IMG/VR virus record: IMGVR_UViG_3300036770_006893
Location: 160,358-224,357 of that record
DNA: 64,000 nt
Strand: one strand, 5' to 3'
Shown: one piece after another, positions 1 through 64,000 of the stretch
Numbering within the stretch: the stretch's first letter is position 1
Layout of the letters: each line of letters begins with the position of its first letter
Notes under the pieces: generated by a model
Seen by the model: only the letters and a program-made list of their open reading frames with translations
What the model was told of the DNA's origin: nothing
Databases searched by the model: none
Program-made: the position numbers and the translations under genes

Positions 1-1579
1 ATCCTTCTATAAAATTAATGTTAGTAACTGTATTTTGCCAATTTGCAAAAACTTGAATCTGTCTATCTATAGCATACGATATACCAAAATTTACTGATGG
101 GCCTGGTATTGTACCAATGGATGGAGCATATATCAGAGTAGGCGCACTTAGTCCATTATTTACAGTTAAACTACCATTTAATGTATTGTCTTCTGATGTT
201 TGTTGATAAAAATTTCGGCCTTGAATCGTTCCAGTATTTAGTAGAGTACCGTCTGGATTTAAATATACCGTTTTATCTAAAAGATTATCTCCACCACTAC
301 TGGTGCGCAAATAAATTCTAGCACTAGGATTTAAAGAAGTTGAGGATGCCTCATCAACAATCTCCATTCTTAAACCGCCAAGAATAGTCACGTTTTTGTT
401 ATAATCTAAACTTTCTCCTCGTACAGCAAATATACCATCACCACTATTAGCTATTTCTGGTAAAACTTGTGTGCCTCGTGCTCTTCTAAAAATTAATCTA
501 CTTGGTTCGATATCAGCGTTATAGAATTGATTAATTCTAAAATTGCCTATGGTTTCATCAGCTATTAGCCTAAGAGTATTATTATCTGTGCTATATGTTA
601 AATACGAGCTAGGTTCCCAATTGTTTGTGTTAGAATTATATACTAATAAATGATCGTTTTGTAAACCGGCTAAATCTACATCATGATTATCATCTAAATG
701 TCCATAACTAGTTGGTCTTACAAAAATGCGACCAGTATTTTGACTAACATATAATACTATAGCAGCGCTGATGCTATGTTTTGGTTCAACCTTTGTTAAT
801 TTACCAGGAACTGTTGGATGAACATATAATATGTCACCTTCAACCCAAGCTGGTTCATCGGCCGCATATAAATTTTGATCGCCATTAACTGCTCCGTTGC
901 CTCTGGTATCTAAATTTTCAACATGACCAAAATTAATAGCATAACCTTTTTGATTAATGTCAATATCTGTTAATACTAATCCCATAAAGCGTATTTCTCT
1001 TATAGTTCCATCAGCAGTGTACAAACTAGCTTCTATGAGAGAGTTATTATGAACATCACTGACATAAACTGCTTGACCAGCTCTAAGAATGGAACCAGTA
1101 TTATTGCGAATTCTAAAATAGTTATGTTCGCCAACATGAATTTTAGTCCCACCTTCTAGACCCAAATCCAATGTGCCTTGTGCTTCATCCCAACCTATTT
1201 CAGCAGTTTCTATTGTAGGGTCTGCTGTTATGTTAAAAGATATTTTATCAAATTCAGCATTGCCGCTGGTACTAATGGTTAAATTATCATTATCGTCATC
1301 ATAAACTATATTTATTCCGCTACCGGGTATTAAAAATCCGCTGGCGCCAACAACATCTTGAACATCTTCTGGCTGCAATATAACGTCTTGATTATTTTCT
1401 GATTGTAAATATGGTAAGCTATTCCAAGCAGTAACTCCATCGCCAATTTTTAATTTACCAGTATCTTTTTCATATCCTGGCTCTCCTAAGCGTAAAACTT
1501 CACCACCGGGTTGCGGCTCACTATTGGCCCATTCAGCAGCGGTACCTCTTCTAAATTTTATTACATCTTTACGCGTCAT
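1..1579 (-). CDS. Tail fibre / receptor-binding protein with Mtd N-terminal (hyaluronidase-N-like) domain; runs off the left edge of the window
   Basis: Not in the ORF track. ATG at 1579 translates MTRKDVIKFRRGTAAEWANSEPQPGGEVLRLGEPGYEKDTGKLKIGDGVTAWNSLPYL, the typical Mtd_N 'RRGT..EW...GE.G.E.DT.K.KIGDG...W..L.Y' motif. Confidence 0.8.
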   Translation of the reverse strand, partial: MTRKDVIKFRRGTAAEWANSEPQPGGEVLRLGEPGYEKDTGKLKIGDGVTAWNSLPYLQSENNQDVILQPEDVQDVVGASGFLIPGSGINIVYDDDNDNLTISTSGNAEFDKISFNITADPTIETAEIGWDEAQGTLDLGLEGGTKIHVGEHNYFRIRNNTGSILRAGQAVYVSDVHNNSLIEASLYTADGTIREIRFMGLVLTDIDINQKGYAINFGHVENLDTRGNGAVNGDQNLYAADEPAWVEGDILYVHPTVPGKLTKVEPKHSISAAIVLYVSQNTGRIFVRPTSYGHLDDNHDVDLAGLQNDHLLVYNSNTNNWEPSSYLTYSTDNNTLRLIADETIGNFRINQFYNADIEPSRLIFRRARGTQVLPEIANSGDGIFAVRGESLDYNKNVTILGGLRMEIVDEASSTSLNPSARIYLRTSSGGDNLLDKTVYLNPDGTLLNTGTIQGRNFYQQTSEDNTLNGSLTVNNGLSAPTLIYAPSIGTIPGPSVNFGISYAIDRQIQVFANWQNTVTNINFIEG

Positions 1580-1646
1580 AGTATTCTGTTGCCCTTTTAA
1601 ATAGATGGCTCATTTTAATATATTCGCTATTTAAGTAATACACCAA

Positions 1647-4600
1647 TTAAATATCCCAACCCGCCTGTCTAAGATTAACTAATGCTTGCGCACCAGGAAT
1701 AGTTCTTGCGATTATCGTACCACGACTACTAGTACGCACTCTAATTTTTGTATTAGCAGTATAATTGTACTCGAACGCAGAACTTGCTGGCCTGGGTGTT
1801 GTGAAATAAGTAGAGAATAATGATTTATTTTGATCCCATTTGATTAACAGATTGTCCAAGTCACTGCCCGGTAAATACAAATCGCTCAGTAAAGCAGGGA
1901 GAATCCAATCGTCTGTTCCCAGAATACTAAAGTCTGCCGCATCCTTAAGACTACTAGCATTCCATCTAGATAATTTTGTTGTGTATCCGGTAAGCCTAAA
2001 CATATCTCGCATACTTATAACATTAGAAACATTCCAATTATTGATATCTGTTGTGAAAGCACCAGCATTATAAAACATGCTATTCATATTTGTAACTTGA
2101 GAAGTATCCCAATTGCTTATATTTCCTCTAAAGCTTACAGCCGACTCAAACATAGAACTCATGTTTGTAACTTTACCGGTATTCCAAGAATCTAGTGTAT
2201 CGCCGGTAAATGCCCGAGCGTCTTGAAACATCCTCGACATATTTGTAACATTGCTGGTATCCCACAGGGATAACGGAATATTAAATCTTACACATCCTCG
2301 AAACATGTTATTCATATCATTTATGCTCGATGTGTCCCAGCTCATAACATTAGGGTCATTGAAAGTAGTACATAATGGTAGTTGTATGTGTTCGGCCTTT
2401 GGAATATAATCTGGAACAGAATTGAGGAGTGGTAAAGAGTCTAAAGTTATTCTCTTAAGCGAACTTATCCAAGAAGATATTCCCGTAACACCGCCTGCTA
2501 CACTCGATGTGGGAGTAGAGGTAAAGCTATCAGCAATGACTACATCCGTAGTATTAGTATGATTAATTGGAGTAATTTTAATAGATCCAGTTTTATTCCT
2601 TGCAGTAACCACACTAGGTCTTCTGTCGGTAAAGTTAATAACTAGCCTATGTTTGCCATCAAAGAATACTGTTCCAACTACCCCATCCTGCTGAGTTCCG
2701 CCCTCTACTAAGTACCAGCTGGGCTCCGACGCGTCTATAGTAATCGTTATAGCCATCGTACTAGAATTAATTAGGGTAGAATAATTATGGCCATAATCTA
2801 TAATTAAGGGGCTTATTACTGAGTCAGGTGGTATTGGAGAAACACTAACGCTTGGACTAACAGTAGGACTGATGGTTTGTGTTGGTGTTGCTGTTGCGCT
2901 AACGCTAACGCTAACGCTTGGAGTGGGCGTCATGCTGTGTGTTGGCGTTAGTGTTGGAGTCATGGTTTGCGTTGGTGTTGGAGATCTCGATGGCAATGGT
3001 GTTGGTGTTACTGTTGCGCTCACGCTATTGGTTGGCGTTACTGTTCTTGTTACAGTCGGCGATACTGTTATACTTGGACTAACTGTTTGGCTAACCGTAA
3101 CCGTGGGTGTGGTCGTGGGTGTAGTAGTTGGACTATTAGTTATTGTTGGCGTGGGCGTAGGAGTTCTTGTACTAACGGGAGTTGGAGAAGGAGTTGGGGT
3201 GCATTGTGCTGCACACTTTAATGCAATGTAGTCTGTGCTTGTGGCGCCGGTTGATTCTCTAGTTAATCTAATAAAAGCATTAACATTTACATTACCATTC
3301 AGGAGGGCTAAAGATGTTAATCTAGCATTATTTGCCACATAAACGTGGCCGCCAGCAGGATAAAATGAAACATTGCTAGAATCACTACCAAATCTAAAAT
3401 AGTACTTTTCTTTAGAAATATTATTAGTACTAGACAAGTCATCTATATAACTATCTGGTAAATAATTTTTAATATCTACCATAATTGGTATATATTGTTT
3501 ACATCCATTTCCAGAAACTTCTATTTGACGATTAGAAGGAGCAACAAACTCTACATCTGTTACAAATTCCTTGGAATAGCATTTGTTGCATTTTAATAAA
3601 GACTCAGACCAAGCAATACCACAATTTGGTTGAGATGCTTTTGCTATATTGAAACGTAATATATTATAGATTTTACTAAAATCTTTAGTTTTTTCAGAAA
3701 CTGGTGGTAGATTAAAATTAGTGTTTTTATCATTGACAAATGTAAAGGTGGATGATATTGTATGAGTATCGCCATTTGCAATGAACACATTATCTTTATC
3801 GGATATATGAGCTGGCCAATTACTGTCGGTGGAATCAAAGAAATACGAATATGATGTATTTTTAGATAGTCCAGTTACCACAACATCAACCACAGCATGA
3901 TCACCCTCAAATTGAGACAAATCAATATTATTAGTCATAGATAATATTTTAGGGCATTTATTGTACTGTTCTTTAGCGTCATGGCATGAGTCGCACTGTA
4001 CAGTAAAGATATGATCAACTTTTTCTGGACATAAAGTTTGGATATTTTTAGCATTTCCCGAAGAATCAGATAAAACAGGCTGTGGAGCATCATGGGATTG
4101 GGTGGGATATGTCCAATAGGCGGCTAGTTCTGAATCATAAAATGCCGCCTTGTACCATTCGTTGTGAGATGGAATAAAATATTTTGCATCAAAATTTCTG
4201 TATATTTGGTTATCAAATATTATATTGCGTAAATCATATGCTCCGACTAGTAGTTTATCATTGATAGTAGCAGGATCGTATACTCTAATATTAACGTCAA
4301 AAGACCCGAAGTTATCTTCAGTACATCTGACATCGTTTATGCCTAGGTATAGTCGTCCAGAAATTTCTGGGTTATACCTACCGCCAGTACCTATTTCAAA
4401 AATAGTTCCATTATCTCCTATTTTTCCAACCAAAGCAGCCACTGGTATACTTACTGCTTGAGGAACATCAAAGCCACAAGTTGCGGAAGCGAGTTCTCCT
4501 AAATTAACACCCTCTGGTCCTGTCCATTGGTTTATATCAGTAACATCTGTAAACTTAATTGTCCCAGACGCTTGTATCTCAACAATAGAGTCGGGATGTA

Positions 4601-7283
4601 AGTCTATATTGGAATCAACCCAATCTTGAGCTATAGAATTATTTGGTACATTTTCATATATATCCCATCCTTTATTATTGTGTAACCAATTGCAGTATTT
4701 TGCGGCTCTAATCCAGGAGATAAAATTAGCAGGTTTATTGCTCATTAACGGTTTAATTACATATCTTTCTCCAAAGTTTTTGCATGAATCTAAGGCTATG
4801 CCTCCTGTATGATGGTTCGCCATTCTGTAATCATACAAATCAAGATTATTTTCACCCAGAGGATCAACAGTATTTAAATAGTCGCAGTATTCTTGATTAG
4901 TTAATAAATTTTGTTGTATATAATAACTATAGTATACGCTACCAAGATTACAACTTTCTGGGCTTGGGTCGTTAATATTTCCTTCGTTTTCTATTATAAT
5001 AAAATTATTATAATTGTCTGGATTTTCATATGAAGCAATTCTTAGACCAAATCCTCCGTCGTCAAAAACAGAAAAAATATCATGGTTTTTAAATATGTGC
5101 TTACTAAGAGCAAGACTATCGCTATCTAGCCAGCTACCACCACGTAAAATTTTATGATTAGGTTTATTGTCTGGGCTAGTATCTGTCCATTCGTATAACT
5201 GACCGGCCATATCATAGATACCATATTTTGATGGCCTTCCATTAAGGCCGATTGTTGTTAATCCAGCATTACCACCCCATACGGCCCTTTCTGCGTAATT
5301 ACATGAATTATTATCTAATTCTTTGTTGCTATTAAGAGACAGCTTAATAACAGAATAAATATTTTTATCATTACTGATAAGCTTTGATAGATTAGCTTGT
5401 TGAATAAACACATCATCAAAACCAAATTCTATAACCCCAGCGATTTCTGATGTTTGGTCATGTCTATTTGTGATTATTCCAGATAAGGGATAGATTGAAC
5501 ACGGGGCAGAAGCGTCCACAGATTCAAAAGAGTAAGAATAATTATCTAAAAGCCCGGATAGTGATATATTGAACGGGATCATTAATCCTGTAGATATAAT
5601 TAAATTATCAGAATTAATACCAGAAATATTGATATTTGGACATATGTTGGTTTCACAAAGGATTTTTGGATCTGCCTCTAAGCATCTGGGTATATGTATA
5701 TCTTTATCTGGGTATTCACGAGTTATAAAATAATAGGATTCGCCAGGTTCTAGTTCAGATAAGGAGCTGTATGGATTAGGTACAAATGCATTACCAGATG
5801 GTAATACCCAAAAAATTGCAGTATTATCATCTATACTTTTTGTACTATATATAGTAGAAATATTGTCTATAAAATTGTGCCATAGTTGATATTGTTTTTC
5901 TCCAGGCTGAAAAACCTTATCTCCACATTTAGGCTCAAGTAAAGATAGTTTATCACTACCAAGATATGTTTTAATATTAAACATCGATTCTAGAATCATG
6001 TTATTAATATTATCTACTTGTGGCGCCGTAAATATTGATGGGGTGGGTGTGTTACTTGGGGTTGTGGTTATTGTTGGTGTTACTGTGGGAGTTACTGATC
6101 TTGTTGGCGTTGGAGTTTTTGTGGGTGTTTTTGTTGGACTTATTGTATTTGTGGGAGTACTTGTTGAGGTTGGGGTTGTAGTAACAGTAGTAGTGACTGT
6201 TGGGGTTGGGGTTAGTGTTGGTGTGATGCTGCTAGTTGGGGTGTGGGTTGGAGTAGTTGTAGGTGTGGTTGTTATGGTCGGAGTTGTTGTTGGAGTAAGA
6301 CTAACAGACAAAGATTGTGTAGGAGATAAGGTTGGAGTTACTGTATTTGTTGGAGTAGTAGTTGGAGTTAGGCTTGGTGTCAATGTAGGGGTGGGACTAG
6401 GAAAAATATTATTTACTGGTCCATCACCTAATATGTTCGATATAACGCATGATGGGTCTGTATCGTATTGCGTAGCATATAACCAATATCCACTATTTAA
6501 TCCGTCAGCTTTATAGTATGCTGATTTATACCATTCATTTTCTGAAGATATAGCATATTTAGCATTTGGGTTTCTAGTTATAGACAATATATTAGTGCCA
6601 TTAGTTAAATCATATGCGCCCGATTCTGTATCTCCGAAATCATTATGAAGCCAATTCGCCATCCTTGCGGCACAAAACCAGTCAACATAATTTACTGGCT
6701 TATTTGACATATTATTTTTAACTATATATTTTGATCCAACAGGATTGCTAGGAACATAAATAATACCTCCTCTAAAATTATTTGTCATATCTATAGAATA
6801 TGTATTATACAGATTTTGGCCGCTAGGATCTGTGTTGTTCAAAAATTCGACATATTCTTGATTAGTGACAGGATGTATCATGATGTGATAATCATAAGAT
6901 ACTGATCCTTTTGAGTTTGTGTCGGCTTCATTACCAGAGTCGTTTATCCCTACAAAAGAACCAAAAATAGAACCAATTGATAAATGTACTAATCTAAAAC
7001 CTATATTAAATGATTTCGTACTAGCGGAACTATTGATAGAAAAATTAGAAGATAAAACCGAAGTGGTTGTTGAGTTCCAGGCTCCTCCTCTAAGAATTTT
7101 ATTATAATTGCCTTGATTTTCTATGGTATTTTCATTCCATTCCCAAACATTTCCGGATTGATCTCTTGTCCCGTATGCACTAGTGCCACCATTTGTACCT
7201 ACTGAGGTAATATTACCGTTTTGTAGATTCCATCTAGCACAATTATTAAAATTGGCAGTATTACTACCTTTTGGAAAAGCCAT
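1647..7283 (-). CDS. Giant multidomain virion/adhesin-like protein: 2x FGE-sulfatase (CLec-fold) domains, LecA/PA-IL-like module, Pro/Thr stalks, C-terminal BspA/DUF285 repeats
   Basis: Motifs DQSGNVWEW, RGG..W, GFR, VTNQEY.EFLN, KPVNYV.W..AA...NWLHN, ENEWYK.AYY; ALVGKIG...F.IG...GRLYLGIND; repeats W(D/N)TS.VTNM..MF. Confidence 0.8.
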   Translation of the reverse strand: MAFPKGSNTANFNNCARWNLQNGNITSVGTNGGTSAYGTRDQSGNVWEWNENTIENQGNYNKILRGGAWNSTTTSVLSSNFSINSSASTKSFNIGFRLVHLSIGSIFGSFVGINDSGNEADTNSKGSVSYDYHIMIHPVTNQEYVEFLNNTDPSGQNLYNTYSIDMTNNFRGGIIYVPSNPVGSKYIVKNNMSNKPVNYVDWFCAARMANWLHNDFGDTESGAYDLTNGTNILSITRNPNAKYAISSENEWYKSAYYKADGLNSGYWLYATQYDTDPSCVISNILGDGPVNNIFPSPTPTLTPSLTPTTTPTNTVTPTLSPTQSLSVSLTPTTTPTITTTPTTTPTHTPTSSITPTLTPTPTVTTTVTTTPTSTSTPTNTISPTKTPTKTPTPTRSVTPTVTPTITTTPSNTPTPSIFTAPQVDNINNMILESMFNIKTYLGSDKLSLLEPKCGDKVFQPGEKQYQLWHNFIDNISTIYSTKSIDDNTAIFWVLPSGNAFVPNPYSSLSELEPGESYYFITREYPDKDIHIPRCLEADPKILCETNICPNINISGINSDNLIISTGLMIPFNISLSGLLDNYSYSFESVDASAPCSIYPLSGIITNRHDQTSEIAGVIEFGFDDVFIQQANLSKLISNDKNIYSVIKLSLNSNKELDNNSCNYAERAVWGGNAGLTTIGLNGRPSKYGIYDMAGQLYEWTDTSPDNKPNHKILRGGSWLDSDSLALSKHIFKNHDIFSVFDDGGFGLRIASYENPDNYNNFIIIENEGNINDPSPESCNLGSVYYSYYIQQNLLTNQEYCDYLNTVDPLGENNLDLYDYRMANHHTGGIALDSCKNFGERYVIKPLMSNKPANFISWIRAAKYCNWLHNNKGWDIYENVPNNSIAQDWVDSNIDLHPDSIVEIQASGTIKFTDVTDINQWTGPEGVNLGELASATCGFDVPQAVSIPVAALVGKIGDNGTIFEIGTGGRYNPEISGRLYLGINDVRCTEDNFGSFDVNIRVYDPATINDKLLVGAYDLRNIIFDNQIYRNFDAKYFIPSHNEWYKAAFYDSELAAYWTYPTQSHDAPQPVLSDSSGNAKNIQTLCPEKVDHIFTVQCDSCHDAKEQYNKCPKILSMTNNIDLSQFEGDHAVVDVVVTGLSKNTSYSYFFDSTDSNWPAHISDKDNVFIANGDTHTISSTFTFVNDKNTNFNLPPVSEKTKDFSKIYNILRFNIAKASQPNCGIAWSESLLKCNKCYSKEFVTDVEFVAPSNRQIEVSGNGCKQYIPIMVDIKNYLPDSYIDDLSSTNNISKEKYYFRFGSDSSNVSFYPAGGHVYVANNARLTSLALLNGNVNVNAFIRLTRESTGATSTDYIALKCAAQCTPTPSPTPVSTRTPTPTPTITNSPTTTPTTTPTVTVSQTVSPSITVSPTVTRTVTPTNSVSATVTPTPLPSRSPTPTQTMTPTLTPTHSMTPTPSVSVSVSATATPTQTISPTVSPSVSVSPIPPDSVISPLIIDYGHNYSTLINSSTMAITITIDASEPSWYLVEGGTQQDGVVGTVFFDGKHRLVINFTDRRPSVVTARNKTGSIKITPINHTNTTDVVIADSFTSTPTSSVAGGVTGISSWISSLKRITLDSLPLLNSVPDYIPKAEHIQLPLCTTFNDPNVMSWDTSSINDMNNMFRGCVRFNIPLSLWDTSNVTNMSRMFQDARAFTGDTLDSWNTGKVTNMSSMFESAVSFRGNISNWDTSQVTNMNSMFYNAGAFTTDINNWNVSNVISMRDMFRLTGYTTKLSRWNASSLKDAADFSILGTDDWILPALLSDLYLPGSDLDNLLIKWDQNKSLFSTYFTTPRPASSAFEYNYTANTKIRVRTSSRGTIIARTIPGAQALVNLRQAGWDI
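1930..2370 (-). repeat. BspA/DUF285-like leucine-rich repeats (about 25 aa unit) within the 1878-aa protein
   Basis: About 5-6 units of F...(I/L)..W(D/N)TS.VTNM..MF. Confidence 0.8.
2830..3200 (-). repeat. Pro/Thr/Ser mucin-like low-complexity stalk
   Basis: TPTPSPTPVSTRTPTPTPT...TVSPSVSVSP. Confidence 0.9.
6030..6400 (-). repeat. Pro/Thr mucin-like low-complexity stalk
   Basis: PSPTPTLTPSLTPTTTPTNTVTPT...TPSNTPTPS. Confidence 0.9.
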
Positions 7284-7350
7284 ATTTGGTCCTATTAAAT
7301 TTTTATGTGATATATTGATTTACACCAATGTTTTAGGTCGTAATTAATTT

Positions 7351-7767
7351 TTATGAGCATATTGGTATCAATAAAGCCTTATCATCAGGAGCGCATTGCT
7401 CAAAAATAACTTCATCAGTAGAAGGGTCTATAATTTGTATTTTGGCTATGCCTCTATGTACAGAGCCAGGGCTTGGGATGCCAACGAGTTCTATTTTATA
7501 TTTAGCATCTTGCGAAGCTGTGCCAGCGGGTAATATTATTCTAGATTCTCTATATCCACCATCTGATGCATTATTTAAATCAATTTCTCCAACTTCGTTG
7601 GAATTAATATAAACATCAAATCTTGCTCTATTGCACCTATGACCACCGGAACATACCGATGGATCATAGCTTACTTTTAATACAAAAGAACTGATATCTT
7701 CGTATGCAACGCACGGTGGAGGAGGTTCTGGATCTGGGAAGTCGATACAAGAATAGTCATCGGTCAT
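7351..7767 (-). CDS. Hypothetical Cys-rich protein sharing a domain with 31276..32838
   Basis: C..GH.C.R..F...(I)N(L/M)NN...G.R...H.G motif present in both proteins. Confidence 0.55.
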   Translation of the reverse strand: MTDDYSCIDFPDPEPPPPCVAYEDISSFVLKVSYDPSVCSGGHRCNRARFDVYINSNEVGEIDLNNASDGGYRESRIILPAGTASQDAKYKIELVGIPSPGSVHRGIAKIQIIDPSTDEVIFEQCAPDDKALLIPICS

Positions 7768-7779
7768 AATAGAATTCCT

Positions 7780-8979
7780 TTAAGAACATATAGGCTGCTT
7801 ATTAAATGTTGATACTATCCATCTTATCCATCTTTCAGAATTGCACAGTATGCGTCTTGTTGTCAATCCATTATTTTTAGCTATGGTGAAATATTCTGAT
7901 ACTCCATCTTTTACCGAAGACCAGCCGAGAGAAGGGCTATCATCGACAAATACATTAACCTGAGAAGAGGGATTGATGTCACCAAAAGCTTCTTTTATTT
8001 TTTCGTTTATCCAATTCCCAGTCAATGGCTCATTATTTATTATACAAGCGGGGACATTTCTAGACGATGGTATTATTCTAGAATCTGGTATTGGCATCTG
8101 GTATCCGTCTGGCACATTAATATATGGATATAATGGTAAAATAGTACATTGTTGTTTGATAAAAGATCTTACATGAAATATTAAAATTTTATTTACGTCT
8201 ATAGCTTTAAGGCTGTCCAATAATTTAAAATCATCCATGTCCTGATACCAGTATATATTAGGGGTACCATATGGGGATTGATTAACATATCCAAAAATAT
8301 TTGGTGCTGATGGATATAAAGACTCGTCAGCAAAAATAATACAATAATCATCAAAGCCTATGCCTGCTTCTGGAGGCTGTGGGGGAGGGGGCAGAACAGG
8401 AGGATCTAATGCCTTACACACAGTATTTGAGTACTGATTTGGCGATCCAGGACCACAACAATCTGTTCCGCCAACCCTAAAACATATTCTAGAATAATTT
8501 TTATCATTAAAGACATTACCCGGAATAATAACTTGTATATATGTTTTATCGCAAGTTGGTGTTGGTATGGGGGAACATCTCAAAACTAAAACATCATAGG
8601 TTATCAAAGCTCCAACTCTTGTTGTTTTACCACAAATATATGCTGTAGTATCTAAACTAGCACCCTCATACTCAGCAACTATAGATACCTGCTCGCCGAT
8701 GATCCAGTCGTCTATAGGAGAACCGGGATATAACAAGGAATTCGCACCGCGTATAACCTGAAATAAACAATCATCACCTATGCATTTTTTATATGGATCA
8801 TTAAGTTGATCGCTATTATAAGTAACCGCACATGCTACCCAAGAAGACCCAGAGGACAGACCCTGTATTCTGAAGGCGCTTTCAGTAAAAACACAATTAC
8901 ATTCTATTGGGACAAATTTACTAAAGCATGCATTGTCAGAGTAATCACAATATCTCAGCGATTCTTCAGTAGGTATCAT
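7780..8979 (-). CDS. Hypothetical Cys/Pro-rich protein, probably structural
   Basis: 399-aa ORF within the adhesin cluster; poly-Pro linker. Confidence 0.5.
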   Translation of the reverse strand: MIPTEESLRYCDYSDNACFSKFVPIECNCVFTESAFRIQGLSSGSSWVACAVTYNSDQLNDPYKKCIGDDCLFQVIRGANSLLYPGSPIDDWIIGEQVSIVAEYEGASLDTTAYICGKTTRVGALITYDVLVLRCSPIPTPTCDKTYIQVIIPGNVFNDKNYSRICFRVGGTDCCGPGSPNQYSNTVCKALDPPVLPPPPQPPEAGIGFDDYCIIFADESLYPSAPNIFGYVNQSPYGTPNIYWYQDMDDFKLLDSLKAIDVNKILIFHVRSFIKQQCTILPLYPYINVPDGYQMPIPDSRIIPSSRNVPACIINNEPLTGNWINEKIKEAFGDINPSSQVNVFVDDSPSLGWSSVKDGVSEYFTIAKNNGLTTRRILCNSERWIRWIVSTFNKQPICS

Positions 8980-8997
8980 AATTATTACTCACAAAAT

Positions 8998-11658
8998 TTA
9001 CGGAATTAAATTAGTACAAATCGATGGTAGAGTTATATACTGATATGGGCTGCAATCAACCCAAGAGGCATCTGCACGTTGCCAATCTGCAAAACTTACT
9101 TCGTGCTTAATATTAACGTAGTATAGGCCACAATGTAATTCATCTATGCAATTAATATGATTAATAGCTAAATATAATCGACCAGATGCTGCTGCTTTAA
9201 GAGACAGGTCGGATCCTATAAAGAAAGGCGATCCGTTTTCACCAATTTTGCCTATTAGTGATAGGGAAGGTAAGTGTTGAGCTTCTTGTAGTTTGCATGA
9301 AGTTAAATTGTTTGAGATACCATTAGGACCGGATTGTAGAGGAACGGGTGTTGTAACGGTGGATGGGGACAGAACAGACGATGGGTAGTACACGACTCCA
9401 GTAGCCCCAAACTCTAATTCTTCTTCATCTACTATGTCTATAAAAGTATCTTTCCACGAAGGGGTTCTGGCTCCAACATATATATCAATAGATTCTCTTT
9501 CTATAAGTCTGTATTCAACGTTGCAACAACAGCTTGGGTTTCTAAGCATATCTAGTATAAAAATACCTCCGCCATCAGCTAATTTGTCGGTTAGTGTAGC
9601 ATCACAAATTTCTATACTTGGACATTCACAAATAGCGTCTCTTGGGAAGGGCCCATTTTTAAGACTATCTATTAATGGACATACGGGTTGTTTGTTTGAC
9701 TGTGTGGCATATCGATAATATCTCGAATCAATGGGGTTATAGTACGCAGCCTTATACCACTCATTGTCTGTTGGTAAGAAATATTTTGCGTCGTTGTTTC
9801 GCTTAATTAAATGTATATTCCTTGGCGATACATCAGAAGGTATACTATAGGCGCCATCTTCTGTGTCTCCGAAATTATTGTGTAACCAATTACAGTATCT
9901 TATGGCGGTTAGCCAGGTAACAAAATTAACTGGTTTATGGTCCATATTTTGTTTTAGATAGTATTCATATCTATCTTTTAACGGATTGAATCTTCTGATA
10001 ATTCCTCCGTTATTATCATCTTCCATTTCTTGGTGATATAGTCGTAAGTGATCGGAAGATTGATCGAATGCTACAGAATTTAGAAATGCTATAAACTCAT
10101 AGTTAGTTACTTCATACTTATGGATTTTGTAGCTATATTTTACTCTTCCAAAACCAAGCGAACTAGATAGATTGCAAGGCTCGTTTACATCGGCGAAACA
10201 CTTGATATCTAATGGGTTATTATACGATGCTATTCTAAAACCAAATTGTGAAGACACCTGATCAAAATTATTGGAATACCGAGACGATAAGCTAAACGCA
10301 TCGATTTCCATTAAGCTACTAGCATAGGAACCGCCCCTAAGTACTTTATGTAAGGTATTATCTCCTGTTGATTCTGTCCACTCCCAAACATTTCCATTTT
10401 GATCAAAAGTACCATACCCACTCTGTCTACCATTAGTACCTACTGTTGTAACTATAAAAGCATAGTCTGTGGGGTCGCAGTCTATACATCCGGCAAAATT
10501 AATAGAAGATCTAACATCAGGAGATGGACTTGGAGTAGGAGAAACTATTGGACAGTCCGCCGTTGCGCAACCGCAGTTATCGTTTTTTACCACTACAATT
10601 TTAGAATCTTCTAGATGTGTTTCTAGATCAAGTACTCTAATTGATACAGTGGCGCTATCAGATGATTCTAGTCTAGTTAATAAAAGAGTAATGTCTTGAT
10701 TGCCATCGTATTTGGCAACAAATTCTATTTCACTAGGCACGATTTTTGTAATACTATCATAATCATTGGAAAATATGTTGACTTTGTATCTATGAGAAGA
10801 TATTAATGGTCCTATAGATGCCTGTATAATACAATCATTTAATGCTAAATTCGGAGTAATAGAAGGAGTAGGAGATGGGGCAGGGCAAGAGGTTTCGCTA
10901 GGGGTCGGTGTTGGCGTGGCTGTTCTAGTGGGTGTTGGTGTGGGCGTTCTTGTTGGTGTCTTAGTAGGTGTGGCGGTTTGTGTTGGGGTAACGGTCGGAG
11001 TACTAGTTGATGTGCGTGTGGGTGTGTTGCTAAGAGTTTGGGTTGGTGTGATAGTTATGCTAGATGTTGGGGTCAGGCTAGCAGTAAGGCTTACGGTGAT
11101 AGACGGAGTAGGGGTATGAGTCAAAGAAACCGAAGGGGTCGGAGTTTGTGTTGGAGTGGTGGAGGGTGTCGGGTTTGGGGTAGGCGTTACAGAAGCTGTT
11201 ACGCTAGGTGTCGGATTGGGGGTTGGTGTGCATGTTGGGGTTGGGGTGGCAGATACGCTTATACTTATACTAGGAGTCACCGAGACACTCGGGGTAACAG
11301 TAGGGGTGTTAGTTGGCGTTATCGTTGGTGTGGCGGTTGGTGAGGGTGGTGGAGGAATATCCTCAGAAGTTACTTGACCTATCCAGTTACCTGTGCGGGC
11401 ACTAACTACTAACCACCTACTACCATTCCATGCCCAATGACCATTATCGTTTGGAGAACTATAATTAGTTCTGGAATCATTTATGGGGGACCTAGGATCT
11501 ATAAAAGTTATTCGACGCCCTCTTTCGTACTCTATACTATGAAGCTTATTTATTGTAAGCGTATCAAAACGGATAGATCCAGGTGCGTTAGGCTCATAGA
11601 CTGGCCTATTAAAATATGATGTGACCGACCTAAAGCCTACTCGTCTATAAATTGCCAT
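8998..11658 (-). CDS. Multidomain virion/adhesin-like protein: Pro/Thr stalk, FGE-sulfatase (CLec) domain, LecA-like domain
   Basis: YGTFDQNGNVWEW, RGGSY, GFRIA, KYEVTN.EF..FLN, NEWYKAAYY; SLIGKIGENG.PFFIG...SGRLYLAIN. Confidence 0.75.
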   Translation of the reverse strand: MAIYRRVGFRSVTSYFNRPVYEPNAPGSIRFDTLTINKLHSIEYERGRRITFIDPRSPINDSRTNYSSPNDNGHWAWNGSRWLVVSARTGNWIGQVTSEDIPPPPSPTATPTITPTNTPTVTPSVSVTPSISISVSATPTPTCTPTPNPTPSVTASVTPTPNPTPSTTPTQTPTPSVSLTHTPTPSITVSLTASLTPTSSITITPTQTLSNTPTRTSTSTPTVTPTQTATPTKTPTRTPTPTPTRTATPTPTPSETSCPAPSPTPSITPNLALNDCIIQASIGPLISSHRYKVNIFSNDYDSITKIVPSEIEFVAKYDGNQDITLLLTRLESSDSATVSIRVLDLETHLEDSKIVVVKNDNCGCATADCPIVSPTPSPSPDVRSSINFAGCIDCDPTDYAFIVTTVGTNGRQSGYGTFDQNGNVWEWTESTGDNTLHKVLRGGSYASSLMEIDAFSLSSRYSNNFDQVSSQFGFRIASYNNPLDIKCFADVNEPCNLSSSLGFGRVKYSYKIHKYEVTNYEFIAFLNSVAFDQSSDHLRLYHQEMEDDNNGGIIRRFNPLKDRYEYYLKQNMDHKPVNFVTWLTAIRYCNWLHNNFGDTEDGAYSIPSDVSPRNIHLIKRNNDAKYFLPTDNEWYKAAYYNPIDSRYYRYATQSNKQPVCPLIDSLKNGPFPRDAICECPSIEICDATLTDKLADGGGIFILDMLRNPSCCCNVEYRLIERESIDIYVGARTPSWKDTFIDIVDEEELEFGATGVVYYPSSVLSPSTVTTPVPLQSGPNGISNNLTSCKLQEAQHLPSLSLIGKIGENGSPFFIGSDLSLKAAASGRLYLAINHINCIDELHCGLYYVNIKHEVSFADWQRADASWVDCSPYQYITLPSICTNLIP
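10860..11350 (-). repeat. Pro/Thr mucin-like stalk (about 160 aa)
   Basis: PSPTATPTITPTNTPTVTPS...PTRTATPTPTPS. Confidence 0.9.
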
Positions 11659-11659
11659 T

Positions 11660-11965
11660 TTATCTTTCTATTCTACTTTCTAGTGCCTCTAGCGTATGGC
11701 CTAAAGTAGCTATTTGTAATTTAAGCTCATTCATAACTTCTGTATTTCTTTGTAGAGCAGCAGCAAATGCTGCTTGGGTTTCTTTATTAACGGCTAGTCT
11801 TTCCATTATAAACTGACGATCTTGAACATATGGTGACTTTGTTTCTATCATATCGCATACTTCGCTTTTAGTAGCCATATTACGACCTATAGTAAACCAA
11901 AATCCTAACATAGTTAATATAATACCTATACTTGTTGTTGCAACGTATTGCCATACTTCTGTCAT
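11660..11965 (-). CDS. Single-TM coiled-coil protein (possible holin-like)
   Basis: N-terminal hydrophobic helix (IGIILTMLGFWFTI) followed by a heptad-rich tail. Confidence 0.4.
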   Translation of the reverse strand: MTEVWQYVATTSIGIILTMLGFWFTIGRNMATKSEVCDMIETKSPYVQDRQFIMERLAVNKETQAAFAAALQRNTEVMNELKLQIATLGHTLEALESRIER

Positions 11966-11985
11966 TTTATTTAACCTCCATCAAT

Positions 11986-12020
11986 AAAAAAGCCAATGAT
12001 ACGAATAGCATCACTGGCTT
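11986..12020 (-). terminator. Rho-independent terminator
   Basis: AAGCCAGTGATGC-TATTC-GTATCATTGGCTT followed by a T-run on the minus strand. Confidence 0.75.
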
Positions 12021-12056
12021 AAGGTAATAAGTATTTAACAACCTATTAAATATATA

Positions 12057-12602
12057 TCAATTGGTTTTGCTAGAATAGCTTGTAACAACTGGATAGTTTT
12101 TATTTCCAAGAGTATATGTTATAACACCAGGGGATTGTCTATTCGTTCTTGCGGCATTGTCTTGGCCAAAAGAATCCACAGAAGTTTGTGGCGCTACTGT
12201 CCATTCATGATCAAACTCATTCCAATAGCCAGCTCTAAAAGCTGTGGCGTATTTTGTTGTGGTAATGCTTTCAATTTTTAATGGCGAAGAAATTAATCCT
12301 GGCATACCAGCACCGCTTAGTAAGTAGTCGTTAGTTAGTCCACCAGCTAAAAACACCGTTATTCTTTTGGCTATTGGTTCGTTGTTGTCGTGTGGGAAAT
12401 TACCTAATATGGTATTTTTTGTGACATCTGATGTTTCGACAACTCTTGATCCAATGCTTTCAGGCACAAAACCATCTGGAACTGAAGCTAATAGTCTTGT
12501 TGCCGTAATGCGATGGGTTGCGCCGCCATTATTATTAATTTTGTTAACTGACAGAATTGCCATATTAATCTCCATAACTTTTATGTTAATTGAGTAAACC
12601 AT
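12057..12602 (-). CDS. Hypothetical protein (possibly virion)
   Basis: ORF followed by a terminator; true start may be an internal Met. Confidence 0.5.
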   Translation of the reverse strand: MVYSINIKVMEINMAILSVNKINNNGGATHRITATRLLASVPDGFVPESIGSRVVETSDVTKNTILGNFPHDNNEPIAKRITVFLAGGLTNDYLLSGAGMPGLISSPLKIESITTTKYATAFRAGYWNEFDHEWTVAPQTSVDSFGQDNAARTNRQSPGVITYTLGNKNYPVVTSYSSKTN

Positions 12603-12662
12603 CTCATATATGATACCCCAAAAAGACGAAATAACGCAAATTTTGTTTACTAGAGATTAGGC

Positions 12663-13310
12663 TTATATAAGGGTTAATGCATTTAAATTATTTATTCTAA
12701 AACCGTAGATATTTGAATGCAATATATTATTTACATGTTGTTGGCGGTAAATATTGCCATTACATATGGTTTTTATATTGGTTTTTGTTTGTAAAAATTT
12801 GCAAGCAATAATATTGTCATTTATATCGTCCAGCATCATTCCAGATGATGGTAAAATAGTATCAATATTTAGGTCTTTTAAAATTTGGCAAACTTTAGCT
12901 AGTACATCATGTCCATATCTTCTATATTCTAAGACATATCTGAGCTGAACATTATTTTTTGAACATATATCAAGATTTGTTTTTATATCTTCTCTTAATT
13001 TATCATATTTACGATTAGTTATTGCCTTAGTGGGTATCATAAGGTCTATAAAAGAAATTTTATTGGATTTAGCTAGATGCTCAACCGTATAATTTCTTGT
13101 TTTTTGGTCAGAGAGACCGTAGGGAAAATCTATAGGGCAGCCGAATTTAATGTCGCTATCTACAGAAAATAGTTCAGATCTAATATAGTTTATAGAGTAT
13201 GGTAGTAAGAATATATTTTGAAGACCATGCTTAATAGCTGTTTCGACATTAAATGTCGTTTCTGTCTCATTTATATCATAGTCATAGCAACAATATTCTA
13301 TATGTGTCAT
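12663..13310 (-). CDS. DeoC (deoxyribose-phosphate aldolase)-like TIM barrel, catalytic lysines apparently lost
   Basis: IDFPYG, IDLMI, VLE motifs match DeoC; the FVKTSTG motif reads TILPSSG. Confidence 0.6.
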   Translation of the reverse strand: MTHIEYCCYDYDINETETTFNVETAIKHGLQNIFLLPYSINYIRSELFSVDSDIKFGCPIDFPYGLSDQKTRNYTVEHLAKSNKISFIDLMIPTKAITNRKYDKLREDIKTNLDICSKNNVQLRYVLEYRRYGHDVLAKVCQILKDLNIDTILPSSGMMLDDINDNIIACKFLQTKTNIKTICNGNIYRQQHVNNILHSNIYGFRINNLNALTLI

Positions 13311-14002
13311 ATTTTTTTACAGTAAGATTTGATGTAGTCTATATTTGGAAATTTTTTAGTACCAAGTACCCCATCAGCAAATCCGTAATTAACAGCTTCT
13401 TCTGCTGTTAGTATCCAATCTCTTTTTGTTGCCAATTGTGTAACGATATGTTTTTTTGCCATCATCTTTTTCCAATTTTTTTCTTTGCAAATCCTACTAT
13501 TCATACACCTTTCGGTAAAGATGTCGATCATCTTATCGCTCTCTTTTTCGCTCCACTGAACCATGCTAAGTGCCGCTTTGTGCTCGTTGTCAACACTTAT
13601 AGAACCATAATGGATTAAGAAGTTGGTGTTTGGAGTAAGTATCCTCAGGTCTGCTGCTTGTAGTAAAACACTACTACTTGATTCGACTTTTGCGTACGCT
13701 AGGATAGCTACCCTTGCTTTTGAATATTTTATTGCGTCAAAAATACCCAAACAATCTTGCCAATCTCCTCCAGGCAAGTGCATATGAACTAGTATCGGTT
13801 CTAGAGATAATAAATTAAGGTATCGTAAATTTTTTTCAAATATAACCGCGCTCTTGTAGTTTACTCCACCCTCCTCGTCACCGCCGTCTATAGAAGAGTG
13901 AAGGTAAATTTCTCTGTTTGGTATGTCTATATTATAAGAGTGAATATATCCTATATCATATTCTATGTCGGAATATTTTTTATTTTTATTCATCATCATC
14001 AT
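13307..14002 (-). CDS. clpP: ClpP-family serine protease
   Basis: REIYL, PGG, ESSSS (Ser), LIH (His), RDW.LTAEEA..YGFAD (Asp). Confidence 0.85.
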   Translation of the reverse strand: MMMMNKNKKYSDIEYDIGYIHSYNIDIPNREIYLHSSIDGGDEEGGVNYKSAVIFEKNLRYLNLLSLEPILVHMHLPGGDWQDCLGIFDAIKYSKARVAILAYAKVESSSSVLLQAADLRILTPNTNFLIHYGSISVDNEHKAALSMVQWSEKESDKMIDIFTERCMNSRICKEKNWKKMMAKKHIVTQLATKRDWILTAEEAVNYGFADGVLGTKKFPNIDYIKSYCKKI

Positions 14003-14450
14003 TTTTATTTTCTAGAAAATTGTATATATTATTTTGAATAAGTAACATCGTGTCAGCATCATTGAATGCTTTTCCTATTGCTATTCTAAAGCGATATCTA
14101 GTAAAAATATCCAAGCACTCTACACCGTCTGTATTTTCTATGAGATCACATATTTTTGATGTTATATTAAAATTGGTATGACCCATCCAAAAATTAAAAA
14201 TTTTACCACTGGCAGTATTCTCGTTTATTGGTATGATTCCCATGGGCGTAGCTATAACTTTGATACCCTTAACAATTTTTGGTATATAGCTATTATTTTG
14301 TGGTGGCCATTCATAATCCTCACCAGGATACTCATCCTCTGGGTCAACATCAGATTGGTTGTCGTTTGTTTCGCGATAAATATCGTCGTCGATATCTTCG
14401 CCAAATGGATCAAACCATTTTTGCCATATAATAGTATTGTTTTGTTTCAT
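13986..14450 (-). CDS. Hypothetical protein
   Basis: ORF in a tightly packed operon. Confidence 0.55.
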   Translation of the reverse strand: MKQNNTIIWQKWFDPFGEDIDDDIYRETNDNQSDVDPEDEYPGEDYEWPPQNNSYIPKIVKGIKVIATPMGIIPINENTASGKIFNFWMGHTNFNITSKICDLIENTDGVECLDIFTRYRFRIAIGKAFNDADTMLLIQNNIYNFLENKNDDDE

Positions 14451-14492
14451 ACTATGTATGATAATCGCTGGCGACCGTGGATCAATACGTAA

Positions 14493-14945
14493 TTATAGTC
14501 TAAAGACATTTAGTGGCCTAACCACTGGTAAATTTTTTGAAATATTTTTTGTTAAATCTTTTTCTAATTCATTTTCTAGTATTGGAAAAAAATATAGCAC
14601 ATTTTGTAAGAATAGTTTTTTATTTAGGTCTTTGGTGTCTTTCATCGTTTTTTCCACTAGATTTATGATTTGATCATGAACTAATCCGTTTGTTATATAG
14701 ACCAAAAAATTTGCATAGTTTTCTGCTTGATCCAGTAAAGCGTTTTGATCATTGTTGGTGTCAGAAATATCTGGAGTATTTACTAGCATTGAAATATAAT
14801 TATCTTCATATAACCCAAATATTACAGAGCCATTATCTGTGATATTTTTTTTTGTAGTGTTTTCAATATCGGGTTCGATTTTTTGAGAACTGTTTATTTT
14901 AAGCAATGTTAAAAACTTTTCGTATATTTTTAATAATATTTTCAT
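14493..14945 (-). CDS. Hypothetical protein
   Basis: ORF in operon. Confidence 0.5.
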   Translation of the reverse strand: MKILLKIYEKFLTLLKINSSQKIEPDIENTTKKNITDNGSVIFGLYEDNYISMLVNTPDISDTNNDQNALLDQAENYANFLVYITNGLVHDQIINLVEKTMKDTKDLNKKLFLQNVLYFFPILENELEKDLTKNISKNLPVVRPLNVFRL

Positions 14946-15255
14946 TATTTGTTTTATTTAGAGGAATAAAATAACCACTTGTATTAGTAACGCCAAATGG
15001 AACAATACAAAAATATGAGAGCATTAGTTTATTTTCATAATTGTCAATATCTAATGTAGTAAATTGATACATATCGCAAACTACGTCATTAAAAAATTTA
15101 GAGAACAGTTTTTTGATATTAAGCTCCATATCTTCATTAGTTGATATCGCTGCTGATGGTGGTGTTATCACATCTTCTGAAACAGACAATATCTCATAGA
15201 GCAGATTGGTCTTATTTCTTGTAAAAACATAAATACATACATTAGCTTCTATCAT
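14899..15255 (-). CDS. Hypothetical protein (possibly degenerate Nudix fold)
   Basis: Beta-strand/P-xx/E-helix pattern, but no intact Nudix box. Confidence 0.35.
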   Translation of the reverse strand: MIEANVCIYVFTRNKTNLLYEILSVSEDVITPPSAAISTNEDMELNIKKLFSKFFNDVVCDMYQFTTLDIDNYENKLMLSYFCIVPFGVTNTSGYFIPLNKTNNENIIKNIRKVFNIA

Positions 15256-15826
15256 AGGATTTAATCAGCTCCAGTCCCCTTTTGATATTTTGTCTAACAG
15301 CTTCTCTAGACACATTGAAAACCTTACCAATTTCGGATAGCGTTTTGTCTTCGAAATAATACATATATATTTGTTTTCTTTGTTTTTCGGATATGATCGA
15401 GCTATTCAAGATAGAATCTAGAGCAAAACTTAAGTCTTCTGCGCTTTCGTTCTGAATAGCTATTTCTAATGGATCTTTTTGTTTTTTATCGACAATTAAA
15501 TGAGCATGGGTATTATCGTCATTAATATAATTATCTATGCTTAGGCATTTTTGCTTTTTATATTTTGATGTAATGTATGTTTGTATGGCCCATATAGCAC
15601 ATTGATTTCTGTATGAGTACAGCGTTTTCTGTTTACCAGAAGCACCGACCCTATCAGGATCAAACCTCCAGTCGGCATACATAATAGCCGTAGCAACATC
15701 CGATATAGCCTCTTCGCTTTTAAGCATCTCAGTAGACAAACCGTTATAAAATTTTGGTGCAAATTTTGCAATAGTTTTTTTAGCTAATGAAATATATGTG
15801 GATAGAGAATCTTTTACTTCTGGCAT
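15242..15826 (-). CDS. Phage sigma-70-family RNA polymerase sigma factor
   Basis: Region 2-like AD.RFDP...SY...AIWAI; region 4 HTH KTLSEIGKVFNVSREAVRQ. Confidence 0.85.
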   Translation of the reverse strand: MPEVKDSLSTYISLAKKTIAKFAPKFYNGLSTEMLKSEEAISDVATAIMYADWRFDPDRVGASGKQKTLYSYRNQCAIWAIQTYITSKYKKQKCLSIDNYINDDNTHAHLIVDKKQKDPLEIAIQNESAEDLSFALDSILNSSIISEKQRKQIYMYYFEDKTLSEIGKVFNVSREAVRQNIKRGLELIKSYDRS

Positions 15827-15872
15827 TGTTAATTTAATCCTTATGTTGTGTCCTAATAAATTTATTGATACT

Positions 15873-16601
15873 TTACTTTGTCAATTTTTTCCACTGTTCT
15901 GGATCTGGCCTATCTTTATCCCCAGGTTTAGCTGGCTTATAATTTTTTCCTTCTCGTTCTTTTTTCTTACGAATATTTTCCCATAGGCCAGGAAGATTTT
16001 TTGCTGCCTCTGCTCCTTCTGTATCGGTTTCAGTTTCGCCGAACATTAGGAAATTATGAATTGTTAGCATATAGTCTTCTGTTACGGCGATTTTACCTTG
16101 TAGCCAGCTCTCTGTCAATCTTTCTTTTACGGAAGGGTTGGATAGTGCATCTACAATCGCTTGAGCGTGTTGAGCAATAGACTGTATGGAACCCATACTC
16201 ATTTGATAAAAGTCGTACTTGTATTCCATAAGTTCCATTTCTGGGCTTTCATCTTCCATGTCTTCTACTTGTGTAAAATCGCCATCTTCTGCTTTTGCTG
16301 TTTTAATACCAAGCTTATCTTTGGTCGCTTTCGGTAAAGCAGCAACAAATTCTGGACCTTTGCGCTTAGCCATGTTGTATAATTTTTTAATAAATACATC
16401 GTAACTCATTTGTCCCTTCATGCGACCAAAATTACTGATTGCATCAGGAACATCAGATGGAGAAACAATTGGGAAAGAACGAGTTTCGGGAAATAAAAAG
16501 TCACTATCTTTAAGATCACTTCTTTTTTTACCTTTATACGTTTTTTGTGCAGCTTCTATGGAGTCCTGAATATCAGATAGTATTTCAGTATATCTTTTCA
16601 T
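15873..16601 (-). CDS. Conserved large-phage hypothetical protein
   Basis: Modules DSDFLFPETRSFPI, LTESWLQGKI, GLWENIRKK...KPGDKDRP. Confidence 0.55.
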   Translation of the reverse strand: MKRYTEILSDIQDSIEAAQKTYKGKKRSDLKDSDFLFPETRSFPIVSPSDVPDAISNFGRMKGQMSYDVFIKKLYNMAKRKGPEFVAALPKATKDKLGIKTAKAEDGDFTQVEDMEDESPEMELMEYKYDFYQMSMGSIQSIAQHAQAIVDALSNPSVKERLTESWLQGKIAVTEDYMLTIHNFLMFGETETDTEGAEAAKNLPGLWENIRKKKEREGKNYKPAKPGDKDRPDPEQWKKLTK

Positions 16602-17250
16602 TGTAATATTTCCTTAGCTTTGGTTGTAAATGATTAAATAATGTTTTACTAAATATTAAAGAAGCTTTATTATCTGTGGGATAATGAACGCCTTGAATAA
16701 CTCTTGCTCTAGCCGTTTCTAATACAATATGGTCTAATTCTTTAGTATTAATCTGTTGAAATAGATGTTTAAGTATATTAGCAACTAAACTGCTATACAC
16801 CGTATGTCCAGAAGGATATGCTGCTGTATGATGAGTATCTGTTAATATAATGTCAATATCTACACCATAAATATCGGCCAATTGATTGGGTCTTGCTCTA
16901 TTCCAATAGCTTTTAGTATTTAGCAAAACAGGCTTAACTATGTCATAGAATAGGTCTATATAGTTTTGTGGATAGTTTAGCTTATATTTTTTAAGAAGTA
17001 AAATAAAGGGCTTGTCTAGGTCTTTATCAACACTATAAACTAAAGATACATCTTCTTTTGATCTGTTTTTTGTCGATTTAGAGATTAATATCAGCTCATC
17101 TCTGGTTTTATCGCTAGTGTTTTGTGGGGGAGGGTCTAGAATTTTTTTCCAGTCAAAATCAATAAGATTTGACATGGGTTTTTCTAGATATATAGTATCA
17201 TATCCAATAGAATTAATTTTATCTTTGGATAAAAAATATGGTAAATTCAT
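16585..17250 (-). CDS. PAP2 / acid phosphatase-haloperoxidase family
   Basis: K..WNR.RP, YPSGH, AR...GVHYPTD motifs. Confidence 0.85.
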   Translation of the reverse strand: MNLPYFLSKDKINSIGYDTIYLEKPMSNLIDFDWKKILDPPPQNTSDKTRDELILISKSTKNRSKEDVSLVYSVDKDLDKPFILLLKKYKLNYPQNYIDLFYDIVKPVLLNTKSYWNRARPNQLADIYGVDIDIILTDTHHTAAYPSGHTVYSSLVANILKHLFQQINTKELDHIVLETARARVIQGVHYPTDNKASLIFSKTLFNHLQPKLRKYYNEKIY

Positions 17251-17262
17251 ATTATTGCTTTT

Positions 17263-17981
17263 TTATTTTAATAATAGTCTATATACTATTGCCTTACTTT
17301 GATTAATTGTTAGTCCTGACTTTAAGGAATATTCTTTAATAATGTCTTGTTTTGATCTAGTATTTTTATTTTTGATCGACTGAAATATTTCTAGTTTTTT
17401 CTTTTTGGTTAAGCCTATATATTCTGGCTTATATAATCTAAGCCAATCTTTAAATTTTGATCTTGATATTTTATGTCTATCAGCAAAAGATTGTTGAGAT
17501 TCTAGTGGATTGGTGGCCCAAATTTCTATTAGATTTATTATTTCTGAATATGGTTTAGTTAAATTCCTATCCCTATTAGCTTTTCTAATGTTTTGATTTC
17601 TGTTAATATTTTTGAGAGCATTAGAGATTCTTTGTTTAGTTTGTTCGGTTTTTGACTTATGACACAAAGAAAGATCCTGTGCCGAAGATAAAACATTAGT
17701 TAATAATCCTCCATCAGATTTTTTACCAAACCATCTTATTAAGAATTCTTCTCTATCTTTTAGATCTTCTATATCATCAGTCTTCCATCATATTCTTAAT
17801 TCAAAATCATATTTAGCTATTATATTTAATTTTTGTGGATTAGATTTTTCTCGTCTATGATTTTTTCTCTGTGATAAAGATTTTTATCGCCACTAGCTAT
17901 TCCTATATAAAATAAATGCTCAGACAAGCTATTAGTTTTATAGGTTATATTTTTTTTATATAATCCATAAACATAGTTCAT
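17263..17981 (-). pseudogene. Decayed GIY-YIG (LEM-3-like) homing endonuclease
   Basis: ATG 17981 gives MNYVYGLY...FYIGIA...R; a 1-nt frameshift in the A6 run at 17861-17866 and an in-frame TGA at 17788-17790, then E.FLI.WFG....G.LTN joins ORF 17263..17667. Confidence 0.8.
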
Positions 17982-18034
17982 TTTGGTGATTCTCCAAAAC
18001 ATTATACGCCTAATCGCTAGGAGATCACCAAAAA
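17981..18034 (-). promoter_or_regulatory. RBS-sequestering hairpin with an internal promoter-like GGCGTATAAT in its loop
   Basis: TTTTGGTGATCTCC ... GGAGAATCACCAAAA(TG); the 3' arm contains the SD GGAGA and abuts the ATG. Confidence 0.7.
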
Positions 18035-18038
18035 TAAC

Positions 18039-18578
18039 TTAGTCCTCTACAGGAGAACTTGCTCTCCATTGACGACAACTCCAATATCTGGCTTTCCATT
18101 TGGGGCCGGGATTATCACAATTATGTCTTGCTCTAAAGCTTTTACGTCTAGCAGGATTGTCTCTTTTTATATCCATATCGGGGCTGCCAAAATTAACTTT
18201 GACAACATTGCCTTTTTCATTTTTTACATACACACTAAATTTTTTAGGACCATCAGGCGTTCTGAAAGGTTTATTTAAAGTTACTTTTCTGCCTTGATAT
18301 TCCGATGCAGATACGATGTTTCCTTCTTCATCATAAATTTGATTTATTTCTATGTCCCATATAAATTCGTCCCACTCATCATCCCATGAGCAATTTTTTG
18401 CGAACAGCTGATCATGTACGCGCTCTATAATTGAAGCTTTATTATCTGATGCTTGACTAAGGCATACTGCGATTCTTTGTTGTGAGTTTGGGTACTCTTT
18501 TTTCATAACATCGCTGCTCATGCAACGACTTACATATTTTTGTTTGTCTTCGCTAGGTTTTTTTTCTGGTATTGGCAT
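18039..18578 (-). CDS. Conserved phage hypothetical protein
   Basis: Start MPIPEKK after AAGGAG; GRKVTLNKP...KKF.VYVK...VNFG...RRKSFRARHNC...YWSC. Confidence 0.65.
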   Translation of the reverse strand: MPIPEKKPSEDKQKYVSRCMSSDVMKKEYPNSQQRIAVCLSQASDNKASIIERVHDQLFAKNCSWDDEWDEFIWDIEINQIYDEEGNIVSASEYQGRKVTLNKPFRTPDGPKKFSVYVKNEKGNVVKVNFGSPDMDIKRDNPARRKSFRARHNCDNPGPKWKARYWSCRQWRASSPVED

Positions 18579-18588
18579 AGTGGTCTCC

Positions 18589-19662
18589 TTAAAGACCAAT
18601 ACACCTTTGTATAGTTTTAGCGGTATTATCCCATGAGTATTTTTTAGCCGTATTGATACCATTTATATTCGTTTTTATACCGTTTTGATATACATGTCTC
18701 ATATATCCTATTGCTTGATCTATTTGTTTTTGGCTTATTTTAGCCCAATGTCCTTGGCCTTTAAACGCTTTTCCATCGAATGCTGGTTCTGTAGTATCTA
18801 TGTCGATAAGATACGAATTTTGGCTATTGCAGAATTCTGTATGGGCTGAGAAATTGGTTGCTATTACTGGCTTATTCATTGCCATGCACTCTAGTAGTTC
18901 AAGATTCCAGCCTTCTGCTCTGGATGGAAATATACCGCAATCTGCCTGGGCTATTAATTCGGCTATTTGAAAATGCGTATCTACACCATTAAATAACTTA
19001 ATGTTGTTGTGACTATAGATATTTTTCCATTTTTCTAATTCTTCTTTAGATGAGTAAGAGTTTGTGTTTTCAGACGCCAAGATCCATAGTTCTACATCTT
19101 CATTATCAGGAAATGCATCCCGAAAAATATTTAATAGTATATCATGCCCTTTTCTAATTTCCCACTTACCAATATTAAGAAAAACAAACTTATTCTTGTA
19201 TTGATATTTCTGATTAAGTTCTGCATTAAAAATATTTAGATCAACACCCAAAGGGCAAACAAAAGTCTCCGTGTCAATATTATTCTTTTCAATTATATTT
19301 TTTGCCCATTGACTAGTAACAAATAATGCATCTGGAACGGTCATGTGTTTTTTTTCAAGATCGTTAAAAGTATCAAGCTCAAAAAAAGGAAAGGCAAAAT
19401 ATTTTCCTCTACCTATTTTTTGTATAAGATCAAACTGATGCCAAATTTTAACGAAAGGGGCGTCTATATCTAAGTTATTGACGGAATTAACTACAAGCTC
19501 AGAGAAGAAATCATATTCCTTTTGATCTTCTACATAAGAGCTACCTATAGGAAAAAGACTAATATTTTTAGAAAATGTATTATATATGCTTTTAAGTATA
19601 TTTTTTGATACTATACCATATCCAGTGCTATTTATAGGACAAGAGACGTTTATATTGTTCAT
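18589..19662 (-). CDS. GT4-family (GT-B) glycosyltransferase
   Basis: TGYG, KWE.RKG.D.L, FPSRAEGWNL..LE.MA..KPVI.T. Confidence 0.85.
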   Translation of the reverse strand: MNNINVSCPINSTGYGIVSKNILKSIYNTFSKNISLFPIGSSYVEDQKEYDFFSELVVNSVNNLDIDAPFVKIWHQFDLIQKIGRGKYFAFPFFELDTFNDLEKKHMTVPDALFVTSQWAKNIIEKNNIDTETFVCPLGVDLNIFNAELNQKYQYKNKFVFLNIGKWEIRKGHDILLNIFRDAFPDNEDVELWILASENTNSYSSKEELEKWKNIYSHNNIKLFNGVDTHFQIAELIAQADCGIFPSRAEGWNLELLECMAMNKPVIATNFSAHTEFCNSQNSYLIDIDTTEPAFDGKAFKGQGHWAKISQKQIDQAIGYMRHVYQNGIKTNINGINTAKKYSWDNTAKTIQRCIGL

Positions 19663-19784
19663 TTTTAATATACCTTATTATGTGTGTTATTAACTTGAAT
19701 AAATATTGTTTTTACTAATTTTGTTACATATATCTATATAGAATTGGTATTATGCGATTCATAATGTTTTGCTCATTATATAGT

Positions 19785-20885
19785 TTATACGCCAAAAACT
19801 GGATTTTTGTTGGAATGAATTTGATTAACTCTATAAAATTGTCCACACTTACTCATATGCTTGATAGATCTAGCCCCTATATAACAGCAGCATGATCTTA
19901 TACCTCCTAATAATTCTTGAACCACCGTATTTGTTGTTCCTTTATAAGGGACTGTAATTTTAGTGCCTTCTGAAGCCCTATATTTTTTAATATTATCCTC
20001 ATATGTTTCTTGAGCATGATGTGTGCTCATACCATAATACGTGAAACTACCTTTAGTTTTTTTATTCGATTCTAATATTGTAGAATAATCTCCTCCAAAT
20101 TCCCATTCTCCTTCGCTCTCATCAACACCAGCAAAATATCCTCCCAGCATTACAAAATCAGCACCGCCGCATAGAGCCTTACAAACATCTCCAACGTTTT
20201 TATGACCACCATCAGAACAGATCAATCCAGGTTTTTTATCTCCGTTTTGAAGACCATGTGCCACATAAGCATTTTCTAAACAACAGCTCAACTGAGGCAA
20301 ACCGCATCCTGTCAAGAAACGAGTTGTACATGCGGACCCGCCACCAATGCCGCATTTTACAATATCTACGCCACCATAAATAATCAGTTCTTGGGTCGAA
20401 GAAGTATTGGTTATATTACCGGCTATAATAATACTTTCTGGGAAATTATCTCTTACTTTTTTACAATACTTAACAAAAACGTCCATATGTCCATTTGGTA
20501 CATCTATACAGATATTAGGCTGTATATTGATTTTATTTTTTAGTTCAAGTAAATGATTTAAGTCACTTTTTTTATATCCAATAGATACAAATGTATAATC
20601 TATATTATCTGGATAATCCTTGAAGTACTGAAATAATTCATCTACAGTATGATATTTATGTAAGCAAGCTATAATTTTATGACGAGCTAGTGCTATAGCC
20701 ATAGAAAAACTACAAAAGCTCATATTTGCACATATGATAGGTACTCCATTCCAAACTCTTGGAGAATGATAAAAGTGAAAAGTTCGACTAATATCTATAT
20801 CCGATCTACTAGTAAGGGTAGATCTTTGAGGAGCAATTAATACATCATCAAAATCAAGTTTGGTTTCATTAATTATTTTTTGCAT
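19785..20885 (-). CDS. guaC: GMP reductase
   Basis: KLDFDDVLI.P..S.L.SR, ICIDVPNG, GIGGGSACTTR, SDGG, FVMLGG, ASEG, GGIRS. Confidence 0.9.
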   Translation of the reverse strand: MQKIINETKLDFDDVLIAPQRSTLTSRSDIDISRTFHFYHSPRVWNGVPIICANMSFCSFSMAIALARHKIIACLHKYHTVDELFQYFKDYPDNIDYTFVSIGYKKSDLNHLLELKNKINIQPNICIDVPNGHMDVFVKYCKKVRDNFPESIIIAGNITNTSSTQELIIYGGVDIVKCGIGGGSACTTRFLTGCGLPQLSCCLENAYVAHGLQNGDKKPGLICSDGGHKNVGDVCKALCGGADFVMLGGYFAGVDESEGEWEFGGDYSTILESNKKTKGSFTYYGMSTHHAQETYEDNIKKYRASEGTKITVPYKGTTNTVVQELLGGIRSCCCYIGARSIKHMSKCGQFYRVNQIHSNKNPVFGV

Positions 20886-21411
20886 TGAAAAAATACCATC
20901 TGTTAAAAGCTTCTATTTCTGAATAATCATTTATGTAGTTTAGATAATCTCTAATTTCTAGCCATGATGAAAAAATCATCTGATGAGGTATGGTGCCAAA
21001 AAGCCAATCAGGGGCTTGTTGTTTGCCTTGAACCATATGAACTATAATAGGTTTTTTCTGACGATTTGCCCAAAAAATTTCTTCATATGTTCCGCACGGA
21101 TGAACATCTAGATCCAGATTGACTATCATAAAGTCGCTGATATCAACCAGTCTTAAATCTACAGATCGAATTACTTTCATTAATTGAGCTAATTCATCAT
21201 AAGATTTTTGCTGCTTTAACATTTTTTTATAAAGGTGCGTTCTTTCATCTTCTTGACCAATCATAATTGGTTTTTTGATTGGATTAAAAACAACTATACC
21301 TAAATTTTCTAGGAATGGAGTAATATCGTCCCTCCATCCACTTCCCCTATCGGCAACCCTATCCATTGCCCCTGCTAGATAAACTCTTTGATTTCTAAGC
21401 CTATTATTCAT
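20869..21411 (-). CDS. Nucleoside 2-deoxyribosyltransferase-like protein
   Basis: VYLAG.M...WR, FNP, D...V..SD, GT.EE..WA...KP. Confidence 0.75.
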   Translation of the reverse strand: MNNRLRNQRVYLAGAMDRVADRGSGWRDDITPFLENLGIVVFNPIKKPIMIGQEDERTHLYKKMLKQQKSYDELAQLMKVIRSVDLRLVDISDFMIVNLDLDVHPCGTYEEIFWANRQKKPIIVHMVQGKQQAPDWLFGTIPHQMIFSSWLEIRDYLNYINDYSEIEAFNRWYFFNAKNN

Positions 21412-21613
21412 TTAGATATTAATATTTGTTTGTTAGGCCTTTGTGAATTCCTAAGAGGATGCAGCTAACAAAAACTATAGCAAAAACTACATTCATATGT
21501 GTATTATAGCGCATGGAGCAGGATAGGCAAGCGGTTTTATAAGCCTAAGGCACACTGTTAATAATTAATCTAGTGTCACGTACTATGACAATATTTTGGT
21601 TTATTGTCTGTAA

Positions 21614-22387
21614 TTATATTTTAAGCCTATGTTCTTGAAACTGCTCTTGGAAATCGTCCATTGACTCGTGTACTTTGTGTATCGGTGGTTCGCCACCAGA
21701 TTCTAATAACCAGTGTTTAAGCCAAAAGTTTTTGTTTCTTAATAGGCGGTTTTCAAGAGATAAGTATCCGGTATGAACAACAAAAGGTAGATTGTTTCCC
21801 CTGAGGCTTTGTATGTCGCTTGGAAAAGCTTTGCATAAAACCAAATTACCATTAGAGTCTATTAATTCACATGTATCGCTTTTTGTAGTGTCTATAAATC
21901 CGTTGTTTTTTATTGCAAAATTAACAGGACCCCTAAATAAACCAGACTTATGCATATACCATTTTGGTGTTATGGATGAATAATATTCATATGTTTTATA
22001 TAGATTGATAGATGGTATCATATATGATTGACTATTGTCGTAAATTAAATTGGAGGCAGCGGCATACCATATTGGCTTTTGCCATATTGGTATGTATTCA
22101 TCCATATCTAGGCCTATTTTTATTTGATGTGTGCTAGAAGTAGATTGAAGAGCTAGATTTTTAATCTTACCATCTAGTAGATAATCAGAGTAGGGTATGT
22201 CTGATGATATAATTTTTAAATTATTATATAATCTTTGCTCACTAGTAAGCACAGATAGAGTTTCATCCTCACTAGTATTTACACATATAACCACTTCATC
22301 AGCCATAGCGCAAAAGTTTTTAACTGAGTATTTATAGTTAAAATTATTTTTTATTAGATTGAATGCTGATGAGTATATAGAAATCAT
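21614..22387 (-). CDS. GT-A fold glycosyltransferase
   Basis: ADEVVI...S.D.T, KN.AL, LDMDE (DxD), H.GY. Confidence 0.7.
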   Translation of the reverse strand: MISIYSSAFNLIKNNFNYKYSVKNFCAMADEVVICVNTSEDETLSVLTSEQRLYNNLKIISSDIPYSDYLLDGKIKNLALQSTSSTHQIKIGLDMDEYIPIWQKPIWYAAASNLIYDNSQSYMIPSINLYKTYEYYSSITPKWYMHKSGLFRGPVNFAIKNNGFIDTTKSDTCELIDSNGNLVLCKAFPSDIQSLRGNNLPFVVHTGYLSLENRLLRNKNFWLKHWLLESGGEPPIHKVHESMDDFQEQFQEHRLKI

Positions 22388-23241
22388 TTGATTATTATTT
22401 TATCACTTGTTGATATATTATAAGCTTTATTAATTTGTTCGATTTGATTTAATTGATTTTTGGCTATACTTTTACACGCGTCAATATTGATTTTGGATAG
22501 ATCAATATCTGTTTTTGGAGTACATGATGGGAGTATGTATATGTCTCCGTATCTTGATACTGAGTAACAGAAATTTACATGTTCTATGTGTCCACATGTT
22601 GACCAATAACAATCTGGTCTTTTTAATATATCTGTTTTGATTAGTGCAAATCCGCTAAATCCAGACATGATTTTTATAGCACTATTTTGTTTCCACAATT
22701 GCCTATCAGAATCTAATAAAAATGGACAATCGGTAAAATACAATCCGTTATTGCCAAAATAATCTCTGAACGCCGAAACATCGTAAAAACTATTTTGTGT
22801 TTCATTGGTCATGAGATCTTCTATTTGATTCTGTCTTGTATTAGCAACTACCATTGCGCAGTTTTTCACATTTGTTATGAATTCATATAGTATTATAAAA
22901 TTTTGATTAGTAAATATAATATCAGTATCTATTAAAAGAGTATATTCAGAATCGATGTTTTTTATTAATGTTTTTGCCTTATTTCTATAATAGGCCATAA
23001 GCACAAGTCTTTCCACAAGGCTTACAGAACCAAATTGGGGAGTATTTAATTTTTCTGATATTATTGATCCTGATTTATTTTTGATCCAAGAATTAATAAT
23101 TTCTAATGTTTTATCTTCAGAGTCATTCTCATAAAAGTAAAAACTAAAATCTCCCAGTGTGGACAAGTCATCTAATGAACGCAAAGTTCGATAGATGTGT
23201 TTTTCAGAATTTCTCCACAATCCTATTACAGAAATATTCAT
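22384..23241 (-). CDS. GT-A glycosyltransferase (CAP59/ANP1-like)
   Basis: YENDSEDKT, R...MA.YRN, IDTD, YD..A.RD, SGFSG, EHV.F. Confidence 0.7.
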   Translation of the reverse strand: MNISVIGLWRNSEKHIYRTLRSLDDLSTLGDFSFYFYENDSEDKTLEIINSWIKNKSGSIISEKLNTPQFGSVSLVERLVLMAYYRNKAKTLIKNIDSEYTLLIDTDIIFTNQNFIILYEFITNVKNCAMVVANTRQNQIEDLMTNETQNSFYDVSAFRDYFGNNGLYFTDCPFLLDSDRQLWKQNSAIKIMSGFSGFALIKTDILKRPDCYWSTCGHIEHVNFCYSVSRYGDIYILPSCTPKTDIDLSKINIDACKSIAKNQLNQIEQINKAYNISTSDKIIIK

Positions 23242-23251
23242 TGAATATAAT

Positions 23252-23860
23252 TTATTTTCCTAGAATATGAACAGTTACATTGAACTTAGACCAAATATCA
23301 TCAATTAAATCTGATATGAAATACCAGTTTCCTCCAGCTAATCCGCTACCAAACCTAGGACAATGTATGTCGAAGATATCTGTAGATGATTCATTATTTT
23401 TCAGTTGGCTGTTAATGAAAGAGGCAACTGCGCTCATGGATTTGGTAAGGGCCAAATAGTTCAATGGTCTAGTATTTGATGGCGATATCACCCCATTCTG
23501 GGCAATCATATTAGCAACATATAGAGAATTTTTTGTTTTGTTATTTTCGATAACCTTTATAATTTGACAATATCCCAAATTAGACCTAAGAAATGATTTA
23601 CCAAGCATGTGGTAGTTCATTTTGACTATAGGAAATTTATCAGCTATAAAAGCAGCGAATCCTGCGCCAAAAGAATCAATGTTGTTGCATACGTGTGGGA
23701 TTATGACACTCGAACCATTATTAGGTGTATTAATTTTTTCAATACAGCAATTAAATATGTCGTGCTTACTAATAACGTATGAATGTCTTTTATTGTTTTT
23801 ATTGGTTTTTATTGACATTTTAATTACCTTATAATTTTTGTCCATTTTAATTTTGGACAC
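23252..23860 (-). CDS. Macrodomain (Poa1p/TARG1/DarG-like ADP-ribose-processing)
   Basis: IPHVCN....GAGFA..I...FP, ANM.AQ, H.PRFG.GLAGG.W. Confidence 0.8.
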   Translation of the reverse strand: MSKIKMDKNYKVIKMSIKTNKNNKRHSYVISKHDIFNCCIEKINTPNNGSSVIIPHVCNNIDSFGAGFAAFIADKFPIVKMNYHMLGKSFLRSNLGYCQIIKVIENNKTKNSLYVANMIAQNGVISPSNTRPLNYLALTKSMSAVASFINSQLKNNESSTDIFDIHCPRFGSGLAGGNWYFISDLIDDIWSKFNVTVHILGK

Positions 23861-24075
23861 TCTTGATCAGCCCAAGCTAATTTATTTAAAAACTTGCTAC
23901 TATTACTAATATTACATCCACATATTTTACATTGTGAATTTTTGCTATCAAATTCTTCGCAGCTAAGACATATTTGGTATCTATATAGAATTTCAGACTT
24001 GGTTGACTTTGGTAGACCTCTACTAATATGAAAGAGAAGGGATTTTAAAAAGGTTTTTATTCTAAGAAATATCAT
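23824..24075 (-). CDS. Small Cys-rich (Zn-binding) protein
   Basis: R..IC..C......QC..CGC...K......CP..KW. Confidence 0.6.
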   Translation of the reverse strand: MIFLRIKTFLKSLLFHISRGLPKSTKSEILYRYQICLSCEEFDSKNSQCKICGCNISNSSKFLNKLAWADQECPKLKWTKIIR

Positions 24076-24343
24076 TTTTTTCTCTTCTTTTAAGAGCTAC
24101 TATATTTTTATCATTGTCTGTTGTCAGTAATTCTATTTGATTCACCATACTATTCGGCGGTAGCCATTTAGTAAAGCCATCGAATAATCCGAGACACATA
24201 ATATCTCCGTTACTTTTAAAGTCCTTCGACATAATGTAATACCTATTTCCATATTCAAAGCAATCACCTCCTGTTAGTTCTTCTAAGTATTTCATTCTAG
24301 TGATTGTAGTACCTGTCCCAGTCTTCCCATTCTTCTTCTTCAA
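24062..24343 (-). CDS. Hypothetical protein
   Basis: ORF in operon; start probably at the internal MKYLEEL. Confidence 0.45.
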   Translation of the reverse strand: MKKKNGKTGTGTTITRMKYLEELTGGDCFEYGNRYYIMSKDFKSNGDIMCLGLFDGFTKWLPPNSMVNQIELLTTDNDKNIVALKRREKNDIS

Positions 24344-24512
24344 AATCCTGTTTTATTTTTTTATATTCAGACTGTTTCCTTAACTTAGCTTCTAATGGAT
24401 CTTCATCCGCGCTTGTATACTTTTTCTTTTTGTTTTTAATCTTACTTCTTCTTATTTCTTTTCTAATTGAAAAGTCATCAGATTCATTTTTCATGTTTTT
24501 CTCCAAAATCAA
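24297..24512 (-). CDS. Small charged hypothetical protein
   Basis: ORF downstream of the promoter at 24517-24544, with GGAG RBS. Confidence 0.5.
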   Translation of the reverse strand: MILEKNMKNESDDFSIRKEIRRSKIKNKKKKYTSADEDPLEAKLRKQSEYKKIKQDFEEEEWEDWDRYYNH

Positions 24513-24516
24513 ACCT

Positions 24517-24544
24517 ATTCTATAGGGTCATAGAAAAAAGTCAA
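24517..24544 (-). promoter_or_regulatory. Sigma70-like promoter (divergent region)
   Basis: TTGACT-N16-TAGAAT. Confidence 0.6.
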
Positions 24545-24627
24545 GGCGCAAGCAGTAAATTTTATTGAGTTGACGAACACAAAAATCCCTTTATATATTA
24601 TGCAGGCCCGGGCGCTATAATACTCTT

Positions 24628-26274
24628 ATGAATACAAATATAACTCTGGTGACAGGAATATGGGACCTTGGTAGATCTAATCTATCAGATGGTTGGTCTA
24701 GGGCTTTTGAGCACTATATAAATAATTTCAGGCTACTGCTAAATAATACTAAAGATATAAATTTGGTAGTATTTATAGACAAGTCGTTGGAAGAATTAGT
24801 GTGGTCTATAAGAGAAAAGACTAATACCAGAGTATACCACCATTCAGTAGAAGAGTTTGATAGTAATTTTTTCCCATTTCGTGAAGAAGTAGAAAAAATA
24901 AGAAAAAACGAAGAATGGTTGAACCAAGCGGGTTGGCTTAGAGAAAGCACTCAAGCTAGGCTAGAAATGTACAATCCTTTAGTTATGAGCAAGATGTTCC
25001 TGCTGCATAATGCTAAAATATATAATGATTTTAATAGTGATTATCTTTTTTGGATAGATGGCGGGATAACAAATACTGTGCATCCAGGTTATTTTAGTAG
25101 CGATAAGGTTCTTCAGAAAATATCTGAAAAATTAGATAATTTTTTGTTTATATGCTTTCCATATAATACAGAATCCGAAATACATGGGTTCAAAATAGAA
25201 GGAATGAGAAAATTTAGTCAGTGTGATTCTGTTAAAAGAGTTGCTAGGGGAGGTTTTTTTGGTGGAAAATCTGAGCTTATATCACCAGCTAATGATATGT
25301 ATTATGCTTTGCTTAAGGATACTTTGTCTCAAGGATATATGGGAACCGAAGAAAGCATATTTACTATCATGTCTTATTTAGACAGCAAAAGTTTTAGAGT
25401 AGAGATGATAAATGAGGACGGCCTTATATCTACCTTCTTCGAAAATGTAAAAAACAATAAATTTATATCACTAAATAAATCACAAAAAATACACAAAAAC
25501 AAAAACATAGAGCTGTATATAAATACATTTAACTCTCCAAAACAACTTAAAATGGTGATAGAAAGCTTTGAACGGCACGATACAAATTTCCTAAATAAAA
25601 CAAAAAAGTTTCTAATTAATAATTCAACAAATGAAAAATTTGATACAGAATATGACGAGATATGTAATCAATATAACTTTAATCAAATCAAAAAAGGTAA
25701 TATAGGTATATGCGGTTCCAGACAATTGGCCGCAGAAATGTTCTATAAAAATAAAAGCCAGTATATGTTATTTTTTGAGGATGATATGTTAATAGATTTT
25801 TCTGGTGTTTGTAGATTCGGTTTTCCCAAAAAAACAAAAGATCTCTTTAATAATTTAGTTTCAATAATGGATCAAGAAAATTACGATTTTATTAAGCTCA
25901 GCTTTTCAGAATTCTACGGACATAATGGAATGCAATGGAGTTGGCATAATGTTCCACATAATAAAAAAATAGAATATTTTGGCGAAATCAAAAACAAACC
26001 ATTCACATTATTTAAAAACATAAAATCAAAGAATGGTGTTCCGTATGCCGACGGAGAGGTTTACTACTCCAACTGGCCACATATTATAAACCAAGAAGGC
26101 AATAAGAAAATGTTTATAGACACCAAATGGGCCAACCCTTTTGAACAAACTTGGATGAGCCATATTTACTCATTGACAAAAGAACAAAAAGTATTTCCAG
26201 CAATATTGCTATCTAGTCCAATAACACATAATAGGGTAGATTTTTATGAGTCTTCAGAAAGAAAAGAAAACTAA
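24628..26274 (+). CDS. HtrL/YibB(WlaTC)-like glycosyltransferase fused to a second GT-A domain
   Basis: TLVT..WD.GR, YN.LVMSK, WIDGG, GGFFGG, GTEE; second domain with FFEDD. Confidence 0.7.
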   Translation: MNTNITLVTGIWDLGRSNLSDGWSRAFEHYINNFRLLLNNTKDINLVVFIDKSLEELVWSIREKTNTRVYHHSVEEFDSNFFPFREEVEKIRKNEEWLNQAGWLRESTQARLEMYNPLVMSKMFLLHNAKIYNDFNSDYLFWIDGGITNTVHPGYFSSDKVLQKISEKLDNFLFICFPYNTESEIHGFKIEGMRKFSQCDSVKRVARGGFFGGKSELISPANDMYYALLKDTLSQGYMGTEESIFTIMSYLDSKSFRVEMINEDGLISTFFENVKNNKFISLNKSQKIHKNKNIELYINTFNSPKQLKMVIESFERHDTNFLNKTKKFLINNSTNEKFDTEYDEICNQYNFNQIKKGNIGICGSRQLAAEMFYKNKSQYMLFFEDDMLIDFSGVCRFGFPKKTKDLFNNLVSIMDQENYDFIKLSFSEFYGHNGMQWSWHNVPHNKKIEYFGEIKNKPFTLFKNIKSKNGVPYADGEVYYSNWPHIINQEGNKKMFIDTKWANPFEQTWMSHIYSLTKEQKVFPAILLSSPITHNRVDFYESSERKEN

Positions 26275-27532
26275 AAACCAAAACAGCATATTTGTGCAGA
26301 TAGCTGCTTATAGGGATCCACAATTGATGCCGACCCTAGACGATATGCTAGATAAGGCCATGAGACCTGATGATCTAAGCATAGGAATAGCTTGGCAACA
26401 CTGCGATAATGATAAATGGGACAATTTAGACAAATACATCAATGATAATAGATTCAAAATTATAGATATAAACTATAAGGAATCTAAAGGAGTTTGTTGG
26501 GCAAGAAACATGGTTCAGCAGTTATATAACAATGAAAAATATACTCTTCAATTAGATAGTCATCATAGATTTGAAAAAGATTGGGATAAAACTCTAATAG
26601 ATATGGTTAAAAATTTACAAAAAAAGGGATATAAAAAACCATTATTAACATCTTATATACCTAGTTTCGATCCGGATAATGATCCAGCAGCAAGAGTTTT
26701 GCAACCATGGAAAATGAATTTCGACAGATTCATACCTGAAGGCGCTGTATTTTTTATACCATCTAATTTTGATCCATGGGACAATGTTGATGAACCACTT
26801 CCGGCAAGATTTTATAGTGCTCACTTTGCTTTTACTGTCGGACAATTTTCTAAAGAAGTTCAGCATGATCCTGAGTATTATTTTCACGGAGAAGAAATCA
26901 GTATAGCAGCACGAGCTTATACGCATGGGTATGACTTATTTCATCCAAACAAGGTTGTTTGTTGGCATGAATACACAAGAAAAGGCAGAACAAAACAATG
27001 GGATGATGATCCGAAGTGGGTAGAGAAAAATAATTTGTGTCATCTAAAAAACAGAAAACTTTTTGGTATGGACGGCGAAAAACAAGATATTGATTTTGGC
27101 AAATATGGATTTGGTAGCCGTAGGACTCTTAGAGAGTACGAAAAATATTCAGGTTTGAGCTTCAAGGACAGATCCATCCACAAGTCTGTACAACAAAAAA
27201 TAGACCCAATATCTGCAAATACCTTGTCCTTAACCGACGAAGAATTTGATGCTAGTCTCATGAGTATTTTCAGACACTGTATAGATATTTCTTATGATCA
27301 GGTTCCAGAAAGCGATTATGATTTTTGGGCAGTTGCATTTAAAAATGCTAAAGGCGAAGATATGTATAGGCAGGATGCTGATAGAAATGAAATTATTTCT
27401 ATGAAAGCAGACCCAGATGGATATTGCAAAGTTTGGCGAGAGTTTCAAACAAAACAAAAACCCTATAGTTGGATTGTTTGGCCCCATAGCGAAAGTAAGG
27501 GATGGGCCAGTCCAATAACAGGAGTACTATAA
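26246..27532 (+). CDS. GT60-type polypeptide alpha-N-acetylglucosaminyltransferase (Gnt1/Gnt2-like)
   Basis: IFVQIAAYRD, G.CWAR, LQLDSH.RF...WD, F.GEEI...AR.YT.GYD..P....WH.Y. Confidence 0.85.
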   Translation: MSLQKEKKTKNQNSIFVQIAAYRDPQLMPTLDDMLDKAMRPDDLSIGIAWQHCDNDKWDNLDKYINDNRFKIIDINYKESKGVCWARNMVQQLYNNEKYTLQLDSHHRFEKDWDKTLIDMVKNLQKKGYKKPLLTSYIPSFDPDNDPAARVLQPWKMNFDRFIPEGAVFFIPSNFDPWDNVDEPLPARFYSAHFAFTVGQFSKEVQHDPEYYFHGEEISIAARAYTHGYDLFHPNKVVCWHEYTRKGRTKQWDDDPKWVEKNNLCHLKNRKLFGMDGEKQDIDFGKYGFGSRRTLREYEKYSGLSFKDRSIHKSVQQKIDPISANTLSLTDEEFDASLMSIFRHCIDISYDQVPESDYDFWAVAFKNAKGEDMYRQDADRNEIISMKADPDGYCKVWREFQTKQKPYSWIVWPHSESKGWASPITGVL

Positions 27533-27569
27533 TTCAAATCAAATTCAACATTTTTATAACGAGGAATTC

Positions 27570-28310
27570 ATGTGGCTTGAGTGCTTAAAAGTATACGATG
27601 TAAATTTTTCAAAAGTCCGAGTAGGCAATGCTAGTGATGGCGGATATATCTTGAACGATGAGATCTTAAAGTGCGCCGAAAAATTAGTATCTATAGGTAT
27701 AGGTTATGACGATGGCTTTGAGTTAGACTGGGTAGACAAATTTCCAGACTCAACTATAGAAATGTATGATGGGACATATCCATGTAATAATATTTGTAAT
27801 AAATATCCAGAAAAAATAAATCGTAATATTTTTTATTATCACAAAAATGTAGGCAATAAACCAGATCAAATAAATTTATCAAGTATAATTAATAAAGATA
27901 ATAAAAAAACTTTACTAAAAATAGATATTGAAGGTGGCGAGTATGAAATATTTGACTCAATAACCATAGGCAATAATATTATTGGCTTAACTCTAGAAGT
28001 ACACGATTTGTATATGCCAATTAATCAAAATAAGCTGTATCAAATAATTAACAATAATTTTCAAAATATGATACTATTCCATATTCATGGAAATGCTCAT
28101 GGTAATTCATTCGAATTAGAGTACGTAAACTCTTCAAATGAAAAAATAATACTTCCTAATTTTCCTCATGTTATTGAGCTTTCTTTTATTAATAAAAACA
28201 TAGTTGGTAACTATGGTTTAGAAACTAATACTTTTCCTGTTCTTGGTTTAGACGCATCAAATAAAGAAGATTCTCCAGATATAGACTTATACTGGGTAAA
28301 TAAAGTATGA
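27570..28310 (+). CDS. FkbM-like SAM methyltransferase
   Basis: RVG...DGGY, SIGI..D..FE, LKIDIEG.EY, FH.H.N, ELSF. Confidence 0.8.
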   Translation: MWLECLKVYDVNFSKVRVGNASDGGYILNDEILKCAEKLVSIGIGYDDGFELDWVDKFPDSTIEMYDGTYPCNNICNKYPEKINRNIFYYHKNVGNKPDQINLSSIINKDNKKTLLKIDIEGGEYEIFDSITIGNNIIGLTLEVHDLYMPINQNKLYQIINNNFQNMILFHIHGNAHGNSFELEYVNSSNEKIILPNFPHVIELSFINKNIVGNYGLETNTFPVLGLDASNKEDSPDIDLYWVNKV

Positions 28311-29152
28311 TATATATATCTGTTTGTTGTTTACCAGATAGAATAGCTAACGAACATATCTGTCGTAAATTTTTATTTGGTTTATTAAATCAAAAAAGCA
28401 AGCTAGACTATCAGATAATATTAAATATACCAAAATATTTTATAAACTATAAATCATATGAAATACCAAGTTGGTTTTTTACTTATCTTAAAGACTATCC
28501 AAACATAATCTTATTAAGAGATGATAATGATTACGGCCCAATAAGTAATATCATTCATCCATTAAAACATATTAATTTTAAAAAAAATGATATTTTATTA
28601 GTATGTGACGATGACCATTTATATAGTCCGTATATGATAGACTATCATTTTAAAAAGCTCATAGAATATCCAGACAATCATTCTATATGCTTTAGGGGTA
28701 ATCAGCCGATGGAGCTTAGAACATGGTACGATAATGGTAAAAAATTCGGAAAATTTTATCAAAGCTCAGTACTTTTTCCAACAAAAAAAGATCTTTACTT
28801 AAAACTCCCAGATCATTGGCATAGTGTCTCTTACTGGGTAAAAAATCTAAATTTAGAATATTTGATGAGTCCTGATTTTTTGAACATGACATGGAATAAT
28901 GATTTACTTATGGGTTATTATGGTTGGGATAACAATATGTTTTTTGCATGCTGCTCATATGAGTGTGAAACAGACTATAGGCCAGTCAATTACGACGGTA
29001 GGGGATCAAATAGCTTTCCAATAGACGAAATGCTACCATTTGAATCTAATAGCGGCTGCAATTTATTTAGAGCAAAAGATACAAGCGATATATGGGATAA
29101 TCAAAAATTTTGTAGCGTAATAAATAAAGATAAGGGTATTATCGAACTATGA
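28307..29152 (+). CDS. GT-A glycosyltransferase
   Basis: P.R, LNIP, DYGP, VCDDD..Y, ND. Confidence 0.7.
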   Translation: MIYISVCCLPDRIANEHICRKFLFGLLNQKSKLDYQIILNIPKYFINYKSYEIPSWFFTYLKDYPNIILLRDDNDYGPISNIIHPLKHINFKKNDILLVCDDDHLYSPYMIDYHFKKLIEYPDNHSICFRGNQPMELRTWYDNGKKFGKFYQSSVLFPTKKDLYLKLPDHWHSVSYWVKNLNLEYLMSPDFLNMTWNNDLLMGYYGWDNNMFFACCSYECETDYRPVNYDGRGSNSFPIDEMLPFESNSGCNLFRAKDTSDIWDNQKFCSVINKDKGIIEL

Positions 29153-29919
29153 GTATAGTATTATCTTTGACTACTATTCCAGACAGAATGAATTTTAGGG
29201 GAGATCATTCTACTACTAAAATTTGTTTAGACAACTTATTAAATCAGACATATCCAGAATATGAAATTCATCTAAATATCCCCCGTGAGTATATGGGTAA
29301 GATAGTAAATATACCAGAATGGGTTCATTCCTATGTAAATAAGTATAAAAATCTTAAAATATTCACCGTAGATGACTATGGCCCAGTAACCAAATTATTA
29401 CCAACCCTACAAAGGATATCGGACCCTGATTGTATAATTATAATAGTAGATGACGATCTCTATTATAATACTGATATGCTAAACTATCATATAAGCATCA
29501 GAAACAAATATCCCAATTCTGCTATAGGTTTTGCTGGCATAACCGCGATAAATGGCAGTTGTCATTTTTGTACATCTCTATCGAAAGATACTAGGGTTAA
29601 AATGTTGGAGGGTTATAAAACAGTATCTTTTCTTAGAAAATTTTTTGAAGTAGAAGACTTTATAGAAAACTTTGCCACAAAAACCTGGAACGATGATGTG
29701 GCTATTTCTGCTTATCTTGGATATAGAAATATAGAAAAAATAGTTGTATCATATGATAAAGACACGGATTTCTCTCCTAGGGTAGAGTCTTTTCCAGTTA
29801 TAGGCCACATACCAACAGAGCGTAGCGGGTGTTCGAATTTTAGATCATCTAAACTATCAGTTGAGGTTAATGATAATATGGCTAATGAATGGTATAGGCT
29901 TGGTTACCTTGAGAGATAA
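29149..29919 (+). CDS. GT-A glycosyltransferase (paralog of the previous gene)
   Basis: SLTTIP.R, LNIP, DYGP.TKLLP, VDDD..Y, DDV.IS. Confidence 0.75.
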   Translation: MSIVLSLTTIPDRMNFRGDHSTTKICLDNLLNQTYPEYEIHLNIPREYMGKIVNIPEWVHSYVNKYKNLKIFTVDDYGPVTKLLPTLQRISDPDCIIIIVDDDLYYNTDMLNYHISIRNKYPNSAIGFAGITAINGSCHFCTSLSKDTRVKMLEGYKTVSFLRKFFEVEDFIENFATKTWNDDVAISAYLGYRNIEKIVVSYDKDTDFSPRVESFPVIGHIPTERSGCSNFRSSKLSVEVNDNMANEWYRLGYLER

Positions 29920-29969
29920 AACTTTGCCTGATACACGCTTTGCGTTATTATTAAATAAGGAGCCTACCA

Positions 29970-30404
29970 ATGAAAAAAATAATTCTGATTGCTGTTTTTC
30001 TATATTCATCTAGTGCATTTTCTCAAAATTATTCCTTTAATTCAGGATCTGTTTATGCCCCTAGTCCAGTTGCTGGTATCGGTTATAATCTTGATCGTCT
30101 TGTAAACAATAGCATGAGTAATTCAGACACATATGCCTCCAGAACATATGCTAATGGAGACTATGCTTATAAAACATCACTAGCCAACATCAATAATCAA
30201 GTTGCATACTCTATGTATTTAAATAACGATGCTCTAAAAACTAGTGTTTATTTTGAGAAAAAACAAATGAATCTATATAATAGAACCCTATTAGAGTTTC
30301 AAAAAAAAGAGATATCAAGAATGCGAAGATATCAAAACTTTTCTAAAGAAGATTTAGATGATATGTTTGATGTTCGCTACAAGACTGGTTTTATAATGCC
30401 ATAA
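29970..30404 (+). CDS. Secreted hypothetical protein
   Basis: Signal peptide MKKIILIAVFLYSSSAFS; AGGAG RBS. Confidence 0.6.
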   Translation: MKKIILIAVFLYSSSAFSQNYSFNSGSVYAPSPVAGIGYNLDRLVNNSMSNSDTYASRTYANGDYAYKTSLANINNQVAYSMYLNNDALKTSVYFEKKQMNLYNRTLLEFQKKEISRMRRYQNFSKEDLDDMFDVRYKTGFIMP

Positions 30405-31279
30405 CCCTCGTATCTCTTTTGTCCAGAGTACGCTGGGTCTTTTAAAGGTATGGCTGTTTTTCTGAAAAAGCTAATATAGTCTTGCGAATTCATTTTTTTA
30501 CCAAAATTATTTTTGAAATAAGAGCACACCAGTGCCGCACAACCAACAGCAAACGGATTGCTCATGCTTGTTCCGCTCATCAGCGCATATCTATTATTTG
30601 GAACACAGCTTAATATATTATGCCCAGGTGCCAAGAAGTCCAATGATTCTCCACTACATGTGAAGCTAGTTCTATCTAGATTCTCATCTATAGCTCCTAT
30701 ACTAATAGTTTCTTTATATTTAGCCGGATACATTATATCGCTCGATGGACCAGAGTTACCTGCTGCACAAAATATTATACATCCCTTATTGCTTGCATAC
30801 TTTATAGCGTCGTGTAAATGATGCGAGTCATATGGCGACCCAAGCGACATAGTTATAAAATCCACACCGTAATCTGCTGACCATATTATTGCTTTAATAA
30901 TAGATTCTAATGAGCCATTTCCATCATCAGCTAAGGCTTTGACCGGAACTATTTTAGCCTTCGGTGCTACTCCAACCATACCTGTTGTATTATTATTTGC
31001 GCATATGGTTCCACAAACATGAGTTCCATGACCATTTTTATCTATGGGGTCTTTACCTTCATGAATTGCATTAAACCCCTCTAATATATTTTTTTTTATA
31101 TCTTCATGAAAAATATCACATCCAGTATCTATTACTGCTATCTTTACTCCTAGGCCTTCACTTTTGATCCACTGTTTTTGAATATCAAATTTTTTTATTT
31201 CCCAACCAATTATTTGTTGCTGATTTATTCCAAATATATCTTCTCTTATATATGGTAATAGTCCGTATTTTTTTTTCAT
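30377..31279 (-). CDS. Subtilisin-like S8 serine protease
   Basis: IDTG (Asp), HGTHV (His), AAGN, GTSM (Ser). Confidence 0.92.
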   Translation of the reverse strand: MKKKYGLLPYIREDIFGINQQQIIGWEIKKFDIQKQWIKSEGLGVKIAVIDTGCDIFHEDIKKNILEGFNAIHEGKDPIDKNGHGTHVCGTICANNNTTGMVGVAPKAKIVPVKALADDGNGSLESIIKAIIWSADYGVDFITMSLGSPYDSHHLHDAIKYASNKGCIIFCAAGNSGPSSDIMYPAKYKETISIGAIDENLDRTSFTCSGESLDFLAPGHNILSCVPNNRYALMSGTSMSNPFAVGCAALVCSYFKNNFGKKMNSQDYISFFRKTAIPLKDPAYSGQKRYEGYGIIKPVL

Positions 31280-32838
31280 ATAAAGTCAGATGATACTGAT
31301 GGTGATGGAGGTGTTTGTGTTGGTGTTCTCGTTGGTGTTATAGTTGGTGTTGGAGTTGTAGTCGGCGTAACTGCTGGAGTATCGTTTGGGTCTATTGGAA
31401 CAGACTCACAGCTTAATTGACTAAAGCTTGCTGTTTCATACATCAATGGTAATAATTCTCTTGGTGGGAAACATTGACCATTACAGCATATTCCAATCGC
31501 TGGGGCAGTAGTTACTGCGGTTATCACCCAGCCAGCATCAGAAAATTCTTGGGCAAATGCTTCAGAAGTTGCTAAGAATTGATCCATATCATTCCAAACT
31601 ATTGACACCTCTCTATAATTGCCTAAATTGTCTGTAACGCCTACTTCAGCAACCTCATAAGTACAATTTGATTGTATGCATGGTGTTGGTGTGGGTGTTG
31701 GTGTTATAGATTTCGTTATTGTTGGTGTTGTTGTTGGCGTTGTGGTTGGTGTTGAAGTAGATGTTATAGATGGTGTTATTGTTGGGGTTGGCGTTGGCAT
31801 TGGAGTAGAAGTTGGATCACACTCAACAATTGGCCCACTACAGTCAATAGTACCTATTAATTTAGTATTAGTTGGGCCAGGAGCAACGCAACTCTTAAAT
31901 AAGACCACAGGATCATTAGTTGTTGCATCATAACCCACTAGAACAATAAATGTTACACCCGTGTGGCAATATTGTAATTCGCACCTTAATACCAGTTGCG
32001 AGTCTACTATATCTTCTGTACCGTTTGTAGCAAAAGAGAACGTATCAAATCTTGATCCGCATATATCCCCATTCAAATTATTCATGTTAATTGTTTTATT
32101 TGCCAAAATTTGCGACCCATCAGATTTTACCAAAATTGGCATAAATATTGTTCTATCACAACAATGACCCCTTGCGCATGTTGGATTCACTAATCCTATA
32201 CCAGGAATATCTATAGGCACATTAATATCGTTAGCATAATAAGCATATCCATTAATTATGCCTTTTAAATTTTGTGGAATAGATACAATTTCACAATCTG
32301 GTGGTTGATCAACACACAAAGCTGGAACAACACATCGACAAGATACTGGATCAAATGTCTCTCCTGGTTGGCATATAATACCTTGGCAAGTATTACATGA
32401 TAGTGGAGTGTGCTGACTTTCTTGCACTGTTTTTATACTAGTGCCTTTTGGATATCCTGATATCTGATCATAACTTGTTGTGTAGTGTTTAGATCCTATA
32501 CTTATAATCGACCCTAGCGTTTCTGAACATAACCTATACGAGTCAGATTCCGGATATCCCGCATTAAATTTATTTAAAGAAATGTTGTACTTGAATTCTC
32601 TAACAGCTTTTTCTGTTAATGTTATATTAATTACTTTAGAATTATTATACGTAACTTCGTTATTATATAGACCTATATAGCTTTTAAAATTTTGATCATA
32701 AATATTTTTATCGTGTTTTATATACCTGTTTTCTATATTATTATCAATACTAATATTTATATTTTCTCTATTTTGATTAAACACAGCCAGGTTAGTTTGT
32801 TGATTTACTGGCCGGTTAATATTGCTAAATATGGTCAT
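31276..32838 (-). CDS. Cys-rich protein with Pro/Thr stalks (probable virion surface protein)
   Basis: PT tracts at about 31310-31380 and 31680-31810; domain shared with 7351..7767. Confidence 0.6.
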   Translation of the reverse strand: MTIFSNINRPVNQQTNLAVFNQNRENINISIDNNIENRYIKHDKNIYDQNFKSYIGLYNNEVTYNNSKVINITLTEKAVREFKYNISLNKFNAGYPESDSYRLCSETLGSIISIGSKHYTTSYDQISGYPKGTSIKTVQESQHTPLSCNTCQGIICQPGETFDPVSCRCVVPALCVDQPPDCEIVSIPQNLKGIINGYAYYANDINVPIDIPGIGLVNPTCARGHCCDRTIFMPILVKSDGSQILANKTINMNNLNGDICGSRFDTFSFATNGTEDIVDSQLVLRCELQYCHTGVTFIVLVGYDATTNDPVVLFKSCVAPGPTNTKLIGTIDCSGPIVECDPTSTPMPTPTPTITPSITSTSTPTTTPTTTPTITKSITPTPTPTPCIQSNCTYEVAEVGVTDNLGNYREVSIVWNDMDQFLATSEAFAQEFSDAGWVITAVTTAPAIGICCNGQCFPPRELLPLMYETASFSQLSCESVPIDPNDTPAVTPTTTPTPTITPTRTPTQTPPSPSVSSDFI

Positions 32839-32896
32839 ATTATAACACCTATTTATTGATTAAGTTTTCCTCAATCTATTTGTACACCATAAAAAT

Positions 32897-33220
32897 TTAT
32901 TGAATTATATTCTTATATGGTCTGTTTTGGTATTTATGTAAAAATTTTTGGCAGTCATCTGCGACTGATGGATTCCAGCTCTTATAATCCATAAGATGAC
33001 CGAATACTAAATGACACGGACTATCGCATAGAGTTATAAGATTAGTCATATCTAACTCTCTATCTGGATTCACATGCACTGGCTCTATATGATGAACTTC
33101 AAGTTTTTTATTTCTGCCACACGCCGCACATGTACCATTATTATTAAGATGCTCTTTTCTGATCGTAGACCATTTTGGAGACCTATATGCAAACCTAGTA
33201 TATTTTTTAATACCAAACAT
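32897..33220 (-). CDS. Small HNH endonuclease
   Basis: W...R......C..CG....EVHH..P........NLITLC...CH...GH. Confidence 0.85.
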   Translation of the reverse strand: MFGIKKYTRFAYRSPKWSTIRKEHLNNNGTCAACGRNKKLEVHHIEPVHVNPDRELDMTNLITLCDSPCHLVFGHLMDYKSWNPSVADDCQKFLHKYQNRPYKNIIQ

Positions 33221-34221
33221 TACAGTACCTTAGACGCTATTAAACATCCTTTCGATACTGAGTGCAGAGGATCCTGTGCGTGTACCACCTCTTTAATAGG
33301 TAGCGGAAAATTATTATCTTTTATTTTTTGGGCAAATAATTCAATATATCCCTTTGCTTGTGATGTTCCACCGGCGATAACAATTTTAAGAGGGTTCTTG
33401 AACTTTGGTAAAGACTTATGGCCAGATAATGCATTTGATAACTGTTTTGTTGTATAATCTATCAACCTCTCATAATAGGCGCACACTGCTGCTAAAACAG
33501 GATTTTCGTTGTGTTCGCCTATTTTAAACTGCCCGCCCTCTTTCTCTGCCTGAACAACACTATCGCTTTCTCCGGTGGCTACAGCACTCATACGATCAAT
33601 CCAGTCGCCTGACTTTGTGGTACTAAAGACTACAGTTGGTTCTCCATTCAACATAACGCAAACATTCGTCATACCAGCACCACAACTGATTGCTATGCCG
33701 GTATAATCATCATCCTCTAGTTCTGCATAACAAAGAGCCTCTGCTTCGTTTATGGCTCTAGCGTCATATCCACATTCTGCTAAAACGCTCTTTACAACAT
33801 CTTCGTGGTATCCAACATCAAAATCTTCATCTTCTTGATCAACTGGTTGTGCCGGCACACAAAAAACCAGCTTTTCATTTGGTTCCGAAGCTTTACCTAC
33901 GACTTCTTTAAGAATAAATGCTAGTACTCTTTTTGCGTCTTTTTCTTTAGCAGATACTACTCCTCTATACATTGGACGTTTAGCAATATCGTTTCTTTCT
34001 ACAGCTTTTTCTATAGCATCTTTACCCAATATAATGAATGAGCCATCATTGTCTTTGATAAATGTTTTTCCAGCCAGTCCTTTTTCTATCATTTTTGTGG
34101 CGACTGGAGTTGTTGGTCTTATTATGTAAAAAGCATCTCGAAAATCTTTGTATTCAATATTGCCTTCTTTTTCTGATGACAAAACTATGAAGCTTGTACC
34201 TACATCTAAACCTTTTGACAT
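33220..34221 (-). CDS. Actin-fold ATPase, volactin-like
   Basis: GLDVGT (phosphate 1), RPM..G, PA.P.D, YH, INE, TG..IS.GAGMTNVC, GDWID, GGTS, P..SV..G. Confidence 0.8.
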   Translation of the reverse strand: MSKGLDVGTSFIVLSSEKEGNIEYKDFRDAFYIIRPTTPVATKMIEKGLAGKTFIKDNDGSFIILGKDAIEKAVERNDIAKRPMYRGVVSAKEKDAKRVLAFILKEVVGKASEPNEKLVFCVPAQPVDQEDEDFDVGYHEDVVKSVLAECGYDARAINEAEALCYAELEDDDYTGIAISCGAGMTNVCVMLNGEPTVVFSTTKSGDWIDRMSAVATGESDSVVQAEKEGGQFKIGEHNENPVLAAVCAYYERLIDYTTKQLSNALSGHKSLPKFKNPLKIVIAGGTSQAKGYIELFAQKIKDNNFPLPIKEVVHAQDPLHSVSKGCLIASKVL

Positions 34222-34224
34222 AAT

Positions 34225-34530
34225 TTACCTCTTTAATTTCTTTAGTTTATCTACAGAATTAGATATGTTTTCTTCGCTTTTTTTTATTTCACCTAATGAA
34301 TCGTATTTTTTTTCTAATCCTTCTGTTTTTATATCTACAACAAATTTTTTGTCATCTATTAAAATTTGTGAGTTTTTTTGAGCCAATGATTCCTGATCAA
34401 AAAAAGATCTAGGCTTACTGTTTAATACACCATTATCTCGTCCAGACCGACCTAATAAATATCCTATAAAAAACGAATTAATAACTAAAATAAGTATAAT
34501 ACAAATAATAATAATATTTTGGTCAATCAT
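34225..34530 (-). CDS. Single-TM membrane protein immediately upstream of the actin homolog
   Basis: IIIICIILILVINSFFIGYLLG TM helix; basic C-terminal helix SVDKLKKLKR; 3-nt gap to the actin ATG. Confidence 0.65.
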   Translation of the reverse strand: MIDQNIIIICIILILVINSFFIGYLLGRSGRDNGVLNSKPRSFFDQESLAQKNSQILIDDKKFVVDIKTEGLEKKYDSLGEIKKSEENISNSVDKLKKLKR

Positions 34531-34990
34531 TACTCAACCATTTAATATAGTTTTCTTTTGAATACCCTATAATTTTCTTTTTTTGTTTTTCGTTGATAAA
34601 AATCCTTGAATCAGGTATTGTTGAAATATTGTATTGATTTTTAATTTCTAAATTCTTTTTAATATCTATATAACATACTATATATTTATCAGTATGCGGC
34701 GTCAATTTACTTGATAATATATCGTTTTTTAACGATTCACAAAATCGACAGTAATCGGAACCAAATATTATTAAAGCTGGTCTGTTGGTTTCTTTTGATA
34801 GTTGATTAGCTTCTTCTACTGAAGTTAATATAAAGCTATCATTGGCGCTAGCGACCGTCAAGATTGTTGATAAAATAAATAGCAGATATATTATTTTAAC
34901 CATAGTATTTTTTAGTCTTATTATATAATATATAATTGGATCATGCTTATAAAATGCATAGGCCCAGTATATTATACACTTTTTAGTCAT
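34523..34990 (-). CDS. Exported thioredoxin-fold protein
   Basis: CRFC motif, cis-Pro (TIP), signal peptide from MVKIIYLLF. Confidence 0.75.
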   Translation of the reverse strand: MTKKCIIYWAYAFYKHDPIIYYIIRLKNTMVKIIYLLFILSTILTVASANDSFILTSVEEANQLSKETNRPALIIFGSDYCRFCESLKNDILSSKLTPHTDKYIVCYIDIKKNLEIKNQYNISTIPDSRIFINEKQKKKIIGYSKENYIKWLSND

Positions 34991-35066
34991 TTTTGACTAA
35001 ATATTTTAGTGCCAATATAATAATTGGTCAACTATATCATAAGAATCTGTATTATCTTGAGCAAAA

Positions 35067-35729
35067 CTAATTGTTCATGTAATACATGTCTGTGTATTTA
35101 GCATAAATTTGCGATGTTTGCTGGTCTTTTATGCTATTTTGTATTTCTTTGTTACTTATTTTTTTGGGATGTGTTCCAAACTTATTTATTGATTTATTTA
35201 ACACATCTGGTTTTTCTAAATTTTGTTTTAAGCTTAATGTAAATTTGTCTTTAATTTTGTTTATATCTTGATTAATACGCTCTATTCTTAGATTAGCATA
35301 AATATTATTCATTGATTCTATTATTTCATTCCAATATAAATATGAATATATGGCACACTGAATTGGTTTCATTGTAGATATATTAATATTATATATTTGA
35401 TTTATCACAAAAGAACGATATTTAAACGAAACGTTGTCTCTAGACCTGAATTCGTTTTCCAATACCAGAGAAGATATACAGTCTTGAGGTTGTCGTAGTA
35501 GTCTAATCGTAGTTTTAGGCTTAAAATAAAGACCAGTTTGCCTACAAAAATAAATCTCACCGCCCGATTCATTATAACTATTCCACCAAGAAACTATTCC
35601 AGATTTTTTTAGTATTTCGTGACCGATATCTAAGCCTAAAAAATTAAGATATTGAGCAAGGGATGCGGAGCCGCTTCTAGGAGAACATAAACACAACAAT
35701 TCGCAGTCTATAAAAAATTTATCTCTCAT
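35067..35729 (-). CDS. Sulfotransferase-like P-loop protein
   Basis: PRSGS, GHE, R.P...ISS, R.E. Confidence 0.6.
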   Translation of the reverse strand: MRDKFFIDCELLCLCSPRSGSASLAQYLNFLGLDIGHEILKKSGIVSWWNSYNESGGEIYFCRQTGLYFKPKTTIRLLRQPQDCISSLVLENEFRSRDNVSFKYRSFVINQIYNINISTMKPIQCAIYSYLYWNEIIESMNNIYANLRIERINQDINKIKDKFTLSLKQNLEKPDVLNKSINKFGTHPKKISNKEIQNSIKDQQTSQIYAKYTDMYYMNN

Positions 35730-36460
35730 ATTAGATCAATTTTTTCTGATACAACAGACCAGTGGTTGGTTTCCCTTTGCTTATCCATAACCAGTGAGTT
35801 TCCGTAAAACCTATACAGGCTGTCATCTTCTACAAAGATTCTAAAAAATTTTAATATTTGATCTGTATTTGACGGCTGTGTATTAAAGTCGATAATTTCC
35901 CCTTTTTTATTAAGATGGTTATACATACCGTTACCACATGCTACATACATATCTTTTTTATATTGTCCGGCTCTAATTTTATTAGACAAAATTATTTCTT
36001 TGACCTTAATATTCATTACATCCAGACATTCTAGTAATAGTTTTGCTTTTGGTTGAGAATATATCAACCCCATCGGTTGCGTATAGCATAAGCTGTCTTT
36101 GTTATAATCATTCAAATTGTTATCGTAACAAATATTATTTAGCGATCCATATAATCCAACATGACTATCTAAGTAAAATCCACCATATATGAATAGATGT
36201 GCTATTCTAGCTATATCTGATCTTATGGAATATAGATTAAATCTATTAAAATATAGGTACAGATACTTATAATTATATTCTTGTAAGAACTCCTGTATTT
36301 CTGCTCTATCTATTAGAGACAGAGCATAATCTTTATTATGCTTTTTCCAAGAACTTAGCGTTTGTTTAATAACACTAGTCTTGCCATCGTCCCAATAGGT
36401 GCAGATATTTTTTACAATATCTAATTCATCAGATAGCTTTCTCATGCTTGAGCTTTCCAT
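35726..36460 (-). CDS. GT32 (OCH1-like) glycosyltransferase
   Basis: YW, SWK..N..Y, SD.AR...L..YGG.YLD. Confidence 0.75.
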   Translation of the reverse strand: MESSSMRKLSDELDIVKNICTYWDDGKTSVIKQTLSSWKKHNKDYALSLIDRAEIQEFLQEYNYKYLYLYFNRFNLYSIRSDIARIAHLFIYGGFYLDSHVGLYGSLNNICYDNNLNDYNKDSLCYTQPMGLIYSQPKAKLLLECLDVMNIKVKEIILSNKIRAGQYKKDMYVACGNGMYNHLNKKGEIIDFNTQPSNTDQILKFFRIFVEDDSLYRFYGNSLVMDKQRETNHWSVVSEKIDLI

Positions 36461-37347
36461 ACTTGACTAAGAACCCTGCCTTTTTGGGTACGACTAACAA
36501 AACCCTTCCTTACTAAGTATGGTTCTATGCTGTTTTCTATTGTTTCAATTGCTATTCCAGTAAGGGAACTTATAGACTTTAATCCCAATGGATTACCTCT
36601 GTTATTTTTTAGTATCTCCAAATATGCTCTATCATAGATGTCAAGACCGTGCTCGTCTATACCCTGTATACGAAATATATCGTCAATACTACATTGTGTA
36701 TCATTGCACATCTTGTAGTTTTTATACCATTGTAATCTTGCATTTAAAATTCTCGGAGTTCCCTTACTTCTTTTTGCAATTTCTAGAAGGTCTGATTCCG
36801 ATATTACTAATCCCAGACTATCAGAATTCAATCCTGCTAGTTTAGCTAGTTCATCGTCCGTATAAAATGATAAATGTTCTTTTATTTGAAATCGATCATA
36901 GAAAGGCTGACTAAGACTACCCCCACTGGTTGTTGCACCAATAAGGGTAAATGCTGGGATTTCAATTTCTTCTGGCTCTTTTTCTAGAACAATATTAATC
37001 TTAAAGTCTTCCATAACTGGATACAAAAACTCCTCAACTAGTTTGGGTAATCTATGGATTTCATCAATAAAAAACACTGATTTTTTAGTCATTCTCATTA
37101 GGTACGGTAAAACATTTTTTACACTTCTCAAGTTTGCGGCATTAGCAGTATATAGATTAACATCCATTTCGGTCGCTATTGCTCCAGCTATAGTTGTTTT
37201 ACCAAGACCAGGAGGCCCATCAATTAAAACATGGGGTAACACACTATTGCTTTTTTTACAGCCTAGCGTACTTATTTTAAGTCTATTAACTACCTCGGAT
37301 TGTCCTATAATTCTATCGAACGATGTTGGTCTCTTAATTGTTGACAT
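36442..37347 (-). CDS. ruvB: Holliday junction branch-migration ATPase RuvB
   Basis: RP..F..IIGQ, GPPGLGKTT, FIDEIHRL, LYP.MED, FTLIGATT, GTPR, EPYL...G...RT.KGR. Confidence 0.95.
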   Translation of the reverse strand: MSTIKRPTSFDRIIGQSEVVNRLKISTLGCKKSNSVLPHVLIDGPPGLGKTTIAGAIATEMDVNLYTANAANLRSVKNVLPYLMRMTKKSVFFIDEIHRLPKLVEEFLYPVMEDFKINIVLEKEPEEIEIPAFTLIGATTSGGSLSQPFYDRFQIKEHLSFYTDDELAKLAGLNSDSLGLVISESDLLEIAKRSKGTPRILNARLQWYKNYKMCNDTQCSIDDIFRIQGIDEHGLDIYDRAYLEILKNNRGNPLGLKSISSLTGIAIETIENSIEPYLVRKGFVSRTQKGRVLSQVWKAQA

Positions 37348-37768
37348 TTAAATCCTCCAAATTTTGTAATATGTATCTAATCAACGACCCAGAGTTGTCC
37401 ACCGGGTTTTTCTCAAAAGCTTTTTTGCACAAAGATTTTGCTTCACTATCTGTAAAGCCATAGCCTATCAAGACTTTAGCACAATCGGCCAAAAGATCAA
37501 GACCCATCTCAGATTTTTCTTTAGTTGCAACTTCTTCTTGTTTGACTTTCGCCAATGGCTTTGGTTGACTAAAGACTATTTCTATTTTTTGTATCCTCTT
37601 TGGACGAAAAACCAAACCACAATCACAAACTATCTTGAATCCTTTTGTTTGGGATTCTTTCAAAGATAGCCAGTGATCAAATCCACAATCTGTTTTAGGA
37701 CACCTGTACTTGAAGTGAGCATCAACATCAATCGGTTTCTGGTTTTTCAATCTCTTCTTTGTATTCAT
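37334..37768 (-). CDS. Zn-ribbon fused to a RuvA C-terminal-like domain
   Basis: CP..DC...HW ... C.CG; C-terminal L.GYGF...EA.......A........LIR..L. Confidence 0.6.
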   Translation of the reverse strand: MNTKKRLKNQKPIDVDAHFKYRCPKTDCGFDHWLSLKESQTKGFKIVCDCGLVFRPKRIQKIEIVFSQPKPLAKVKQEEVATKEKSEMGLDLLADCAKVLIGYGFTDSEAKSLCKKAFEKNPVDNSGSLIRYILQNLEDLNVNN

Positions 37769-38159
37769 TATTTTTTACCCAAAATACGAAGTCGTTTGCC
37801 TTCTCGTCAAAAGCTGTTTCAACCAATCCCTTTTGAACTAGACCTACCATTATATTACTTACCATTCTATCATTAAGCTTACTAACTATTTCAGTAAAGA
37901 TCTTATCATCTAAAAGATATCTAGTTTTTTTTGTTATTTTATGTCTTTGAGTTTTGATATTTTCTTTTACTATAACTAGTGACTCTTGGTGAGATAATAT
38001 CTTATTTAGTTCCTCTTTTTCAGCATCTTTTATATCGTCTATAAGAGTATCTAACTCAGACCTATCATCCCATGATCCAAAATTATTATATACTATATAC
38101 CTTACTCTGTCTGTAAATTCTGATAAATCTGGTATTATATACCATTCTGGTTTTGACAT
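37728..38159 (-). CDS. Hypothetical protein (C-terminus resembles 54166..54555)
   Basis: LV..GLVE.AFD...N.FVFW motif. Confidence 0.55.
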   Translation of the reverse strand: MSKPEWYIIPDLSEFTDRVRYIVYNNFGSWDDRSELDTLIDDIKDAEKEELNKILSHQESLVIVKENIKTQRHKITKKTRYLLDDKIFTEIVSKLNDRMVSNIMVGLVQKGLVETAFDEKANDFVFWVKNNEYKEEIEKPETD

Positions 38160-38168
38160 TGTTGCTCC

Positions 38169-38588
38169 TTAATTTAAAATCTCGAATAAGCCCTTATAAT
38201 ATTTTGGCTGAGTAATAAAATGAACAGCATTCGCCTGAATATGAGACTTGTAAGCTGAGTTAATTGGGTCTATAGCCCAATATTTTGTTTTCCATATAGG
38301 CTCGTTTGCATAATTGGACCCCAAATACTGGAGTTTGTCCTTGCCTCCAGCATTGGGGTTCCAACTATTCACAGGAAACACTATCATCTTATCTGGATCA
38401 AAATCTTTACCAAGAAAGTTATTTACCATTTTGCTTATCCATTCGGATAATGGAGAATTCTGATTAAGGTCGAACTTAAAATAAAATTTATATGGGTCAT
38501 ATTGATCGCCATAATCATAGTTATAATAATCGTCATCATAGCCATCATCTTCATCGTCGTATGGATCATGCATCTTTAACCTATACAA
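38169..38588 (-). CDS. Hypothetical acidic protein
   Basis: ORF with a D/Y-rich N-terminus. Confidence 0.5.
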   Translation of the reverse strand: MYRLKMHDPYDDEDDGYDDDYYNYDYGDQYDPYKFYFKFDLNQNSPLSEWISKMVNNFLGKDFDPDKMIVFPVNSWNPNAGGKDKLQYLGSNYANEPIWKTKYWAIDPINSAYKSHIQANAVHFITQPKYYKGLFEILN

Positions 38589-39727
38589 AATTGGTCGCCA
38601 AGTTGAGCAGCAAGGTCTTTGGCAGCACTACTTAGAAAGCGATTGTTGCTGAAATACAACGCTGTGGACGCTTGATTAAGGTACTCCACGACCGTTTTTA
38701 AAAGTTTGGTCTGCTGACCAGTCAGGTTTAAACAACCGTCACCAGATACTCTTCCAGGCACAACAGGATTAGCATCTCCATAAGCCTTGACTTGATCTGT
38801 TGAGTTAACATAAACAGCATCATCAAAATCTGAAGATGTAATAGTCGCATTATAATTCGTATTAGCTCCAAGATGATGAAAAGTATCTATAGAATTCTGA
38901 GTATTTTTCTGACCGCAACTAGGACTAAGTTGTTGCAAAATTTCTTTTGCCACATCTACAGATACAGGTAGACCATTTTCATCAGCCTTCTTATATGCCT
39001 TAGCATAACCCTTATACCATTCATCACTGCATTTAGCAGGATCGGTGACTATGTTGGTGCTTTGACCAGTTAGTGCCGACTGCAAAGCCGCAACATTAAT
39101 TGGTTGACCAGTTGATCCTGGCAGAATACTGGTAAAATAAGGAGCTTTCTTCTCCCAACCCTTACGCCACCAAGTATAAGGAACACGATAAATCTGATTA
39201 GGCTTGATCGCTCGTGGATCGCCACCAAAGTAATTTACCAGTTTCTTTTGTAGACCATTCCAGTAGGTTTTATTCTTACCGATTATTTGGCGACTAGATT
39301 CATCAAAAATCCAGTAGCACTGATAACCATTACGAGTATCAACTACCCAACTAGGCTTAACTGGAAAGTTGTTAATCTTTTCAAGAAATCGCTTCTTGTG
39401 CTGCATTACAACACTAGGCTTAAAATACTTGCCTTCATTGTCTCTACCAGCATCCATATCACAAAAGCAACTAGTAAACTGATTAATCGCATACATTTTG
39501 CGACCACCGTTTACATAGAAATAAACGTCAGAGTCATTACTATTATTGGCATTTATCGCCTCTGTAAGACGATCAGTATGACTCATACTGCTAATCTTCT
39601 TACGAGGATTACCGTTGTAAACAAAAATATGATTTTGCTTAAAAGAATTCAAGAATTTTTCGCTGTTCTTGACCGACGTATTATTGTTCTTATCAAAAGG
39701 ATTAAATCCAAGATTATCACTAAACAT
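38576..39727 (-). CDS. RepB'-like (AEP superfamily) DNA primase domain protein
   Basis: F.D.D, PS.VV.T.NG.Q.YW, GGD.......RVP; start placed at MFSDNL. Confidence 0.7.
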   Translation of the reverse strand: MFSDNLGFNPFDKNNNTSVKNSEKFLNSFKQNHIFVYNGNPRKKISSMSHTDRLTEAINANNSNDSDVYFYVNGGRKMYAINQFTSCFCDMDAGRDNEGKYFKPSVVMQHKKRFLEKINNFPVKPSWVVDTRNGYQCYWIFDESSRQIIGKNKTYWNGLQKKLVNYFGGDPRAIKPNQIYRVPYTWWRKGWEKKAPYFTSILPGSTGQPINVAALQSALTGQSTNIVTDPAKCSDEWYKGYAKAYKKADENGLPVSVDVAKEILQQLSPSCGQKNTQNSIDTFHHLGANTNYNATITSSDFDDAVYVNSTDQVKAYGDANPVVPGRVSGDGCLNLTGQQTKLLKTVVEYLNQASTALYFSNNRFLSSAAKDLAAQLGDQFCIG

Positions 39728-39793
39728 TTCTTTACCTGTTTCTTCTGTGAACCTATATTGGGGCGGCAACCTCTACCACCATTAGCAATATAA

Positions 39794-39880
39794 AATAGCG
39801 GGAGGGAATCGAACCCTCTCAAATAGCGTGTGTATCATTCGATACCAGAGGCTACTATCTTAGTCCCCAGACTCCACTAA
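39794..39880 (-). ncRNA. tRNA-like structured RNA without a canonical anticodon arm
   Basis: T-arm GAGGG-TTCGATT-CCCTC, acceptor-like TAGTGG/CCGCTA, short D-like hairpin, extended central arm. Confidence 0.55.
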
Positions 39881-39890
39881 TCCTTTTTAA

Positions 39891-40751
39891 TCAATAAACG
39901 CTATCGTAGTCATCCTCATCTTCGTAATCATCTTCATCGTCATCAAACTGATCCCAGTAATCGTCGCGGATATCATAATCCTCGTCATCATCATAATCAG
40001 CATACTCATCCTCTGAGAATGTAGCCGAATACAATGGCTTGAGAAGTTCTCCTTGGTATTCTCCAACCACAAGATATTCGCATGTGCGAAGTTTCTCGCA
40101 GTTGCAGTCGCTAGGAACACTCACAACGTCCTTGGGATTAATCTTAACAATGACAATACGATCACCAGCATCAACACTCCCATAACCAGCAACATAATTT
40201 AATGCACCAGCATGAAGCCCATCAGAACAACCGCGACTACGATCATCGTCAACCTTTGCTCTGGTCATCTTACAGATGTTGCCAACGCTATTATCGAATA
40301 CTCCACGATACTTATCCTTGTAATCACTTCTGACTGCCTTATAAGCAAGAAAACAACCGTCCTCAGTAATGGGTAGGTGTTCGTGTTCAAGGAAATCATA
40401 AAGCTCTTTTTGACTCTGCATACTAGGATTATCCATAAGATTATTCAGGAAATTAACAAGAGGCTGAAAAGGCAGACCCTTGCTCATAAATTCCAGAATA
40501 CGCTTACTAATACTGCCATGAACAACCTCGCCCTCATAAAGAACTTGACCGTTCTTAATCTCCACAAGGCCATCACTAAAAGTAGCAACAGCCTTTTGCA
40601 CATCAACAATCTCCAAGAGTTCATCAGCGGTTGCGGTTGGCAACGCCTCAAGAATCATCTTGTAATTAATATGATCCGGCAAAACCTGATAACTCTTGTT
40701 GTTAAGAACAAGGGTAAGATTACCATCAACCCACATAAAAGGAACGCTCAT
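39891..40751 (-). CDS. rIIB: rIIB-like protein
   Basis: F...L..NPS......LY.FL....LPIT.DG.FLAYK.V..DY.D, CS.GLH, VK.NP.DVVSVP.D....K.R.C.Y. Confidence 0.88.
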   Translation of the reverse strand: MSVPFMWVDGNLTLVLNNKSYQVLPDHINYKMILEALPTATADELLEIVDVQKAVATFSDGLVEIKNGQVLYEGEVVHGSISKRILEFMSKGLPFQPLVNFLNNLMDNPSMQSQKELYDFLEHEHLPITEDGCFLAYKAVRSDYKDKYRGVFDNSVGNICKMTRAKVDDDRSRGCSDGLHAGALNYVAGYGSVDAGDRIVIVKINPKDVVSVPSDCNCEKLRTCEYLVVGEYQGELLKPLYSATFSEDEYADYDDDEDYDIRDDYWDQFDDDEDDYEDEDDYDSVY

Positions 40752-40777
40752 TTGTTTTCTCCTGTTTCCTGTGAAAA

Positions 40778-43420
40778 TTAACCAATCATTTGACCAAACT
40801 GAACCTTTAATCTCTCAACATCATCAATAGAGTTAGACCAACTATTGTTATCACGATAGTAGTAACCCCTATTACCGTCATGCTGCTTGAGAGGATTAAT
40901 GTTCTTCAATTCTCTCAGGTTGCCACTGACAGGCGTAACACACATAGTATACTTCAGTATCGGATTGTTGTCAAGTTCCGCTTTAATAATTTTTCTAAGA
41001 GAAGAAATCTTTGGAGCCGTATACTCTTTATCTGACTCGGATTTCTTAAAGACATTCTTATATTGTGAAACCTTGCCACTATCATAAATCTGATCAATAA
41101 CCCGATGAATTTGATTATAGACCACATTAGAATCTTTGATTTTAGCACTGTCCAAGCCGTTGATACCAAAATCACTAAGTAGTTTGGTCATGTGACCATA
41201 GTAATCGTCTTTCTTGAACTTGCTAATATCAAATTCGTTACGATGAATAGTATCGGCAAAGAACTCCAAAATCATCAGACTGTCCAAAGCGGACACAATC
41301 TTCTGATTATTGATAAACTTACTATATTCAAGTCCGAAAATATTAAGCATATGGAATAGGAACTGGCGATCAATGTATCCGTGACCATATCCATGACTCA
41401 TCTTATCGTCTGAATTGAACTCAGCTTTACACTGTTCAACAAGGCTATTAAACTGATAGATATCCTTAAACTTTGTGTCATTGAGTTTCTTTAGACGGGT
41501 CTTGAACCAAGTGTTAAAATCGACAAGGTTGTAACCCTCCTTGACTAAACGATTGACTACACTCTGCTTGATACCATAAATATTTGTGTCATCAAATATC
41601 TTTTGCTTCTCAAGAAAGTCCTTATTCATAGACAAACTACTAATTGATGGATAATCAGTAGTAGCGGCTGCGTATCTAAGAATAGGAATATACACAATTT
41701 GATCCTCATCCTCAAGATCATCGAGCCTACTCTTGCTAAGACTACGCATCAGACTAGCATCATTGTAGTCATAATTAAGAGGCTCTGTATTCTTACGATC
41801 TCCAAAGATCAAGAAAATATCTTGGTCGCTAACGCTACCCTTGCTACCCTGACTCCCTCTTGCTTTAGGGGTGGACTTAATCAGATCACGATAATCTGAC
41901 ACGTTCAGAATATTCTTTTCTCCAACATCTTCAACAAGAGAGGCAAAGTTATTCTGTACATCAGTATGATCATTAGCATTGACCAACAGATAAGCAAAAC
42001 AATCGTTCTGATTGCAATACTTCGTAACAATCTTTTTGGCGGTTTCTGTGGCAGAAATATCGCACCAGAAGAAAACCATATTGCCGGACTTGCGACTACT
42101 ATTCCAGTAAGAATAACCCTTACCAGTAAGAGTATCGTGATGGATTCGGTCTGTCATATAAACTAAGCGACGAGAGCGATATCCAGATGTTCTGTAATTG
42201 AACACATATAGATTCTCATCCTTCTTAAGTTTATACTCAATATCTTGACCACTAGTAATATTATGGTCATTACCAGATGAATCAGTCCAACTAGCACCAA
42301 CGCCCCAACCACCAGCAAGATCATTCATCTGATAATAAGTGGTGATTGCCTCAATCTTAGTCTTAGCAGTAGCGATCTTGTCACTAAAATTCTTCTTGAG
42401 TTCCAAGAAAATATCCTGGGTCTTTTCTCGTAGAGTCTTTACAACACTCTTAGTGTATTGCAAACCTTCTCGACTAACATCCATCTCAAGTTCACCAATA
42501 TTGAACTCAAGCTCAAGGTAAAGACCCTGACTAATAATTTCTCCGACAAAAGCCTTCCATGAAGCGATATCTGCCTTATTGAAAGCCCTATTCCACTTTG
42601 CAATATGGTCTGGAGTTTCAGCCTTTTCCTCACCAATAAGATGAGAAACCTCAACTGGGTACGCAATGTTACCCATCAGAGCAATAACACCACTCTGAAT
42701 ACGATGATAATTGTTAGGAAACTTATTACTATCATTATTGAGTCGGCAAACACGCCAACCATCACCATCAATAACAATATTTCGCTGGCTGTATTCCTTG
42801 TTAAAATCCCAAGTAACACCGCCAGAAATAATAGGCTTCATCTTAAAGTAATGAAAAACCCTGATAGCTTTCTGACTAAATTCTTGGAAATCATATTGCT
42901 TAACAGCAAAACTAATCTCAAGACCATTAGGCTCAGATGTTTCGCAAGAATGAATAAGATTCAGATTAGGAACACCAGCATCGTCAATAGCCGCGATATA
43001 TGTGTATTGAGTGCCGTTGAAATAAGACGTTGTGGTAAAGCTCTTAGTATAAGCAAACGGACTCTTAGAACCTAGACCAAGGCAACCAACGAAATCATTA
43101 CTATCATTCTTATTAGAAGCACCATAAGTTGTGTACAGATGCTCCATATCCTTCTGACTAAGACCAGTGCCGTAATCACGCACACTGAAATTGGGATCAG
43201 CAGCGGTTGGCAACTTTACAAGAAAAGGATTCTTATTACCAGCACTAATGTGAGAGTCATAAGCATTAGTGGCAAGTTCACGAATAACTGCCATAACCTT
43301 GTCGGAATAAAGAGAGTCCGACAGAATCTTAAACATTTTGCTAGTTTGAGCAATCGTAAACTGATTAGATGCACTAATACCAGCACTATGAACTTCAACC
43401 GTTCGATCCGCAAGTTTCAT
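40778..43420 (-). CDS. rIIA: rIIA-like protein (N-terminal GHKL ATPase)
   Basis: LS..LY.DK..AVIREL.TNA.DSH, D.G.G, G.LGLGSKSPFAY, SRE.L.Y; directly upstream of rIIB. Confidence 0.88.
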   Translation of the reverse strand: MKLADRTVEVHSAGISASNQFTIAQTSKMFKILSDSLYSDKVMAVIRELATNAYDSHISAGNKNPFLVKLPTAADPNFSVRDYGTGLSQKDMEHLYTTYGASNKNDSNDFVGCLGLGSKSPFAYTKSFTTTSYFNGTQYTYIAAIDDAGVPNLNLIHSCETSEPNGLEISFAVKQYDFQEFSQKAIRVFHYFKMKPIISGGVTWDFNKEYSQRNIVIDGDGWRVCRLNNDSNKFPNNYHRIQSGVIALMGNIAYPVEVSHLIGEEKAETPDHIAKWNRAFNKADIASWKAFVGEIISQGLYLELEFNIGELEMDVSREGLQYTKSVVKTLREKTQDIFLELKKNFSDKIATAKTKIEAITTYYQMNDLAGGWGVGASWTDSSGNDHNITSGQDIEYKLKKDENLYVFNYRTSGYRSRRLVYMTDRIHHDTLTGKGYSYWNSSRKSGNMVFFWCDISATETAKKIVTKYCNQNDCFAYLLVNANDHTDVQNNFASLVEDVGEKNILNVSDYRDLIKSTPKARGSQGSKGSVSDQDIFLIFGDRKNTEPLNYDYNDASLMRSLSKSRLDDLEDEDQIVYIPILRYAAATTDYPSISSLSMNKDFLEKQKIFDDTNIYGIKQSVVNRLVKEGYNLVDFNTWFKTRLKKLNDTKFKDIYQFNSLVEQCKAEFNSDDKMSHGYGHGYIDRQFLFHMLNIFGLEYSKFINNQKIVSALDSLMILEFFADTIHRNEFDISKFKKDDYYGHMTKLLSDFGINGLDSAKIKDSNVVYNQIHRVIDQIYDSGKVSQYKNVFKKSESDKEYTAPKISSLRKIIKAELDNNPILKYTMCVTPVSGNLRELKNINPLKQHDGNRGYYYRDNNSWSNSIDDVERLKVQFGQMIG

Positions 43421-43451
43421 TTTGTTTCTCCAAGTGTCCTGTGATGCTCCA

Positions 43452-43479
43452 AGTATACATCGTCAATCCGCGTTGTCAA
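43452..43479 (-). promoter_or_regulatory. Early promoter for rIIA
   Basis: TTGACA-N16-TATACT. Confidence 0.75.
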
Positions 43480-43804
43480 CATTACGCTTTCTGGATTGCA
43501 AGATTTCTTTCGCTTTCATGGTTACGAAAGTTCCAGCAAATGCACCTAAAAATAGCGGAATAATATATAGCATATTTTTGCTAAAGCTTACTACCCCAAA
43601 TGCGGATAGTGAAGTTATCATACCAGCCATAAAAGACGACATTAAATTTTGTCTAGATTCTATGCAAAGAATATAATATGCATAAAACATATCTAGTATA
43701 AAATATGTTATAAATATCAGTAATGCTGAATTCGCATCAAATTGATTCGTCTGTATCATTTTCCCAAAAATTATCGTCTTTTGATGCCCAATTTTCTTCT
43801 TCAT
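43463..43804 (-). CDS. Small multi-TM membrane protein
   Basis: Three hydrophobic segments, GAF.GT motif. Confidence 0.55.
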   Translation of the reverse strand: MKKKIGHQKTIIFGKMIQTNQFDANSALLIFITYFILDMFYAYYILCIESRQNLMSSFMAGMITSLSAFGVVSFSKNMLYIIPLFLGAFAGTFVTMKAKEILQSRKRNVDNAD

Positions 43805-44063
43805 AATCTTCTACATCCATATCATCTTCTTCTGCCAATAGAATGGTGAAGTTATTCAAAATTTCTAAAACAATATCTACTTTTGTCATAATTTCAGAAA
43901 CCTCTTTTTTAATAGAGCATATCTCTTTTTTAAGGCTAGATGTTTCTTTTCCAAGATCTGTTACTTGTTTATTTAACATTAAGTCATTTTTATCAGACTC
44001 CCGAGATAGTTGATCCAATTTTTTGTATAAGTCATCTATATTTTTAGACATTGTTTTCTCCAT
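43737..44063 (-). CDS. Coiled-coil hypothetical protein
   Basis: Heptad pattern, acidic tail. Confidence 0.5.
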   Translation of the reverse strand: MEKTMSKNIDDLYKKLDQLSRESDKNDLMLNKQVTDLGKETSSLKKEICSIKKEVSEIMTKVDIVLEILNNFTILLAEEDDMDVEDYEEENWASKDDNFWENDTDESI

Positions 44064-44100
44064 CGGGATTTATAGACGCAAAATAAATATACACCATCTT

Positions 44101-44634
44101 CTATGCGAAACACTTACACTTGTATCGTCTGCAATATGAGCATTTTGGGCCTGGGTCTGGATTTCCCCAAGCATTAGATATTCCATTAAAACTTTCTTTT
44201 CCAGTATCTATGCAGACAACTTTCTTTTTTCGGCCTCTTTTTACTGTTCCAACATTATACCAATGACAGTCCCAAAATTTTAAGCCGGTTTTGAATTCTA
44301 TATCATTGACTAAATTTTGAATGTCCCGCATACTAATTTCCGTAGCAGGATCATATAGCGTGGCTAATTCGGTAACGAACCCCCAGTTGCTAGGATCGTC
44401 AAAATATATGTCGTTATGATAAGCAAATTTTAACTTACATATTTCTGTGTATATTTTTGGAGCAAGATCGAATCGTGATAATTTTTTTTGTATTGAGTGT
44501 GCTGCTATGGCCTTTTTTTTGTTTTTGAATTCTTTGAATACTAGATTGGATTGATTTTTAATTGGATAAACCTGACAAGATCCTCCTTCATCACTCCAGT
44601 CTGAACAGTCTATTAGATACTGATTATTAATCAT
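44101..44634 (-). CDS. Protein-kinase-like fold enzyme
   Basis: EGGSCQVY (Gly-loop), VFK, LAPK.Y, G.VTE, D.H..N, CID.G. Confidence 0.7.
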   Translation of the reverse strand: MINNQYLIDCSDWSDEGGSCQVYPIKNQSNLVFKEFKNKKKAIAAHSIQKKLSRFDLAPKIYTEICKLKFAYHNDIYFDDPSNWGFVTELATLYDPATEISMRDIQNLVNDIEFKTGLKFWDCHWYNVGTVKRGRKKKVVCIDTGKESFNGISNAWGNPDPGPKCSYCRRYKCKCFA

Positions 44635-44956
44635 TAGATCTATCTACTATTTTGTTACCCATTATTTCTTCAGAAATATTGATAGCTTCTTTCAAATCTT
44701 TAGTGTCTGTAATTTTAAGCGGACCTTTCGGAATGTCTATCCAATAAGATGCATAGACCCCGTAGAAAACATCTCCCAAAGAATGATCGTGCATCAAAAA
44801 ATCTACAGCATCATGGAAAATGTCTAAATACCAATCGCCGTGTTCGTCTTGAACTTCTTTTATCGTATCGACTAAAATAAAGCGAAAATTTGGATGCTTA
44901 AAGTCCGGGTCACTATGCACAATACCTCGATAAAATCTATTTGGTAAACTTACCAT
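44627..44956 (-). CDS. Hypothetical protein
   Basis: ORF in operon. Confidence 0.5.
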   Translation of the reverse strand: MVSLPNRFYRGIVHSDPDFKHPNFRFILVDTIKEVQDEHGDWYLDIFHDAVDFLMHDHSLGDVFYGVYASYWIDIPKGPLKITDTKDLKEAINISEEIMGNKIVDRSND

Positions 44957-45311
44957 ATTGGTTATATCCTTTCCAGTCTCCAGCTAAAAATTCTTTTTTG
45001 TTAGAGTAAAGAGGAACCACTTTTTCATCTGGGTTGTATGGATTGTCAATAAGTCTTAGATCATATAGGTCTTGTCTATCGTTGACTAGACCATAAGCAA
45101 CAGGATGCTTGAATATATCTATGATCTTAGTATATTTTTGCTTTAGGTCGCTTAGTTCTTTCTCACAGCTTAACCATCTTTGAGAATCTGCGCTATCTGC
45201 TCTAAGTTTTTTTAACTCATCTTTAGCATTATTTACTACAAAACGATCAGCACCACTGGCCCAAGCAAATTCAATAATAAAGTCGATAGGGTTAGAGTGT
45301 TCGTTCATCAA
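44937..45311 (-). CDS. Hypothetical protein
   Basis: ORF in operon. Confidence 0.5.
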   Translation of the reverse strand: MMNEHSNPIDFIIEFAWASGADRFVVNNAKDELKKLRADSADSQRWLSCEKELSDLKQKYTKIIDIFKHPVAYGLVNDRQDLYDLRLIDNPYNPDEKVVPLYSNKKEFLAGDWKGYNQYGKFTK

Positions 45312-45526
45312 ATGAATCCTATTCTAGTTTTTTCTGTTGTAACAACAGCCTCTATATCAGAAGAGTTAAAGATTTCGGTACAATATGATCGACCGCTCCA
45401 CCACCCACACTTATAAGTGATTGCATGATTAGGACCAATACTAACACAAATGATAGTCCCGTAAACATCATCTGTCAACTTAACCCTGGTTCCAATATTG
45501 TAAAATTCTAGAGAGTTTTTGCTCAT
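45308..45526 (-). CDS. Small hypothetical protein (start MSKNSLEF)
   Basis: AAGGA RBS before ATG 45526; the longer ORF call overlaps tRNA-Leu. Confidence 0.55.
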   Translation of the reverse strand: MSKNSLEFYNIGTRVKLTDDVYGTIICVSIGPNHAITYKCGWWSGRSYCTEIFNSSDIEAVVTTEKTRIGFI

Positions 45527-45565
45527 TTGTTTTCCTTGTTCTTTAAAAAGGTTTTGGTGTAATAA

Positions 45566-45648
45566 TCTCACGGGAGGGACTCGAACCCTCAAGACTAAAA
45601 GTCGAGGCATTTTAAGTGCCTTGCGTATACCAGTTTCGCCACCGTGAG
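45566..45648 (-). tRNA. tRNA-Leu (anticodon UAA), CCA not encoded
   Basis: Acceptor CTCACGG/CCGTGAG+A, D-arm GCG-AAACTGGTATA-CGC, anticodon AGGCA-CTTAAAA-TGCCT, long V-arm, T-arm GAGGG-TTCGAGT-CCCTC. Confidence 0.95.
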
Positions 45649-45655
45649 GTATGAT

Positions 45656-46087
45656 ATGAATCCTAAACGAAAGTGTTCCTGTTGTCAAGTGTACAAAGAC
45701 GAATCATTTTTTGCATTTAAAAATAGAAAATTAGGTAGATTACAAACTAGATGTAAAAAGTGTCAATCAAAATATCATAAACAACATTATAAATCAAACA
45801 AAGAAACATATTGCGAAAGAGCCAGAGCCAATAATCCAAGATATAAACAAAGAAATCAACAATTTATTAATGAATATAAAGCCAAAAAGGGTTGTAAATT
45901 CTGTCAAGAAAATACTCCTGTATGTTTGGATTTTCATCATGTTGACCCAAACATTAAAGATTGGAATATATCAGTAATGTCTAGGAGTGCTAGTTCAATA
46001 GCAACAATTAAAAATGAAATTGATAAGTGCATAGTAATCTGTTCTAATTGTCATAGAAAACTTCATGCTGGAATAATAAAAGAATAA
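45656..46087 (+). CDS. Free-standing HNH endonuclease
   Basis: C..C Zn fingers; GC..C......LDFHH.DP...E..KC...C.NCHR..H. Confidence 0.85.
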   Translation: MNPKRKCSCCQVYKDESFFAFKNRKLGRLQTRCKKCQSKYHKQHYKSNKETYCERARANNPRYKQRNQQFINEYKAKKGCKFCQENTPVCLDFHHVDPNIKDWNISVMSRSASSIATIKNEIDKCIVICSNCHRKLHAGIIKE

Positions 46088-46177
46088 AAAAAGCAATCGA
46101 CTACAACAATCAAAAGTTTGAGGTTGATTATTTGTGTGCCTCTCCCATTATAACCGTTGTAGCCGACTACCTTTTTT
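46086..46177 (-). ncRNA. Long G-U-rich stem-loop (3' UTR element / sRNA / terminator) with an antisense loop
   Basis: 21 contiguous pairs (7 G-U) between 46151-46171 and 46092-46112, flanked by A/U runs. Confidence 0.75.
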
Positions 46178-46190
46178 ATAGTATTGACTC

Positions 46191-46472
46191 TCAGCCGTTG
46201 TTATGAGCCTTGAGGCGACGAACAAACTCAGCCATAGCCTCAACATTATCTACTGTCTTGGTTGGCTTCGCACGTTCCATAGAAGGAAGTTCGATACCCT
46301 TCTGGGCCAGAGCGGCCTTGGTGCGAGCATAACGAGCCATAGTACTGGCAACCTTTTGACCAGTCTTACTAGCGATCTCAGCATAAGTCTTAGACGAGTA
46401 AACCGCTTCAAGAAATGCCTCATCGCTGCAACGAACACGGGTCTGCTTCTCAACATTACTAATTTCTGCCAT
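46191..46472 (-). CDS. Small HTH-like DNA-binding protein
   Basis: MAEISN... after TTTGGAGG RBS; TYAEIASKTGQKVASTMAR HTH-like segment. Confidence 0.6.
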   Translation of the reverse strand: MAEISNVEKQTRVRCSDEAFLEAVYSSKTYAEIASKTGQKVASTMARYARTKAALAQKGIELPSMERAKPTKTVDNVEAMAEFVRRLKAHNNG

Positions 46473-46549
46473 GATAATCAACCTCCAAATTAAGTTACCT
46501 TACTTCACGGTTTCGGCCACACGACCTCAAACACCCGTGTTGTATTAGC

Positions 46550-46577
46550 ATTATATCCTATGTATCGGCGTTGTCAA
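46550..46577 (-). promoter_or_regulatory. Early promoter with GCCGATA spacer motif
   Basis: TTGACA-ACGCCGATACATAGGA-TATAAT. Confidence 0.8.
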
Positions 46578-46596
46578 TACCCAAACTTGAAAAATT

Positions 46597-46779
46597 CTAC
46601 TCAGACGGCAAAATAATTGCGAGTAATATATATATCCACAATAATAGACTGCCGGTTGCAAAAAATCCTAGTACAAATAAAATTCTAACTAAAGAAACTT
46701 CGATACCCATATATTCAGAAATGCCTCCGCAAACACCAAAAATATTTTTATGTTTTTGACTTTTAGTTAATCTTTTCAT
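46597..46779 (-). CDS. pspC: PspC-domain membrane protein
   Basis: MKRL.KS...K.I.GVCGGI.EY.GI...LVRI.......Y......P. Confidence 0.85.
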   Translation of the reverse strand: MKRLTKSQKHKNIFGVCGGISEYMGIEVSLVRILFVLGFFATGSLLLWIYILLAIILPSE

Positions 46780-46927
46780 TTCTAGAACCTTCTTTTTCTA
46801 TTAAGGCTTCTTGTTTTATTTGATCTTCTACATCTTTAATAATTTTTTGCAGATATTTTATATAAGAAATCATTTGTTCATCTGTTGCATCATCTGGCAG
46901 TGGTATTATTTCCATATTATGTACGTT

Positions 46928-47725
46928 CTAAAAATAGTAATTATTCATTAGGGCCATTAATCTATCTACACCAATCGATTGACTTACGCAGCTTTTTAAC
47001 ATCCATAAATGGATAATATTGCTTTGTTTTAAAACACTAAAAACGTCCCAAAAATTTTTACAGTGGAAGGTATCTATTAATGTTGTTGGTGGTATGGGAA
47101 TACTATCAATCAACACCATCTGTTCTATAAAAACACTTTTAACCCATGAGGAGTCTGGCGTATTAATATGATTGACCAAGCCACTATCAAATGTATCTAA
47201 GTTATTTATTGTTGTTGATATAGTCCTTTTAATTGCGTTATTAATAATTTGTGTATCGCTGCCACCAAACACAGCACAATTATAACTGTCTAGTTCAGAT
47301 GTTTGAGTGTTATATATTTTACTATATAAGGCGTGGTCAACCTTAAGTATATTTTTGATCCATGGTTCTATATGTAGTGTTATAAGGCCAGTATTGATTT
47401 TATCAGCTAATATATTTTCTATTAAAAATAGATCTATGTCAATATGAACATATGGTCTTTCATGCTTACAGCACGAAACCAATTTAGTACCAGACCAGAA
47501 GTTGTTTTTAATAATATCTTTGTATTCATCTTCATCTATACAGATTATATCGTCGTAAGGGTTTTCTTTAAAAGAATCTTTTAGGTCTGGAGATGTATAT
47601 AGAACAACAGTATATTTATGCTTTTTAAGGAATTTACAAGAAACTAAAGATTGACTAGCAACAAGGCTAATATTTGATCTTATATTATTGCTTAAATTGC
47701 TAAAATAGCTCTGTATAATTTCCAT
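46928..47725 (-). CDS. DUF6734-like (putative glycosyltransferase) protein
   Basis: LYT, FW...KL......PYVHID.D.F, N...FGG.D, F.EQ, H. Confidence 0.6.
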   Translation of the reverse strand: MEIIQSYFSNLSNNIRSNISLVASQSLVSCKFLKKHKYTVVLYTSPDLKDSFKENPYDDIICIDEDEYKDIIKNNFWSGTKLVSCCKHERPYVHIDIDLFLIENILADKINTGLITLHIEPWIKNILKVDHALYSKIYNTQTSELDSYNCAVFGGSDTQIINNAIKRTISTTINNLDTFDSGLVNHINTPDSSWVKSVFIEQMVLIDSIPIPPTTLIDTFHCKNFWDVFSVLKQSNIIHLWMLKSCVSQSIGVDRLMALMNNYYF

Positions 47726-47726
47726 T

Positions 47727-48068
47727 TTATTTAATTAATTTTGTTATGCAAATATTTTCAAACGTATTATTGCCTTTATCTAAAATAGCCTTTGTAGCCA
47801 GATCTTTAGAGATAGATGCTAGGTTTTTTTCATACACCATAATTTCCTTGAGTGTATTTATGCAATAACTAACAGAGCTTGTAGTAAAATTACTGTAGTG
47901 TTGGTATGTAGATATATTTGCTTCTATTTTTTCTATAATATTATTAACAATCAAAATTATCTCTGGACTCTCTTTGTATTTAACAGATAGTCTTTGTGAG
48001 ATCCATCTTAAATAATTAAGATCGTTTGCGTCTAGCATATTTATTTTTCTTTTTTTCTTTTTTACCAA
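47727..48068 (-). CDS. Hypothetical protein
   Basis: ORF. Confidence 0.45.
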   Translation of the reverse strand: MVKKKKRKINMLDANDLNYLRWISQRLSVKYKESPEIILIVNNIIEKIEANISTYQHYSNFTTSSVSYCINTLKEIMVYEKNLASISKDLATKAILDKGNNTFENICITKLIK

Positions 48069-48155
48069 AAATGTTTTCGTAATTTTTACTCCACGTATTA
48101 TAGTCTACACTTTTTGGCCTTCTCTTATCGCCTTTTCCATTTTGGCTCATATTCA

Positions 48156-48869
48156 TCACTCCAGTACAAATGACCAATAACGAGAATCGTCTTTCTTTTG
48201 AAGATTATCCCAATACAAGCACCGAGCAATATATGGTGGAATTTTATATTTTCCACAATTAATAACCCAATGACGTTCCATTTTCTTGTAAGAATCGGTT
48301 CCGATCTTGCTCTTATTATATTTCAAATGTTCCATATCGTAAAGGCGAAGTTGATGAATATCTCCACACAATACTCTTGCTTCATTAGGATGAATCATTT
48401 CCAGAGCAAAACTAACTTTAGCCAGACCAATACCATTGATCTTATTAACAATAGCATCACGCTTTTTAACGTGGCCTTTTTTAGTTGTAAAATAAAAGTC
48501 TTTAGGGTTTGTCCAAAATTTAGTAGCAAAATCCCAAATATACTTGGTGCGATTATTGTGTAGACCAACACCACTCTTATGCAGTTTTTCTCTCAGAATA
48601 TTTTCGTTATCAATCCATTCGTCAAAATTCTTAATGGCATTATAGCCCTTAACATTGCCTTGCCAAGTAGTATGTACGCTTGTGTATGCAAAAAGATATC
48701 TACGAAAAATATCTTCCACATTCTGTGGACGCACACTCTCCCAATATTCCTTGTATGAAACTACCTTGTCTCTAGGAAAAGTAGCAAAGAAAATATCAGC
48801 CTTGGTCTTATCAAGAGTAGTATTCTGAACCGGAATTACAGTATTCTCAACAATCATGGTTTTCTCCAA
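48156..48869 (-). CDS. HhH-family DNA glycosylase/AP lyase (Ogg-like)
   Basis: R..IV..I.GIG..K.SF.L......D.H helix-hairpin-helix with the Lys/Asp pair. Confidence 0.7.
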   Translation of the reverse strand: MEKTMIVENTVIPVQNTTLDKTKADIFFATFPRDKVVSYKEYWESVRPQNVEDIFRRYLFAYTSVHTTWQGNVKGYNAIKNFDEWIDNENILREKLHKSGVGLHNNRTKYIWDFATKFWTNPKDFYFTTKKGHVKKRDAIVNKINGIGLAKVSFALEMIHPNEARVLCGDIHQLRLYDMEHLKYNKSKIGTDSYKKMERHWVINCGKYKIPPYIARCLYWDNLQKKDDSRYWSFVLE

Positions 48870-48882
48870 TGGTTATGCTACG

Positions 48883-48911
48883 ATTCTACACTACGAGTAT
48901 CGACTTGTCAA
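48883..48911 (-). promoter_or_regulatory. Early promoter
   Basis: TTGACA-AGTCGATACTCGTAGTG-TAGAAT. Confidence 0.75.
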
Positions 48912-48922
48912 GACTCGTTTCT

Positions 48923-50239
48923 TTAGACGGTTCTCGCAGACCCATGTAGAATTTTAAACGTAGGAAATCGCAAACTGATACCACCATCTTGGTTTTTAGT
49001 TTCCTCAAAATACTGCACAGTTATAATCTGTCCAAGAATCTTATTAGGGTTCCGATAAAATTCCTGACGTTGTTCTATAGTGAAACCGCTACCAACTCTC
49101 ACAAGATGATCCTTATGCTTAATAGTAACGCAACTCAACATAGTTTCTTCACACTCAGCACCATTCTTTACATAACGAAATGGCCCCATTTCTGTGTCGA
49201 TTACTTCATACTCGTCATCAAAAAACTTCTTAACTTTCAACAGGTCTTTGCTACGCTTGCCTTTATATGGCTCGTCTGCTCGTAGCATTACTCCTTCCCA
49301 ACCATAATCAGCCGCTTCTTTGACCCATTCTTGAAAATGCTCGTCATTATGAATCAATTCTTGTTCAAGCAGAGTAAGGCACGGACATTCATTTTTGGTC
49401 ATAATCTCTGTAAGATTTGCTAACCGAATAGAATATGGACGATTCTTTTCACCCTTCTTGCTATAAAACTCGTCGTGAGAGATCATATCAAAAATTTTGA
49501 ATGACGGATTAGGAATAGTATGATCCTTCTTTTTAAGTTGTTTCATAATCCCTTGGAAATCCTCATTACCATCATCATCTACAAGACACAGTTCACCATC
49601 AAATATTACATCAGTAACCCCCAAAGCCTTAATCCCACGGCTAACAACACCAAGAGTTTCAAAACTCTTTCCTGTGCGGGAATAAAAAGTAGAGTCCCCA
49701 TTACCATCAACAATACAAATACATCTAGCACCATCAATTTTTCTGCTAACATACCAATTATCCTTCCATTCTACAAGTTTAGGCTCATACTTATCTGCCA
49801 GAGCAACACTAAACTCTGGAATATGGTCAGGAATAGCCTTGTTGATAATCTTGTCACCAGCACGGGTTTTCAAGTCCTTATCAATAATGCAATAAATAAG
49901 TTCCTCAATATTGTCTTTATTTGACTGACTATCAATAAAAGTATGGACTGCTCCAATAGCATCGTGACCAGTAATCTTTCGACTCTTTAGGGCATCAAGT
50001 AGATCGAAGAAATTCTTATAGGATTTTCCTCTCAAAGAATTCTTCTTTTTCAGATTGTCGCTAGTAACATTATACTGCCACAAAGGGTGATAGGTGTAAA
50101 GAAGAATTTTTTTAGCAAAATTTGCAGCCTCAGAATTATGATTACAATAATCTTCAATAATACCTTGCTTATCAATAGTGCTGCTAGTAGCCCTAAGATC
50201 ACGAACCATACCCCAAACATAATTAAAATCGTGAATCAT
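48923..50239 (-). CDS. lig: ATP-dependent DNA ligase
   Basis: KIDG.R (motif I), FDGE, IFD, EGVMLR, Y.GKRS..LLK.K, VGSGF, SLRFP; start placed at MIHDF after GGAGA. Confidence 0.93.
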   Translation of the reverse strand: MIHDFNYVWGMVRDLRATSSTIDKQGIIEDYCNHNSEAANFAKKILLYTYHPLWQYNVTSDNLKKKNSLRGKSYKNFFDLLDALKSRKITGHDAIGAVHTFIDSQSNKDNIEELIYCIIDKDLKTRAGDKIINKAIPDHIPEFSVALADKYEPKLVEWKDNWYVSRKIDGARCICIVDGNGDSTFYSRTGKSFETLGVVSRGIKALGVTDVIFDGELCLVDDDGNEDFQGIMKQLKKKDHTIPNPSFKIFDMISHDEFYSKKGEKNRPYSIRLANLTEIMTKNECPCLTLLEQELIHNDEHFQEWVKEAADYGWEGVMLRADEPYKGKRSKDLLKVKKFFDDEYEVIDTEMGPFRYVKNGAECEETMLSCVTIKHKDHLVRVGSGFTIEQRQEFYRNPNKILGQIITVQYFEETKNQDGGISLRFPTFKILHGSARTV

Positions 50240-50271
50240 CCAAAGTTTCTCCGGTTTCCTGTGTTCAAGCC

Positions 50272-50300
50272 AGTATATCATATACTATCGGCGTTGTCAA
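50272..50300 (-). promoter_or_regulatory. Early promoter
   Basis: TTGACA-ACGCCGATAGTATATGA-TATACT. Confidence 0.8.
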
Positions 50301-50314
50301 GCACATTTCTTTAG

Positions 50315-50707
50315 TTAGTCTTGATTAAATTTTAATTCAACCAGCTTTTGTGCTGAATCAACCAACCTATCCCAATTTTTGTTCACATATTCTGGTGGTC
50401 CTCCAATTTTTGCTACAATTTCTGGAGCTGATTCTAGGGGAACCATTTCTATAGCATCCCAAGGACAAACCTTTAAATCATATGGATTAGATTTTTTTTG
50501 AGGTATCCGGACACAAACTTCACACCCAACACATTTATCAAGATCTATTTCGCACCAACTTTGTAAGTTTCCTAGATTATCATTTTGTTGTATTTTGATT
50601 ATGCAATCCACGGGACAAACTTCCAAACAAGCCCCACAGCCTGTACAATTATCGGCATTTATAATTGCTAATTCTTTTGGTAGTTTTTTTCTTGAAGATT
50701 GTTTCAT
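50315..50707 (-). CDS. 2x[4Fe-4S] ferredoxin
   Basis: CTGCGAC..VCP and CVGCEVC...CPW. Confidence 0.88.
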   Translation of the reverse strand: MKQSSRKKLPKELAIINADNCTGCGACLEVCPVDCIIKIQQNDNLGNLQSWCEIDLDKCVGCEVCVRIPQKKSNPYDLKVCPWDAIEMVPLESAPEIVAKIGGPPEYVNKNWDRLVDSAQKLVELKFNQD

Positions 50708-50869
50708 TTATATTGATTGCTATTTTTAAGGGCTTCTAAAACCATTTCGACATCTTCTTTACTATATGGGGTTTCTATACCTAATTGTTTATGCATACCC
50801 ATTTGTACATATAATATATTTAAAGCATCTATAACAATTTGTAAATCGTTTGGTTCTAGATAATAGAAG

Positions 50870-51082
50870 TTACTTTTTAGTTTCACGACTAAACCTCTTG
50901 CTTAATTTTTTAACTAAATCACTGCCTGCTGTTGGGAAAAAACATGGTAATATAGAATGTATTATTAATAGTAATCCGGCCAATAAACAACAGATACCAT
51001 AAAATAAAGCAAAGCCCAAATGCTCTATATAAGTCATATTATTTTCTTTAAGATGATCTTTCCATTTTTGTGTTATTCTCAT
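50870..51082 (-). CDS. DUF6356-like small membrane protein
   Basis: HL....MTY.EH..FA...IH...P..F....SD. Confidence 0.6.
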   Translation of the reverse strand: MRITQKWKDHLKENNMTYIEHLGFALFYGICCLLAGLLLIIHSILPCFFPTAGSDLVKKLSKRFSRETKK

Positions 51083-51096
51083 AGACGTTTTACTGC

Positions 51097-51855
51097 CTAC
51101 TTTTTAAGTTCGGTTTTGGATTCTTTTATCCATTCTAAAAATTTAGAAACTCTGGTATGCCCAGATTCTTCTCCATACTTTGACATTGGAGATTTACCAA
51201 TAGTCATTACACACGAATTTATTCCTGCTAGTTTACCTTCTATAAAAAGACCCCCACCACTATCTCCACTTCCTATCATATACTCTAATATTGTATGATC
51301 TTTTGCTCCATATCGCGATGGAGAACATAGCAGCATATCTTTTTCTATTCCATCGATCACATTGGATCCTGCTCTTAATTTATTATCTGATTTATATATA
51401 CCGGTATTGAAATTACCAGTTAGTCCCCAGCCAGCAATTGAGGCTACTTTACCAACTTCGTTTTCATCTTCATATAATGGAGGAAAATGCTCTTGATCAA
51501 AACCGCTTTCAGAATATCCTAATGCTATATCAGCCACTCCAAATCGGCCATCAAAATCTTTGTGTACAATTATATTGTCTACAATAAACTGTTTGTCTCC
51601 TATTTTTACATAACAAGTTTTGTATCCTTTAACAACGTGACCGGCAGTTAGTACAAAATGTTTTTCAATAATAACTCCAGAAGCACAAAATTTTGTATCA
51701 TCTTGGTATGTGCCACAAAGCCTAACAACACAATAAAATTTGCTACCAAAATCTAAATATTTTTGATCTGGTATATTTGGATCTATAGTTCCGCTATAAG
51801 ATAGAGAGCATAGTCCTAAAAGAGAAAACAAAAAAAGCTTTTTAAGTATAAACAT
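51097..51855 (-). CDS. Secreted trypsin-like (S1) serine protease
   Basis: Signal peptide; LTAGH, DIAL, GDSGG. Confidence 0.88.
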   Translation of the reverse strand: MFILKKLFLFSLLGLCSLSYSGTIDPNIPDQKYLDFGSKFYCVVRLCGTYQDDTKFCASGVIIEKHFVLTAGHVVKGYKTCYVKIGDKQFIVDNIIVHKDFDGRFGVADIALGYSESGFDQEHFPPLYEDENEVGKVASIAGWGLTGNFNTGIYKSDNKLRAGSNVIDGIEKDMLLCSPSRYGAKDHTILEYMIGSGDSGGGLFIEGKLAGINSCVMTIGKSPMSKYGEESGHTRVSKFLEWIKESKTELKK

Positions 51856-51892
51856 GATAAGCCCTCCTTTAAAAGCGGCTTAGTATAATACA

Positions 51893-52240
51893 CTATTTTT
51901 GTCTATTTTTAGACATAATTAAATAGTTAGCAGCTTTAATTATGCCGTCTAGATTATCTCCCAACTTTCCCAATCCCGTATTACAAGGCTCACAGAGCCA
52001 ACCCCTAAAACTATCGTCACTATGATCGTGATCTAAACACCATTTAAGAGGAATTTTTCCACAACATTCACAAACTTCTGGTTTTGGCGGAGCTTCTTTA
52101 TGTAGCTGATTTCTTACTTTGCTGTGTTTTTTAACGCAACTTCTACATCTGCTATCCAAATTATCTTTGTACATACTGTGCTTGGGAAAACTTTTATGGT
52201 TTTTTCGTTTGCCGCAGTAAGTACAAATTTTTCTAGGCAT
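51893..52240 (-). CDS. Endonuclease VII-like (His-Me finger) endonuclease
   Basis: C..C...LDHDH....RG.LC..CN..LG...D. Confidence 0.85.
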   Translation of the reverse strand: MPRKICTYCGKRKNHKSFPKHSMYKDNLDSRCRSCVKKHSKVRNQLHKEAPPKPEVCECCGKIPLKWCLDHDHSDDSFRGWLCEPCNTGLGKLGDNLDGIIKAANYLIMSKNRQK

Positions 52241-52242
52241 AC

Positions 52243-52595
52243 TGGACGAGAGGGGAGTCGAACCCCTGTCCTATCATATTTCTAATTACATCTTCTACAA
52301 GTTTATTCTGTTCATAAGTTTTGAGAAAGATTAAAGAACAAACAACATTCATCTTTCCGTACCAACTAGTCTCAGGCTAGAACCCGTTGGCTATTCTAGC
52401 AGCCGAAGGATTTTACGACAATCTTTTGAACGCTACCTTCATCGCTTTCTAAGATTGTTGCTACCTTTTATTAAGCAGCAAGGGCTAACTGAGTATTGCC
52501 AGTTACAGCATTTGGTAGATTTTTAAAGTGGCCTTTCCACCAACCACTACTTGCCAATATAATCTTCTTTATGTAGTCGAAACCTTTACTCGCCC
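52243..52595 (-). ncRNA. ssrA: tmRNA, tag (A)GNTQLALAA*
   Basis: Acceptor GGGCGAG/CTCGTCC+A with G3-U; T-arm AGGGG-TTCGACT-CCCCT; pk1 AGTGGTT/GGCCACT plus GGTGGA/TCTACC; TAACT precedes the resume codon; tag ORF 52471-52500; 353 nt. Confidence 0.93.
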
Positions 52596-52868
52596 TAATT
52601 ATTATACACAAAATCTTTGTTTTTCAAATGTTCCAAAGCCTCTAACTTCAGATACAAATATTCAAAAAATACTTTGTACGTTGCTTTTTCTTGTCTCAAT
52701 AATTTTATCTCTTCGTATTGAATAAGATTAAAACCTAAAGACATAGATAGAATACCAATTATTATTACATAATATGGCATATGTTTTGAACGATTTGTCA
52801 TGAATTTTGTTGCCTGTTAATCGAAAATGGTGTATGATATTATCTAGTTATAGAAAGGAGATTCGATT

Positions 52869-53360
52869 ATGAATCAATGCGTCAACTGTTCCAAAGAAAC
52901 AAGTAATCCAAGGTTTTGTTCAAGATCATGTGGTGTGTCATACAATAATCGAATAAAACCTAAAAGAATTAAAAGGATGAGAACTTGTAAATTTTGTAAA
53001 AATCAATTTCATTCTCTTCATAGTTATAATCAAAAATATTGTAATAAACAATGCTTACAAAATCATAGAGAATACAATATTCAAACTAATGGTTTTGGTG
53101 AAGGTCATTACCACAATAATTCTATAAGAAAATATCTAGTTAAAAAGCATGGTAATAATTGTATGATTTGCGGACAGTCAGGAAATGATTGGAATGGTAA
53201 ACCTATAACTCTTATTGTGGATCATATTGATGGAAAATCTAATAATAATAAACTAGATAATCTTCGTATTGTTTGTCCTAATTGCGACTGTCAATTACCA
53301 ACCTATAAAGCAAAAAATAAAGGAAATAGTTCTCGTAAATATTACATAGTCCAAAAATAA
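52869..53360 (+). CDS. Free-standing HNH endonuclease
   Basis: FCSRSC/YCNKQC Zn repeats; C..CG...W.GK...L.VDHIDG...NN...NLR..CPNC. Confidence 0.88.
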   Translation: MNQCVNCSKETSNPRFCSRSCGVSYNNRIKPKRIKRMRTCKFCKNQFHSLHSYNQKYCNKQCLQNHREYNIQTNGFGEGHYHNNSIRKYLVKKHGNNCMICGQSGNDWNGKPITLIVDHIDGKSNNNKLDNLRIVCPNCDCQLPTYKAKNKGNSSRKYYIVQK

Positions 53361-53440
53361 TACTCCTGCTTGGAATCGAACCAAGTCCCCTTTCGGATTA
53401 CCTTATAAGAGTAATTGCCGGGAACCACCGGCACAGGAGC
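53361..53440 (-). tRNA. tRNA-Ile (anticodon UAU) with extended variable arm, CCA not encoded
   Basis: Acceptor GCTCCTG/CAGGAGT+A, D-arm CCGG-TGGTTC-CCGG, anticodon TTACT-CTTATAA-GGTAA, V-region TCCGAAAGGGGA, T-arm CTTGG-TTCGATT-CCAAG. Confidence 0.85.
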
Positions 53441-53449
53441 GTATGTTGT

Positions 53450-53478
53450 ATTATACACTATCGACCGATCTCTGTCAA
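53450..53478 (-). promoter_or_regulatory. Early promoter for tRNA-Ile
   Basis: TTGACA-GAGATCGGTCGATAGTG-TATAAT. Confidence 0.75.
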
Positions 53479-54024
53479 CTCTCCAGTTTCGTTTTTCAAT
53501 TTTTCCACAAAGTTTCTATAAATTCCCATAACAATACCACTAGTTGTTCCCACGTTGAGAGAACGAACGCTACCATAATTAGGAATAGTAAGGATAATAT
53601 CACACTTATCCAAAATGAAATCTGATAGTCCTTTATTTTCTTCTCCAAATAAAAATATAGGTTGAGTAGTATTGTAGTATTGATAATCAAAGAGATTAAC
53701 GGTTTTGTGACTATATTCGGGAACGTTATTTTCAATAGCAATAACAGTCCTACCAGGGCATTGTGAAATAAAAGACTGTTCATCTTTATGGTGATACATT
53801 GGTGTGTAGTGATGGGTTCCTACGCTGCCTCTTTTATCCCATTTCTTTTTACCGATATAATGGACACTACTAAACCCAAAAAAGTTTGCGTTACGAACCA
53901 GTGTACTAAGATTAAAATCTCCGCTAATATTAATCATGGCAACACTCGCTGGTATGCTGTTACTAATACAGTATTCAGCAATATCAGGAATAGCATATTC
54001 TTTTAGGCTATCAATCACGTTCAT
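53458..54024 (-). CDS. SpoU/TrmH-family RNA 2'-O-methyltransferase
   Basis: N..TL.R.A..FG, FGEE..GL, IP..GSVRSLNV. Confidence 0.85.
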   Translation of the reverse strand: MNVIDSLKEYAIPDIAEYCISNSIPASVAMINISGDFNLSTLVRNANFFGFSSVHYIGKKKWDKRGSVGTHHYTPMYHHKDEQSFISQCPGRTVIAIENNVPEYSHKTVNLFDYQYYNTTQPIFLFGEENKGLSDFILDKCDIILTIPNYGSVRSLNVGTTSGIVMGIYRNFVEKLKNETGELTEIGR

Positions 54025-54165
54025 TTTTCAATTTTTCTTTGTAAGCTTTCCAATTTTTTTTCCAACCTAAATATTAGAGAATATGTGTCTGAGCATTTTT
54101 TACAATAATCAGAAACTATATATTCTCTAGCCTCCCATATATCTTCTTTGATCTTTGATATGCGT

Positions 54166-54555
54166 TCAAGAATTTTTTCTTTTTCGTTTTCGCTTAGGTT
54201 TTGGTTGGTCATTTTGAATAGTCTCCTTATGCCAAAATACCATTTCGTTTAACTCATCGTCCCAAGCACATTCTACAATGTCTCTTGCTGCTAGTTTAGC
54301 AAGCCCGGTGTTGTGGATCATTGTCGCTGTTTCATGAAAAATAATTTCGTTTTGTTTTTCGTTCAAAAGAGGTCTATTATTAGCGTCAAAGCCCAAACAA
54401 TAAGACTCAACTAAACCAATCATTTGGCCAATGCTAATATAGTCATCCAAATTGTCTTGGTGGCTATGTTCACTAATGCTTTTTGCTGCTGCTTCTCTCA
54501 TTTGAGAAACATAACCATTAATGTCAGTAATAGCATAAACAGTATCGTCCTGCAT
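54166..54555 (-). CDS. Hypothetical protein (C-terminus resembles 37728..38159)
   Basis: LAKLAA.D.VECAWD...NEMVFW. Confidence 0.55.
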   Translation of the reverse strand: MQDDTVYAITDINGYVSQMREAAAKSISEHSHQDNLDDYISIGQMIGLVESYCLGFDANNRPLLNEKQNEIIFHETATMIHNTGLAKLAARDIVECAWDDELNEMVFWHKETIQNDQPKPKRKRKRKNS

Positions 54556-54572
54556 TATTAATCTCCAATAAG

Positions 54573-54851
54573 TTATTTAATAAACTTAGATACACCCTGA
54601 CCGGAATCTTCTGATATTTTATCAAGAATTCGGCTAATTGTATATTGCATATTTACTTCTCCTCTATTTAACCATCGGCTATTACTATCTAGTGCCGTTA
54701 TAATTTGAGGAATCCAGTGCTGATACGCTACATCAAATTCTTCTGGAAAATAAGTCTTCAATATTCTCTGTATATGAAATATAGAACTGTCTATTTGGTC
54801 TCTATAATCCATAAGTAGGTTCAATTGATCTTTTTGATCCTGGCTTAACAT
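54573..54851 (-). CDS. Hypothetical protein
   Basis: ORF in operon. Confidence 0.5.
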   Translation of the reverse strand: MLSQDQKDQLNLLMDYRDQIDSSIFHIQRILKTYFPEEFDVAYQHWIPQIITALDSNSRWLNRGEVNMQYTISRILDKISEDSGQGVSKFIK

Positions 54852-55285
54852 TAAACTAATGCCTTATCGTATTTAGGATTATATGCAGAATCTTTCTTTT
54901 TCATTTTGAGAATTTTATGTTTAACTTTCCAAACTCCAGTTTCAGGATTTTGACAATCTGGCCCCATATAAATATGAGCAAATCCAGCGTTCTTATCAAT
55001 ACCCCAAGCGCAGATGCCTTTATCATCAATCTTTTCTACAACAAATCTTCCTCTATATCCCATAGGGACAAGTTCTCCATTGTGTAGAAAATATGGGCCG
55101 CCACCTACCTTGATCTTATCGCCCGGCTCAAGATCCTTCCAGTTAAAGTCTCTAATAATTTTATGTGTTCGCTTTTCTTTGTTGTTGATTTTAAAAGAAA
55201 AAACATGATTGCAATTCTTACAAACATAGGCTCGCGGCCCAACCATGTTAGAACAATTCGGACAAGTCTTTTTGCCTTTGGGCAT
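54851..55285 (-). CDS. Zn-ribbon hypothetical protein
   Basis: K.CP.C...VG.RA..C..C.H.F; ACAGGAG RBS. Confidence 0.6.
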   Translation of the reverse strand: MPKGKKTCPNCSNMVGPRAYVCKNCNHVFSFKINNKEKRTHKIIRDFNWKDLEPGDKIKVGGGPYFLHNGELVPMGYRGRFVVEKIDDKGICAWGIDKNAGFAHIYMGPDCQNPETGVWKVKHKILKMKKKDSAYNPKYDKALV

Positions 55286-55315
55286 TTCTAATCTCCTGTG
55301 TCAGTGAATATGCTA

Positions 55316-55343
55316 AGTATACTACCGTTATCGGCGTTGTCAA
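55316..55343 (-). promoter_or_regulatory. Early promoter
   Basis: TTGACA-ACGCCGATAACGGTAG-TATACT. Confidence 0.8.
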
Positions 55344-55756
55344 GCGGTTTTCTTTAGACCGTCCACAATTGTGAGTTTTCCAGGCTCATAATGACAAAAA
55401 TAACTAGAATGAATTCTTCTCTTAATTAGGTTATTTTCTTCTATTTCGATATATACATTAATTCTGTATCTATTTTCCCAAACATTTATAATTTTGGTCA
55501 TTAGATGACGTTTAGGTTTCTCTACTTGCTTAAACAGAAGGTTTTCAATTTCAAGATCCATTATTTTCTCCAGAATCAAATTTTATGTAAATTCCCTTTT
55601 CCTCTGTGTCATTAAACTCTATTAGATCACCATTAAATAATCCACCATAAGCATTGTCGTAAACCTTAACATCTTGTTGCCAATCAAATTTACCAAATGC
55701 TTTCATATCATTTGCTTTTTGATGAAGAAAATTATATAGATCAAGCCAGTTCATTA

Positions 55757-55975
55757 TTATCTAGCCCTCCGGTTTGCTCTATCTAATTTGCGAATAGTTT
55801 CTCTAGCATTAGCAGGAACCATAACCAAACTGGGTGCTGTTTTGTGTCCCCAATCCATAAATCCAACAGCACGATTCTCTACACTACAATCTTTACAGAT
55901 AATCTTACGGCCAGTTTCAACAAGAAATTCATAACGATCAAAATCAATATCGTTTTGACAATAAATACAATTCAT
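55757..55975 (-). CDS. DksA/TraR-type C4 zinc finger protein
   Basis: C..C...I...R.E.L......C..C; GGAGG RBS. Confidence 0.6.
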   Translation of the reverse strand: MNCIYCQNDIDFDRYEFLVETGRKIICKDCSVENRAVGFMDWGHKTAPSLVMVPANARETIRKLDRANRRAR

Positions 55976-55995
55976 TGGTATCCTCCGTTGATTGG

Positions 55996-56023
55996 ATTAT
56001 ACCATACTCATCGGCACTGTCAA
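55996..56023 (-). promoter_or_regulatory. Early promoter
   Basis: TTGACA-GTGCCGATGAGTATGG-TATAAT. Confidence 0.75.
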
Positions 56024-56455
56024 CCGGGTTGCTTGAATCGGATTTCCTATACTATCAACAAAGTCTCCGTTGTCAGTACTATAATAAACATCATTCAAGC
56101 CAACGCTGCTTAATAACTTGCTGCAATTTTCACAAGGTTTACTACCCAGAATTAATCCTTTTCTATTAATTCGCATAACAACAATACTCCAGTTAGGATC
56201 AATAGTATTATAACGACCCAGCAATTCAGAAATAAGCCTAGACTCACTATGATAGTAGGGAAACTCTTTATATTTAGGAAGATTAAAGTCTTCGCCTATT
56301 CTGTAGGCTCCAGCATGGGTTTTGATAGGATTGTTTTGGGTGAAACAAATTAGTTTTGTTCCATCATAACAACCAGCATAATGGTAACATCGAATACTTT
56401 TAGTCGGATTCCAATTCTTGTATGCTCGTCTGATCGTTTTGTTTATTATTTTCAT
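55997..56455 (-). CDS. Cytidine/dCMP deaminase-fold protein
   Basis: HSE ... SKPC..C Zn motif, VYYST. Confidence 0.75.
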   Translation of the reverse strand: MKIINKTIRRAYKNWNPTKSIRCYHYAGCYDGTKLICFTQNNPIKTHAGAYRIGEDFNLPKYKEFPYYHSESRLISELLGRYNTIDPNWSIVVMRINRKGLILGSKPCENCSKLLSSVGLNDVYYSTDNGDFVDSIGNPIQATRLTVPMSMV

Positions 56456-56587
56456 TTTTTATCCAAAGATCATCAGCCATTTCGATATCATAGTAAGTAG
56501 GTGTAGTTAGTGGAATTTTTTCTGGTTCTTTATTTCTTGGATTGTCTGTTAGTGGTATTTTTTTTGGTTCTTTCATAGCGTATTTCC

Positions 56588-56734
56588 TTATTTATTTGCT
56601 AGTATATATAGTCCAACATTAGCAAAAGCATATCCGATATATGTTATTAGCATACCAGTATTGCCTTTGTATCCTTGCTCGCAAGCAACGTACAAATAGC
56701 AGCAACCAGTAAAAGCAATTAACCAAGCACTCAT
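56588..56734 (-). CDS. 48-aa conserved phage membrane protein (not in the ORF track)
   Basis: MSAWLIAFTGCCYLYVACEQGYKGNTGMLITYIGYAFANVGLYILANK; ATGA overlap with uvsE. Confidence 0.6.
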   Translation of the reverse strand: MSAWLIAFTGCCYLYVACEQGYKGNTGMLITYIGYAFANVGLYILANK

Positions 56735-57648
56735 GCGATTACCCCTTTACAGATTTCTTCATGATGTTCTATAGCATAGTCTTTCATTTTGAGTTCCATA
56801 TCAACATCAAATTCTAATCCATAGTTATTAAACATATTTTCAGCATAATCAGCATGAGCACGGGGATTATTTCCCGGCCTACTTTCGCTGTAGTGAAAAA
56901 GCGGTCGATATCCTTGCCATGTCAAATAGCAAGACTCAAGTGCTTCTTGTTCATTTAAATCATTAGGATTGCACTTGTGATGAAGATAATCAAATGTAAT
57001 AGGTATATTTGTGGCAGGGTGAAAATGTTCGATAAGTTCTTTCACACTCCAGCAGTTAACTTTGTCATCATTTTCAATAACAAGTCTGCTCCTGCAATTA
57101 GGATCAAGACGATTAAAATTTTGAATAAAACGATCAATGATTTCAGAGTGTGTTCCATTTTTATTATGAACGTGCAGGTTCATCGGGTTGTTATAATTTG
57201 CTTCAAGGCCGATTCTGTCGAAGAAATTGCTGTAGAAGTTAAGTTCTTTGATTGTTTTTTCGACTGCTTTGGGATTGAGAGATGCCAATACATTAAATTC
57301 GCTAGGATGACAAGAAACACGAACCCCAGTATCGGAAATAGTTTGTGAAATATTCTTAAACTCGTTTTGTATGTCATCATAATTAGGCAACTCTTCTAAT
57401 GATACATTTGCCTCATCATATGTTATCAGTGGAAAGATATCACTACTAACACGATATGTATAATTATTTTTGGAGCAATATTTGATAGTTTCATTAGTTG
57501 TTTTGAGGTTGTTTAGAATTCTATCTCCAAGAGTTTGGACCGCCTCTTCTCTGCGTAGGCAATTAAATCTTTTAAAGGTCATGGTTTGATGACCAATACC
57601 CTGTTCTTTAAGTTTAAGGGAAATACAACACAGTCCGTAGCGATTCAT
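56731..57648 (-). CDS. uvsE: UV-damage endonuclease UvsE/UVDE
   Basis: YRVSSD.FP, RVS.HP..FNVL.S, LVIENDD, FD.LHH, HYSE, HADY, E.K.KD. Confidence 0.92.
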   Translation of the reverse strand: MNRYGLCCISLKLKEQGIGHQTMTFKRFNCLRREEAVQTLGDRILNNLKTTNETIKYCSKNNYTYRVSSDIFPLITYDEANVSLEELPNYDDIQNEFKNISQTISDTGVRVSCHPSEFNVLASLNPKAVEKTIKELNFYSNFFDRIGLEANYNNPMNLHVHNKNGTHSEIIDRFIQNFNRLDPNCRSRLVIENDDKVNCWSVKELIEHFHPATNIPITFDYLHHKCNPNDLNEQEALESCYLTWQGYRPLFHYSESRPGNNPRAHADYAENMFNNYGLEFDVDMELKMKDYAIEHHEEICKGVIA

Positions 57649-57665
57649 AGTAAAGCCTCAAGCGT

Positions 57666-57693
57666 AGTATACCTCATCATCGACAAAAGTCAA
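57666..57693 (-). promoter_or_regulatory. Early promoter for uvsE
   Basis: TTGACT-TTTGTCGATGATGAGG-TATACT. Confidence 0.7.
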
Positions 57694-57883
57694 CCGTTCG
57701 CTTGAGGGATTTCTTCTACTGATAAAATTTTTTGAACGATGATATCATCAATTAAAAGATTAAAAGTAAATTGTTTTTCTGCCTTATCTTTATCTGATGA
57801 ATGCACTATTTCATTGTATAATAGGCTTTGCCCAGGATTATCTCCACACATATCACAAACCTGTGCCGTAACATTAAATGTTC

Positions 57884-58537
57884 TCATAAAATCCAATCTT
57901 TTTCAAGACCTCCTAATGCCTCACTAATGATGGGAAAGTGTTCAACAAAAATTGCTTTACATTCTTTTGCTATAAGCATGTGTTCTTTTTGAGTGCCATT
58001 TTTTTCTCTTAAAGATATGTATGTTATCCACGATCTCAAATTTCCGCTCATGTACAATCTGGTAGGAGTGGCTAAGGGCAATATGAACCTAGCACACTCT
58101 TTTGCAATTCCATCACGAATCATTTGATCATATAATAATTTAGCGCTTCTAAAATGGTCTGAAATTCTAGCGTTCCAATATTTTTTTTCATAGTCATCTA
58201 TACAGTCTATACTATTTTGTCTGTTTTTTGTGTCTTGTTTACGCAAGTCGAACAGGGGTATATCGTCGCTAAGTAAGGTTGTATCAGCATATCTTTGGCT
58301 GAATTCTTGAAAAGTAAAACTACGATGGCGTAAAATCTGGGCAGCAAGACCTCTGGTTGTGTTTATTTCCAGAGTCATAAAGGCCATTTCAAATATACTC
58401 CAATGATGGTGGTCTATACAATACTTTAAAAGCTTGCTAATATTTTCATTGTCTTGGTTATTTGGATTGCTCACTCTAGCACAATACGCAATATGTTTTT
58501 CTGCGTCTGGAGTTGTGCTAATTAATTTTACATTCAT
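57884..58537 (-). CDS. thyX: FAD-dependent thymidylate synthase
   Basis: ARVS, H.S.FE, RHRSF.FQEFSQRY, E.AR..LP, TQ.EH; start placed at MNVKL (ATGA overlap with an upstream small ORF). Confidence 0.95.
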   Translation of the reverse strand: MNVKLISTTPDAEKHIAYCARVSNPNNQDNENISKLLKYCIDHHHWSIFEMAFMTLEINTTRGLAAQILRHRSFTFQEFSQRYADTTLLSDDIPLFDLRKQDTKNRQNSIDCIDDYEKKYWNARISDHFRSAKLLYDQMIRDGIAKECARFILPLATPTRLYMSGNLRSWITYISLREKNGTQKEHMLIAKECKAIFVEHFPIISEALGGLEKDWIL

Positions 58538-59159
58538 GGTTTTTCCCATAGTTTTGTAATTTTTTTCCATATCGGTCTAAAAAAATAAGCGGTTATTACG
58601 CTAGAGATACCGCCGATAATACCATTAGCAACTGCTACTGGTACAACCACACAGGTATAAACAAAGTTTTTATTTTTTTTAGTATTCACTTACTTCTACT
58701 TTTTTAAGTTCTAGGTTATCTCGATACTCTTTTTGATGATCTAACCACTTATCATCAGTCATATGATTGTATATCGCTGTGGCAAGTTTGCTAACGCTTG
58801 AGGCAACACCACTAGACATAGGATCACTAGAGTCAAATTTTGCCCAATAATATTGACCATCTTTTTTATCTTTAATGGTTTCATATCCTTTGTTTTTCGC
58901 CCAAGTTTTAATTTCTTTCCAAAGCATAACCAGTCTCCTTCAGGTAATAGTACCACATTTGGATCAATTGTCAATGCGGCCATAAATCTATTTTTGTAAT
59001 TGCTCCATAGCATTTATTTTTTGTCTATCGAGAAATCCAGCGGCATATCCGTGCATATATATTTCCTTATATAAGGACATTATTTTTTCGACTGATATAT
59101 TTATTGCTGAATCATTTCGAGCCAGCCATTCATTAAATGAGCGTTCTTCATCACACAAA

Positions 59160-59783
59160 TCATCCCAGTCTTCTGTCATGTTTTTTATATCTCCTATAAA
59201 TAGAAAAAACTTTATTTATTAAATTTGAATCAAGATTATTACGAATAAACTCGTCGTCATTATCGGTTATATATGCTTGTATTTCATCATTTAATACAGT
59301 TTTGGCATATCCTTTTGTAAGTATATAGTTTGATACTTTAGCAAAACCTTTACGATGTTTTTTGATTAAGTCATCTATTTCATTCCTGTAGTTTTCATCA
59401 TATCCATACATCGCGTGAGATAATTCGTGCCGTAGAGTACTATTATTTTGAGCTCCTATAATATAGAAATCATCAACTCTATATTTTAGCAAGGTTAATA
59501 ATTCTGTCTCTTGTGGTGTTAATGGATCAAATAGTCCGTCTTTAAAAGGACTCAGAACACAACTGGGAAAGTTAAAACCGATCCATATTTCACTATATAA
59601 ATCTGCGCCATATTTTTTGCTATAAAAACTTTTTATATCACCAAGAGTAAAAATTTTGTTACGAAATTTATTACTAGGACTCTCGTAATATTCTTGAAAA
59701 CGTATAAAAGTTTCACCAAGTTCTTTTTGAGAGTCTGCGCTAATCCAAACGCTGTTATAGGGCTGGTTTTTGATCTTTAACAT
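59160..59783 (-). CDS. Hypothetical protein with HExxH motif
   Basis: F.RFQEYYESP, W.GFN.P, HELSH, DE.QAY. Confidence 0.55.
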   Translation of the reverse strand: MLKIKNQPYNSVWISADSQKELGETFIRFQEYYESPSNKFRNKIFTLGDIKSFYSKKYGADLYSEIWIGFNFPSCVLSPFKDGLFDPLTPQETELLTLLKYRVDDFYIIGAQNNSTLRHELSHAMYGYDENYRNEIDDLIKKHRKGFAKVSNYILTKGYAKTVLNDEIQAYITDNDDEFIRNNLDSNLINKVFSIYRRYKKHDRRLG

Positions 59784-60504
59784 ATTCGCCTTGCGTCCTT
59801 AGTTGCAAAATATAATTATATAGATCTATCTCTAATGGTATTTTTGATTTAATTTTTTCTATTAGATCATTTGGATAATTAGGTTTATTGCTACTTTTAT
59901 TAGTTATTATATTATTTAGTTTTAGATTAAATGGATTTGTTTTATTAAATATTTCAATGTCTTTGTCTAGGGTATGTAAATGAAAAATAAAATTATAGCA
60001 ATTTTTGTATATGTCTTTAGCTATGTCATATTTTTCTTGGTCTGATGCGTTTATATTGTATGTAACATAATTCATATAAAGCTTACCGCAGTCATAAATT
60101 AGGGCGTCAAGAGATTTTTCGTTATTTAATAAATCATCTATAGGTATTCGGCAGAAAAATTCATTGTGACTAATGATTCTGTCTATGGGGTTCCTGACGC
60201 ATACTGATCTATATGTTAGGCTTTTGTTTAAATCGAAGATGTTTTCTATTTGTAGATATTTACTATGATCAACGAATACTTTTGTTTTAGGATGTATTAT
60301 TTTTTTAATACATACATTAGATTCTTGGCCTAGTGTAATGTTGTTGTGGGTAAGGTCGCTTATGTATATGGGTTGCTCATAAAAATTATTCCCGTCATTT
60401 TTTAGACAGGCTCGGTATATCATGCGCCTAAAACTTGTTCCTCCACATTTTGGTATATGATTAAACACCAGATACTGTGGCGGTGAATTATAAGCTAAGT
60501 CCAT
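59755..60504 (-). CDS. Sulfotransferase family 2 protein
   Basis: F.HIPKCGGTS (5'-PSB), RNP.DR..S (3'-PB), D..LY. Confidence 0.8.
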   Translation of the reverse strand: MDLAYNSPPQYLVFNHIPKCGGTSFRRMIYRACLKNDGNNFYEQPIYISDLTHNNITLGQESNVCIKKIIHPKTKVFVDHSKYLQIENIFDLNKSLTYRSVCVRNPIDRIISHNEFFCRIPIDDLLNNEKSLDALIYDCGKLYMNYVTYNINASDQEKYDIAKDIYKNCYNFIFHLHTLDKDIEIFNKTNPFNLKLNNIITNKSSNKPNYPNDLIEKIKSKIPLEIDLYNYILQLRTQGEYVKDQKPAL

Positions 60505-61250
60505 AGATTTTTACGCACTCGTATCAATTCGATCAGCATTTTAGTGTCTTCATTTTCTTGATCTATTTCTTTTTGATATGCTTGCTCGTATAACGTCTTT
60601 TTGTTCTTATATTTTTTATTATCACAAATATCTGCGATATCTCCTAATGATGGATCGTCATATGGAGATTTACGATTTGGTCTTTCATTTTTCCACCACT
60701 CATACAATTTTCTAATTTTTCTATATGCTTTTGCTTGATCTGTTAGTTTGCCATAATGCTCATCATCTGGAGATGTTAAATAATCTTCGTCGTATTTTAA
60801 ATTAGTAACCCAATCCAAATAATCATATGCTGCTTCTATACAGCGTCCGTTTTTGAATTTGTACTTTTTATCTTGACTCCAGAGGCTTAGGTGAGCCAAT
60901 TCTACCTCAACAAAGTCTACCAACTCATTAAATAAACCATATAATATACGAGTATCAAGATCGTAATATTGTCCAGGTTTTAATCCTGTGCGAATATAGT
61001 GAAGTTTATCAAAATAACGATTACGAATATAAATTTTTACTGTTCTGTAAATATCGTACGGAAAATAAACTATGTCTTGAATTTTTGGCAACAAGGTGTC
61101 GCTTAACCAAAAACGCCACGGTCTTTCTTCTTTTTGTTTTTTGTCCCACTTATCCCACTCTCCCCATTCAAGAGCATAGGGTTTCTTTTCGCCTCTTATC
61201 CAATCGGCAAATTTAGAACAATTCCAGTGATGTAATCTGTCTTTTATCAT
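60495..61250 (-). CDS. Conserved phage hypothetical protein
   Basis: 251-aa ORF; G...D.D.RIL...F..LVDFVE.E, LY.WWK..RP.R. Confidence 0.6.
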   Translation of the reverse strand: MIKDRLHHWNCSKFADWIRGEKKPYALEWGEWDKWDKKQKEERPWRFWLSDTLLPKIQDIVYFPYDIYRTVKIYIRNRYFDKLHYIRTGLKPGQYYDLDTRILYGLFNELVDFVEVELAHLSLWSQDKKYKFKNGRCIEAAYDYLDWVTNLKYDEDYLTSPDDEHYGKLTDQAKAYRKIRKLYEWWKNERPNRKSPYDDPSLGDIADICDNKKYKNKKTLYEQAYQKEIDQENEDTKMLIELIRVRKNLWT

Positions 61251-63774
61251 AAGTCTATATTGACTTGGTTTTCATTAATTAGTCTATAAAATTCTTCTCT
61301 TATCTTATCTAAAGCATCATCAGCATCTTTAAATGTATGACCATACTTATGCCATGCTCGTAACTGTTGACTATAATCCCACAAAAAAGTTTGCATCTTA
61401 GTTGCCTGAGATGTTACCTCGTATTCTCTTTCTTCTTCTGGTAAGTCGAATTCAAATGTTATTTTTGGCATATTATTTTCCCAATGCTTTTGTGCTAAAG
61501 TCTAACTTATTATTTTCTTCACTTTCGTATAAAGAAATCCAATCCCCTACTAAATTTACCTCTATTTCTTCTGCGACAAGATCATAGTCCTTAAAGGTGT
61601 CGCCATCATATATTCTAAAAAAATATCCTTGTTTGACTGGACTATAAAGGAAAAACCCTTTAGCATTTTTTGCAGGCTTTTCTTTGTAGTTTACTAAATC
61701 ACCAAACATTAGTATAAACTCCTGGCTCTAATTTTGGTTCGTAGGGTCTAACAGTCCATCCTAATTTAATGAGATCAAGACGTATTTCGTCAGTTACAAC
61801 ACTTTCTGGAACGTAACCTTCTTTATCGGCCATACCAGAACAATACCAATCTAGATAAGTCTCACCGACATCCCTTATATCTGCTACAATATTACCAGCG
61901 CCACGCCAAGAAGTACTCCATTCTTCATCGCCATAAAAAAAACTATTATTACACATAGCAGCATAAAGATTTTGACTATAAACTGTGCTATGTTTACATT
62001 TTTCTACTATGGTATCGCTGTCGAATATATCTATATCTAGATTTGGTTTCATCTGTAAATTACTACTGGTTGTAGTATCCACTGAGTAAAAGGTCTACTA
62101 ACTACTGTTTGCGTTTTACAAAAAACTCTTTGTTGTTCGACTATAAAGTTTTGCTGAGAGATATAAGGAACCCATTGATAAACTACTACTGGTTGAGGTT
62201 GAGGAATATAAGTTGTTTGAGTTTGAACAACTTCTTGATATTGGACCCAATTTTGCGCATAAATATTTGATCCCATCACAATAAACACTAACACCATCAA
62301 GCATCTTGCTAAATTTTTCATATTATCTCCTTAATTTTTATTCTTACCACACCACTCTGGAAAATCAGTAGTTTCTAAATTTCCCAGTAAAAGAGTAGAC
62401 GGACTTATTGAAAGATTACGAATAGCATAACATTTGTGGCCATCAGAATCATAGCCACAGTCCATGATATCGTATTCTGTTACGCTATGCAACATTTGGA
62501 TCAATTGCTCTATACTATTCATGGGTTACTCCACCATAAAATAGTTCTAAGCCTAAACATAAGTTAGGTTTATCTAGATTAATTACTATATGGGTATCGT
62601 CTATTTCTTTAATAGGATCAGCAAATAACAAAATATGACCTATTTTCATAGAGTTATCAAAAAAGAATAAATAAGTATGGTCGTATGTCCATTTTGAATA
62701 ATCTTCGTACACACCATCGTGTACTAATCTTATCATAACAACTCCATCGAAGTTGTTTTTATCTTTAAAGTATTTTGCTAGTGATTTCATTCTACATCAT
62801 AATACTCAGGAAACATATCTAGATACAAATCAGCAAACGGGGCATTAATACCGTCATTGATTTCTAATCCAAAAATTGGCATCTCATTTTCTTCTTGATT
62901 ATCTTCAGAATTTTGCATATATTTTTCTGATACAAAATAAAAAGAAATTAGCGAGTAAAATACCCAGGGATATTTCTAATATTTTCAGTAGGCTCATGAT
63001 TGTATCTAGGTTTCTTATATCCACAAAATACTTGACTTGTAAGTACCCCAATACCAGTTATAAGGGCAACAGCAACACCGACCACAAAAATAATTATATT
63101 ATCCATTGTTTGTCAAATTCCCTAATGAAAGAATAGATGGAACCCAAAGACCAACAAAAACAGCCTGATCCCTAGATAGGTCAGTATCTCCGATAAACCA
63201 AAGAGTAACACTAAAAACAAAACTAGCGAAAGCCGCAACCAGAAAATAATACTTACTCATATAAATCCTATCTATTTGTAAAAGTTTAATTAAGCCCTGC
63301 CGTCACGAATCATATCAATTAATTCCACAACATATCGCGCTGTGTCTGGAGCATTGTTTCCTCCAAAATAATAACTACCAGTAAAATCATACATGCTCTG
63401 TAAATTTTTATCTCTGGTATACTCTCTATAGTAGTAGTCGCCATACTCCATGTAAAGATAATTGGCTACTTGACTCATAAAATTAGTAACATTAAATACA
63501 ACAGGATTATTCATTTAAATTCCTATTAAGAGTAAACGTCGGCAACATCATTATCGGTTGAATCTCTATATTGATCCAGTTTAAAACACTGAGTCATGGT
63601 ATCAAACAACTTATTTGCTTGGAGCGTAAGCATCACTCGTAGCCCCTCAATAGCATTAACAATCTCATCTCTGCTCAAACCATGCTCAAGAATTCCCTCG
63701 CTCAATGTTCCAAGATCATCAGTAAAAATATGTAATTTGGTAATCTCATTTTCTAAATCAAATCTATCTTTCAT
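61247..63774 (-). other. Cluster of small early-region hypothetical ORFs (61247..61471, 61473..61709, 61699..62082, 62049..62321 with signal peptide, 62331..62522, 62515..62790, 63290..63514, 63526..63774)
   Basis: Tightly packed, overlapping minus-strand ORFs typical of large-phage accessory regions. Confidence 0.55.
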
Positions 63775-64000
63775 ACTTCCTCTTCTCCTGTTTCAAAAAT
63801 AACTGTCTTTTTATTGAGACACACTTCAATTTTACCTACAATGTCATATAAATCTAAGTGATTACTAGCAATCAATCTTGCTGGTTCTGGTGATACATTA
63901 GATACGTTATGGCTTTCATCGTAGCAGACTTCATGTATGCTGTATGTGATGGTAGGTTCATCAAAACTAGTATGCTTCGTTGTTTGTTTAACAACTCTAA

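What the first reader, a model, noticed from the sequence alone, without database searches (positions are those of the whole stretch)
46086..46577. Self-contained RNA switch: a 3' stem-loop whose loop is antisense to its own gene's RBS and to a second 5'-UTR site
Seen in sequence (minus strand): promoter 46550-46577, then a ~70-nt leader, a 93-aa HTH-like gene (46191-46472), then a stem of 21 contiguous pairs in which all 7 non-Watson-Crick pairs are G-U on this strand, closed by a U-run. Its ~38-nt loop contains AUAAUCAACCUC-AAA, perfectly complementary over 12 nt (plus 3 more across a one-G bulge) to the gene's own SD region UUUG-GAGGUUGAUUAU-C-AUG (46474-46489). The same loop (GGCACAC...ACCUCAAA) is also complementary to an upstream leader site UUUGAGGU-C-GUGUG-G-CC (46515-46531), which is displayed in a loop closed by CACGG/CCGUG. 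Inference: two mutually exclusive pairings (decoy vs SD) give a fold-back or trans-acting 3'-UTR sRNA switch. Translation would be allowed co-transcriptionally and shut off once the 3' end exists. This resembles hok/AapA fold-back inhibition, but controls a putative DNA-binding regulator rather than a membrane toxin.
Basis: partly seen in the sequence, partly recalled or inferred. Interest (0 to 1): 0.88.

Follow-up and report, generated by a model that had tools for sequence, protein, structure and literature searches.

The report
Phage mRNA tail masks own start
A small, very conserved early gene of an uncultured freshwater phage ends in a long RNA hairpin whose tip is complementary to the gene's own ribosome-binding site; this is most likely a built-in brake on its translation, a rare kind of 5'-3' mRNA contact, here sitting between the gene and a tRNA.

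Summary
On the minus strand there is a consensus promoter, a structured leader, a 93-aa helix-turn-helix-like ORF and a 21-bp stem with 7 G-U pairs. The 38-nt loop carries 12 nt that are perfectly complementary to the gene's SD-to-start region (2 of 20,000 shuffles reach this).

About 90 distinct relatives from IMG/VR change the picture:
- The stem is a real RNA structure (11 of 18 pairs covary). It is not generally a terminator: in relatives it is followed within 4-8 nt by tRNA-Leu(UAA). The window's U-run came with an HNH insertion.
- The loop/SD complementarity is kept in the derived clade, in different registers (13 nt, 8+8 nt, or 9-10 nt). One position shows G:C, G:U and U:A pairs: two lineages are compensated and one is not.
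- The complementarity is absent from the basal clade, and more distant homologues lack the hairpin.
- The leader "decoy" is not conserved. The competing strand is a GAGG inside the loop itself.

Best reading: an accessory fold-back anti-SD element of the icaR type (confidence about 0.5). The main rival is a purely structural 3'-end or processing hairpin. Novelty: a new variant of a known kind.

The parts
46550..46577 (-). Sigma-70-type promoter (TTGACA, 16-nt spacer, TATAAT). It belongs to a phage promoter class with a conserved CGATA in the spacer.
   Evidence: 12/12 match; four copies of TTGACA-N3-5-CGATA in the window, against 0.09 expected. The class is conserved in all relatives.
46506..46539 (-). 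Conserved 5' leader hairpin. The outer stem is CACGG/CCGUG. The inner stem is 46526-46523 with 46518-46515.
   Evidence: all 5 inner pairs show double changes; the GAGG of the 'decoy' is replaced by CAG in many relatives.
46474..46489 (-). RBS region: UUUG-GAGGUUGAUUAU (GGAGG at 46486-46482), the target of the loop. The start codon is at 46472-46470.
   Evidence: The region is nearly invariant in relatives, including clades that lack the anti-SD.
46191..46472 (-). 93-aa ORF, a GC-rich island (49% against about 30%). The predicted fold is a three-helix HTH plus a C-terminal helix.
   Evidence: Variable sites by codon position are 40/32/85, which indicates a coding sequence. 689 homologues. AF2 pLDDT 80. 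Pfam Sigma70_r4_2 scores below its cut-off.
46085..46179 (-). 3' hairpin. The core 21-bp stem is 46171-46151 with 46112-46092, with 7 G-U pairs. It is extended by A/U pairs. The U-tract is at 46091-46085.
   Evidence: -38.3 kcal/mol, z = -8.6; the plus strand gives only -19.7. (covariation in 42 relatives).
46117..46131 (-). Anti-SD segment of the loop (AUAAUCAACCUC-AAA). Its CCUC (46123-46120) can pair either with the local GAGG or with the mRNA's SD.
46139..46142 (-). Local GAGG (a pseudo-SD) that pairs with the loop CCUC to form an apical helix. It is the internal competitor of the real SD.
   Evidence: MFE; the GAG/CUC pairs are invariant; the closing pair varies among U-A, A-U and C-G.
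45644..46087 (+). HNH endonuclease-like ORF inserted between the hairpin and the tRNA. It is absent from most relatives.
   Evidence: the Pfam HNH match is weak; only L001, L030 and L071 share the insertion and the U-run.
45566..45648 (-). tRNA-Leu(UAA). In relatives it starts 4-8 nt after the hairpin. In the window it has its own promoter-like site at 45688-45660.

Best explanation
The element is a cis-acting fold-back anti-Shine-Dalgarno (anti-SD) sequence carried on the apex of a 3' hairpin.

The unit is: a strong early promoter, a 5' stabilising hairpin, a strong RBS, a small HTH gene, the long hairpin, then tRNA-Leu(UAA). It is made as one transcript. In relatives, RNase P cleavage at the tRNA 5' end would leave the mRNA ending a few nucleotides after the hairpin. 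The hairpin would then protect that end.

The apex carries CCUC plus flanking bases complementary to the mRNA's own SD, spacer and start codon. Locally, the CCUC is held by a GAGG strand in a short apical helix. Alternatively it pairs with the real RBS over 8-16 bp. That pairing would block 30S binding, and probably expose the mRNA to decay, once the full-length RNA exists. Output of the regulator is thereby limited.

Shown:
- the structures
- their conservation
- the complementarity, with limited covariation

Inferred:
- that the pairing forms in vivo
- that it represses translation
- the role of RNase P
- the timing
For: - The 12-nt match is non-random: 2 of 20,000 shuffles reach it.
- The complementarity is kept in 66 of 86 unique relatives (types A and C), in different registers. 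These are 13 nt covering SD to AUG; 8+8 nt across a G bulge; 9-10 nt in a differently built hairpin with an open loop; and 14 nt where an extra U pairs the bulged G.
- Pair table of 44 unique type-A combinations, numbering from the first base after GAGG in the SD: positions +1 to +4 are paired in 42-44 of 44, and +5 to +8 in 35-38 of 44. Position +3 shows G:C 39, G:U 2, U:A 2.
- The two U:A lineages (L135/L133 and L248) are not sisters in the CDS tree. Fisher p = 0.006.
- Swap test: own pairs average -20.6 kcal/mol against -19.56 +/- 0.37 for swapped pairs, p = 0.0035.
- Net energies after paying opening costs: window -7.2, 13-nt clade about -6 to -8 (two members near 0 or positive), type C -9 to -12 kcal/mol.
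- The G-U pairs and bulges point to RNA pairing rather than a DNA repeat.
- Mechanistic precedent: anti-SD-like 8-mers hundreds of nt downstream pair with the RBS, block initiation and promote decay (PMC12697547). The icaR 3'UTR pairs with its SD (PMC3868564).
- Contigs from RNA libraries cover the ORF, hairpin and tRNA of relatives.
Against: - The SD side is almost invariant, also in clades without any anti-SD. Most of the 'conservation' therefore carries no covariation signal.
- The basal type-B clade (20 unique loci) has a homologous hairpin with no complementarity; net energies are +4 to +15 kcal/mol.
- Homologues at 41-73% identity have a simple or unrelated hairpin, or none.
- L299/L300 carry the SD G-to-U change uncompensated.
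- In about a third of type-A loci, five loop bases drift freely. The net energy of their 8+8 pairing is about 0 after opening the local helix.
- CCUC is paired locally in the MFE.
- There are no strand-specific or end-mapping data, and nothing shows that expression is affected.
Confidence: 0.5

Rival explanations
1. A purely structural 3'-end and processing hairpin. It protects the mRNA 3' end left by RNase P and insulates folding of the adjacent tRNA, which often contains an intron, from the mRNA. The complementarity to the RBS would then be a by-product. The apical helix happens to be built from a GAGG/CCUC pair, and the extra matching bases are historical residue with no regulatory use.
For: - The stem is the best-supported feature. 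It always sits 4-8 nt from a tRNA in relatives.
- Type B keeps the hairpin without any anti-SD.
- The loop bases facing SD +5 to +9 drift in a large clade.
- SD-side invariance is independent of the pairing.
- One SD change is uncompensated.
- In five relatives the tRNA carries a group I intron, so folding insulation is plausible.
Against: - Loop bases with no local partner (CAUAAUCAA) stay complementary to the RBS across lineages whose leaders and stems have diverged.
- Several independent registers of complementarity exist, including a differently built hairpin, type C.
- Position +3 shows G:C, G:U and U:A pairs.
- The swap test gives p = 0.0035.
- Anti-SD-like sequences are normally selected against in mRNAs (PMC12697547), so retention needs a reason.
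- Homologues with no hairpin still carry the tRNA directly after the stop codon, so the hairpin is not needed for processing.
Confidence: 0.25
2. A trans-acting small RNA derived from the 3' UTR. Processing (RNase P at the tRNA, RNase III or E in or before the stem) releases a roughly 60-100-nt hairpin. Its anti-SD loop then represses newly made copies of the same mRNA, giving dose-dependent negative feedback, or possibly other mRNAs.
For: All the complementarity evidence given for the cis model applies equally. A 21-28-bp stem is long enough for RNase III (established knowledge; not tested here). RNA-library contigs of about 109 nt centred on the hairpin occur in run X1 at depths similar to the ORF.
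Against: There is no evidence for a discrete processed species. The contigs are unstranded assemblies and prove nothing about RNA ends. The flanks of the complementarity are specific to the element's own leader. The RBSs of the other three promoters of the same class in the window share only GGAG. The cis contact is kinetically favoured.
Confidence: 0.12
3. A DNA-level inverted repeat. The RBS region and the loop would be two copies of an operator bound by the encoded HTH protein, or a relic of an inverted duplication or of an antisense gene's RBS.
For: The two sites are an inverted repeat that flanks a gene for a putative DNA-binding protein. On the plus strand, the 13-nt clade's loop reads as GAGG, a spacer and ATG.
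Against: - The G:U wobble (L054, L034), single-base bulges and shifting registers fit RNA pairing, not a protein recognition sequence.
- The antisense ORF is 6-77 aa long and not conserved.
- The repeat is absent from the basal clade, which encodes an 86-90% identical protein.
- The conserved candidate operator is instead the CGATA motif in the promoter spacer.
Confidence: 0.05

Closest known systems
icaR mRNA 5'-3' UTR interaction in Staphylococcus aureus (PMC3868564)
   Same: An anti-SD motif in the 3' untranslated part of an mRNA pairs with the SD of the same mRNA. The gene encodes a small HTH-type transcription regulator. In icaR the pairing blocks the initiation complex and creates an RNase III substrate.
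   Different: - Here the anti-SD sits at the apex of a long covarying hairpin with its own local GAGG competitor strand.
- The complementarity is longer: 8-16 bp, reaching the start codon.
- The 3' end is followed by a tRNA, not a terminator.
- It is a phage gene.
- Nothing has been tested experimentally.
Long-range anti-SD-like sequences that repress bacterial mRNAs (Gill et al. 2025 preprint, PMC12697547)
   Same: Pyrimidine-rich anti-SD-like 8-mers several hundred nt downstream of the RBS pair with it, inhibit initiation and promote decay. The distance here is similar, about 350 nt.
   Different: Those were synthetic substitutions in B. subtilis, and such sequences are depleted from natural genes. 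Here a natural, conserved example is retained, which suggests it is used.
hok/Sok and AapA/IsoA fold-back inhibition
   Same: A full-length mRNA is kept translationally inert by pairing between its 5' and 3' ends. Translation depends on the state of the transcript.
   Different: Those mRNAs encode membrane toxins, need 3' processing for activation, and are partnered with an antisense RNA. None of these features is seen here.
Lambda sib retroregulation of int (my own knowledge)
   Same: A phage hairpin located downstream of a gene controls expression of the upstream gene post-transcriptionally.
   Different: sib acts as an RNase III entry site that leads to 3'-to-5' decay. It has no complementarity to the RBS.
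Intrinsic (rho-independent) terminator
   Same: In the window itself the stem is flanked by an A-tract and a U7 tract. It probably terminates there.
   Different: Relatives lack the U-tract and run straight into a tRNA. The 38-nt structured loop and the 21-bp G-U-rich stem are atypical for a terminator.

Membership tests
icaR-type 5'-3' UTR anti-SD interaction | The 3' untranslated segment contains a motif complementary to the SD of the same mRNA | tested here: met
   12 nt perfect in the window. At least 8 nt in types A and C.
icaR-type 5'-3' UTR anti-SD interaction | The complementarity is evolutionarily maintained (conservation or covariation) | tested here: inconclusive
   Kept in the derived clade, with G:C, G:U and U:A pairs at one position and a swap test at p = 0.0035. 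Absent in type B and in distant homologues, and uncompensated in L299/L300.
icaR-type 5'-3' UTR anti-SD interaction | The pairing prevents initiation-complex formation and lowers protein output | not testable with these tools
   Needs toeprinting or reporter assays.
icaR-type 5'-3' UTR anti-SD interaction | The duplex is cleaved by RNase III | not testable with these tools
   No end-mapping data. One search gives only unstranded contigs.
hok-type fold-back inhibition (type I toxin-antitoxin) | The ORF encodes a small hydrophobic membrane toxin | tested here: not met
   The 93-aa product is soluble, helical and HTH-like.
hok-type fold-back inhibition (type I toxin-antitoxin) | A cognate antisense RNA gene overlaps the leader | tested here: not met
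   Only weak plus-strand promoter-like matches (9-10/12) near the element; no conserved antisense feature.
Intrinsic terminator | A stable stem immediately followed by a U-tract | tested here: inconclusive
   Met in the window (U7 at 46091-46085). Not met in most relatives, where a tRNA follows within 4-8 nt.
Any Rfam family | A covariance-model match on the element | tested here: not met
   at an E-value threshold of 1: only the tRNA and one chance snoRNA hit inside the ORF.
HTH DNA-binding regulator (Sigma70 region 4-like) | A Pfam match above the gathering threshold, or a significant structural match | tested here: inconclusive
   Sigma70_r4_2 scores 19.5 bits against a cut-off of 25.7. AF2 gives a three-helix bundle. 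The best PDB hits are LysR/MarR DNA-binding domains at E >= 0.3.

The most novel reading that the evidence does not exclude
The unit could be a processing-coupled 'single-burst' mRNA. The early regulator would be translated only while its mRNA is being made. Once the hairpin is transcribed and RNase P has cut off the adjoining tRNA, the apex swaps its local pseudo-SD partner for the real RBS. The stable mRNA is then silenced for good. Alternatively, the released hairpin acts as a phage small RNA. That would be a timer built from an mRNA, an anti-SD hairpin and a tRNA gene. No such arrangement has been described for any phage, to my knowledge.
Probability: 0.15. Interest if true: 0.8.

Novelty: new variant of a known kind. 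Interest (0 to 1): 0.6.

Why it matters
Natural 5'-3' end pairing within bacterial mRNAs rests on very few cases (icaR, hbs). Recent work suggests that long-range anti-SD contacts are potent and generally selected against.

This family offers a conserved natural example in an abundant group of uncultured freshwater phages of about 200 kb. It comes with built-in natural 'mutants':
- clades with 13-nt, 8+8-nt and 9-10-nt pairings, and clades with none
- two compensated SD changes and one uncompensated change

These make the idea directly testable with reporters. The family also shows how an mRNA can be given a 3' end by a tRNA gene rather than a terminator. Finally, it flags a very conserved early HTH protein of unknown function.

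Tried and rejected
- **Rfam**: no family matches the element.
- **INPHARED phages**, by DNA and by protein: no match. The ligase next door is at most 37% identical to any cultured phage, so neither taxonomy nor host could be assigned.
- **Genome contigs**: three short MAG contigs with discordant taxonomy (Terrimicrobiaceae, Thermoplasmatales, Flavobacteriales). These are probably mis-binned phage DNA and give no host inference.
- **Leader 'decoy' site**: rejected as a conserved feature.
- **Apparent 9-nt match in type B** between the loop and the leader GAUUGGUUA: rejected. The loop strand covaries with its local partner (AUUGGU/ACCAAU to AUUAGU/ACUAAU) while the leader stays unchanged.
- **Antisense ORF** starting at the RBS-like plus-strand reading of the loop: rejected because its length is 6-77 aa and it is not conserved.
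- **RNAfold of the whole transcript**: it cannot represent the loop-SD pseudoknot, so I computed duplex and opening energies instead. One row of that script (L135) mis-located the apex and was ignored.
- **Metatranscriptome contigs**: no RNA run holds the window's own sequence. Relatives' contigs show presence in RNA libraries only, with no strand, ends or processing sites.
- **PDB sequence and fold searches** for the protein and **PHROGs**: nothing significant.
Full report
**1. What is in the window**

Read on the minus strand, the region contains the following.
- A perfect sigma-70-type promoter: TTGACA at 46577-46572, a 16-nt spacer, TATAAT at 46555-46550 (12/12).
- A leader of about 70 nt.
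- A strong SD (GGAGG, 46486-46482).
- An ATG at 46472 opening a 93-aa ORF that stops at 46193-46191.
- A hairpin whose core stem (46171-46151 with 46112-46092) has 21 contiguous pairs, 7 of them G-U, and a 38-nt loop.
- A U7 tract (46091-46085).

The hairpin folds at -38.3 kcal/mol (z = -8.6) on this strand, against -19.7 kcal/mol on the other.

Loop bases 46131-46120 are the exact reverse complement of 46485-46474, which runs from the SD through the spacer. Only 2 of 20,000 dinucleotide shuffles of the loop reach 12 nt against the leader.

The ORF is a GC island, 49% in a genome of about 30%.

**2. The gene**

The protein has 689 close homologues in metagenomes and more than 170 loci in IMG/VR. 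Many of those lie on contigs of 200-240 kb from freshwater samples. No cultured phage has a match.

Variable sites fall 40/32/85 on codon positions 1/2/3, so the ORF is coding and under strong purifying selection (83-100% amino-acid identity).

AlphaFold gives a three-helix HTH-like core plus a C-terminal helix, with pLDDT 80. The Pfam Sigma70_r4_2 match is below threshold. Foldseek finds only weak LysR/MarR DNA-binding domains at E >= 0.3. 'HTH-like regulator' is a reasonable label, but it is unproven.

The family is small: 23 clusters at 50% identity.

**3. The module seen in relatives**

I aligned 55 and later about 90 distinct elements. All share:
- the promoter, including a conserved CGATA in the spacer
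- a multi-tier leader hairpin whose inner 5-bp stem covaries at every pair
- an almost invariant RBS region (UUUGGAGGUUGAUUAUG)
- the ORF
- a long 3' hairpin

In nearly all of them the hairpin is not followed by a U-tract. A tRNA gene starts 4-8 nt later, and it is tRNA-Leu(UAA) wherever ARAGORN calls it.

In the window, an HNH-endonuclease-like ORF on the opposite strand (45644-46087) has been inserted between the hairpin and the tRNA-Leu (45566-45648). The U-run appears only in the few relatives that share this insertion: L001, L030 and L071.

The stem is therefore not, as a family trait, a terminator. The mRNA 3' end in relatives is most plausibly made by RNase P at the tRNA. That is an inference from established tRNA processing and was not tested.

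**4. The stem is a real RNA structure**

RNAalifold on 42 type-A sequences gives 18 pairs. Eleven of them show double (compensatory) changes. G-U pairs are abundant and A-C pairs are almost absent.

**5. Three hairpin types, and where the anti-SD sits**

- **Type A** (63 of 86 unique elements, including the window). The apex reads GAGG, then a CACA-rich loop, then UCAACCUC. GAGG and CCUC pair locally. That helix is invariant, and its closing pair varies among U-A, A-U and C-G.
- **Type C** (3 unique elements, plus L301). The stem is different, and the open loop carries CAACCUCCAA.
- **Type B** (20 unique elements). The hairpin is homologous, but its apex is AGAGACA...CAUCU, with no CCUC.

In a CDS tree rooted with the 73% identical L178, type B is the basal grade. 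Types A and C form a derived group with support 94/95. The anti-SD apex is therefore a derived gain.

More distant homologues lack the element:
- L178 has a simple 17-bp hairpin.
- L182-L185 (41% identity, still syntenic with the upstream PspC gene) and L304 (73%) have no hairpin. The tRNA-Leu begins 7-9 nt after the stop codon.
- L180 has an unrelated GC-rich hairpin.

The invariant core of the module is promoter, small HTH gene and, in most members, tRNA-Leu. The hairpin, and then its anti-SD apex, are successive additions.

**6. Is the loop/RBS complementarity maintained?**

Yes, in types A and C, and in several registers.
- One large subclade has 13 nt (CAUAAUCAACCUC), exactly complementary to GAGGUUGAUUAUG. 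This includes the start codon.
- A second large subclade has let the five distal loop bases drift. It pairs 8 nt (UCAACCUC) plus a further 8 nt (AAAUCAUU with AAUGAUUU) upstream of the SD, across the one-G bulge.
- L159 has an extra U that pairs that G, giving 14 contiguous pairs.
- L034 and type C have an extra C. They pair GAUUGGAGG or UUUGGAGGUU(G), 9-10 nt.

In a position-by-position table of 44 unique type-A combinations, numbered from the first base after GAGG:
- SD +1 to +4 are paired in 42-44 cases.
- SD +5 to +8 are paired in 35-38 cases.
- SD +3 shows G:C 39, G:U 2, U:A 2 and U:U 1.

The two U:A cases, L135/L133 and L248, have very different leaders and stems and are not sisters in the CDS tree.

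A targeted metagenome scan then found L299/L300, in which the same SD change is not compensated. Counting unique combinations, a loop A occurs in 2 of 4 SD-U cases and in 0 of 41 SD-G cases. Fisher p = 0.006, not corrected for phylogeny.

A swap test on 30 representative elements shows that own leader/loop duplexes are about 1 kcal/mol better than permuted ones (p = 0.0035).

The loop bases that match SD +1 to +9 have no local partner. Maintenance of the local helix therefore cannot explain why they are retained.

**7. Thermodynamic plausibility**

The contact is a pseudoknot, so ordinary folding is silent on it. I summed the duplex energy and the ensemble cost of opening both segments in the full transcript. 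The net values are:

| Group | Net energy (kcal/mol) |
|---|---|
| Window | -7.2 |
| 13-nt clade | about -6 to -8 (L144 -0.3, L117 +11.3) |
| Type C (anti-SD already unpaired) | -9 to -12 |
| 8+8 clade | about 0 |
| Type B | +4 to +15 |

These are crude figures. They use a bimolecular initiation term and ignore pseudoknot entropy. They do show the contact is feasible where the complementarity exists.

**8. The 'decoy'**

The window's leader site is real: 9 nt perfect, plus a further stretch. However, it lies in the 5' half of the conserved leader hairpin. In many relatives the inner stem has covaried from GGUC/GACC to CAGUC/GACUG. This removes the GAGG while the 3' loop is unchanged. The longest loop-leader match outside the RBS falls to 3-7 nt.

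The better candidate for a competing strand is the GAGG inside the loop itself. In the 8+8 clade the whole 5' strand of the apical helix resembles the real leader. The anti-SD strand therefore has two alternative partners.

**9. Mechanism**

The best-supported reading is an icaR-like fold-back. The completed mRNA's 3' apex pairs with its own RBS, lowering initiation and probably stability.

Two papers make this plausible:
- In icaR, a 3'-UTR motif pairs with the SD, blocks the initiation complex and creates an RNase III site (PMC3868564).
- In B. subtilis, anti-SD-like 8-mers hundreds of nucleotides downstream pair with the RBS, inhibit initiation and promote decay. Such sequences are depleted from natural genes (PMC12697547).

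A conserved anti-SD of 8-16 nt about 350 nt downstream of a very strong RBS is thus expected to be repressive. Its retention therefore suggests that it is used.

The hairpin's lower stem probably also stabilises the 3' end. Loss of the anti-SD in type B, and its absence in distant homologues, mean it is a modulatory add-on and not the core of the module. I put this reading at about 0.5.

The rivals are:
- a purely structural hairpin (0.25)
- a processed trans-acting RNA (0.12)
- a DNA-level repeat (0.05). The wobble pairs, bulges and shifting registers argue against it, and so does the non-conserved antisense ORF.

**10. Expression data**

No RNA run contains the window's own sequence. Contigs from four freshwater metatranscriptomes, laid on relative L177, cover the ORF. 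In run X1 they also cover the hairpin and the tRNA at comparable depth. They are unstranded assemblies of relatives and say nothing about RNA ends or processing.

**11. Verdict**

It is a new variant of a known kind, with good natural material for a decisive test.

Noticed in passing
L037:3405-3593, L042:3411-3602, L045:3410-3603, L062:3407-3602, L077:3417-3610: In relatives where ARAGORN finds no tRNA after the hairpin, Rfam finds a group I intron (56-69 bits) just after the tRNA-like 5' half, which ends ...GGACUU. This looks like a phage tRNA-Leu(UAA) interrupted in the anticodon loop, as in cyanobacterial and plastid tRNA-Leu. The window's own tRNA-Leu has no intron.
   Followed up: partly
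window 52243-52595 (-): ARAGORN calls a phage-encoded tmRNA gene with tag peptide GNTQLALAA.
   Followed up: no
window 53361-53440 (-): A second tRNA, tRNA-Ile with anticodon UAU.
   Followed up: no
window 46563-46577, 48898-48911, 50286-50300, 55329-55343 (all on the minus strand): Four promoters share TTGACA-N3-5-CGATA, against 0.09 expected by chance. The CGATA spacer motif is also conserved in homologous loci down to 41% protein identity. It may be a phage-specific promoter class, or an operator, perhaps for the HTH protein itself.
   Followed up: partly
window 45644-46087 (+): An HNH-endonuclease-like ORF is inserted, convergent, between the hairpin and tRNA-Leu. It is present only in a few relatives (L001/L002, L030, L071). 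It probably brought the U-run that turns the hairpin into a terminator-like site. A promoter-like TTGACA-17-TAGGAT (45688-45660) lies just upstream of the displaced tRNA.
   Followed up: partly
window 46191-46472: The ORF is a sharp GC island (49% against about 30%) with codons typical of highly expressed genes and no UUA codon, although the tRNA that follows reads UUA. This fits an immediate-early gene tuned to the host tRNA pool.
   Followed up: no
window 46131-46138 and the apices of all three hairpin types in relatives: A CACA-rich motif just after the local GAGG/GAGA (for example GAGGCACACAA, AGAGACACA, AAGGACACAA) is conserved even in type B, which lacks the anti-SD. No pairing partner or function was found.
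   Followed up: no
L147 against L159; L161 against L164: Loci whose CDS is nearly identical (L147/L159) or sister on the tree (L161/L164) carry different 3' hairpins (different type-A stems, or type A against type B). This implies recombination that shuffles the hairpin/tRNA segment independently of the gene.
   Followed up: no
window 46597-46779 (-); L182-L184: A 60-aa PspC-domain membrane protein lies immediately upstream. A PspC gene also lies upstream in homologous loci at 41% identity, separated there by a CAP-domain gene.
   Followed up: no
L302, L303, L304: The gene occurs on short contigs binned into MAGs of three unrelated lineages (Terrimicrobiaceae, Thermoplasmatales, Flavobacteriales). 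These are probably phage contigs mis-binned into genomes.
   Followed up: no

What the first reader, a model, noticed from the sequence alone, without database searches (positions are those of the whole stretch)
53361..53440. tRNA-Ile with UAU anticodon and a class II-like variable arm
Established: most bacteria read AUA with lysidine-modified tRNA-Ile2(CAU), and tRNA-Ile normally has a short variable loop. Seen: UAU anticodon, Ile-type A73, C4-G69 and A37/A38, but also a G1-U72 pair, a 6-nt D-loop and a ~12-nt variable region with a CC-GAAA-GG hairpin. Inference: TilS-independent AUA decoding, with a shape that may limit AUG misreading or evade anticodon nucleases. The adjacent SpoU methylase could modify it.
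Basis: partly seen in the sequence, partly recalled or inferred. Interest (0 to 1): 0.6.

Follow-up and report, generated by a model that had tools for sequence, protein, structure and literature searches.

The report
Odd-shaped phage tRNA-Ile reading AUA
A 224-kb phage from aquatic metagenomes carries a conserved, oddly built transfer RNA with its own promoter that most likely supplies isoleucine at AUA, the phage's commonest isoleucine codon, without needing the bacterial lysidine enzyme TilS; the gene is real, but why it has this shape is unknown.

Summary
The window is the end of a complete 224-kb phage genome, not a bacterium.

The gene is real. I found it in 51 related phage or metagenome loci (17 distinct sequences). 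All four cloverleaf stems show compensatory changes: 100% of cells are paired and 7 pairs change on both sides. It is nevertheless too deviant for Rfam's tRNA model.

It has its own perfect TTGACA-17-TATAAT promoter, conserved in nearly all related loci. AUA is the phage's commonest Ile codon (47% of Ile codons, 38.8 per 1000). AUA evolves as Ile, not Leu. The phage has no TilS.

In one relative the same promoter and flanks hold a different tRNA-Ile(UAU). So what is kept at this site is AUA decoding, not the shape.

The SpoU idea is not supported. Two complete relatives carry the same tRNA and no SpoU gene, and adjacency is limited to one subclade.

The ideas that the shape limits AUG misreading or evades nucleases remain untested.

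A recurrent HNH endonuclease gene abuts the tRNA's 3' end.

Verdict: a new structural variant of a known kind (phage AUA-decoding tRNA). Moderate interest.

The parts
53361..53440 (-). tRNA-Ile(UAU) gene, 80 nt. Acceptor 5' strand 53440-53434, D arm 53431-53418, anticodon arm 53415-53397, T arm 53385-53369, acceptor 3' strand 53368-53362, discriminator A at 53361. No CCA is encoded.
   Evidence: ARAGORN. Covariation in all four stems. The CM built from the family scores it at 111 bits, single copy in the genome.
53403..53409 (-). Anticodon loop CUUAUAA. The anticodon UAU lies at 53407-53405.
   Evidence: Sequence. The loop is identical in all 19 viral-contig members found with patterns that left the anticodon free.
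53422..53427 (-). Six-nucleotide D loop UGGUUC. A14 and R15 are lacking; G18G19-like GG is kept. Downstream of the D stem come two extra unpaired nucleotides (CA, 53417-53416).
   Evidence: D-stem pair 12-23 covaries, G-C in 9 and A-U in 8 of 17 distinct sequences.
53386..53396 (-). Extended variable region, CC-GAAA-GG followed by GGA (11 nt; 13 nt in some relatives).
   Evidence: The loop varies GAAA / GAGA / GUAAAA while the flanking CC and GG are invariant. There is no covariation evidence for the 2-bp stem.
53450..53478 (-). Sigma-70-type promoter TTGACA-17 nt-TATAAT (12 of 12 matches). The -10 hexamer ends 9 nt before tRNA position 1. The -35 hexamer overlaps the last SpoU codons.
   Evidence: It is conserved upstream of the tRNA in nearly all related loci, in every genomic context.
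52869..53360 (+). HNH-type endonuclease ORF (163 aa) on the opposite strand. Its stop codon ends one base before the tRNA's 3' end. Probably a free-standing homing endonuclease that travels with the tRNA gene.
   Evidence: Weak Pfam HNH and HNH_3 hits, all below cut-off. DNA hits to annotated phage HNH homing endonucleases. Homologs at 56-91% identity abut the tRNA 3' end in at least 10 related loci in two different contexts, and are absent in others.
53458..54024 (-). SpoU/SPOUT-family RNA 2'-O-methyltransferase ORF (188 aa), directly upstream. A neighbour, not shown to be a partner.
   Evidence: Pfam SpoU_methylase 4.2e-23. No NCBIfam subfamily reaches its cut-off. Adjacent to the tRNA only in a subclade. 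No SpoU-family gene in complete relatives G001 and G002, which carry the tRNA.
52240..52595 (-). Phage-encoded tmRNA (tag GNTQLALAA), the next gene downstream on the same strand. In relatives it follows the tRNA directly or takes over the tRNA's promoter.
   Evidence: ARAGORN. Rfam tmRNA 120.5 bits..

Best explanation
This is a functional phage-encoded elongator tRNA that decodes AUA as isoleucine.

Proposed steps (all inferred):
1. The host RNA polymerase transcribes it from its own consensus sigma-70-type promoter, with a leader of only a few nucleotides.
2. Host enzymes trim it and add CCA. The phage encodes neither the CCA end nor a CCA-adding enzyme.
3. Host IleRS charges it through A35, U36, A37 (presumably t6A), A38 and A73.
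4. It pairs its U34 with the A of AUA.

Because the anticodon is UAU rather than CAU, it needs no lysidine, so its output does not depend on host TilS capacity. The phage needs this because AUA is its commonest Ile codon, about 4% of all codons.

The unusual core is a conserved, lineage-specific remodelling of a wider group of phage tRNA-Ile(UAU) genes. It comprises the 6-nt D loop, the extra CA after the D stem, the R26-U44 pair and the 11-13-nt variable region capped by a GNRA-like loop. Its purpose is not known.

Shown: the gene, its fold, its conservation, the promoter motif, the codon demand and the Ile meaning of AUA.
Inferred: transcription, processing, charging by IleRS and decoding.
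For: Gene and fold:
- ARAGORN call.
- 51 further loci, 17 distinct sequences, 100% of cells paired, compensatory changes at 1-72, 4-69, 6-67, 12-23, 27-43, 28-42 and 51-63.
- Single copy in three complete phage genomes and one partial contig (43% complete).

Anticodon:
- The anticodon loop and A73 are invariant, including in searches that did not fix them.

Expression signals:
- A 12/12 sigma-70 promoter, conserved in all contexts.
- Metatranscriptome contigs cover the gene. This is weak evidence.

Demand:
- AUA is 47% of Ile codons, 38.8 per 1000.
- The phage's other tRNAs also mostly read A-ending codons.
- No TilS in the phage.

Meaning of AUA:
- Positions with AUA align with I 59%, V 12%, L 9% in related phages, like AUU (I 66%, L 12%, V 10%).
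- In ribonucleotide reductase alpha against 4 bacterial homologs, AUA aligns with I 53%, V 17%, L 12%, against AUU at I 63%, V 17%, L 13%.

Functional equivalence:
- In L037 the same SpoU end, promoter and downstream flank hold a different tRNA-Ile(UAU) body.
- Other phage tRNA-Ile(UAU) genes share the UUACU-CUUAUAA-GGUAA arm, G1.U72 and A73 but have 3-5-nt variable loops.
Against: - Rfam's tRNA model does not report it at all. A14 and R15 and the usual single nucleotide 26 spacing are missing, so correct L-shape folding is assumed, not shown.
- E. coli IleRS charges UAU-anticodon tRNA poorly, and on E. coli ribosomes a UAU anticodon also reads AUG (PMC3575796). Efficient and accurate use by an unknown host is therefore not guaranteed.
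- Two of the three minor E. coli IleRS determinants are not matched (12-23 is G-C or A-U; 29-41 is A-U).
- The host is unidentified.
- The RNA evidence comes only from assembled metatranscriptome contigs, which may contain DNA.
- The metagenome search pattern fixed the D loop and the anticodon loop. Their invariance in that set is partly built in.
Confidence: 0.72

Rival explanations
1. The unusual shape is itself the adaptation. The remodelled D arm and extended variable region would let the phage's AUA decoder escape a host tRNA-targeting defence (an anticodon nuclease or similar), or tune it against AUG misreading, while the host's own tRNA-Ile2 is attacked or limiting. This extends the main explanation rather than excluding it.
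For: - The odd elements are invariant, or vary only in the hairpin loop, across relatives whose stems have changed many times.
- The same phage clade also carries a class II-shaped tRNA-Asn(GUU) with a GAAA-capped variable arm, alternating with normal 72-74-nt Asn tRNAs at the same cluster position. Variable-arm expansion therefore recurs.
- Phage tRNAs that evade tRNA-targeting defences are documented (PMC10264068, PMC12409363).
Against: - No defence system, nuclease or host is identified.
- The documented evasion cases act through anticodon-loop changes, and here the loop is ordinary.
- A differently built tRNA-Ile(UAU) sits in the same slot in L037, so the shape is not indispensable.
- Part of the invariance was imposed by the search patterns.
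Confidence: 0.15
2. It is a mis-acylating or recoding tRNA. As with nematode nev-tRNA-Ile(UAU), which is charged with Leu, or bacterial allo-tRNAs with UAU anticodons, which are thought to be charged with Ser, the long variable region would redirect it to LeuRS or SerRS, so that AUA is read partly as another amino acid.
For: - Variable region of 10 nt or more, together with A73 (the Leu discriminator).
- Precedents: PMC3333845 (nev-tRNA) and PMC5389517 / PMC7609411 (allo-tRNA, with UAU among the commonest anticodons).
Against: - AUA positions have the same replacement spectrum as AUU and AUC, and unlike Leu codons, both within the phage clade and against bacterial homologs.
- The fold is 7/5, not 8/4 or 9/3, and the discriminator is A73, not G73 or U73.
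- The variable stem is only 2 bp.
- The D arm is unlike the phage's own Leu and Ser tRNAs.
- No sequence similarity to tRNA-Leu stands out.
- C2-G71 is a reported antideterminant for E. coli SerRS (PMC9976931).
Confidence: 0.06
3. It is a tRNA-like RNA with a non-translational role, for example a decoy for a tRNA-targeting enzyme or the recognition landmark of the adjacent HNH homing endonuclease. The anticodon would then have no decoding role.
For: - It fails the general tRNA covariance model.
- It is tightly associated with an HNH ORF at its 3' end in many loci.
Against: - The anticodon loop has the exact U33 / A37 / A38 frame of a decoder, and UAU is invariant.
- The T loop, the GG of the D loop, the 7/5 geometry and A73 are all kept.
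- The slot holds another tRNA-Ile(UAU) in L037.
- It matches the phage's heaviest Ile codon.
- Many members lack the HNH ORF.
Confidence: 0.08
4. It is a decaying pseudogene or an ARAGORN false positive.
For: It has the lowest ARAGORN score in the genome and no Rfam hit.
Against: - Seven pairs show double compensatory changes and there are no unpaired cells among 17 distinct sequences.
- The promoter is conserved.
- It is a single conserved copy in three complete genomes.
Confidence: 0.02

Closest known systems
Bacterial tRNA-Ile2 with a UAU anticodon (Mycoplasma mobile; also Lactiplantibacillus plantarum, Bifidobacterium, Neorickettsia): PMC3575796, PMC3919564
   Same: The UAU anticodon reads AUA without lysidine. 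A73 and A37/A38 are present. It is independent of TilS.
   Different: - Those are cellular class I tRNAs of normal shape, working with an adapted IleRS and/or ribosome.
- This one is phage-borne and must use an unadapted host IleRS and ribosome.
- It has a 6-nt D loop, two extra nucleotides after the D stem and an 11-13-nt variable region.
Other phage tRNA-Ile(UAU) genes seen here (L016/L017/L022 type, L029/L032 type, L023, the L026 repeats, and the L037 allele)
   Same: Same anticodon arm UUACU-CUUAUAA-GGUAA in most (L037's stem differs). G1.U72 in most. A73. A possible R26-U44 sixth pair. A GCCGGUGG-like motif in the D region in the L016 type and, less exactly, in L037. L037 sits in the identical promoter and flank slot.
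   Different: They have 3-6-nt variable loops and 7-11-nt D loops. The family CM scores them at only 21-44 bits against 111 bits for the window gene, and does not hit L037.
Phage T4 tRNA set and its tRNA-Ile (from my own knowledge, not checked here)
   Same: An AT-rich phage supplies decoders of A-ending codons (Arg UCU, Gln UUG, Gly UCC, Leu UAA, Thr UGU, Ile for AUA). The T4 tRNA region also holds a free-standing homing endonuclease (SegB).
   Different: As far as I recall, T4 tRNA-Ile has a CAU-type anticodon that depends on host lysidine formation and has a normal shape. Here the anticodon is UAU. L. curvatus prophage Ile tRNAs are also mostly CAU (PMC10688831).
allo-tRNAs (8/4 or 9/3 tRNAs, often with a UAU anticodon): PMC5389517, PMC7609411
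   Same: Long variable region, 6-bp anticodon stem, compact D arm, UAU anticodon. Found in metagenomes, with some in phages.
   Different: Here the acceptor/T geometry is 7/5 with covariation support, the discriminator is A73 rather than G73 or U73, the D loop keeps GG, and the variable stem is only 2 bp. AUA behaves as Ile.
Nematode nev-tRNA-Ile(UAU): PMC3333845
   Same: UAU anticodon combined with a long variable region and A73.
   Different: nev-tRNAs derive from tRNA-Leu, have a true V-arm and a Leu-type D arm, and are charged with Leu. None of that is seen here, and the codon evidence argues for Ile.

Membership tests
Canonical elongator tRNA (cloverleaf; Rfam RF00005) | 7-bp acceptor stem plus 5-bp T stem, 5-bp anticodon stem with 7-nt loop, D stem | tested here: met
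   ARAGORN structure. 24 pairs, 100% of cells paired, 7 pairs with changes on both sides.
Canonical elongator tRNA (cloverleaf; Rfam RF00005) | T loop UUCRANY with G53-C61, and GG in the D loop for the elbow contact | tested here: met
   UUCGAUU loop closed by G-C, and UGGUUC D loop. The contact itself is not testable here.
Canonical elongator tRNA (cloverleaf; Rfam RF00005) | Standard core: U8-A14, R15-Y48, D loop of 7-11 nt, and one nucleotide (26) between the D and anticodon stems | tested here: not met
   U8 is present. However, the D loop has 6 nt with U in place of A14 and no R15, and CA plus R26 precede the anticodon stem.
Canonical elongator tRNA (cloverleaf; Rfam RF00005) | Score at or above the Rfam gathering threshold (29 bits) | tested here: not met
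   No RF00005 hit at gathering threshold or at E<=10. In L058 the 7 other tRNAs score 52-74 bits and this one is not reported.
AUA-reading tRNA-Ile with UAU anticodon | Anticodon UAU framed by U33 and A37, with A38 | tested here: met
   Loop CUUAUAA. Invariant in all family members, including those found without fixing it.
AUA-reading tRNA-Ile with UAU anticodon | Discriminator A73 (a strong IleRS determinant; PMC9976931) | tested here: met
   A at 53361, invariant in 17 of 17 distinct sequences.
AUA-reading tRNA-Ile with UAU anticodon | Minor E. coli IleRS determinants C4-G69, U12-A23 and C29-G41 (PMC9976931) | tested here: inconclusive
   C4-G69 in 16 of 17 (A-U in one). Pair 12-23 is G-C or A-U. 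Pair 29-41 is A-U. These determinants are defined for E. coli, and the host is unknown.
AUA-reading tRNA-Ile with UAU anticodon | Charged with isoleucine, so that AUA means Ile | tested here: inconclusive
   Charging is not testable with these tools. Indirectly, AUA positions show the Ile replacement spectrum.
AUA-reading tRNA-Ile with UAU anticodon | Class I shape (4-5-nt variable loop), as in all described tRNA-Ile | tested here: not met
   Variable region of 11-13 nt.
TilS-dependent tRNA-Ile2 | CAU anticodon converted to lysidine-AU | tested here: not met
   The anticodon is UAU. No CAU tRNA and no TilS in the phage genome.
Class II tRNAs (Leu/Ser/Tyr type) | Variable region of 10 nt or more (PMC7609411) | tested here: met
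   11 nt, 12 with U44, and 13 in L062 and L072.
Class II tRNAs (Leu/Ser/Tyr type) | A helical variable arm of 3 bp or more, and the 3-bp D stem with large D loop seen in the phage's own class II tRNAs | tested here: not met
   Only a 2-bp CC/GG stem, never varying. The D stem is 4 bp with a 6-nt loop, against a 3-bp stem and 10-11-nt loop in the phage's Leu, Ser and class II-shaped Asn tRNAs.
allo-tRNA | 8/4 or 9/3 acceptor/T-stem geometry | tested here: not met
   7/5 geometry. Pairs 1-72 to 7-66 and a 5-bp T stem are all kept, with covariation at 1-72, 4-69, 6-67 and 51-63.
allo-tRNA | G73 or U73 with a long V-arm (Ser identity) | tested here: not met
   A73 is invariant and the variable stem is 2 bp.
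nev-tRNA-like Leu-charged UAU tRNA | Derived from tRNA-Leu and decoding AUA as Leu | tested here: not met
   No similarity to Leu tRNAs stands out. AUA aligns with Ile 53-59% and Leu 9-12%, as do AUU and AUC.

The most novel reading that the evidence does not exclude
A clade of aquatic jumbo phages has rebuilt the core of some of its own class I tRNAs. Ile(UAU) has a 6-nt D loop, a CA bulge and a GNRA-capped variable mini-arm. Asn(GUU) has a full class II shape with a GAAA-capped arm. These would act as a structural signature that separates phage tRNAs from host tRNAs. The purpose could be to escape a host tRNA-targeting defence, or to let the phage keep translating AUA when the host's lysidine-dependent tRNA-Ile2 is attacked or limiting.
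Probability: 0.15. Interest if true: 0.75.

Novelty: new variant of a known kind. Interest (0 to 1): 0.45.

Why it matters
Phage tRNAs are usually explained either by codon compensation or, more recently, by escape from tRNA-targeting defences.

- This case fits codon compensation cleanly. AUA is the commonest Ile codon, and the decoder has its own consensus promoter.
- It also bypasses the host's one essential modification step for AUA, lysidine formation by TilS.
- It shows that a tRNA-Ile can work, or at least persist under strong purifying selection, with an architecture that standard covariance-model annotation misses entirely. Surveys of phage tRNAs that rely on such models will undercount this type.
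- It offers a natural test case for two open questions raised by the Mycoplasma mobile work (PMC3575796): how an ordinary bacterial IleRS and ribosome handle a UAU anticodon, and what a compact D loop combined with an enlarged variable region does to the tRNA core.

Tried and rejected
- **Rfam scan.** Run at gathering threshold and at E<=10 on a 301-nt slice. No tRNA hit, only a chance mascRNA match at 16.8 bits.
- **DNA search against cultured phages.** Only the HNH ORF hit anything. The terminase is about 25% identical to Bacillus siphophage terminases, so no named relative was found.
- **SpoU as a partner.** Family scans give no subfamily. PHROGs gives nothing. Comparative genomics argues against an obligate link.
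- **Host identification.** Unresolved.
  - The tmRNA's tag-coding stretch gave weak BLAST hits in about 8 of 301 Bacteroidota genomes and none in 301 Bacillota or 301 Pseudomonadota genomes. All other hits were generic T-arm matches.
  - Ribonucleotide reductase alpha is 52-53% identical to that of 4 of 61 Bacteroidota genomes, but no control phylum was searched.
  - Against this, the conserved TTGACA-17-TATAAT promoters are not the Bacteroidota promoter type (my own knowledge).
- **Exact-pattern scan of species-representative prokaryote genomes** for the anticodon arm. It found only normal-shaped tRNA-Ile(UAU) genes (one on a Cytophagales chromosome, two on small phage-like MAG contigs) and no member of this family. 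Only the TTACT/GGTAA variant was tested.
- **Search for the tRNA's origin.** Global alignment to 146 distinct tRNAs from the loci found no close relative.
- **Reads.** Only assembled contigs of metatranscriptomes were available. They cover the tRNA but cannot show ends, strand or level.
- **tRNAscan-SE isotype models.** Not available here.
- **8/4 alternative fold (U8.G65 in place of C49-G65).** Considered and rejected as weaker and unsupported.
- **Six-bp D stem (U8-A25, G9-C24) from the MFE fold.** It cannot be tested because those positions never vary.

Full report
**What is at the coordinates**

ARAGORN reports three RNA genes in the window: tRNA-Leu(UAA) at 45566-45648, a tmRNA at 52243-52595, and tRNA-Ile(UAU) at 53361-53440. 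All are on the minus strand.

- a G1.U72 pair, a C4-G69 pair and discriminator A73;
- anticodon loop CUUAUAA;
- a 4-bp D stem with the 6-nt loop UGGUUC;
- an 11-nt variable region, CC-GAAA-GG followed by GGA;
- a canonical T arm.

Three further oddities are present:
- two unpaired nucleotides (CA) follow the D stem;
- R26 can pair with U44, making a sixth anticodon-stem pair;
- no CCA is encoded.

The ARAGORN score (105.4) is the lowest of the genome's nine tRNAs.

Rfam's tRNA model does not report the gene, either at the gathering threshold or at E<=10 on a 301-nt slice. In a related tRNA cluster (L058) the same model finds the seven neighbouring tRNAs at 52-74 bits and misses only this one.

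**What genome this is**

The window is the last 64 kb of a single 224,357-bp contig with 35.8% G+C. The tools identify it as an IMG/VR virus record that CheckV rates 100% complete.

The genome encodes a large terminase, a portal protein, RIIA, a DnaE-type polymerase, ligase, ThyX, UvdE, endonuclease VII and HNH endonucleases. It has no close cultured relative; the terminase is about 25% identical to those of Bacillus siphophages.

So the finding concerns a jumbo phage, not a bacterium. The phage has nine tRNAs: Gly UCC, Ser ACU, Asn GUU, Gln UUG, Thr UGU, Arg UCU, Glu UUC, Leu UAA and Ile UAU. Most of them read A-ending codons. It has no TilS, no SmpB and no CCA-adding enzyme.

**Is the gene real?**

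Exact-pattern scans of viral and metagenome contigs recovered the gene in 51 further loci. They come from aquatic samples and give 17 distinct sequences.

On their alignment (A1), every cell of the ARAGORN cloverleaf forms a standard pair. Seven pairs change on both sides:

| Pair | Variants seen |
|---|---|
| 1-72 | GU / AU / CG |
| 4-69 | CG / AU |
| 6-67 | UA / CG |
| 12-23 | GC / AU |
| 27-43 | covaries |
| 28-42 | covaries |
| 51-63 | UA / AU |

None of 500 shuffles reaches these values, and slid controls give 0-1 such pairs. A covariance model built from the family finds exactly one copy in each of three complete genomes (G000, G001, G002) and one in a partial contig (G003, 43% complete). 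This excludes both a false positive and decay.

Two cautions apply.
- The metagenome pattern fixed the D loop and the anticodon loop. Their invariance is independent only in the viral-contig searches that left them free. In those, all 19 members still had UGGUUC, CA and CUUAUAA.
- The 2-bp stem of the variable hairpin never varies, so it has no covariation support. Only its loop varies (GAAA, GAGA, GUAAAA). That is what a hairpin loop would tolerate.

**Expression signals and neighbourhood**

A perfect TTGACA-17-TATAAT promoter lies at 53478-53450 on the minus strand. Its -10 hexamer ends 9 nt before tRNA position 1.

The same promoter, with small variations, precedes the tRNA in nearly every related locus. 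This holds whether the gene follows SpoU, sits in a tRNA cluster (Thr-Gln-Asn-Ser-Tyr-Ile-Glu-Lys), or stands before the tmRNA. The tRNA is therefore its own transcription unit.

Assembled contigs from two metatranscriptome libraries cover it. One is a relative whose flanks differ while the tRNA is identical. Such contigs cannot prove transcription.

An HNH-type ORF (52869-53360, plus strand) ends one base before the tRNA's 3' end. Homologs at 56-91% identity occupy the same place in at least ten loci in both kinds of context, and are absent from others. This is the pattern of a free-standing homing endonuclease.

**The SpoU idea**

The upstream ORF is a SPOUT methyltransferase (Pfam 4.2e-23), but no subfamily model reaches its cut-off.

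It is adjacent to the tRNA only in the window's subclade: L006/L036, L054, L056 and L074. Two complete relatives that carry the same tRNA have no SpoU-family gene anywhere. An obligate partnership is therefore not supported. A facultative one cannot be excluded.

**What the tRNA does**

In 205 ORFs, AUA is the commonest Ile codon: 47% of Ile codons, 38.8 per 1000 codons.

I tested whether the long variable region means recoding. There are precedents: nematode nev-tRNA-Ile(UAU) is charged with Leu (PMC3333845), and allo-tRNAs, presumed Ser-accepting, often carry UAU (PMC5389517, PMC7609411).

| Comparison | Codon | Ile | Val | Leu |
|---|---|---|---|---|
| 47,598 aligned codon pairs with related phage loci | AUA | 59% | 12% | 9% |
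| same | AUU | 66% | 10% | 12% |
| same | AUC | 67% | 12% | 9% |
| same | UUA | 9% | 3% | 72% |
| Ribonucleotide reductase alpha vs four bacterial homologs at ~53% identity, 20 AUA codons | AUA | 53% | 17% | 12% |
| same | AUU | 63% | 17% | 13% |

So AUA means Ile in this phage.

The strongest functional argument is an allelic swap. In L037 the SpoU end, the promoter and the downstream flank are homologous to the window, but the tRNA body between them is a different 76-nt tRNA-Ile(UAU) with a 6-nt variable loop. In L040 the same promoter drives the tmRNA directly. What is conserved at this slot is an AUA decoder, not a particular shape.

Other phage tRNA-Ile(UAU) genes were found through the shared anticodon arm. 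They have G1.U72 in most cases, A73, the possible R26-U44 pair and, in the L016 type, a GCCGGUGG motif in the D region, but normal 3-5-nt variable loops. The window's family looks like a remodelled branch of that wider group.

**Mechanism, and what is inferred**

The sequence of events I propose is as follows.
1. The host polymerase transcribes the gene from the consensus promoter.
2. Host RNase P and 3' trimming enzymes mature it, and the host adds CCA.
3. Host IleRS charges it through A35, U36, A37 (t6A), A38 and A73. These are the strong determinants listed in PMC9976931.
4. U34 pairs with the A of AUA, with no need for TilS.

These steps are inferred. Known difficulties remain: E. coli IleRS charges UAU-anticodon tRNA poorly, and a UAU anticodon reads AUG on E. 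coli ribosomes (PMC3575796).

Whether the unusual core helps with either problem, or with escape from tRNA-targeting defences (PMC10264068, PMC12409363), is open. One observation bears on this. The clade also carries a class II-shaped tRNA-Asn(GUU), with a GAAA-capped arm in L058/L059, alternating with ordinary Asn tRNAs. Variable-arm enlargement is therefore recurrent in these phages.

**Comparison with known kinds**

- It works like the lysidine-independent tRNA-Ile2(UAU) of Mycoplasma mobile and some Firmicutes. It differs in being phage-borne and in lacking their class I shape.
- It is not an allo-tRNA. Its geometry is 7/5, its discriminator is A73 and its variable stem has 2 bp.
- It is not a nev-type Leu tRNA.
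- It is class II only by the length criterion.
- It fails Rfam's canonical tRNA model but keeps every element needed for EF-Tu and ribosome geometry.

**Host**

The host is unresolved.
- The tag-coding stretch of the tmRNA gives weak hits only in a Bacteroidota sample.
- The reductase resembles that of a few Bacteroidota (no control phylum was searched).
- The conserved TTGACA/TATAAT promoters are not the Bacteroidota promoter type (my own knowledge).

**Verdict**

This is a new structural variant of a known kind. It is of moderate interest to tRNA and phage biologists and is directly testable at the bench.

Noticed in passing
window 52869-53360 (+); also L054, L058, L064, L065, L066, L071, L085, L042, L057: An HNH-type endonuclease ORF whose stop codon abuts the tRNA's 3' end. 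Homologs (56-91% identity) occupy the same position in two different genomic contexts and are absent from many other members. This looks like a free-standing homing endonuclease tied to this tRNA gene.
   Followed up: partly
L037:3495-3700 and L040:3040-3200, compared with window 53330-53530: An allelic swap. In L037 the same SpoU end, promoter and downstream flank enclose a different 76-nt tRNA-Ile(UAU). That tRNA is also missed by Rfam's tRNA model (it hits only tRNA-Sec, at 25.6 bits). In L040 the same promoter runs straight into the tmRNA with no tRNA.
   Followed up: yes
G000:C1:24670-24756 (L034:5671-5757); L058, L059: A class II-shaped tRNA with the Asn anticodon GUU and G73. It has a 3-bp D stem, a 10-nt D loop and a long variable arm, GUC-GAAA-GAC in L058/L059. 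Relatives have ordinary 72-74-nt Asn tRNAs at the same cluster position. Stems differ between copies by many compensatory changes. AAU and AAC still behave as Asn codons. A long-armed tRNA-Asn is unusual and may deserve its own look.
   Followed up: partly
G000:C1:24514-24602 (L034:5515-5603); L041, L042, L051, L058, L059: A tRNA-Ser with anticodon ACU (A34 rather than the usual G34), conserved in many relatives. Others (L062, L072, L078) have GCU at the same position.
   Followed up: no
window 52240-52595 (-): A phage-encoded tmRNA (Rfam 120.5 bits) with its own promoter-like site. No SmpB is found in the phage. The tag varies among relatives: GNTQLALAA, GNNQLALAA, GTNQLALAA, GETQLALAA, GEVNLALAA.
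   Followed up: partly
window 45644-46087 (+), beside tRNA-Leu(UAA) at 45566-45648 (-): The second tRNA in the window also has a cysteine-rich ORF on the opposite strand, overlapping its 5' end by a few bases. The ORF is weakly similar to the HNH ORF (24% identity, E 0.004 pairwise) and has no Pfam hit.
   Followed up: partly
window 53450-53478 and related loci: Conflicting host clues. The conserved consensus sigma-70 promoters (TTGACA-17-TATAAT) argue for a host with classical promoter recognition. The tmRNA tag region and the ribonucleotide reductase give their only or best hits in Bacteroidota samples.
   Followed up: partly
L026 (IMGVR_UViG_650627024_000001, a 617-kb contig), about 2140-4360: At least three, and by the CM five, tandemly spaced copies of a short (68-nt) tRNA-Ile(UAU)-like gene with the same anticodon arm, on a very large viral contig.
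   Followed up: no
L024:1-80 (start of the locus, on a 112-kb viral contig): Another UAU anticodon arm, followed by about 28 nt before a T arm. It could be a second, unrelated long-variable-region or intron-bearing tRNA(UAU). It is cut at the locus edge.
   Followed up: no
G000:C1:79162-122202 (outside the window): A run of giant ORFs (5267, 1875, 2077 and 2498 aa) in the structural region of the phage.
   Followed up: no
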